IMG/VR virus record: IMGVR_UViG_3300046468_001198
Direction: 5' to 3' (one strand)
Length of the DNA: 20,000 nucleotides
Source: an uncultured virus (IMG/VR IMGVR_UViG_3300046468_001198)
Taxonomy: Duplodnaviria; Heunggongvirae; Uroviricota; Caudoviricetes
Shown: positions 1 through 20,000 of the stretch, piece by piece
How the letters are laid out: each line of letters begins with the position of its first letter
Position numbering within the stretch: position 1 is the first letter of the stretch
Translations under genes and position numbers: made by a program
Notes under the pieces: model-generated
Database searches by the model: none
What the model was told of the DNA's origin: nothing
Seen by the model: only the letters and a program-made list of their open reading frames with translations

Positions 1-981
1 AGGCTTACTGACTTTAGATGTTGCAAGCCAACCTGCAAAGTCTTGTGCTAAGTTTTTAATACCTGAATCAACTCTTGAATTCATATAGGTATAAAATATT
101 TGTGACAAGTCTGATAGTCCTTGTCTCTTTTCAAGTATAGCATCAATTGAAGGACCGTGCTTTGTTACCATTGCTTGTAATGTTTTAAGTTGTGAGTCGT
201 CAACACTTGGCGGTTCTTGTGCTACTACCGGTGGCAACACTAATACTTCATTACCTTGAAATATGTTTGTATCTCTTAATGGTCCTTCAGCACCTGATAT
301 GTCTGCTTCTCTATGTATAACAATTCCAGTCTTGCTCATTCCAATACGCTTGCCAATGTCACTGTCTTGTTTTACTGAATAAGTTACAATGTTTGGCGTA
401 AACACATAATGCCCGTCTTGTATTTCAGGTGTGTTAAAATATAACAAGTCACCTTTAAAGAATCCTCTGTAGTCTTTAGGAACTGCTTTTTCATACTCGT
501 CGTACACGTCTACCATGTTAGCAATGAATGGGCCATACCCTTCTGGATTCTTTGCATAGCCTGGACGGTTCTTTAACATCTGTGCTAGTTCTTTTGCTGA
601 TTTGGCTTTGCCATCGTATCCTTTTGCACTGAAGCCTGACTTATCTGTAAAAACAAAGTTACCATCTGCGTCACGTCCAAATATTACAGCCGGTGAGCCG
701 TCCCATTTAATTGTTACATCTTTATGTGAACCTTGTTCTAAACTTTTTAAACTTTCAATAGCACGTACTGCACCTTGCGATCCTTCACGGAAAACTAAGT
801 CTTCCATGTGTTGTATACGAGCTTCTGCTTCGTTGACTATTGCTTCGCCTACTAGTTTATCTTGTAGTGGATGCTTTTTACGTCCTGGTGTTGCTTTTGG
901 CATTGGATCTTTGCCTTTGGCTTGTCCTGCACTGCCAGTTTTTTGCTTACGTTCTACAAGTTTAAAATCTGTGTATCTCAT
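1..981 (-). CDS. Phage protein with RNA-ligase-like KxDG motif (DUF6267-like); 3' end runs off the window
   Basis: Not in the ORF track. ATG at 981 overlaps the upstream TAA (TAATG) and the frame is open to base 1. Translation: MRYTDFKLVE...RIQHMEDLVF...VTIKWDGSPAVIFGR...FVFTDKS...FFKGDLLY...FTPNIVTY...GIVIH. These motifs match the T4-like marine phage family I recall as DUF6267. Confidence 0.7.
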   Translation of the reverse strand, partial: MRYTDFKLVERKQKTGSAGQAKGKDPMPKATPGRKKHPLQDKLVGEAIVNEAEARIQHMEDLVFREGSQGAVRAIESLKSLEQGSHKDVTIKWDGSPAVIFGRDADGNFVFTDKSGFSAKGYDGKAKSAKELAQMLKNRPGYAKNPEGYGPFIANMVDVYDEYEKAVPKDYRGFFKGDLLYFNTPEIQDGHYVFTPNIVTYSVKQDSDIGKRIGMSKTGIVIHREADISGAEGPLRDTNIFQGNEVLVLPPVVAQEPPSVDDSQLKTLQAMVTKHGPSIDAILEKRQGLSDLSQIFYTYMNSRVDSGIKNLAQDFAGWLATSKVSKP

Positions 982-1886
982 TAACAAATCATCCTTGTAC
1001 TGTTTAACAAGGTACCACTTAGTTCTTTAATACGCTCAAGTTGTACATCAGCTAAACTTTCTTGTTTAACTAAATCATCTGGCACGCCAATGTCTTGCAC
1101 TTGTTTATTATCTGCAAAACTATCTAAAATCTTTTCAACCATCTCCGGTGCATAATTTTTTTCAATTGCGGCTTTTAAACTTTCGTATGAGTTTAAATCT
1201 TCTGGTCCGTTAAGACCTAATGCTTTTGCAATTTCTGGTGCTGTTTGAATTGGATTCCCAATTACTGTGTTTAAATTTGCTTTTGTATACCCGTCGCCCT
1301 TTGCTTTAGGTTTTGGTACACGTTTAATTCTTACTAAGCCTTTGTCTGGTGCCCACATCCAACGCTCTACTTCTACAGGACGACCATCGTCAATCTTTTC
1401 TTCTGATGCATCACGTTGGTAAATTGCACAAATAGTAGCAATCATAATGTTACGGAACACACCTTTGTATTTGCTTTCGTCGGCACTTGGTGAGTGGTAA
1501 TAAGTTTTCATCCAACCTGGGTCGCCTGGCATAAAGTCTACCTGTACTGTGCCTGTTCGCTCGCCGTGTTTTGGATCATCACTTTGTTTGTTAGGATCAA
1601 ACCCAATAATATCAACACTTGTCATTATAATACTAGTTTTTTGAAGAGCTTTAATTAATGAACTAGCTTCTAACTTTTTAATTAGTTCTGGAATATCTTC
1701 TGGTGCAACTTGTATGGCAACATCAATGTCGCCGCTGAATTCTTTCTTTCCAACACTACCTAGAACATTGTTCTTTAGGTCAATACCTAAATCTTTTTCT
1801 AGTGCGTCAAGAGTAGGATTAATTTCATCTATATGAATTGGTCCTACATTAGGCATAGATCCGCCTTCTAGCAATTTATTGGTCAT
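981..1886 (-). CDS. Pol-beta-fold nucleotidyltransferase-like phage protein
   Basis: NVLGSVGKKEFSGDIDVAI fits hG[GS]x(n)DxD, with a third acidic residue in VQVDFM. I prefer the start at 1886 (MTNKLLEGG) over 1901. Confidence 0.65.
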   Translation of the reverse strand: MTNKLLEGGSMPNVGPIHIDEINPTLDALEKDLGIDLKNNVLGSVGKKEFSGDIDVAIQVAPEDIPELIKKLEASSLIKALQKTSIIMTSVDIIGFDPNKQSDDPKHGERTGTVQVDFMPGDPGWMKTYYHSPSADESKYKGVFRNIMIATICAIYQRDASEEKIDDGRPVEVERWMWAPDKGLVRIKRVPKPKAKGDGYTKANLNTVIGNPIQTAPEIAKALGLNGPEDLNSYESLKAAIEKNYAPEMVEKILDSFADNKQVQDIGVPDDLVKQESLADVQLERIKELSGTLLNSTRMIC

Positions 1887-2139
1887 TGTGTTTGTTCTCA
1901 ATTACTTTTGTAATACTACGTTTAAATTTACGTGGATCGCCTGTTCTAATACTATTTAGAAAACGTCTTTCTAATTCACTTGCTGTATCTGCATCATAAG
2001 TTTTTGAAATCTTATTTAAAAGATTAATAGCACTTTCAATGATGTTGCTTCCACTTGCTTCTATCAAATGGTCTTGACTTCTACGAGAACGATCTAAATT
2101 GTTCAGTTCTTCAAGTATGCTTCTAGTACGTTTTCTCAT
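1876..2139 (-). CDS. Conserved-looking hypothetical phage protein (87 aa)
   Basis: Clean ORF with a GGAG SD and a TAAATA box upstream (2160-2165, minus strand); overlaps the next gene. Confidence 0.75.
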   Translation of the reverse strand: MRKRTRSILEELNNLDRSRRSQDHLIEASGSNIIESAINLLNKISKTYDADTASELERRFLNSIRTGDPRKFKRSITKVIENKHNDQ

Positions 2140-2225
2140 ATCTCTACTCTCCGTATTACTATTTAGCGTTCAAATTAATAAATATTGCAGTACATGAGTT
2201 AACTTGTACTATATGAGGGAGTATT

Positions 2226-2987
2226 ATGTCAATTACAAACATGAATTTTAAACAGCGTTCCTTGTTGTTTGCCGAACTAAGTGCATTAGCTTATAATAAT
2301 AACACATCTGATGTTAAAAAGCAAGCAAAAAAGTTAGGTTTTACAACAATTGAATTTTATAATAAGGAAGGTGCCCAGGCATATCGCTTTATGAACAAAG
2401 AAGATTTAGTCATAGCGTGTCGCGGAACCCAACCTGCAGAGTTTAATGATATTAAAGCAGACTTAAAAGCATTTCCTGTTATTGCCGAAACTGTAAGCAG
2501 AGTCCATAGAGGATTCAAAGACGAAGTAGATGATCTTTGGCCTATGATATGTGAAGACATCAATCGTAAAGTAAACTTAGGCAAGAAGTTATGGATGTGT
2601 GGTCATAGTTTAGGAGCGGCAATGGCGACTATTATGGCTAATCGTTGCGAGTGTGATAGTAATCTAAATGACCCAGAAGAGCTTTATACTTATGGTAGTC
2701 CAAGAGTAGGTTGGCCAACATATGTTAAGAGCTTTGGTACTGTGCATCATCGTTGGAAGAACAATAATGACATTGTCACTACTGTTCCTCTTACTGTTAT
2801 GGGTTACAGACACTGCGGCAATGAACACTATCTAAATGCCTATGGCAAGTATAGAAAGCCTACTGGTTGGCAACGCTTTAAGGACAAGTGGCGTGGTATA
2901 TGGATGGGCCTAAAGCAAGGTAAGATAGATAGCTTTGGTGATCATTCAATGACTGAGTACATTAAACATATTAAACAAATAGACTAG
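2226..2987 (+). CDS. Class 3 lipase (alpha/beta hydrolase)
   Basis: Motifs ACRGT, VHRGF, GHSLGAA (nucleophile elbow), YTYGSPRVG, NDIVT.VP and C-terminal DHSM; SD GAGGGAG. Confidence 0.9.
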   Translation: MSITNMNFKQRSLLFAELSALAYNNNTSDVKKQAKKLGFTTIEFYNKEGAQAYRFMNKEDLVIACRGTQPAEFNDIKADLKAFPVIAETVSRVHRGFKDEVDDLWPMICEDINRKVNLGKKLWMCGHSLGAAMATIMANRCECDSNLNDPEELYTYGSPRVGWPTYVKSFGTVHHRWKNNNDIVTTVPLTVMGYRHCGNEHYLNAYGKYRKPTGWQRFKDKWRGIWMGLKQGKIDSFGDHSMTEYIKHIKQID

Positions 2988-3930
2988 ACACAGACTCTTC
3001 GTTTGTAACTCGTCTAATTGCTTCACCAAACAAAGGCGCGACACTAACCTGTCGTGTCTTTTTGCAATTCTTAGGACAGCGATCGGCAATTGAATCAGTT
3101 ACTACTAATTCATCTAGAACACTCTTCTCAACTTTTTGACATGCTTCGCCTGACAGTACTCCGTGTGTAATATATGCACGAACTGAAAGAGCACCTGCTT
3201 TCATAATTGCTTCTGCGGCTTTACACAATGTACCTCCGCTATCAATAATGTCATCAACTAGAATGGCGTGTTTACCTTCAACATCGCCGATCAAGTTCAT
3301 AACTTCGCTCTTGCCTGCTTCAGGACGCATCTTGTCAACAATAGCAATGTCGCCATTAAACATATCAGCAAACTTTCTAGCACGAACTGCGCCACCTGCA
3401 TCTGGTGATACAAACACTGTACCTTGTTGCTCAACATCTGGGTCATCAATAATCCCAATTGAACGTCTAATGTCTTTAGCAAACACTACACGGCTTGTTA
3501 AATCATCCACTGGGATGTCAAAGAAACCCTGTATCTGTCCTGCGTGTAGATCCATTGTAAGAATTCTATCTGCACCTGCTGTTACCAACAAATTAGCAAC
3601 CAACTTTGCTGTAATAGGAGTACGACTTGCACTCTTACGATCTTGTCTTGCGTAACCAAAGTAAGGAATAACTGCTGTGATACGACTTGCACTTGATCTA
3701 CGTGCCGCATCAATCATAATCAACAGTTCCATTAAACTGTCATTAACAGGAGTTGCTGTACTCTGCACAATAAACACATCTTCGCCACGTATGTTTTCAT
3801 TAAACTCTACACTCGACTCGCCATCAGCAAAAGTTGATACTGTTGCTGGAACTAGAGTTGCGAAGCAATGCTCGGCAATCTCTTGCGCTAATTGAGGATT
3901 AGCATTTCCTGTTATTATTTTCATTTTCAA
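2971..3930 (-). CDS. prs: Ribose-phosphate pyrophosphokinase (PRPP synthetase)
   Basis: Motifs FADGE, YFGYARQDRK, DLHAGQIQGFF, VSPDAGG and the PRPP loop VDDIIDSGGT. The start may be the ATG at 3924. Confidence 0.97.
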   Translation of the reverse strand: MKMKIITGNANPQLAQEIAEHCFATLVPATVSTFADGESSVEFNENIRGEDVFIVQSTATPVNDSLMELLIMIDAARRSSASRITAVIPYFGYARQDRKSASRTPITAKLVANLLVTAGADRILTMDLHAGQIQGFFDIPVDDLTSRVVFAKDIRRSIGIIDDPDVEQQGTVFVSPDAGGAVRARKFADMFNGDIAIVDKMRPEAGKSEVMNLIGDVEGKHAILVDDIIDSGGTLCKAAEAIMKAGALSVRAYITHGVLSGEACQKVEKSVLDELVVTDSIADRCPKNCKKTRQVSVAPLFGEAIRRVTNEESVSSLFV

Positions 3931-3970
3931 ACGGTGGTCCCTTCTAGGTTAAAAGTTATATTATTGTTAG

Positions 3971-3999
3971 AGTATATATGACTTTGATACTTTTGTCAA
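3971..3999 (-). promoter_or_regulatory. Sigma70-type promoter for prs
   Basis: Minus strand TTGACA (3999-3994), 17 nt, TATACT (3976-3971). Confidence 0.75.
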
Positions 4000-4002
4000 G
4001 AG

Positions 4003-4029
4003 AAAAGGTGAAGCCGTCGAACCTCACCT
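4003..4029 (-). terminator. Intrinsic terminator after the PiT-like gene
   Basis: Minus strand GGTGAGGT-TCGACG-GCTTCACC followed by TTTT, just after the stop codon. Confidence 0.65.
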
Positions 4030-4037
4030 CCCTTATT

Positions 4038-5009
4038 TTATAATCCGTTTGGTAGGATTACATAGTGTATGGCAAGTACCAGTGCAACTGATGCACCTAA
4101 CCCTACCATCATCTTACCAAAGTCTTTTGCCACAAGTGGAAAGATAGACTTTGTTTTTTGCTTACCAAAGTAAGTAGCCATTGCTAGTTCTCTACCTGCA
4201 AGTAAGCCTACGAACACCCACGTTGTTGACATAGGAATATCATTAAGCTCTTTAAAGAAGTACAAGCACATCCAATAGAACAAGTCAATCAATGTTGCTG
4301 ACCGAACATATCGTGTGTTGTGTTTCTCTAAAACGATCTGCTGTATGCGACCGCCTTTTTCTCTAAACATAAAGAACAAGCCTGCAACAAATACTACACT
4401 GATCATTAACATTAGATCAACTGGAATAACTCTTGGAAGGAACACTGCTATGTTAGCCATATCGTGCGACAACCAAGTCCACCATAGTCCGCCTGTTGCT
4501 ACCCATTGGGCGATGCGCCAGAACCGTTTGTTGCCTTCGTCTACAGGTTTTGTTTCGTCATACCATTGTCCAAAGTACTTGTGTATTGCAAACCATATAA
4601 AGTATGCAAATGCGGCCGCAACACCGTAGCCCATAATCGATTTCATAAGCATTTTCTCCAACACAAAAGTTGAAGCAAATACTGATAACACCAAGAACGA
4701 TGTTGACACTGGTACACCTATTCGCGTTAGTGCAACTAGGATTGCTGGTGCGGCGGCGTGATACCATTGTACCTCTTGCCAGGGTATTTTGTTTAGTCTT
4801 CCGTAACTGATGTCTCCACCATTTACTGTCCAACCATACCATAAGGTTGCAAGTAACACTGCACTTGCGGCTCCCCATAATACTTTGTAGTTGAATCGCT
4901 CATTGTTTGATGCCATCCAAGTACCGAGCGTTTGTACTGAATCATTTGCAATAACCGCGTATGCGGCTAACAGGAACCCGACTAGGCTCCATAAGGTGAG
5001 TGCGTCCAT
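4038..5009 (-). CDS. Multi-pass membrane protein with PiT/PHO4-like (inorganic phosphate transporter) signatures
   Basis: Many TM segments. Two internal repeats resemble PiT motifs: VIANDSVQT...GVPVSTSF and SHDMANIA...IPMSTTWVFVG (cf. GANDVANA / LPVSTTH). SD AGAGGAG. The substrate is inferred. Confidence 0.65.
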   Translation of the reverse strand: MDALTLWSLVGFLLAAYAVIANDSVQTLGTWMASNNERFNYKVLWGAASAVLLATLWYGWTVNGGDISYGRLNKIPWQEVQWYHAAAPAILVALTRIGVPVSTSFLVLSVFASTFVLEKMLMKSIMGYGVAAAFAYFIWFAIHKYFGQWYDETKPVDEGNKRFWRIAQWVATGGLWWTWLSHDMANIAVFLPRVIPVDLMLMISVVFVAGLFFMFREKGGRIQQIVLEKHNTRYVRSATLIDLFYWMCLYFFKELNDIPMSTTWVFVGLLAGRELAMATYFGKQKTKSIFPLVAKDFGKMMVGLGASVALVLAIHYVILPNGL

Positions 5010-5081
5010 TAGTTTCTCCTCTGCTTGACGGCTTTACCCCGTCGCTCACATAATAAGGTAGGCTCGACGTTGCCTACTGAT

Positions 5082-5115
5082 TATTTATAATACAAAACTA
5101 TTTGTAAAATGTCAA
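5082..5115 (-). promoter_or_regulatory. Composite sigma70 + T4-type late promoter for the PiT-like gene
   Basis: Minus strand TTGACA (5115-5110), 17 nt, TATTAT (5092-5087), overlapping a perfect TATAAATA (5089-5082). Confidence 0.7.
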
Positions 5116-5125
5116 CCGAAGATGG

Positions 5126-5192
5126 TATGCACAATATGCATAACGAGTATTTGAAAAATGCATTTGATTTATGCTCAAATAGACGTTATAAT
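5126..5192 (+). promoter_or_regulatory. LysR-type dyad pair plus sigma70 promoter for the small-protein operon
   Basis: Perfect dyad TATGCA-CAATA-TGCATA (5126-5142, T-N11-A). A degenerate copy ATTTG-AAAAA-TGCAT lies 22 bp later (5149-5163) and abuts TTGATT (5164-5169), 17 nt, TATAAT (5187-5192). Confidence 0.65.
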
Positions 5193-5217
5193 AAAGTTAC
5201 TTTTAATAAATAAGAGT

Positions 5218-5365
5218 GAATAGGGCAGTAGTGCTGTACTATTCGACACACATAGACACATTGGATAGACAATGCGGATTATCCATCCGTTACAAGCGAT
5301 TGACGGCTACCAAAGGTAGTTGCACCGCCGGGGAAGTTCCGGGGTATTGCTTTCCTCAAGCATCC
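5218..5365 (+). ncRNA. Candidate structured 5' leader or sRNA (five hairpins)
   Basis: No credible ORF and locally GC-richer. Stems at 5218-5244, 5262-5290, 5296-5328, 5328-5342 and 5348-5362. No RNA family recognised. Confidence 0.5.
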
Positions 5366-5390
5366 TAAAAACTTTATCAAGGAGAAAAAA

Positions 5391-5567
5391 ATGTTAAAAG
5401 CATTGAATGGCCTTGTGAGTTTACTTGGAAACCCACTTCCGACTAGGAAGTTTGAAAAAGAGATGCTCACTTACGCCAAAACAGAGTACGGAAAAGATTG
5501 GCAGTATGCCTATTCTTATATGCTATCGCACAACGGCCGCGGCCCAAGAGCGGGAGTATACAACTAA
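5391..5567 (+). CDS. Small protein, 58 aa (MLKALNG...MLTYAKTEYGKDWQYAYSYM...GVYN)
   Basis: Below the track cutoff. Strong SD AAGGAG (5379-5384); its TAA overlaps the next ATG. Confidence 0.8.
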   Translation: MLKALNGLVSLLGNPLPTRKFEKEMLTYAKTEYGKDWQYAYSYMLSHNGRGPRAGVYN

Positions 5568-5827
5568 TGACACAATATGTATTAACAGCATCAAGCTGGA
5601 TTAGTGACGCCTATTGGGGTCTTGTAGATTTAGTTAAACAATGGAGACGCAACAGAGCCCGCAAGGCTATGATTGCAACAACTCGTAGAGAGTTATCCAA
5701 CCTTACTGATCATGAACTACGTGACCTAGGAATAGGTCGAAGCGATATAACAAGTATTGCAAACGGAACCTTTCATGATAACAGAATGAAAGCAAGAACT
5801 AATGCTAACTTAAAAGGATGGGTATAA
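5567..5827 (+). CDS. DUF1127 family small protein (86 aa)
   Basis: WRRNRARK...TRRELSNLTDHELRDLGIGRSDI is the DUF1127 signature. The C-terminal NANLKGWV resembles Rhodobacteraceae versions as I recall them. True start is the ATG at 5567 (TAATG overlap), not 5498. Confidence 0.92.
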   Translation: MTQYVLTASSWISDAYWGLVDLVKQWRRNRARKAMIATTRRELSNLTDHELRDLGIGRSDITSIANGTFHDNRMKARTNANLKGWV

Positions 5828-6024
5828 TGACTGCGGCAACTATTAGAGACAACACTTGGAACTTTACTTGTAAGACTTGTGTAGTTTTACGAAACACATT
5901 AATTGCAATATGGGTCGGCTTTATTGCATTTGGTGAATCAGCAGGCAGAGCGAGAGCGGCCTCTGAACTATCACGCATGGGTATGCACAAAGAAGCCAAA
6001 GCTCTTATGTTGGAGAAACGCTAA
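5827..6024 (+). CDS. Small protein, 65 aa (…GRARAASELSRMGMHKEAKALM…)
   Basis: ATG at 5827 overlaps the previous TAA; SD-like AAAGGA upstream. Confidence 0.8.
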   Translation: MTAATIRDNTWNFTCKTCVVLRNTLIAIWVGFIAFGESAGRARAASELSRMGMHKEAKALMLEKR

Positions 6025-6158
6025 TGTGGAAACGGTTTATTAAAGCAATGGAATACAGAAGTTACTGTATGGCGATAAGAGAACTAAGAAGCAGAGGCTA
6101 TTATGAAAAAGCCAACGAGATATCTGAGTTTAAACATAAAGTATACGGAACATTTTAA
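6024..6158 (+). CDS. Small protein, 44 aa (MWKRFIKAMEYRSYCMAIRELRSRGYYEKANEISEFKHKVYGTF)
   Basis: Not in the track. TAATG overlaps at both ends; GGAG SD upstream. Confidence 0.7.
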   Translation: MWKRFIKAMEYRSYCMAIRELRSRGYYEKANEISEFKHKVYGTF

Positions 6159-6229
6159 TGTGGCCTTATACTGAAGAAGAAAACGATTTCTTAAACAGAA
6201 AAATAATAGATAAAAAGGGCGGCAAGTAG
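6158..6229 (+). CDS. Micro-ORF, 23 aa (MWPYTEEENDFLNRKIIDKKGGK)
   Basis: Fourth consecutive TAATG overlap; the stop lies in the loop region of the terminator hairpin. Confidence 0.5.
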   Translation: MWPYTEEENDFLNRKIIDKKGGK

Positions 6230-6239
6230 TCGCCCTTTT
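6213..6239 (+). terminator. Intrinsic, possibly bidirectional, terminator
   Basis: AAAAGGGCGGC-AAGTA-GTCGCCCTTTT. Confidence 0.8.
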
Positions 6240-6257
6240 ACCACACACAGAGGACTT

Positions 6258-6380
6258 ATGAAAAACTTACTTGAAAACTTAATAGCACGATGCGACGGCG
6301 AACTATGTGACAACATAGGCTTTAGTCTACTTGCTATTTTTTGTGTCAGTGTTATGTACATATCACTTAGTCAAATCTAA
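6258..6380 (+). CDS. Small single-TM protein, 40 aa (MKNLLENLIARCDGELCDNIGFSLLAIFCVSVMYISLSQI)
   Basis: Not in the track. SD AGAGGA preceded by a CA tract; hydrophobic C-terminal half. Confidence 0.65.
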   Translation: MKNLLENLIARCDGELCDNIGFSLLAIFCVSVMYISLSQI

Positions 6381-6381
6381 G

Positions 6382-6458
6382 TGTTGTAATACTGCTACAA
6401 ATTTACACAGTTTACGCTAACAGGGTTGACTATGCCTGTGTTCTCTGCTATATATAAT
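6382..6458 (+). promoter_or_regulatory. TGT-N12-ACA box and sigma70 promoter upstream of pseudoazurin
   Basis: TGTTGTAATACTGCTACA (6382-6399); TTGACT (6426-6431), 17 nt, TATATA (6449-6454) with an extended TG, and TATAAT at 6453-6458. Confidence 0.55.
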
Positions 6459-6514
6459 ACACGCTACAAATTCTTGTAGCATACTACACATATACACAAA
6501 GAAAGAAAACACAA

Positions 6515-6946
6515 ATGAAAAAATTACTCACTACAGTTGCCCTCATGGGTCTACTATCAACCCCGGCATTTGCCGCAGACATTTCCGTCGACATGCTAAA
6601 CAAGCGTGACGATGGCGCTAAAATGGTTTACAGTGAAGACATCTCAGTTATCGAAGTAGGAGATTCAATCACATGGTTGCCAACATCAAAAGGTCACAAT
6701 GTAGAATTCATTGCTGGGCCAGATGGTTGGGACTCACCAAAGAAATCAAAACTATCAAAAGAATACACATATACATTTGACACACCAGGTGTGTACTTGT
6801 ACCAATGTACACCACACAAGAGCATGGGAATGATTGCTATTGTAGTTGTAGGTGAACTAACACAAGAAGGCGTTGATGCTATCAAAGACGCTAAGGTACG
6901 TGGCAAGTCAAAGAAGAAACTAAAGGCACTATTGGCTGACCTATGA
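6515..6946 (+). CDS. paz: Pseudoazurin (type 1 blue copper protein) with signal peptide
   Basis: Signal peptide ending AFA; copper ligands in GHNVE (His) and YQCTPHKSMGM (Cys, His, Met); VDMLNK...MVYS N-terminus and C-terminal helix typical of pseudoazurins. Confidence 0.9.
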   Translation: MKKLLTTVALMGLLSTPAFAADISVDMLNKRDDGAKMVYSEDISVIEVGDSITWLPTSKGHNVEFIAGPDGWDSPKKSKLSKEYTYTFDTPGVYLYQCTPHKSMGMIAIVVVGELTQEGVDAIKDAKVRGKSKKKLKALLADL

Positions 6947-7140
6947 GTAAGGTAACTGAAGATGCACAAAAGCAAGCCGAAGTTGCATTTGACGGCTTCA
7001 TCTTGTGGAGCAAACGCACTACCTATGCTTCAATAGCATTTTTGTTTATTGTTGCAAGTTGTAACTTTGGTGTTGAAGATGATACCTATCCAGGATACAA
7101 CGGAGAACAGTATAGCCCAACAGGACTAAGTACAGACTAA
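6943..7140 (+). CDS. aa3-type cytochrome c oxidase subunit IV-like membrane peptide with an acidic C-terminal extension
   Basis: QAEVAFDGFILWSKRTTYASIAFLFIVASCN resembles the QExTFxGFx+W...N pattern of Rhodobacter/Paracoccus subunit IV; ATGA overlap with paz. Confidence 0.55.
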   Translation: MSKVTEDAQKQAEVAFDGFILWSKRTTYASIAFLFIVASCNFGVEDDTYPGYNGEQYSPTGLSTD

Positions 7141-7247
7141 TGCACGGCGATAGGGGTAACATGAAAATAGTTTGGCTCATGTTAGCCCTATGCGTATTCC
7201 TACACATTGTAGTAATACCTATATGGATGAGGAGTCTAGGACTATGA
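7140..7247 (+). CDS. Single-TM peptide, 35 aa (MHGDRGNMKIVWLMLALCVFLHIVVIPIWMRSLGL)
   Basis: Not in the track. Exactly fills the gap, with a TAATG overlap at the start and an ATGA overlap at the end. Confidence 0.7.
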   Translation: MHGDRGNMKIVWLMLALCVFLHIVVIPIWMRSLGL

Positions 7248-7459
7248 AACCAAATAAAAACTTTGAATTAACTGTAAGAGACATTGAAGTTATCGAACAG
7301 GCACTAAGAGCAAAGGCTGGCCGTAGAGGATTGGCCATTGCACAAGGCGATGTATCGGAAAAGCTAAAAGAAGAAATGCACGAGATACAAGAACTGCTAG
7401 GACGTATACATCATCAAAAGGTATGGTATACTCCAAAAGAATTTGTTCCAGGCGGTTGA
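7244..7459 (+). CDS. Hypothetical protein, 71 aa (MKPNKNFELTVRDIEVIEQAL...LLGRIHHQKVWYTPKEFVPGG)
   Basis: True start is the ATG at 7244 with SD GAGGAG, not 7172. Resembles small Rhodobacteraceae hypothetical proteins from memory (unverified). Confidence 0.8.
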   Translation: MKPNKNFELTVRDIEVIEQALRAKAGRRGLAIAQGDVSEKLKEEMHEIQELLGRIHHQKVWYTPKEFVPGG

Positions 7460-7491
7460 CAAATACTAAATACTCTGTTACATTAGTAACA
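7456..7491 (+). promoter_or_regulatory. Sigma70 promoter overlapped by a perfect dyad
   Basis: TTGACA (7456-7461), 17 nt, TACATT (7479-7484); TGTTAC-ATTA-GTAACA (7476-7491); TAAATA inside the spacer (7467-7472). Confidence 0.6.
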
Positions 7492-7520
7492 CTACACACA
7501 TACACACAAAGGAGAATATA

Positions 7521-7850
7521 ATGAGCGTAGACACCAAATACGGCGAAGCCATCTTTAAACAAACACAGGAAGTTGCTGAAATGTTTAAAGCCGCAATGCC
7601 AAAAATCACAACAAATAAGAATGGATATGAAATCCGCACAAAAGTTTTAGAGATGGCCCAGGGCAATGTCTGGAACGACTATCATGCTAAATTTGGCGGA
7701 TGGGAACAAAGTGTAAAACGTGATCCTGAAACTGGTGAGATTGTAAATTCTGTTACAATGCCAGAAGTACCAGGAACAGACGCTGTATTAGAAGCGGCTG
7801 AAAAGTTTTACGAATTTGTAAATGGTAAAACTAGTAAAACTAAAGAATAA
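7521..7850 (+). CDS. Hypothetical phage protein (NKNGYEIR...AEKFYEFV type)
   Basis: Own promoter, CA tract plus AAAGGAG SD, and a downstream hairpin. Confidence 0.85.
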   Translation: MSVDTKYGEAIFKQTQEVAEMFKAAMPKITTNKNGYEIRTKVLEMAQGNVWNDYHAKFGGWEQSVKRDPETGEIVNSVTMPEVPGTDAVLEAAEKFYEFVNGKTSKTKE

Positions 7851-7886
7851 AGGGACATAGTCCTTACATAAAGTATATATAACGGC

Positions 7887-7916
7887 AGCCCCTGCGTTAG
7901 AAATAGCGTAGGGGTT
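7887..7916. terminator. Hairpin between convergent genes
   Basis: AGCCCCTGCGTTA-GAAA-TAGCGTAGGGGTT with a GNRA loop; G-U pairs favour the + strand RNA. Confidence 0.7.
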
Positions 7917-7924
7917 AATCACCT

Positions 7925-8698
7925 TTATGCGCCGTAAGAATCAGGATGATCTGGTTCGTCATCAACTAATAACATATCAAAACAGGCTGTGGTGCTACGG
8001 TTGTTGTCCCGTGGTAGAACTCTTATGTCAATGTCGGACTTCTCTGGATAACGGACAGGAAAACTAAAGTTGTATACATATTGTCCGCCGCCAGTGACAT
8101 CCCAAACATGCTGGGCTCTAAATAATCCTGTGCCTCCTATACGGGCATAAACATAACCTGAAAAGTCTGCGTCTTTCTCACCTGTACTGGTTACTTGATA
8201 AAGATATCCTGTTTTGCCTGCTGGTATGGTATAGATAGCCATTAGTGTTTGATTCAGTTGAGGTCGGATACACAATACCACTACACCGCCTTTTGATACT
8301 GATAGTTTTCCAACATTATTGCCTGTGCTTCCTGCGGCACCTACATAAGCACGATATACTCTTTTGAAACTGACTGTGCCTGCTACTGGTGTGACACCAT
8401 TAATCAAGATTGTTTCTGATACAACATTATAATCGTTGTCCAGTCCTTCTATTACAATATTAAAAGCACCTGTTCCTGTGCTGTTTACATCATCAGTGCT
8501 ATCGCTTACAACACTGAGTGTACCTGCTGTGTCAAAACTTGCCCACGGATAAACTGTATCGTCAACATCCCATACTGTGCCAAATTGATCGGAAGCGGCT
8601 TCGGCAATCTGTCCAAACTTGTGGATGTAACTGTGATCATTACTATTGTAGCCTGAGGCTACCATTTGTCTTAGATTGTAATGTTTTCTATTAGCCAT
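7925..8698 (-). CDS. Beta-rich phage protein, probably virion structural/decoration
   Basis: Gly/Thr/Val-rich with IHKFG...TVWD...YPW and MAIYTIPAGKTGYL motifs; lies in a late-promoter operon. Function is inferred. Confidence 0.6.
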   Translation of the reverse strand: MANRKHYNLRQMVASGYNSNDHSYIHKFGQIAEAASDQFGTVWDVDDTVYPWASFDTAGTLSVVSDSTDDVNSTGTGAFNIVIEGLDNDYNVVSETILINGVTPVAGTVSFKRVYRAYVGAAGSTGNNVGKLSVSKGGVVVLCIRPQLNQTLMAIYTIPAGKTGYLYQVTSTGEKDADFSGYVYARIGGTGLFRAQHVWDVTGGGQYVYNFSFPVRYPEKSDIDIRVLPRDNNRSTTACFDMLLVDDEPDHPDSYGA

Positions 8699-8913
8699 TA
8701 ACTAGCCCAAGGTCTGCCTAGTTTAAGGCCGCCAGTGTTAGGATTGTCAACCACGTTGTTGGTATCGTTATCACCAACTGCATAACGTGTAGGTAGTTGA
8801 GTTGCGTCTGCTGTAACATCTGCATAGCGTCCTGGTTGTATAACATTGCGAGCCGCTCTGTCTGCGTTAGCCTGTGTTAGTTTTGCATCTTGTCTTTCAC
8901 GTTTAGTTGGCAT
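8698..8913 (-). CDS. Small hypothetical phage protein (71 aa)
   Basis: TAATG overlaps with both neighbours. Confidence 0.75.
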   Translation of the reverse strand: MPTKRERQDAKLTQANADRAARNVIQPGRYADVTADATQLPTRYAVGDNDTNNVVDNPNTGGLKLGRPWAS

Positions 8914-9194
8914 TATTCAAACCCCCTTGGATCTTTAACTCTTATATCAGCTGGATCTTTCGGACCGTTTACTCCGCCGCCTGCAAGTGTTGTAACTGCA
9001 TCGACATCTGCAACTACTTCGTTTGGGCTGTTGCCTAATGGTCCTTTACTAGGATTACTTAACATTGCAAAGATCTGTTTAAAACGACTTGCCTCAGGCT
9101 CACCTTGTTCCGGTGCCGGCAATACTTCAGCTTTAGGCTCTTCAGCTTTGTCAAGTACATCTAATACTGCTCTTATAATATCTGTTGTTCTCAT
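8913..9194 (-). CDS. Hypothetical phage protein (93 aa, MRTTDIIRAVLD...)
   Basis: Start reassigned to 9194 because TATAAATA (9207-9200) lies 5 nt upstream; the longer version overlaps the oxygenase gene. Confidence 0.75.
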   Translation of the reverse strand: MRTTDIIRAVLDVLDKAEEPKAEVLPAPEQGEPEASRFKQIFAMLSNPSKGPLGNSPNEVVADVDAVTTLAGGGVNGPKDPADIRVKDPRGFE

Positions 9195-9202
9195 AATAAT
9201 AT

Positions 9203-9781
9203 TTATACAAAGTTTGGTCCGTGTACCCAACCAACTAAACTTTTGCGCACTCCTTTTGTTACTGGCTTGACACAATGAGGCATAGAACTAGGAAAGAACA
9301 CTGCTGAATTTGCTTGCGGCACAAAACTATCGGGTTGTCCTGGACTGCCTGGTATATTTAATTCGCCGCCTTCATAATTATCATTCAACAAAATACTAAA
9401 ACTAAGTTTTCTATTGCTTCCCATTGGATTATGTAATCCTGTGTCTGTGTGAACTTTATAATGTCCTCCAACACCGTACTCTCCGTACTGTACAGTCTCT
9501 AAATGTTGTAGATTCCAATGGTAGTGTTGATCATTTGCATACTTAACAAGATTGTTTAGTAACTCATATATAGAATGTGTTGCTTCGTCATTTATATCTA
9601 ACCAAGCAATATCTGTTTTTCGTACTTCATCATCGTCTGCAATGTTACTTTGTGTTTTAGCTGACTCTAGTTTATCAGCTGTAAAATAGTTTTTTAAAAA
9701 TTCTAAATGCTCGTTTGGAAATACATTTTCAACTACGAAAATATATTGACCGTTTAAATCTGGATTAACTAATGGTATCAT
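9203..9781 (-). CDS. 2OG-Fe(II) oxygenase (prolyl-hydroxylase/PiuC-like)
   Basis: HTD...RKLSFSILLND.YEGGEL...FPSSMPHCVKPVTKGVRKSLVGW gives the HxD...H...RxS set. Start reassigned to the ATG at 9781. Confidence 0.9.
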   Translation of the reverse strand: MIPLVNPDLNGQYIFVVENVFPNEHLEFLKNYFTADKLESAKTQSNIADDDEVRKTDIAWLDINDEATHSIYELLNNLVKYANDQHYHWNLQHLETVQYGEYGVGGHYKVHTDTGLHNPMGSNRKLSFSILLNDNYEGGELNIPGSPGQPDSFVPQANSAVFFPSSMPHCVKPVTKGVRKSLVGWVHGPNFV

Positions 9782-9786
9782 ACAAA

Positions 9787-9816
9787 TATTTAACCAATTA
9801 TATACGTAGATAAATA
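9787..9816. promoter_or_regulatory. Back-to-back late-type TAAATA boxes
   Basis: TAAATA on minus (9792-9787) and plus (9811-9816), each 5 nt from an ATG, within a 40-nt intergenic gap. Confidence 0.65.
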
Positions 9817-9821
9817 AGAAT

Positions 9822-11006
9822 ATGATAACCAAAAAACCTTTTCAAGATAAAATTAACGATCTAAAACAGGAAGGCAAGTACCGTGTGTTCAATGATATTC
9901 TCAGAGAGCGCGGAAAGTTTCCTAAAGCGATTTGGTACGGTAAGTATGCAATCAAAGAGATTGTAAATTGGTGTAGCAATGATTACCTTGGAATGGGGGA
10001 AAACAAAGTTGTCATAGATGCAATGCACACTGCACTAGATCAAACTGGTGCAGGCAGTGGTGGTACTCGTAATATTGGTGGTACTTCACACTATCACGTT
10101 GCATTAGAACACGAGCTGGCTAAGTTACATAACAAGGAGTCAGCTTTACTTTATACGTCTGCATATGTAGCAAATGAGTGGACGTTAGTTTCTCTTAAAC
10201 AAATCGTTTCCGACATTGTGTTTTTAAGTGATAGCATGAATCACGCAAGCCTTATACAAGGTATACGTCACAGTGGTGCCGACAAATTAGTTTGGAAGCA
10301 CAACGATATAGAGGATCTTGAAGATAAGTTAAAACAGTGTTCAGGTACTCCATGCATAGTATTTGAATCCGTGTATAGCATGGATGGGGATGTAGGACTT
10401 ATCAAAGACATTTGCGATTTAGCTGAACGTTACGGTGCGATGACCTATATAGACGAAGTACATGCCGTTGGGCTGTACGGAAACACTGGCGCAGGTATCT
10501 GCGAACAGATAGGGGAAGATCGAGTTGATATAATCAACGGAACGTTAGGCAAGGCTTATGGAGTACAGGGCGGATATATAGCAGGGGATGCTGTCATCAT
10601 AGATGCTGTCCGCTCTGTTGCTTCAGGCTTTATTTTTACTACGTCAATGTCTCCAGTCACTTGTGCTGGAGCATTGGCTAGTATAAAATATCTTAAAGAC
10701 CACAATGAACTTAGGGAACAACACCAACGTCAAGCAAAGCGTCTTAAAAAAGGCTTTGAAGCAAATGGTGTCGAAGTTGCTGAAACAACAACAACACATA
10801 TTATTCCTGTAATGATACGTGATGCTGTAAAATGTAAAGCAATTAGTGATAAACTTCTAAATGATTATGGAATTTATGTTCAACCAATTAATTATCCAAC
10901 GGTGGCTGTAGGACAAGAACGACTACGTTTCGCTCCTACACCAAAGCACACTGATGCAATGATTAGTGAATGTGTAAAGGCAGTAGCTGAGTGTTTAAAA
11001 GAATAA
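9822..11006 (+). CDS. hemA: 5-aminolevulinate synthase (PLP-dependent, Shemin/C4 pathway)
   Basis: [63 protein letters not shown] (PLP lysine), GFIFTTS and QPINYPTV...ERLRFAP are ALAS-specific motifs. Confidence 0.96.
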
Positions 11007-11683
11007 TCTTCTGCGGCTGTAGCAATACCTACGGCCATGGGTTAAGTGATATATCGTATCCGACTGGTAAGGTAGATTACTCTAAAGGTCCAAGTAAAAA
11101 AGGATACCCTAATAAACTTGCTAAGATGTTTAAAAGCAAAGTAATAAACTTATCAATGCCAGCGGCATCAAACAAACGTATTGGTTACAGTATAACTAGG
11201 CTAAAAGAATTAGGTTACGATCCAATTACTCCAGATGACGCTGTTATTTTTGCATGGACTTGGAAATTAAGATCTGCATGTTTTACTGATACATGGGGTG
11301 AAGAACTTTACCTTCATGCTAACCATTCTCCAGGGTCTCATTCACGAGCAAAAGTAAAGGCATCTAAAGCATGGCTTAAATTTAGAGCATTTGCTGATCC
11401 GGACGGAGTTGACTTAATGCACGAGAATGCAGTATGGATGAACTTTGGTAACACATATGCTAAACAGTTTACAAACAATGTATTCAACATTGCAGTAGGC
11501 AACACATGCCCGCCTGAATTTTTAGACATATATAACATAAGACTATTGCGAGATTACACACAACTTTTAGATGCTGGCGACAAGGCACTAGATGGAAGTC
11601 ACCCTGCAGAAAGTACACATCAAGTGTTAGCAGTTGACTTACGAGAAAGAATTATTGAAGCACAACTAATGAATAAAAACTAG
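10991..11683 (+). CDS. SGNH/GDSL-like hydrolase-fold phage protein
   Basis: N-terminal FCGCSNTYG, internal NLS...ASN and C-terminal DGSHP; GTG start. Confidence 0.6.
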
Positions 11684-11699
11684 AAAAGGAGTATCCCAA

Positions 11700-12131
11700 A
11701 TGCGAATACCAAATTTAAATATAAGAAAAGCATTGTGGTTCAGCCTAGGCTGTGTACTACTGGGAGTTGCGTTTGTTGGAATATACTTACCAGGATTGCC
11801 CTGGAGTACACCAGCAGTAGGCGCGGCATACTGTTTCGCAAAGTCAAGCGATCGTATGCATAATTACATAATGAATCATAAACTGTTTGGACCTTTCCTG
11901 CGTGGATGGTCAGAGAAGCGTGTCTTCCCTACTAAGTTCAAATACTTTATGATAATTACAATGACAACAAGTGTTGCGTTCATATGGTTCAGCACAGGTA
12001 ATATGAAAGCTGTACTATGGAGCGGAGGCTTTATGGCCCTTGTTGCTATATGGGCTTGGAGATATCCAGGGTCACACGAAGAACATCAGCGCCGTAAGGA
12101 TGCTGGTAAAAGGATAGCTTGGATTAAATAA
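11700..12131 (+). CDS. ybaN: YbaN/DUF454 family membrane protein
   Basis: LG...LGVAFVGIYLPGLPWSTP...AAYCFAKSSDRMHNYIMNHKLFGP; SD AAAGGAG. Confidence 0.85.
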   Translation: MRIPNLNIRKALWFSLGCVLLGVAFVGIYLPGLPWSTPAVGAAYCFAKSSDRMHNYIMNHKLFGPFLRGWSEKRVFPTKFKYFMIITMTTSVAFIWFSTGNMKAVLWSGGFMALVAIWAWRYPGSHEEHQRRKDAGKRIAWIK

Positions 12132-12135
12132 CAAT

Positions 12136-13056
12136 ATGCCAGAGATGAAAAGCACAAACTATATTGCAAAAGATAGAGAGTCAATGTATGATCCTATGGA
12201 AGATAGGATGCATGATGAAGATCCGTTTAGTTCGTTAATGTTAATTGACTTAATGACTACAGAACTATGTAACTTAACTTGCGAGTTCTGTCCAAGAGCT
12301 CACGGATATCCAAATCTAAACTTACACATGGATTTAAAGTTAATTGACAAAATAGGCAAAGAACTTGCCAACAGTCATTATAAGAATAGACTGTTGTATT
12401 GCGGCTTTGGCGAAAGTTTATTATACAAGCATCTAACTGAAAGTATACAACTGCTTAAAAAGCACATGCCATGGCAAGAAAATATACACATGGTAACAAA
12501 TGGTGATAGGCTTACTTACGATAAGACACTTGAACTACTCGACGCAGGAATCAATAAATTCTTTGTATCAATGTACGACGGTGAGTGGCAAGTAGAGAAG
12601 TTCACAGAACTATTTGAAAAAGTTGGTATGACTAAAGATCAATATATCCTGCAACACTATTACAAGCCACCTGAAGAAAACTACGGGTTTCTTTATCTAA
12701 GTAATAGAGCAGGATATTTGTTTGATCAAAAACTACCCGAACTAGGGTGTAACATTCCGTTCTATGCGATGAGCATACATTGGGACGGCGATGTACTATT
12801 ATGTTCACATGATTGGGAAAAGAAACAGATCATGGGCAACGTAGGCAAGCAAAGCATACAAGACATTTGGCTTAAAAGTAAAAAACTATGGGAATTTAGA
12901 CAAAGACTAGCTCAAGACAGAAACTGTCATCCTTGTAACAAATGTAATATCAAAGGTGTGCTTTATGGTAATGTTAGTAAAGATACATTGTTTGCTAACG
13001 AACAACAACTAGATCCTTCCAAAAAAGAAATTAAGATAAAAAACTTGACCAGCTAG
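12136..13056 (+). CDS. Radical SAM protein with C-terminal SPASM/twitch domain
   Basis: CNLTCEFC; C..PF...IHWDGDVLLC...GNV...SIQDIW...CNKC. Confidence 0.9.
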   Translation: MPEMKSTNYIAKDRESMYDPMEDRMHDEDPFSSLMLIDLMTTELCNLTCEFCPRAHGYPNLNLHMDLKLIDKIGKELANSHYKNRLLYCGFGESLLYKHLTESIQLLKKHMPWQENIHMVTNGDRLTYDKTLELLDAGINKFFVSMYDGEWQVEKFTELFEKVGMTKDQYILQHYYKPPEENYGFLYLSNRAGYLFDQKLPELGCNIPFYAMSIHWDGDVLLCSHDWEKKQIMGNVGKQSIQDIWLKSKKLWEFRQRLAQDRNCHPCNKCNIKGVLYGNVSKDTLFANEQQLDPSKKEIKIKNLTS

Positions 13057-13543
13057 GGTGTTTTATTTCAAAGTCTAACTGCTTTCGTTTGTTGGCAAGC
13101 TCGTAGTAGTCAGGACGATAAGGCACACTCTTTGGCTTCATAATAGTTTTATTACTCTTACGTGTATTACACGGGCCACATGCACTTACAATATTTTCCC
13201 AAGATGTTTTACCACCAAGGCTGATAGGGTGTACGTGGTCTAGTGTTAATTGTTGTTTGGAAAATTTGTTTAGGCAGTATTGACAATGGAACATGTCGCG
13301 TAGATGAACGTTGTATTTTGAGAAGCGAGGGTTTCGCCGCCGTCGATACATTTCTTTTAACATTATAACTGCTGGCACACGAGTTTCCCAATTTGCACTA
13401 CTTACTATCCAATCATCATACCAATCAAGAACTGTAACTTTATCTAACCAAATATAAGTTACTGCTTCTTTCCAGTTAATAGTTGAGGGTGGTAGTAGAG
13501 ATATAGGTTGCCCGTCTGCATTTAGAACGAGAGTATCGGCCAT
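13031..13543 (-). CDS. HNH endonuclease (McrA-like, Zn-binding)
   Basis: TLVLNA...RDMFHCQYC...LTLDHVHP..GG..SWENIVSACGPCN. Confidence 0.92.
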   Translation of the reverse strand: MADTLVLNADGQPISLLPPSTINWKEAVTYIWLDKVTVLDWYDDWIVSSANWETRVPAVIMLKEMYRRRRNPRFSKYNVHLRDMFHCQYCLNKFSKQQLTLDHVHPISLGGKTSWENIVSACGPCNTRKSNKTIMKPKSVPYRPDYYELANKRKQLDFEIKHPSWSSFLS

Positions 13544-13545
13544 TA

Positions 13546-13887
13546 CTACAAAGGATCTCCTATGTAAGCTATTGGTTCACCGTCTTGTCCGCTCATCACT
13601 AAACAATATGTTATCTCAGGTTTATTACCTAGTAAAAATAAAATAGTAAAACTACCATCGTCAGGATCCATAAGCATTTGCATCTTGCCGCTTACTTGTG
13701 ATCCTCCGGGTATGAATATTTTGCCGTCACCTTGTAATAACGGAAGTTCACCGTGTTGACCTTGTAGCATCGGCACTGGTGATTTTGTTGAACAAGTTAA
13801 AAACATAGGTAATTGAATAAACCTATCTTGGGCATATGCTGGCAATGTAGTAAACATACACATGAGTGCTATGATACACCATTTCAT
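13546..13887 (-). CDS. Exported hypothetical protein
   Basis: Signal peptide ending AYA; two cysteines in the mature part; SD GAGAGGA. Confidence 0.7.
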   Translation of the reverse strand: MKWCIIALMCMFTTLPAYAQDRFIQLPMFLTCSTKSPVPMLQGQHGELPLLQGDGKIFIPGGSQVSGKMQMLMDPDDGSFTILFLLGNKPEITYCLVMSGQDGEPIAYIGDPL

Positions 13888-13925
13888 TTTTCTTTCCTCT
13901 CAAAATTTATAGTTATATTTAACTA

Positions 13926-14477
13926 TTAAAAGAACTGGTTAATCATTTCATGACTACTTCGCTCTAATGCTTTTGACCATTGTCTCTGACTGTCATGTTC
14001 AAATACTAAGTCATTATCTGCATGAGCAATGAGCCAACTGTTCTCAGGTTTGAAAGGAGCTTGACCTGCGAACTCTGCGTCTAACTGTTTAGGCGCCCAG
14101 CCACTTACACCTATAAACATTCTATAAAATCTTGGAAGGTCGCCCATTGCAATCTTTTGTATCATGAACTCGTCTCCACTGATAGAAATACCTGGTGTAA
14201 CAGTTTGTGTTGTAGATGAATACCAACCATCTGAATGTAGCATAACTACTTGTTTGGTATTCAACGGGCCGCCAAACCGCATTGTTTCTCTTTGTGTTGG
14301 AATTGTCAAACCTCTACGACTAAAAAAGTCTGAAACATAAAACTCGCTAGGTTTGTTTAGGATAAGGCCTTGTGCGCCTTCGTGATCGTCTTTGTGTAAA
14401 AGAACTACACTTTTATAGAATGGGTCTGTGCTAGGTAAATTTGGGTGGGCTATTAAAAGTTTTCCCGCTCTGCTCAT
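13926..14477 (-). CDS. YqgE/AlgH (DUF179) family protein
   Basis: GKLLIAHP...DPFYKSVVLL...GAQGLILNKP...FGGP...GVSGWAPKQLDAE...SWL. Start reassigned to 14477 (ATGA overlap). Confidence 0.9.
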   Translation of the reverse strand: MSRAGKLLIAHPNLPSTDPFYKSVVLLHKDDHEGAQGLILNKPSEFYVSDFFSRRGLTIPTQRETMRFGGPLNTKQVVMLHSDGWYSSTTQTVTPGISISGDEFMIQKIAMGDLPRFYRMFIGVSGWAPKQLDAEFAGQAPFKPENSWLIAHADNDLVFEHDSQRQWSKALERSSHEMINQFF

Positions 14478-15322
14478 TGTCCTACACCTGACCTCCGATA
14501 TGCTTCCTCCCATTCATCTAAACTCATAGGGTAAGCATGACTTGTTTCCCATCTTGCCATATTAGTTGCTAAGGCAATTGCCGCATCTTTGTTTGCAAGA
14601 TAGTTACCAACAACTTCGCCTGTGTTTATTCCTCTTCTTGCTAACCATGCAATGTATGTGCTTGCATTGTTGCCGCCGGTCCATCTTCTCATAGCTTCTG
14701 CAACTGTTTTGTTGACGTACATACTGCCGCCTAATAATGCAAACATAGCCGCGCCACCTGAAACTTTGTCAGGAAACTGTGCAATAAGATGTCCGCCGCC
14801 AATGACGCCGCCTCGTGTTCCTCCAAAGCGTGATTGCCATCCTGCTGGGTACATGCCGCCTGGGTTGTTGTATCTTACTGTTGCTTTATTTGATTCTCTA
14901 CCATTAAGGTTAGCCCCTGCTGGTTGTATGTCATCAACTGGAACAGCTGATGTATAATCAAATGTGCTGCCGCCCATTCCTTCATTGCCTGTTGGGCTAG
15001 GGTTTTCAATTTTGTCTGCTGTAGATAGTTTGTCTAATTCTTGTTCTGACATTGTATTACCTTGTCCAGTAATATTATTGTCTTTTTTGAATGCGCTAAC
15101 TGCTCTTGTAGTCCTTGGACCGTACTTGCCGTCAATACCTGTATTACCAACTGAGTATCCTAATTCTTCTAGTCTAGTTTGCATAGACTTGACTCTCTCT
15201 AAGTCTTCTCTAGGATAAGGAGGACCTGCTTGTAAGCCGGTTTCACTTGGACGATTAGGTTCTTGTCCTGCTCTTGAACCATCATCTGGTGCTTCAATTA
15301 ATTTAAAATCACTATATCTCAT
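14474..15322 (-). CDS. Peptidoglycan-binding domain + RxNNPG-type lysozyme-like domain protein
   Basis: PG_binding_1 signature VKSMQTRLEELGY...IDGKYGPRTTRAVSAFKK; C-terminal VRYNNPGG...TVAEAMRRW...YI...MARWE. Hydrolase activity is inferred. Confidence 0.75.
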   Translation of the reverse strand: MRYSDFKLIEAPDDGSRAGQEPNRPSETGLQAGPPYPREDLERVKSMQTRLEELGYSVGNTGIDGKYGPRTTRAVSAFKKDNNITGQGNTMSEQELDKLSTADKIENPSPTGNEGMGGSTFDYTSAVPVDDIQPAGANLNGRESNKATVRYNNPGGMYPAGWQSRFGGTRGGVIGGGHLIAQFPDKVSGGAAMFALLGGSMYVNKTVAEAMRRWTGGNNASTYIAWLARRGINTGEVVGNYLANKDAAIALATNMARWETSHAYPMSLDEWEEAYRRSGVGQ

Positions 15323-15573
15323 TTGCGTGAACCCCAGTCTGGTAATGGGCCTCCGTATTTTTTACCACGAATCTTCTTGCCGCCAACTTTAACTCGACGC
15401 TTGCCAATTTTATGACTCTTGTTTCCTTTACGGTTACGATAGCCTTGCGACTTACAACTAGCAAGGGCACTAGCACCAATAGCTTTATCGGGCTTATCAC
15501 CTAAACAAAGGTCTTTGCTTGCTCGCCAATCGTCTAACTGTTCGTCGTCTGTTAAAACTTCATCTACTCTCAT
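15319..15573 (-). CDS. Small basic phage protein (acidic N-terminus, K/R-rich C-terminus)
   Basis: TAAATA 5 nt upstream of the ATG; ATGA overlap with the next gene. Confidence 0.75.
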   Translation of the reverse strand: MRVDEVLTDDEQLDDWRASKDLCLGDKPDKAIGASALASCKSQGYRNRKGNKSHKIGKRRVKVGGKKIRGKKYGGPLPDWGSRK

Positions 15574-15587
15574 GTAGATATTTATCT

Positions 15588-15818
15588 TTAACGGTAACGG
15601 TCAGCTGGATTTTCGTAATTAGGAGTTTCGTTGCAAAGACGGAAGGTTAGGGCCTTTCTTGGGCCCTTGGTAGTGTTTATTGAGACTTCACCTGTTCTTT
15701 CATGATACTCTATCTTAGTAATTTTAGCCGGCTGATTGTTTTGGCCTACTAAAATAGTCTGTCCTAGCTCAAGGCTTAGGTTTAAGTTCTTTAATGTCAT
15801 TGGAGTCTCCTTCTGCAT
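15588..15818 (-). CDS. Small hypothetical protein (beta-rich)
   Basis: TATAAATA 5 nt before ATG 15818; an alternative ATG at 15800 has SD AAGGAG. Confidence 0.7.
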   Translation of the reverse strand: MQKETPMTLKNLNLSLELGQTILVGQNNQPAKITKIEYHERTGEVSINTTKGPRKALTFRLCNETPNYENPADRYR

Positions 15819-15839
15819 ATTAATATTTATATTTTTAAG

Positions 15840-15868
15840 TTGACAGTCTTACAAAAATGCTATATAAT
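15840..15868 (+). promoter_or_regulatory. Perfect-consensus sigma70 promoter
   Basis: TTGACA (15840-15845), 17 nt, TATAAT (15863-15868). Confidence 0.85.
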
Positions 15869-15895
15869 AAACATATACTTTAATGGAGATACATA

Positions 15896-16183
15896 ATGTA
15901 CGATTCAATCGATGATATCAAAGAAGGCACTAGTGTTGCTTGTATGTTTAAAACATTTACAATGCTTGACACATTTGGTCGTCCGCCAGGATTAAGCGAC
16001 ACACCGTTAAAAGGACCTGGTGAATACGAAAGCCTCGGTGTAATTAAAACTCGTGACAGTGAACAACGTTTAGTAGAAATTGAAGACACTAAATCAAAAA
16101 GAGTTTTTGTTGTGAGCTTTGACGATTGTTGGGATATCGATGATGTAGAATGGAATGAACCATTAGTCACATCAGAAGAATAA
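15896..16183 (+). CDS. Acidic hypothetical protein (95 aa), probably early
   Basis: GGAG SD; directly downstream of the consensus promoter. Confidence 0.8.
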   Translation: MYDSIDDIKEGTSVACMFKTFTMLDTFGRPPGLSDTPLKGPGEYESLGVIKTRDSEQRLVEIEDTKSKRVFVVSFDDCWDIDDVEWNEPLVTSEE

Positions 16184-16208
16184 CCTGCTAAAACAGTCTA
16201 AATACGAT

Positions 16209-17066
16209 ATGCAGATAAAAATTAAGACTGACACAACAGATCTGACTATACAACTAGCAAACACTCCTTTTGCAAAACAATGGGGTGTTTATGCACGAAC
16301 TCTTACCAAGGATAACTTTTATATCACACGACCTTGGAGCATGTTGCACAACGAAAATCTAGAACTTGCTGAGAAGGCTCATAGTAGTCTTGTAGAATGT
16401 ATAGACTATGTTTCACAACGCATAACTGATTATGATTGGAGTAAAACAAAAGATGCTGTGTCAGCTGTAATGCAGGATAGACAACAAAAACACTGTAACA
16501 CTATACATCGTGCTTTTACATTTATGACCCTAAAAGGTCATTTAAAAACATTTTATACACAAGAGCTAGATAGGCAAGTACACATTATTAACAGTGCTGT
16601 ACATGAATTAGAATCGTTTTATACCTATCAACAACTAGAAACTAGACAAAAGTTCAACGGACAAGTACAACAAATTCTATTTACAGATGCAGGTAACATG
16701 GAAGGTAAAGATTTTTCTATGTGGAACACAAACATAACTGAGCCGTTTGATCATACTACACAAGAAACAAACTATGACGTTTGGCTCAACGAAGATATAC
16801 TAGGCAAAGATCTAGTAAGATGTTTTTTAGACAACGACGATCCTAACAATCCGGACATCACAGGAAACTTGTTCTTAACACCTAGCCTGTATGTTGATAT
16901 AGATCGCATGTACGATAAAGTTTTAAACAGTATCGAGTTCAACGAATGGCATCAACGTCTGTGTCCTAACAAAACACTAGACAGATATCCTATTGGAAAT
17001 GTTATTGAACGTAACGGAGTACAGGTTAATCTAAATGAGCCTGTCAAGGAGTATTCAATTGAGTAA
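16209..17066 (+). CDS. Hypothetical protein heading the radical SAM operon
   Basis: 285-aa ORF with TAAATA 4 nt upstream; His/Asp/Glu clusters (NTIH, INSAVHELE, LGKD...DNDD). Confidence 0.8.
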   Translation: MQIKIKTDTTDLTIQLANTPFAKQWGVYARTLTKDNFYITRPWSMLHNENLELAEKAHSSLVECIDYVSQRITDYDWSKTKDAVSAVMQDRQQKHCNTIHRAFTFMTLKGHLKTFYTQELDRQVHIINSAVHELESFYTYQQLETRQKFNGQVQQILFTDAGNMEGKDFSMWNTNITEPFDHTTQETNYDVWLNEDILGKDLVRCFLDNDDPNNPDITGNLFLTPSLYVDIDRMYDKVLNSIEFNEWHQRLCPNKTLDRYPIGNVIERNGVQVNLNEPVKEYSIE

Positions 17067-18255
17067 CTGTAAAACTTGTATACTTCCATGGATACATCTA
17101 CACACATGGCCTAACAATGATGTTTACCCTTGCTGTCTAACTCCACAGTCGGATATTGTAGGTAACTTAGACACACAAACACTCAAAGAAGTATTCAACT
17201 CAGAGGGTATGCGAAGCATACGCAAAGACATGTTGAATGGCGTAGAGCCCCCTAGCTGTACCCGTTGCTTTGAACAAGAACGTGCTGGTTTGTTTAGTAT
17301 GCGAAACGACTCAAATGAACGTTTTAAACATCACAACAATCTAATAGCCACTACACAAGAAGACGGAACCGTAGATGATATGAATCTAGTCTATTGGGAC
17401 TTTAGATTCTCGAACATCTGCAACTTCAAATGTCGTTCATGTGGGCCACAACTGTCATCAGGGTGGTACAAAGATTTCAAACAACTCAACAATGGTGTGT
17501 TACCTCCCAACTGTCCAGACCCAGATAGACCCATTACCCTATGGGAACAACTAGAGCCATTGTTTGACTCTGTAGAACAGATATACTTTGCAGGGGGTGA
17601 ACCTTTGCTTATGGAAGAACACTATCGCATACTCAATCGTCTGATTGAAATGGGCAAGACCGATGTACACATACGCTACAACACCAACTTCTCAACAATG
17701 AAATACAAACGTCAAGATGTAATAGAACTATGGAAACACTTTTCAGATGTAAAAATAGACTGTAGCATAGATGGAATGAACCAACAGGGTGAATTTGTAC
17801 GCTCGGGTATGGATTGGCAACAGATACTAGACAATCGACAACGTCTTAGAGAACAAGCGCCGCACGTATGGTTTGGCATCAACTGCACAACATCAATACA
17901 AAATGCATACCATGTTGTAGACTTTTGGCGTTGGGCCTACACAACTAATTTTATAGACACTGCTGAACACTTTCATGTTAACCTAGTGCAAGATCCACAA
18001 TGGTTACGCATATCAGCACTGCCTCAACATCACAAGCAAGCACTAGCTGAACTCTATACCCAAGCTCAACAAGAATCATTGAGTGTGAACGCACCCAATA
18101 CTGCACGTGACTGGGCCAGTGCTGTAAAGTTTATGATGGCCACACAAGAAGACACTCTCCAAGAGTTTCGTTATAAAATGCTGTTGGTTGATAGACTGCG
18201 TGGCGAAGACTTTGCACAAACATTCCCTGAACTAGGAGACTTGATGTGCGAGTAG
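17035..18255 (+). CDS. Radical SAM protein with N-terminal SPASM/twitch domain
   Basis: CILPWIHL...PCC...CTRC, then DFRFSNICNFKCRSC, FAGGEP, YNTN and SIDG. The real start may be TTG 17059 (SD AAGGAG at 17046-17051). Confidence 0.9.
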   Translation: MSLSRSIQLSNCKTCILPWIHLHTWPNNDVYPCCLTPQSDIVGNLDTQTLKEVFNSEGMRSIRKDMLNGVEPPSCTRCFEQERAGLFSMRNDSNERFKHHNNLIATTQEDGTVDDMNLVYWDFRFSNICNFKCRSCGPQLSSGWYKDFKQLNNGVLPPNCPDPDRPITLWEQLEPLFDSVEQIYFAGGEPLLMEEHYRILNRLIEMGKTDVHIRYNTNFSTMKYKRQDVIELWKHFSDVKIDCSIDGMNQQGEFVRSGMDWQQILDNRQRLREQAPHVWFGINCTTSIQNAYHVVDFWRWAYTTNFIDTAEHFHVNLVQDPQWLRISALPQHHKQALAELYTQAQQESLSVNAPNTARDWASAVKFMMATQEDTLQEFRYKMLLVDRLRGEDFAQTFPELGDLMCE

Positions 18256-18836
18256 CTGTTGGTTGTTCATACACTGCGGGCATAGGCGTTGATGCTTGTG
18301 AAACATATCCTATTATTATGGGCTATGAAAATTGGGCCAAGCCTGGAGTAGATATCGAATGGTGCTTGTGGTCAGCACATCGTGCTGTAGAGCATGGTGC
18401 AACTGATCTAATATTTCAGCTTACTTCATGGGATAGATCTACCCTAGCCAACGAAGGCACACACAACTTTGCTCACAATAGAAGTTATACTGGCGAGCCT
18501 AGACTAGAACACTACACCATAGCAGACTACATTAATTCACATGATGCCAACTTCAAATGGTATTATGAAACACAAACACTGAGCAATTGGCGCACAGAAA
18601 ACCTAGCACAAAGACTGGTAGAGTTTCGCACATGGGCTGGTTGGAACGACTGTAGAGTACAGTTTGTTGATTGGTTGCCTAGACATCCTGGTGTTGATCC
18701 ACACCCATTGGTGCAAACACTGTTGCCCGCTCACAGCATATTGGATTGGTTGGGCAACGACTATTTCATAGACGATCACTATCATGTGAACGCAGGCGGA
18801 CATCTAAAGATAGCGAGAGAATACTTTGGAAAATAA
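18246..18836 (+). CDS. SGNH/GDSL-like hydrolase-fold phage protein
   Basis: VAVGCSYTAG...NWAKPG...FQLTSWDR...DHYHVNAGGH. Confidence 0.65.
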   Translation: MRVAVGCSYTAGIGVDACETYPIIMGYENWAKPGVDIEWCLWSAHRAVEHGATDLIFQLTSWDRSTLANEGTHNFAHNRSYTGEPRLEHYTIADYINSHDANFKWYYETQTLSNWRTENLAQRLVEFRTWAGWNDCRVQFVDWLPRHPGVDPHPLVQTLLPAHSILDWLGNDYFIDDHYHVNAGGHLKIAREYFGK

Positions 18837-19920
18837 GCCCTGTCTACTGCCGTTTATACACATAGAAACAACACCCACAGGTGGTGCTAGACCCTGCTGT
18901 CAATGGCAAGGCACAGACGTAGGCAATTTCAACACACAAACACTTGACGAGATATGGCAGGGCGAACCTTTGGAAACACTGCGCGAACAGTTCCGTAAAG
19001 GCCGACGGCCTGCGGGTTGCACCAACTGTTGGCGTGCCGAAGCCAGTGGCTACACATCAAAACGACTGAACGACAATCAACGTTTTGCTCACTACGCTCA
19101 CGGAGTCACACTTGATGCACCTGTGTATTTGGATCTAAAGCTGGGCAGTCTCTGCAACATCAAATGTCGTATATGCTCAACTGAATACTCACACAAATGG
19201 CAAGAGGATGAAACACTGATATATGGTGCTCCCAAACATCGTACTGTGTTGGGCTGGATGGACGAAACTTCACAGTTTTGGCAGGACCTAGCTGGTATAG
19301 CACACACCATAGAGTTCATTGACTTCACAGGTGGAGAGCCGTTTCTAGTCAAAGGACACTGGCGATTGTTGGAACGTCTTGTGGAACTAGGAGTGGCTCA
19401 CAACATCTCAGTACACTACAACACCAACGGCACTGTGTTGCCCAAGCAGAGACACCTATGGAGCAAGTTCAAGTATGTTGAGGTTATGTATTCATTTGAC
19501 GGTGTGGGAGCCAAGTTCAACTATCAAAGACACCCTGCTGATTGGCACACATGCCAACAGAACTTTCAAACTGTGCTAGATGAAGGTGTAGCTCGAGTGC
19601 AACTGTGTCATACTGTGAACATATTCAATGTGTTGGACATGCAGGAGTTTGCTGAGTGGGCTCCCTGTGAAGTCTATTGGAACATGCTGTATGGTCCTGG
19701 TCACTACTCAATACAGAACCTTCCTGAACCAGTAAAGAATCAAATAGCACACACTATTCCAAGATCAGACATACGCAACTACATGACAGCTGAACCACAA
19801 GACACCAACAACTGGCGTACCTTTTGGAGTCTTACTGGAGAATTGGATCAAATACGCAAGGAAACATTTGCACACACATTCCCCGAATTATACGCACTTA
19901 TTGAACCATACAAACCCTAG
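18826..19920 (+). CDS. Second radical SAM protein with N-terminal SPASM/twitch domain
   Basis: CLLPFIHI...PCC...CTNC, then DLKLGSLCNIKCRIC, FTGGEP, YNTNG and SFDG; TTG start. Confidence 0.9.
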   Translation: MENKPCLLPFIHIETTPTGGARPCCQWQGTDVGNFNTQTLDEIWQGEPLETLREQFRKGRRPAGCTNCWRAEASGYTSKRLNDNQRFAHYAHGVTLDAPVYLDLKLGSLCNIKCRICSTEYSHKWQEDETLIYGAPKHRTVLGWMDETSQFWQDLAGIAHTIEFIDFTGGEPFLVKGHWRLLERLVELGVAHNISVHYNTNGTVLPKQRHLWSKFKYVEVMYSFDGVGAKFNYQRHPADWHTCQQNFQTVLDEGVARVQLCHTVNIFNVLDMQEFAEWAPCEVYWNMLYGPGHYSIQNLPEPVKNQIAHTIPRSDIRNYMTAEPQDTNNWRTFWSLTGELDQIRKETFAHTFPELYALIEPYKP

Positions 19921-19949
19921 TAAATACTTCTACACTGAAAGGAGCACCA

Positions 19950-20000
19950 ATGCCTCTCACACTGTATAGAGTATACGATCGCACTGATCAAAACACACTA
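19950..20000 (+). CDS. 5' fragment of the next gene (MPLTLYRVYDRTDQNTL...)
   Basis: TAAATA (19921-19926), SD AAAGGAG and ATG 19950; frame open to the window edge. Confidence 0.6.
   Translation, partial: MPLTLYRVYDRTDQNTL

Follow-up and report, generated by a model that had tools for sequence, protein, structure and literature searches.

A conserved modular hairpin leader precedes a small-protein operon in uncultured large marine phages

The stretch of viral DNA analysed here, 20,000 nucleotides long and termed the window, contains a divergent intergenic region (5010-5390) directly ahead of a run of very small genes. The question raised by this locus is whether the region encodes a conserved, structured RNA and, if so, what such an RNA would do for the genes behind it.

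The locus and its small-protein operon

The contig holding the window (G000) is a viral sequence of 37.7 kb with an estimated completeness of 7%. Relatives with the same locus extend to 307 kb (G005, 87% complete), and a homologue of the T4-type late sigma factor gp55 is encoded by G005 (E 3e-13), one of five incomplete relatives; the source was therefore taken to be a large T4-like phage. The host is probably alphaproteobacterial, as judged from HemA and pseudoazurin, whose top plasmid matches are alphaproteobacterial (about 56% and 50%, respectively).

Positions 5213-5390 (about 180 nt) form the 5' leader of a phage mRNA that is polycistronic and encodes several very small proteins. Four small genes (58, 86, 65 and 44 amino acids) lie downstream on the plus strand, every start codon overlapping the preceding stop. 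The first (5391-5567) encodes a conserved 58-aa protein with a YAKTEY motif and 544 homologues, for which no match was found in Pfam, PHROG, Atlas or PDB folds; its predicted structure is helical (pLDDT 73), with no PDB match at E <= 0.001. The second gene (5567-5827) encodes an 86-aa DUF1127 protein (PF06568, E 5e-13), and the 1-nt overlap of its start with the upstream stop was seen in the operons of 42 leaders. The third (5827-6024) encodes a conserved 65-aa protein with an AGRARAA motif that matched no family above cut-off. The fourth (6024-6158, 44 aa), also with an overlapping start, is followed by a terminator-like hairpin at about 6217-6238. Neither the 58-aa nor the 65-aa family had detectable homology to DUF1127 (hhalign probability 0.1 and 0.7, respectively). 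An earlier note on this DNA had placed the RNA ahead of a DUF1127 operon; the tie to the operon stands, with the correction that DUF1127 is its second gene and not its first.

A variable host-type cassette lies 3' of the small-gene operon in L002, L010, L017 and L039, and at 6515-7140 in the window. Pfam matches within these cassettes were obtained for pseudoazurin and alternative oxidase (L002:3808-4395), together with a weak match for cytochrome oxidase subunit IV, and a PqqA-like peptide, an ATP synthase c subunit and DoxX-like proteins were recognized by eye. The window also carries, at 9822-11006, a phage-encoded 5-aminolevulinate synthase (HemA) with about 56% identity to alphaproteobacterial proteins.

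A fixed chain of short hairpins

The region 5200-5400 folds more stably than 200 out of 200 dinucleotide shuffles (z -3.1) and contains no tRNA or tmRNA. Along the plus strand the leader opens with a 5'-terminal hairpin of variable sequence, H0 (5218-5244; pair probability 0.9 in the window), followed by a CA-rich single-stranded linker with GACA at its end (5245-5258, including the CA stretch 5245-5254). The purine-loop hairpin H1 (5259-5274), whose loop ends in AGA, is abutted by H2 (5275-5289), which has a C-rich loop. An A-rich linker ending in GAC (5290-5303), as seen in an alignment of 39 leaders (A3), leads to H3 (5304-5322), an AAA-loop hairpin that is an optional module (47 of the 93 leaders introduced below), then to H4 (5324-5345, including 5328-5342), with a purine-rich loop, and finally to H5 (5348-5362), which has an anti-SD-like loop containing CC and includes a pyrimidine stretch at 5351-5356. 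The Shine-Dalgarno sequence follows after an A-rich spacer (5379-5385, including 5380-5385). A U-run terminator is absent 3' of the hairpin array (TTTTT occurs in 1 of 93 leaders). All of the sequences quoted in the earlier note, namely its hairpins, CA linker, pyrimidine stretch and Shine-Dalgarno sequence, were found where it had placed them; its hairpin list missed H1. CA-rich stretches that resemble the CA linker, and also the spacer seen in some of the leaders, occur directly before the Shine-Dalgarno sequences of other genes in the window (6240-6257 and 7493-7520), and are possibly a general translation enhancer of these phages.

Homologues were collected from viral contigs by scans with the 58-aa protein (37 loci, and the best 80 of 178 in another scan), the DUF1127 protein (21 loci) and the H5 motif (at least 119 stretches). 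A filter requiring an H5-like motif, an upstream TAAATA and a downstream Shine-Dalgarno sequence with ATG was passed by at least 253 occurrences, giving at least 93 distinct leaders of 103-238 nt, a set that is biased towards the H5 motif by both search and filter. A protein-anchored set was drawn from 117 loci chosen by protein alone; its 49 distinct leaders contained the AGA-loop hairpin in 49 cases, a TAAATA core no more than 270 nt from the start codon in 48 and a canonical H5 in 42. A scan with another module yielded 120 stretches (57 past the flank filter, 40 distinct) and added new subfamilies with other H5 stems. The fold scored z <= -2 against shuffles in 55 of the 93 distinct homologues.

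Alignment A3 comprises 39 of the 93 leaders, picked for the architecture of the window, and H4 and H5 are invariant there by selection. The five-hairpin model paired 96.5% of 1101 cells in this alignment, and pairing dropped to 27-39% when the partners were slid as a control. Within H1-H3, 84 both-side changes were counted versus 22 in shuffles, with 0 of 500 shuffles as high, where these totals are of sequences and not of independent events; two other measures of covariation, based on numbers of pairs or of types, gave weaker results (36 and 16 of 500 shuffles, respectively). Covarying pairs made up 2 of 5 in H1 (97.8% paired), 3 of 5 in H2 and 4 of 8 in H3 (96.8% paired). The stems of H4 and H5 vary compensatorily between subfamilies: H4 has many stem variants and an AGA-ending loop in other subfamilies, and H5 has changes on both sides of its stem with CC kept. 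The leader was thereby shown, for H1-H3 by covariation, to fold into one fixed chain of short hairpins, and the proposal of a conserved structured RNA is borne out by these homologous leaders and their covarying stems.

The chain is modular. In 75 of the 93 leaders the 5' segment has a folding energy of -3 kcal/mol or lower, H0 being conserved in shape and not in sequence. The CA linker is present in 57 of the 93; in 31 others (L349-L465) its place is taken by a highly conserved hairpin module that combines a short stem with an A-rich loop. AGA-loop hairpins with a G-C closing pair number 1.5 per leader versus 0.03 in shuffles (93 leaders), and they comprise 45 stem types in 0-4 copies per leader, usually with GAC in front. 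At the H2 position, abutting H1, the loop contains CC in 49 and is of the AGA type in 10 of the 76 parsed leaders. The last hairpin keeps CC in its loop. Across 103 loci (80 distinct) chosen without the H5 motif, the distance from its end to the AUG is almost always 20-34 nt, with 69 nt in two; in about nine of the loci the simple parser took another hairpin. The retention of CC across subfamilies supports a further part of the original proposal, a conserved C-rich loop close to the ribosome-binding site. The loop word GAAAGAC showed no genome-wide enrichment in five relatives. One strong copy of the leader was found in each of G000 and G005, and a second candidate in G005 (E 0.25) was on inspection not the leader.

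The earlier note had also read the leader as a two-state switch between a helix at 5262-5285 and one at 5274-5290. Complementarity for such a switch exists, with 6-7 pairs in the window; 20 of the 76 parsed leaders allow six or more pairs, and the central three pairs can form in 31-36 of the 39 aligned sequences. However, as a conserved element it was rejected: no compensatory change was found among the 39 aligned homologues (500 of 500 shuffles as high), 53 of 234 cells of the alternative helix in A3 were unpaired (77% paired, below the shuffle mean), and at most three pairs are possible in 45 of the 76 leaders (17 of the 93 were not parsable). The 5' arm of the alternative helix is held within H1, a competing hairpin. 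In the ensemble of the window, H1 and H2 each have a probability of 0.76-0.87 versus 0.02-0.03 for the alternative helix, and the best structure containing that helix is 3.3 kcal/mol less stable (-5.8 versus -9.1 kcal/mol). The conserved mutually exclusive helices of a translational riboswitch or RNA thermometer were thus not found in these leaders, and the two-state reading is hardly credible.

Pairing of the H5 loop with the Shine-Dalgarno sequence is another matter. An H-type pseudoknot that temperature, a metabolite or a protein could open would form a translational on/off switch. Its geometry appears plausible, and the end of H5 is 20-34 nt upstream of the AUG in nearly all of the 103 loci. 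At least five contiguous pairs are possible in 72 of the 93 leaders, a set biased by the search motif, and the isolated duplex has a predicted stability of -6.1 kcal/mol. Such a switch is nevertheless doubtful, because only 2-4 pairs are possible in the remaining 21 of 93, the Shine-Dalgarno sequence does not follow changes in the loop and no compensation was seen, two loci have the 69-nt spacing, and no riboswitch or thermometer in Rfam matched even at E <= 10. The nested ensemble, a model blind to pseudoknots, assigns the pairing a probability of 0.01-0.03, and in nested folding at 4-37 C no loop-SD helix was seen to open (probability <= 0.006).

Promoters, distribution and relation to known RNAs

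Three promoter elements precede the leader on the plus strand. A LysR-type DNA box, TGC-N7-GCAT-N8-T, lies at 5127-5150, placing GCAT...T at -61 to -49 of the start predicted for a sigma70-like promoter at 5164-5192 (-35, 17-nt spacer, -10; 10 of 12 consensus matches), and a T4-late-like promoter box with one mismatch to TATAAATA lies at 5204-5212. TGC-N7-GCA was present upstream in 82 of the 92 leaders having 130 nt of upstream sequence (4.6% in shuffles), and the final T of the box in 76 of 77. The offset of the sigma70-like promoter from this box was fixed in 37 of 42 well-scoring homologues (at least 8 of 12 matches; 42 of 77 boxes). The exact TATAAATA stands before 56 of the 93 leaders; genome-wide it was not above a reversed control, which is a weak control as the two words overlap. 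The spacing between the LysR-type box and the late box is about 58, 68, 78 or 89 nt, that is, in steps of one helical turn. On the minus strand, a divergent gene for a 323-aa membrane protein (4038-5009, no Pfam match) has an exact TATAAATA box of its own at 5082-5089 and a short hairpin leader (within 5010-5089), and this unit and the leader operon adjoin in several, not all, relatives.

By sequence, the T-N11-A box with GCAT...T at about -61 to -49 of the sigma70 promoter is of the LsrB/VtlR type. The LsrB motif of the abcR1 promoter is reported at the same position, -61 to -49 (PMC8844928), and the abcR1 and atu1667 promoters present the same T-N11-A box and GCAT...T position on a sigma70 promoter (PMC8844928, PMC7486931). 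In Agrobacterium, VtlR is described as directly activating a gene for a small protein (PMC7486931). The phage boxes mostly lack the TG of the published LsrB consensus, with TG in 6 of 77 and the full GCAT-N3-TG-N3-T in 1 of 77, and binding is a prediction. Of 76 bacterial DUF1127 loci, 57 have a similar box in front (36 of 55 when Shinella is set aside; 18% in shuffles). No LysR gene was found in the five incomplete relatives, so the factor would be that of the host.

The array sits right behind these promoters and ahead of the long variable cassette, its place between promoters and Shine-Dalgarno sequence being fixed, and its 5'-terminal hairpin is kept in shape only. These features would suit a leader that merely shields the mRNA from nucleases or aids polymerase read-through (antitermination), with no specific feedback. 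That explanation is improbable, as it leaves the fixed loop sequences on 45 different stems unaccounted for. The leader loops bear a resemblance to boxB and H5 to boxA, which was rejected because the H5 stem variants break it.

The leader was always found directly before the small-protein cassette, the first gene being YAKTEY in 86 of 93 cases, DUF1127 in two, DUF3563-like in two, and cut or mis-called in three. A DUF3563-like gene (PF12086) is the first behind the leader in some relatives (L352, L444, L454). DUF1127 also follows the leader directly in 8 of the 40 distinct leaders from the scan with another module; of these and the two among the 93, three were checked by Pfam. It was recognized downstream in 52 of the 93 loci, of which many are truncated. 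Only five loci came from a scan with the L066 DUF1127 protein. No match to the leader was obtained by blastn against 50,697 GenBank phage records, and the leader model R1 had no match in 151 genomes of the roseobacter family of G001 (Phaeobacter-titled), with 20 candidates scored per genome. When R1 was run against 57 of 80 genome-contig DUF1127 loci and L058, the sole match was L258, and the other 56 loci were negative. L258 (G004:C9) has the full leader and operon on a phage-like contig binned in a MAG titled Flavobacteriales; this sole directly host-labelled record is probably a mis-binned phage contig.

The cassette also occurs without this leader in Methylophilales phage Melnitz and in L058, and the small proteins therefore do not need the leader. 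Melnitz (MZ577097.1, L347:960-1671) is a cultured T4-like phage with a YAKTEY-like short motif, an AGRARAA-type gene and DUF1127 behind TATAAATA; its own leader is different, about 100 nt long and resembling one long hairpin, and the phage is a possible experimental system. Its first gene has only the short motif in common with the 58-aa family (E 0.05).

In four metatranscriptome runs, each from a different study, there are contigs that cover the leader, at a depth of 2-110 at 5208-5308 and of 0-2.5 at 5107-5207. These are contigs that possibly include DNA and that come without a silent control, and they give a weak hint that the leader is transcribed. The low coverage at 5107-5207 was considered and rejected as a marker of the start site, the data being contigs and the promoter region diverging faster than the leader.

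Comparison with Rfam 15 gave no match in the window at the gathering threshold, in agreement with the earlier view of the RNA as unassigned; at E <= 10 the sole overlap was freshwater-2 (18.6 bits versus 49.9, E 6.4). The suggested kinship to CcsR RNAs was not supported, as the leader loops are without CCUCCUCCC: with one mismatch allowed, none was found in the leader, and the sole match in the window, at 14503, is at chance level. In build, the leader does resemble the cuckoo/CcsR RNAs of alphaproteobacterial CIN1 loci with CcaF1, which are described as at least two short hairpins in variable number (PMC4615179, PMC8034643). It shares with them two to four modular hairpins with compensatory stems, conserved loops of which some are C-rich, and co-transcription with an adjacent DUF1127 gene (CIN1), here the second gene. 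Unlike cuckoo, the phage leader alternates two loop types (AGA-ending and CC), has conserved GAC and A-rich linkers with a late-promoter box in front, and is usually separated from DUF1127 by the 58-aa gene. Because the defining CCUCCUCCC loop motif is missing, the leader is cuckoo-like in build yet not a cuckoo member.

A functional counterpart of cuckoo/CcsR, which RNase E releases as discrete small RNAs, would be a leader processed to a trans-acting sRNA, with C-rich loops that target host or phage ribosome-binding sites and with the DUF1127 protein as maturation factor. The modular array beside DUF1127, in which the number of hairpins and their stems vary and the loops stay fixed, is as in cuckoo (PMC4615179), S. 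meliloti CcsR RNAs are reported to originate from a 5' UTR (PMC8034643), two loops in the leader bear CC, and the upstream box is LsrB-like, as for AbcR1. However, the C-rich seed is short, with CC always and UCC usually present, versus 9 nt in cuckoo, the majority of the loops are purine-rich, the leader has no terminator of its own, and contig data cannot reveal a discrete RNA; on balance this function appears rather unlikely.

Among candidate RNAs, DNAVirus_2114 of Fremin et al. (2023) is listed with 57 marine Caudovirales sequences, a length of 77 nt, one covarying base and a DUF1127 gene within 25 bp 28 times (PMC10690425). As 8 of 40 leaders directly precede DUF1127, DNAVirus_2114, compared here by its table row alone and shorter than the 103-238 nt of the leaders, may be the 3' part of this leader. 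The S. meliloti duf1127_1 uORF attenuator (10.1101/2025.01.31.635925) is likewise reported as leader-based control of DUF1127 with an ORF upstream; unlike there, the upstream ORF in the phage is a conserved 58-aa family with a stop/start overlap. No conserved uORF, which in the duf1127_1 type is translated and has C-rich codons, was found inside the leader, where a loose internal Shine-Dalgarno sequence with a start occurs in 13 of the 93. The translational operators of T4-type phages (gp32, gp43 and RegA) are structured, protein-bound, autoregulatory leaders. The present leader is set apart from them, by description, in its multi-copy modular hairpins and in the genes it precedes. No description of the leader RNA was found among the open-access papers listed for DUF1127, phage structured RNAs, Melnitz, marine jumbo phages and cuckoo RNAs. 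It is a real, conserved, modular RNA family that is not in Rfam and that is found in many uncultured large marine phages.

A candidate protein-bound leader

The reading we favour, at about even confidence, is a protein-bound cis-acting leader, in which the loops bind protein at several sites and provide feedback on translation or stability. Transcription would start either at the host sigma70 promoter, switched on by a LysR-type activator of the host (LsrB/VtlR-like), or at the overlapping T4-type late promoter, both predicted starts being just before H0, and H0 would cap the 5' end and probably stabilize the mRNA. The repeat unit consists of GAC and a stem of 4-5 bp whose loop ends in AGA, often with a C-rich-loop hairpin alongside, and occurs 1-4 times; its free stems and fixed loops may be taken as the signature of repeated protein-binding sites. 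The likeliest ligand would be the DUF1127 protein of the operon itself or a neighbouring one, and the bound protein could then act back on translation or decay of the mRNA via the last C-rich hairpin near the ribosome-binding site.

Bacterial precedents point in more than one direction. The DUF1127 protein CcaF1 is reported to bind RNA and to affect the processing of its own transcript, with binding sites not yet located (PMC8034643). Other DUF1127 proteins bind the kinase PhoR, bacterial members control phosphate uptake, and whether the domain is RNA- or protein-binding is debated (PMC12501420). As DUF1127 proteins also act via PhoR, RNA binding by the phage protein is not assured. A more far-reaching reading, which we regard as doubtful, is that the host stress circuit of LsrB, DUF1127 and C-rich RNA has been rebuilt by the phages: a host LysR activator would turn on the two-loop modular RNA, which would be a dedicated, multi-site ligand of the phage DUF1127 or YAKTEY protein and, after processing, act in trans on host ribosome-binding sites. 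If this were true, no recognition element for a DUF1127 protein would have been defined before the AGA-loop hairpin.

The leader provides a short, repeated, covariation-defined element beside a DUF1127 gene, and binding is testable with 16-nt hairpins and loop mutants. Even if it merely stabilizes the mRNA, it is an uncatalogued RNA family that merits an Rfam entry. Its setting suggests that abundant, uncultured large marine phages connect a respiration/stress gene cassette to a LysR regulon of the host, with control at the RNA level.

What the first reader, a model, noticed from the sequence alone, without database searches (positions are those of the whole stretch)
5391..6239. Five small ORFs chained by four consecutive TAATG overlaps, mostly invisible to standard ORF calling
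Seen: ORFs of 58, 86 (DUF1127), 65, 44 and 23 aa, each joined by a 1-nt stop/start overlap (5567, 5827, 6024, 6158) and closed by a terminator. ORFs 3 and 4 share an A-x-x-E-L-x-x-x-G-x-x-x-x-A pattern (AASELSRMGMHKEA vs AIRELRSRGYYEKA), loosely echoing the DUF1127 helix (RRELSNL...ELRDLG). Inference: a translationally coupled array of small, possibly homologous helical effectors that remodel host RNA or protein regulation. Together with the LysR-type box and the leader RNA, this is the best candidate for an undescribed system in the window.
Basis: partly seen in the sequence, partly recalled or inferred. Interest (0 to 1): 0.72.

Follow-up and report, generated by a model that had tools for sequence, protein, structure and literature searches.

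The report
Phage operon of five tiny genes
A large uncultured marine phage carries a real, widely conserved row of five very small genes (one of a known regulator family, one only 13-23 codons long) behind a folded RNA leader, and it probably retunes host regulation, though this is untested.

Summary
ORFs o1 5391-5567 (58 aa), o2 5567-5827 (86 aa, DUF1127), o3 5827-6024 (65 aa), o4 6024-6158 (44 aa) and o5 6158-6229 (23 aa) are joined by four TAATG stop/start overlaps and closed by a strong terminator.

They are genes, not chance ORFs. In 43 distinct related viral loci the order o1-o2-o3 recurs in 37. The TAATG joints are kept (35/38 and 34/38). All five families show purifying selection (median dN/dS 0.18-0.42).

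o5 is a conserved micropeptide (MWPYT[DN][DE]E...) of 13-25 codons, found in at least 120 viral contig stretches. o3 and o4 share a roughly 20-residue motif with moderate support. Neither resembles DUF1127.

A leader RNA precedes o1, and its 37-nt core is identical in front of 53 different o1 peptides. RNA-library contigs cover the operon.

The window is a fragment of a large marine phage, not a Roseobacter genome. The only cultured carrier of o3 plus DUF1127 is Methylophilales phage Melnitz.

Function is unproven. My best reading (about 0.4) is a set of basic RNA-binding microproteins with their own hairpin-array RNA. PhoR/phosphate control and membrane-energy roles are the rivals.

The parts
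5164..5192 (+). sigma-70-like promoter candidate (TTGATT, 17 nt, TATAAT) overlapping the palindrome ATTTGA-N7-TCAAAT
   Evidence: scores it 10 of 12, but the region as a whole is not enriched (7 sites found, 6.9 expected). The -35-like TTGATTT and an A/T-rich -10 recur in the window's subgroup of loci. Function is inferred.
5206..5212 (+). ATAAATA box, resembling the T4-type late promoter TATAAATA (that consensus is recalled, not from a call)
   Evidence: The box is present in 30 of 31 distinct leaders, plus one ATAAGTG variant. It lies within 200 nt upstream of the leader core in 75 of 80 further loci. It is not enriched in the window as a whole: 7 found, 6.05 expected.
5213..5390 (+). Structured 5' leader RNA: an array of hairpins, an invariant core at 5328-5364, and a UUUCCUC-containing loop ahead of the Shine-Dalgarno AAGGAG
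   Evidence: MFE is -49.4 kcal/mol, z -2.35. RNAalifold on 20 leaders predicts 26 pairs, 6 of them with compensatory changes. Further stems covary with outgroups by eye. The 37-nt core matches exactly in 85 viral stretches, and 73 of 73 testable ones are followed by o1 at 20-30 nt. There is no Rfam match.
5391..5567 (+). o1: a 58-aa protein of an unnamed family, with conserved core YAKTEYG.DW.YAY.YM..H.G.GP
   Evidence: 31 distinct relatives with 13 invariant columns. 476 clusters in the protein collection, none named and none with a Pfam domain. Median dN/dS is 0.30. No Pfam, PHROG or NCBIfam hit.
5567..5827 (+). o2: an 86-aa DUF1127 protein with an N-terminal amphipathic extension and a C-terminal tail N.NL[KR]GWV
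   Evidence: PF06568 at E 5.4e-13 and 2.1e-14. 31 distinct relatives. Median dN/dS is 0.35. Mean net charge is +4 and Arg content 10.2%.
5827..6024 (+). o3: a 65-aa basic helical protein of an unnamed family, with core GESAGRARAA.EL.RQGY..EAKALM. An alternative ATG lies at 5818.
   Evidence: 29 distinct relatives. At least 2268 clusters, all unnamed. Melnitz gene 45 belongs to the family: hhalign 99.3%, E 6e-21. AF2 models helix 3-50, a turn, then helix 54-62, pLDDT 72.6. Median dN/dS is 0.42.
6024..6158 (+). o4: a 44-aa very basic protein (KAMEYRSYCMAIRELR..GYY..A.EISEFK), a short paralogue of the o3 C-terminal motif
   Evidence: 16 distinct relatives with 77% mean column identity. 186 clusters; the 120 listed are 44 to 63 aa, nearly all 44-47. 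Related to o3 by hhalign at 63%, E 6.9e-5, and by reciprocal HMM hits. Median dN/dS is 0.18.
6158..6229 (+). o5: an acidic micropeptide with conserved core MWPYT[DN][DE]E.[DE][FWY][LIV][SN]. Here it is 23 aa and reads into the terminator stem.
   Evidence: 15 distinct forms of 13-23 aa in the first locus set. Median dN/dS is 0.28. Heterozygosity by codon position is 0.18, 0.15 and 0.46. A pattern scan found at least 120 stretches; the 80 fetched give 66 distinct ORFs, all 13-25 codons.
6213..6241 (+). Intrinsic terminator: A tract, GGGCGGC stem, loop, GUCGCCC stem, U tract. It has the shape of a two-way terminator.
   Evidence: z -5.3. One search lists the same hairpin on the minus strand.

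Best explanation
SHOWN. This is one conserved transcription unit of a large uncultured marine phage. It runs: promoter box, a roughly 180-nt folded leader RNA, then five tightly joined small genes, then a terminator. The genes are o1, the DUF1127 protein o2, the paralogous basic helical proteins o3 and o4, and the acidic micropeptide o5. All five are real coding genes kept by selection. The stop/start overlaps are kept too, which fits ribosomes passing from one gene to the next so that the products are made together.

INFERRED (my commitment, about 0.4). The cassette is an RNA-centred regulatory module, a phage counterpart of the bacterial ccaF1-CcsR arrangement in which a DUF1127 protein is made from the same transcript as an array of hairpin RNAs that it binds. 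The strongly basic o2, o3 and o4 would bind the repeated hairpins of their own leader, setting translation or processing of the operon. They would also bind host transcripts and change their stability. Portable C-terminal tails shared among o1, o2 and o3-like proteins would dock them to a common partner.

The roles of o1 and o5 remain open.
For: Real genes. o1-o2-o3 occur in that order in 37 of 43 distinct loci. Of the other six, four are cut by contig ends, one lacks o2 (L047), and one has no detectable o1 (L022). Median dN/dS is 0.30, 0.35, 0.42, 0.18 and 0.28 for o1 to o5, and the third codon position is the most variable in all five.

Coupling. TAATG joints are retained in 35/38 and 34/38 loci. 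A GGA-core Shine-Dalgarno-like motif lies 4-18 nt before the starts in 42/42, 34/39, 35/39, 21/21 and 18/24 loci. That criterion is loose and had no shuffle control.

RNA constraint. The 37-nt leader core is identical in 85 viral stretches. In 73 of 73 testable ones it is followed by o1, although 53 different o1 peptides follow it. Hairpins covary.

Protein properties. Mean net charges are o2 +4.0, o3 +3.8, o4 +5.0 and o5 -2.6.

Precedent. CcaF1, a DUF1127 protein, binds RNA and matures the CcsR hairpin sRNAs of its own transcript (PMC8034643, abstract and section headings seen).

Shared function of the small proteins. The tail N.NL.GW[VI] sits on o2 in most loci but on o1 in L055/L058. A second tail, GDHY..G..VA.WKG.A, sits on an extra DUF1127 protein in L032/L041 and on an o3-like protein in L004/7/14/47.

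Expression. Contigs from RNA libraries lie on the unit: X17 5267-5851 (1 mismatch), X15 5478-6220 (17 mismatches), X16 5606-5951 (0 mismatches). DNA carried over into RNA libraries cannot be excluded, and a contig spanning several genes does not prove a single transcript.
Against: No binding of any kind was tested. The hairpin array lies upstream of the genes, not in a 3' UTR as in ccaF1-ccsR. Its loops differ from the CCUCCUCCC loops, and no Rfam family matches it at any threshold tried.

Some DUF1127 proteins act through protein contacts rather than RNA: PhoR binding by Agrobacterium SDPs and E. coli YjiS, and no RNA binding seen for Salmonella YjiS (PMC12501420, discussion read).

The leader could equally be the target of a host factor or a small ligand. 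o3 has a borderline hydrophobic helix (mean maximal Kyte-Doolittle 19-residue window 1.65), which would also fit a membrane protein. Arg content of o2 (10.2%) is below the 14% average quoted for the family.
Confidence: 0.4

Rival explanations
1. Phosphate-signalling hijack. The phage DUF1127 protein mimics host DUF1127 regulators and binds the host sensor kinase PhoR, resetting the Pho regulon during infection. o1, o3 and o4 would be accessory subunits.
For: DUF1127 proteins of Agrobacterium, Sinorhizobium, Rhodobacter and E. coli act on PhoR or complement that defect across species (PMC12501420, abstract and discussion).

In 14 of 43 distinct loci, including the window, the divergent upstream neighbour is a distant PiT/PHO4-like permease. 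The evidence for that assignment is a profile hit to PDB 6L85 phosphate transporter at E 2.2e-4, Atlas clusters named phosphate/sulfate permease at 0.99, and PF01384 at E 5.7e-5, below cut-off, for the L021 homologue.

An earlier scan note (e1-5847067) reports pstSCAB beside a related DUF1127 gene.
Against: The neighbour varies. Other loci have IMPDH/GMP reductase, fatty-acid desaturase or an unnamed 275-aa protein at that position. The host and its PhoR are unknown. No Pho box was sought. This reading does not explain the invariant leader RNA.
Confidence: 0.2
2. Membrane and energy module. The small proteins sit at the inner membrane and modulate the respiratory chain, ATP synthase or transporters.
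For: Relatives carry an ATP-synthase c-subunit gene inserted between o3 and o4 (L035/L037, PF00137 at E 1.8e-12). A plastocyanin/pseudoazurin-type copper protein follows the operon in the window (6515-6946, PF00127 at E 4.1e-15). Small one-helix ORFs lie nearby (o6, o8). o3 has a borderline transmembrane-like helix. Salmonella YjiS is membrane-located (PMC12501420 discussion).
Against: The energy genes are variable cargo and are absent from most loci. o1, o2, o4 and o5 have no hydrophobic segment: mean maximal KD19 is 0.52, 0.83, -0.07 and -1.17. The hydrophobic stretch of o3 is short and interrupted by R and N.
Confidence: 0.12
3. Anti-defence (Acr-like) locus: an array of small proteins that block host immune systems.
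For: Small, tightly packed genes with a variable slot after o3 resemble the layout of anti-defence loci. That resemblance is general knowledge, not from a call.
Against: The core is strongly conserved over wide divergence rather than fast-turning. The promoter box is of the late type (inference). One member belongs to a bacterial regulator family. No anti-defence library was searched.
Confidence: 0.05
4. Chance ORFs, or non-coding sequence conserved only as RNA.
For: TAATG is a common pentamer in this A/T-rich DNA: 35 per 20 kb strand.
Against: There are amino-acid-level families with hundreds to thousands of members. Third-codon-position variability is in excess and dN/dS is below 0.45 for all five. 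ORF lengths are conserved, including 66 of 66 o5 ORFs ending within 13-25 codons.
Confidence: 0.01

Closest known systems
Bacterial small DUF1127 proteins (Rhodobacter CcaF1, Agrobacterium SDP1-3, E. coli and Salmonella YjiS)
   Same: o2 carries the PF06568 domain above the curated cut-off. It is basic and rich in Arg.
   Different: o2 is 83-90 aa, with an N-terminal extension and a conserved C-terminal tail. It is phage-encoded and always embedded in an operon with unnamed small proteins. Arg content is 10.2% against the quoted family mean of 14% (PMC12501420 discussion).
ccaF1-ccsR (CIN1-type) loci of Alphaproteobacteria: a DUF1127 gene co-transcribed with hairpin sRNAs
   Same: A DUF1127 gene and an array of conserved hairpins share one transcription unit.
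   Different: The hairpins lie in the 5' leader, not the 3' UTR. The loops differ. No Rfam model matches. Extra genes o1, o3, o4 and o5 are present. The resemblance is in how it may work, not in membership.
Methylophilales phage Melnitz (Kyanoviridae) genes 44-46
   Same: Gene 45 is an o3-family member (hhalign 99.3%). Gene 46 is DUF1127 (E 3.7e-9). The order o3 then DUF1127 matches loci L055/L056/L058.
   Different: Gene 44 is not demonstrably o1 (hhalign probability 1%). No o4 or o5 was seen in the stretch read. The Melnitz paper's main text has 0 occurrences of 'DUF1127'.
Tightly packed small-gene clusters of T4-like phages with overlapping stop/start codons
   Same: 1-nt and 4-nt overlaps are the general packing style of these contigs, also downstream of the operon.
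   Different: Here the joints and the gene order are retained across proteins down to about 45% identity, and the unit has its own leader RNA.

Membership tests
Pfam DUF1127 (PF06568) | Profile match above the curated gathering score | tested here: met
   o2 scores 48.9 bits against a cut-off of 23.3, E 5.4e-13. It scores 49.2 bits in the six-frame search.
Pfam DUF1127 (PF06568) | Unusually high arginine content (family mean about 14%, PMC12501420 discussion) | tested here: inconclusive
   The o2 family mean is 10.2% Arg with net charge +4. This is raised, but below the quoted mean.
Pfam DUF1127 (PF06568) | Binds RNA (CcaF1) or the sensor kinase PhoR (SDPs, YjiS) | not testable with these tools
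ccaF1-CcsR / cuckoo-type RNA loci | Hairpin sRNAs matching the Rfam models, located downstream of the DUF1127 gene | tested here: not met
   No Rfam match at gathering score over the window. At E up to 10 over 4950-6550, four weak matches appeared, none to these families. The hairpins lie upstream of the genes.
   0 of 31 o1 family members match at E up to 1.
o3-like helical hairpin family (unnamed) | Shared motif A..EL.R.GY...A between o3 and o4 | tested here: met
   hhalign gives 63%, E 6.9e-5 over 20 columns. The o3 HMM finds 18 of 21 o4 and the o4 HMM finds 38 of 39 o3 among 655 ORFs, at weak E-values of 0.013 to 1.2. Support is moderate.
T4-type late transcription unit | TATAAATA-like box upstream (consensus recalled, not from a call) | tested here: inconclusive
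   The window has AATAAATA. ATAAATA is present in 30 of 31 leaders and 75 of 80. No gp55-type factor was sought, and no Gp23 or T4 portal lies on the five fragments searched.
Intrinsic terminator | G+C-rich hairpin followed by a U run | tested here: met
   (z -5.3).
PiT / PHO4 phosphate transporter (upstream neighbour 4038-5009, minus strand) | Pfam PF01384 match above cut-off | tested here: inconclusive
   The window protein has no Pfam hit. The L021 homologue scores 22.7 bits against a cut-off of 33.7. The profile hits PDB 6L85 at E 2.2e-4. Atlas names support it. The AF2 model was unusable, pLDDT 39.
Anti-defence (Acr-type) locus | Match to a known anti-defence protein, or a demonstrated activity | not tested
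   No such library was searched.

The most novel reading that the evidence does not exclude
The cassette is an undescribed class of viral host-takeover module, widespread in giant marine phages. It would be a self-regulating ribonucleoprotein unit made of a hairpin-array RNA, a DUF1127 protein, two unnamed microprotein families with interchangeable docking tails, and a 13-residue peptide. This unit would rewire host RNA turnover or two-component (PhoR) signalling late in infection. The 13-25-codon o5 would then be among the smallest conserved, selected viral genes.
Probability: 0.25. Interest if true: 0.8.

Novelty: new variant of a known kind. Interest (0 to 1): 0.6.

Why it matters
DUF1127 is a large bacterial family whose mode of action is still disputed between RNA binding and kinase binding. 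A phage version that always travels with fixed partner microproteins and an invariant RNA gives a natural, compact system for asking what DUF1127 touches.

The families are abundant in ocean viromes: 476, at least 2268 and 186 clusters for o1, o3 and o4, and at least 120 stretches for o5. Yet they are unnamed, and I found them in no paper. The searches were 'DUF1127' (48 papers, 30 listed) and 'DUF1127' plus 'phage' (10 papers); I saw titles and the starts of abstracts only. The Melnitz paper's main text has 0 occurrences of 'DUF1127'.

One cultured phage-host pair (Melnitz on OM43 strain H5P1) carries o3 plus DUF1127, so part of the module can be tested at the bench.

Tried and rejected
Complex prediction for o2 + o1 + o3, with o3 as partner: no verdict, score 0.00, controls not folded. 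This counts neither for nor against binding.

AF2 of the upstream membrane protein from 13 sequences gave pLDDT 39.3, so no fold search was made.

The Atlas gave no usable hit for o1.

No match in the phage collection for the region by blastn, for o1 by tblastn, or for the membrane protein by tblastn. PHROGs gave only phrog_26566 (unknown function) for o2 and nothing for o1, o3, o4 or o5. NCBIfam gave nothing for o1-o4.

The genome-contig scan for o3 used one narrow peptide pattern and found only 2 loci, both in metagenome-assembled genomes. So absence from cellular genomes is not shown.

Gp23 and T4-portal profiles found nothing on the five fragments searched, and nothing in the control genomes either, so 'T4-like' stays unconfirmed.

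RNA-library contigs left 5022-5243 and 6280-6353 uncovered in all four runs laid. No DNA run was laid beside them, so this is no evidence for transcript ends.

Melnitz gene 44 as an o1 homologue: rejected. o2 related to o3 or o4: rejected.

Enrichment of TATAAATA or ATAAATA in the window: none.

Earlier-findings look-ups by place and by sequence returned nothing.
Full report
**What is in the window**

Searches confirm five consecutive + strand frames:
- o1, 5391-5567, 58 aa
- o2, 5567-5827, 86 aa
- o3, 5827-6024, 65 aa, with an alternative ATG at 5818
- o4, 6024-6158, 44 aa
- o5, 6158-6229, 23 aa

Each is joined to the next by TAATG; the pentamers start at 5565, 5825, 6022 and 6156. o2 is a DUF1127 protein (E 5.4e-13, 48.9 bits against a cut-off of 23.3). 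A strong hairpin with a U run at 6213-6241 closes the row (z -5.3).

The window is part of a 37,681-base virus record that CheckV rates 7% complete. GC is 0.34-0.47. Neighbouring genes are typical phage cargo: PRPP synthase, a plastocyanin-type copper protein, a 2OG-Fe(II) oxygenase, an HNH endonuclease and radical SAM enzymes. It is not a Roseobacter genome. The host is unknown.

**Are these genes?**

Two scans of viral contigs with o2 and o1 returned 21 and 37 loci. After removing duplicates, 43 distinct loci remain.

o1, o2 and o3 occur together in 37 of the 43. Of the other six, four are cut by contig ends. L047 lacks o2 and joins o1 to o3 by TAATG. L022 has no detectable o1. Three loci (L055, L056, L058) have the order o1-o3-o2.

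o4 was found in 21 loci. It is directly joined to o3 in 17 of them: 11 by TAATG and 6 by an 8-nt overlap. In the other 4 it is separated by inserted genes.

Protein identities to the window run from 100% down to about 45%, yet the alignments keep sharp motifs.

Nei-Gojobori estimates give median dN/dS of 0.30, 0.35, 0.42, 0.18 and 0.28 for o1 to o5. The third codon position is the most variable in every family. Many pairs are near saturation at synonymous sites, so these ratios are, if anything, too high.

None has a Pfam domain. Some o4-bearing contigs reach 331 kb. CheckV rates related contigs of 204 kb and 133 kb as 56% and 37% complete, which implies genomes of about 350 kb.

**The micropeptide o5**

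In the first locus set, o5 appears as 15 distinct peptides of 13-23 residues with the core MWPYT[DEN][DE]E.[DE][WF][LI].

The 80 stretches fetched give 66 distinct ORFs and 57 peptides. Every one ends after 13-25 codons. Residues that the pattern did not fix repeat the scheme: acidic, then aromatic or aliphatic, then [LIV], then [SN]. 43 of the 66 start in TAATG.

The gene ahead of o5 varies: o4, o2, a copper protein, or other small ORFs. So o5 behaves as a gene in its own right. In the window its last codons (KKGGK) are the terminator stem.

**Relations among the five**

o3 and o4 share about 20 residues (A..EL.R.GY...A). hhalign gives probability 63%, E 6.9e-5. Each family's HMM picks up the other next in rank among 655 local ORFs, though at weak E-values of 0.013 to 1.2. 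An 82-84-aa ORF that fills the o4 slot in L004/7/14/47 is a further o3-like protein (E 5.5e-6 to 0.18). Neither o3 nor o4 resembles DUF1127 (probability 0.3-0.4%).

Two C-terminal tails move between families. N.NL.GW[VI] ends o2 in most loci but ends o1 in L055/L058. GDHY..G..VA.WKG.A ends a second DUF1127 protein in L032/L041 (PF06568 E 5e-10 and 2e-10) and also ends the o3-like protein of L014 (BLASTP E 2e-5). I read such swaps as a sign that the proteins serve one function.

o3 is modelled as a long helix, a turn and a short helix (pLDDT 72.6). o2, o3 and o4 are basic (+4.0, +3.8, +5.0) and o5 is acidic (-2.6).

**The leader**

All 31 distinct upstream regions carry an ATAAATA box (one has ATAAGTG) 115-238 nt before the o1 start. 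This resembles the T4-type late promoter; I recall that consensus from memory.

Between the box and o1 lies an array of hairpins. RNAalifold on 20 leaders predicts 26 pairs, 6 with compensatory changes. Two more stems covary with outgroups by eye. The window's leader folds at z -2.35.

The last 40-odd bases are invariant in those 20 leaders. The 37-nt core occurs exactly in 85 viral stretches. Of the 80 fetched, 73 have enough downstream sequence to test, and all 73 are followed by an o1 gene 20-30 nt later. 53 different o1 peptides follow it. The RNA is therefore more constrained than the protein it precedes.

No Rfam family matches. A loop UUUCCUC lies about 30 nt before the AAGGAG ribosome site. 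Pairing between the two is possible but weak.

**Expression**

Contigs assembled from three metatranscriptome runs lie on the unit with few or no differences:
- 5267-5851
- 5478-6220
- 5606-5951

Two of the three runs come from one sample, so these are two samples from two studies. This shows the sequence in RNA libraries. It does not exclude carried-over DNA, and it does not prove a single transcript.

**Context**

The divergent upstream gene (4038-5009, minus strand) is a distant PiT/PHO4-like permease. It holds this position in 14 of the 43 loci. Other loci have IMPDH/GMP reductase, a fatty-acid desaturase or an unnamed protein there.

The slot after o3 takes cargo in relatives, for example an ATP-synthase c subunit in L035/L037.

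Among deposited phages, only the four Methylophilales phage Melnitz records carry o3 and DUF1127. Their genes 45 and 46 are adjacent.

**How it may work**

Bacterial DUF1127 proteins bind RNA and mature hairpin sRNAs of their own transcript (CcaF1; PMC8034643, abstract and section headings seen). They also bind the kinase PhoR (PMC12501420, abstract and discussion read).

Three observations favour an RNA-centred module (about 0.4):
- the invariant hairpin-array RNA is tied to the genes;
- o2, o3 and o4 are basic and helical;
- the ccaF1-CcsR arrangement is a precedent.

On this reading the proteins bind their own leader and probably host RNAs. PhoR control (0.2), a membrane-energy role (0.12) and anti-defence (0.05) remain open. 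None was tested.

**Earlier notes of this scan**

One search listed notes that describe the same cassette in other genomes. I treated them as leads. My own calls reproduce four of their points: the leader, the 13-residue peptide, the c-subunit insert, and the variable phosphate-uptake neighbour. They do not reproduce a DUF3563 label for the first gene (0 of 31).

**Verdict**

It is a new, phage-borne variant built around a known family. Function is unproven.

Noticed in passing
window 4038-5009 (-): A 323-aa multi-helix membrane protein, divergent from the operon, is a distant PiT/PHO4-like phosphate permease. The profile hits PDB 6L85 at E 2.2e-4, and Atlas clusters are named phosphate/sulfate permease. 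The protein itself has no Pfam hit. A TATAAATA box at 5082-5089 (-) lies 73 nt ahead of its start.
   Followed up: partly
window 5125-5181: There are two palindromes upstream of the promoter boxes: TATGCA-N5-TGCATA and ATTTGA-N7-TCAAAT. Related palindromes (GTCATGC-N7-GCATGAC) stand at the same place in other loci.
   Followed up: no
window 6258-7459: Downstream lies a second run of small genes: o6 (40 aa, one hydrophobic helix), a plastocyanin/pseudoazurin-type copper protein (6515-6946), o8 (65 aa, hydrophobic helix), a 35-aa ORF and o9. o8 and o9 recur in many relatives, in some directly after o5. So the conserved unit may originally have run on past the present terminator.
   Followed up: partly
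L027, L028, L029, L035, L037, L044 (just after o4): A further conserved 20-codon ORF, M[LI]DP[DN]H[ST]Y.KP.[GE]EKKKGGK, lies between o4 and o5, again joined by TAATG. Its KKGGK end resembles the end of the window's o5.
   Followed up: no
L035 3616-4058; L037 3622-4064: An ATP-synthase c-subunit gene (PF00137, E 1.8e-12) and a 73-aa one-helix partner are inserted between o3 and o4 in relatives. They are absent from the window.
   Followed up: partly
window 12136-13056 and 17035-19920: Three radical-SAM-type proteins and unnamed neighbours lie on the + strand. This may be a modification or peptide-maturation cluster. It was not examined.
   Followed up: no
G000 and relatives: CheckV completeness is 7% for the 37.7-kb record. 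Relatives score 56% at 204 kb, 37% at 133 kb and about 30% at 107 kb, and contigs with o4 reach 331 kb. These phages are probably of about 350 kb. No T4 capsid or portal profile hit was found on the fragments searched.
   Followed up: partly
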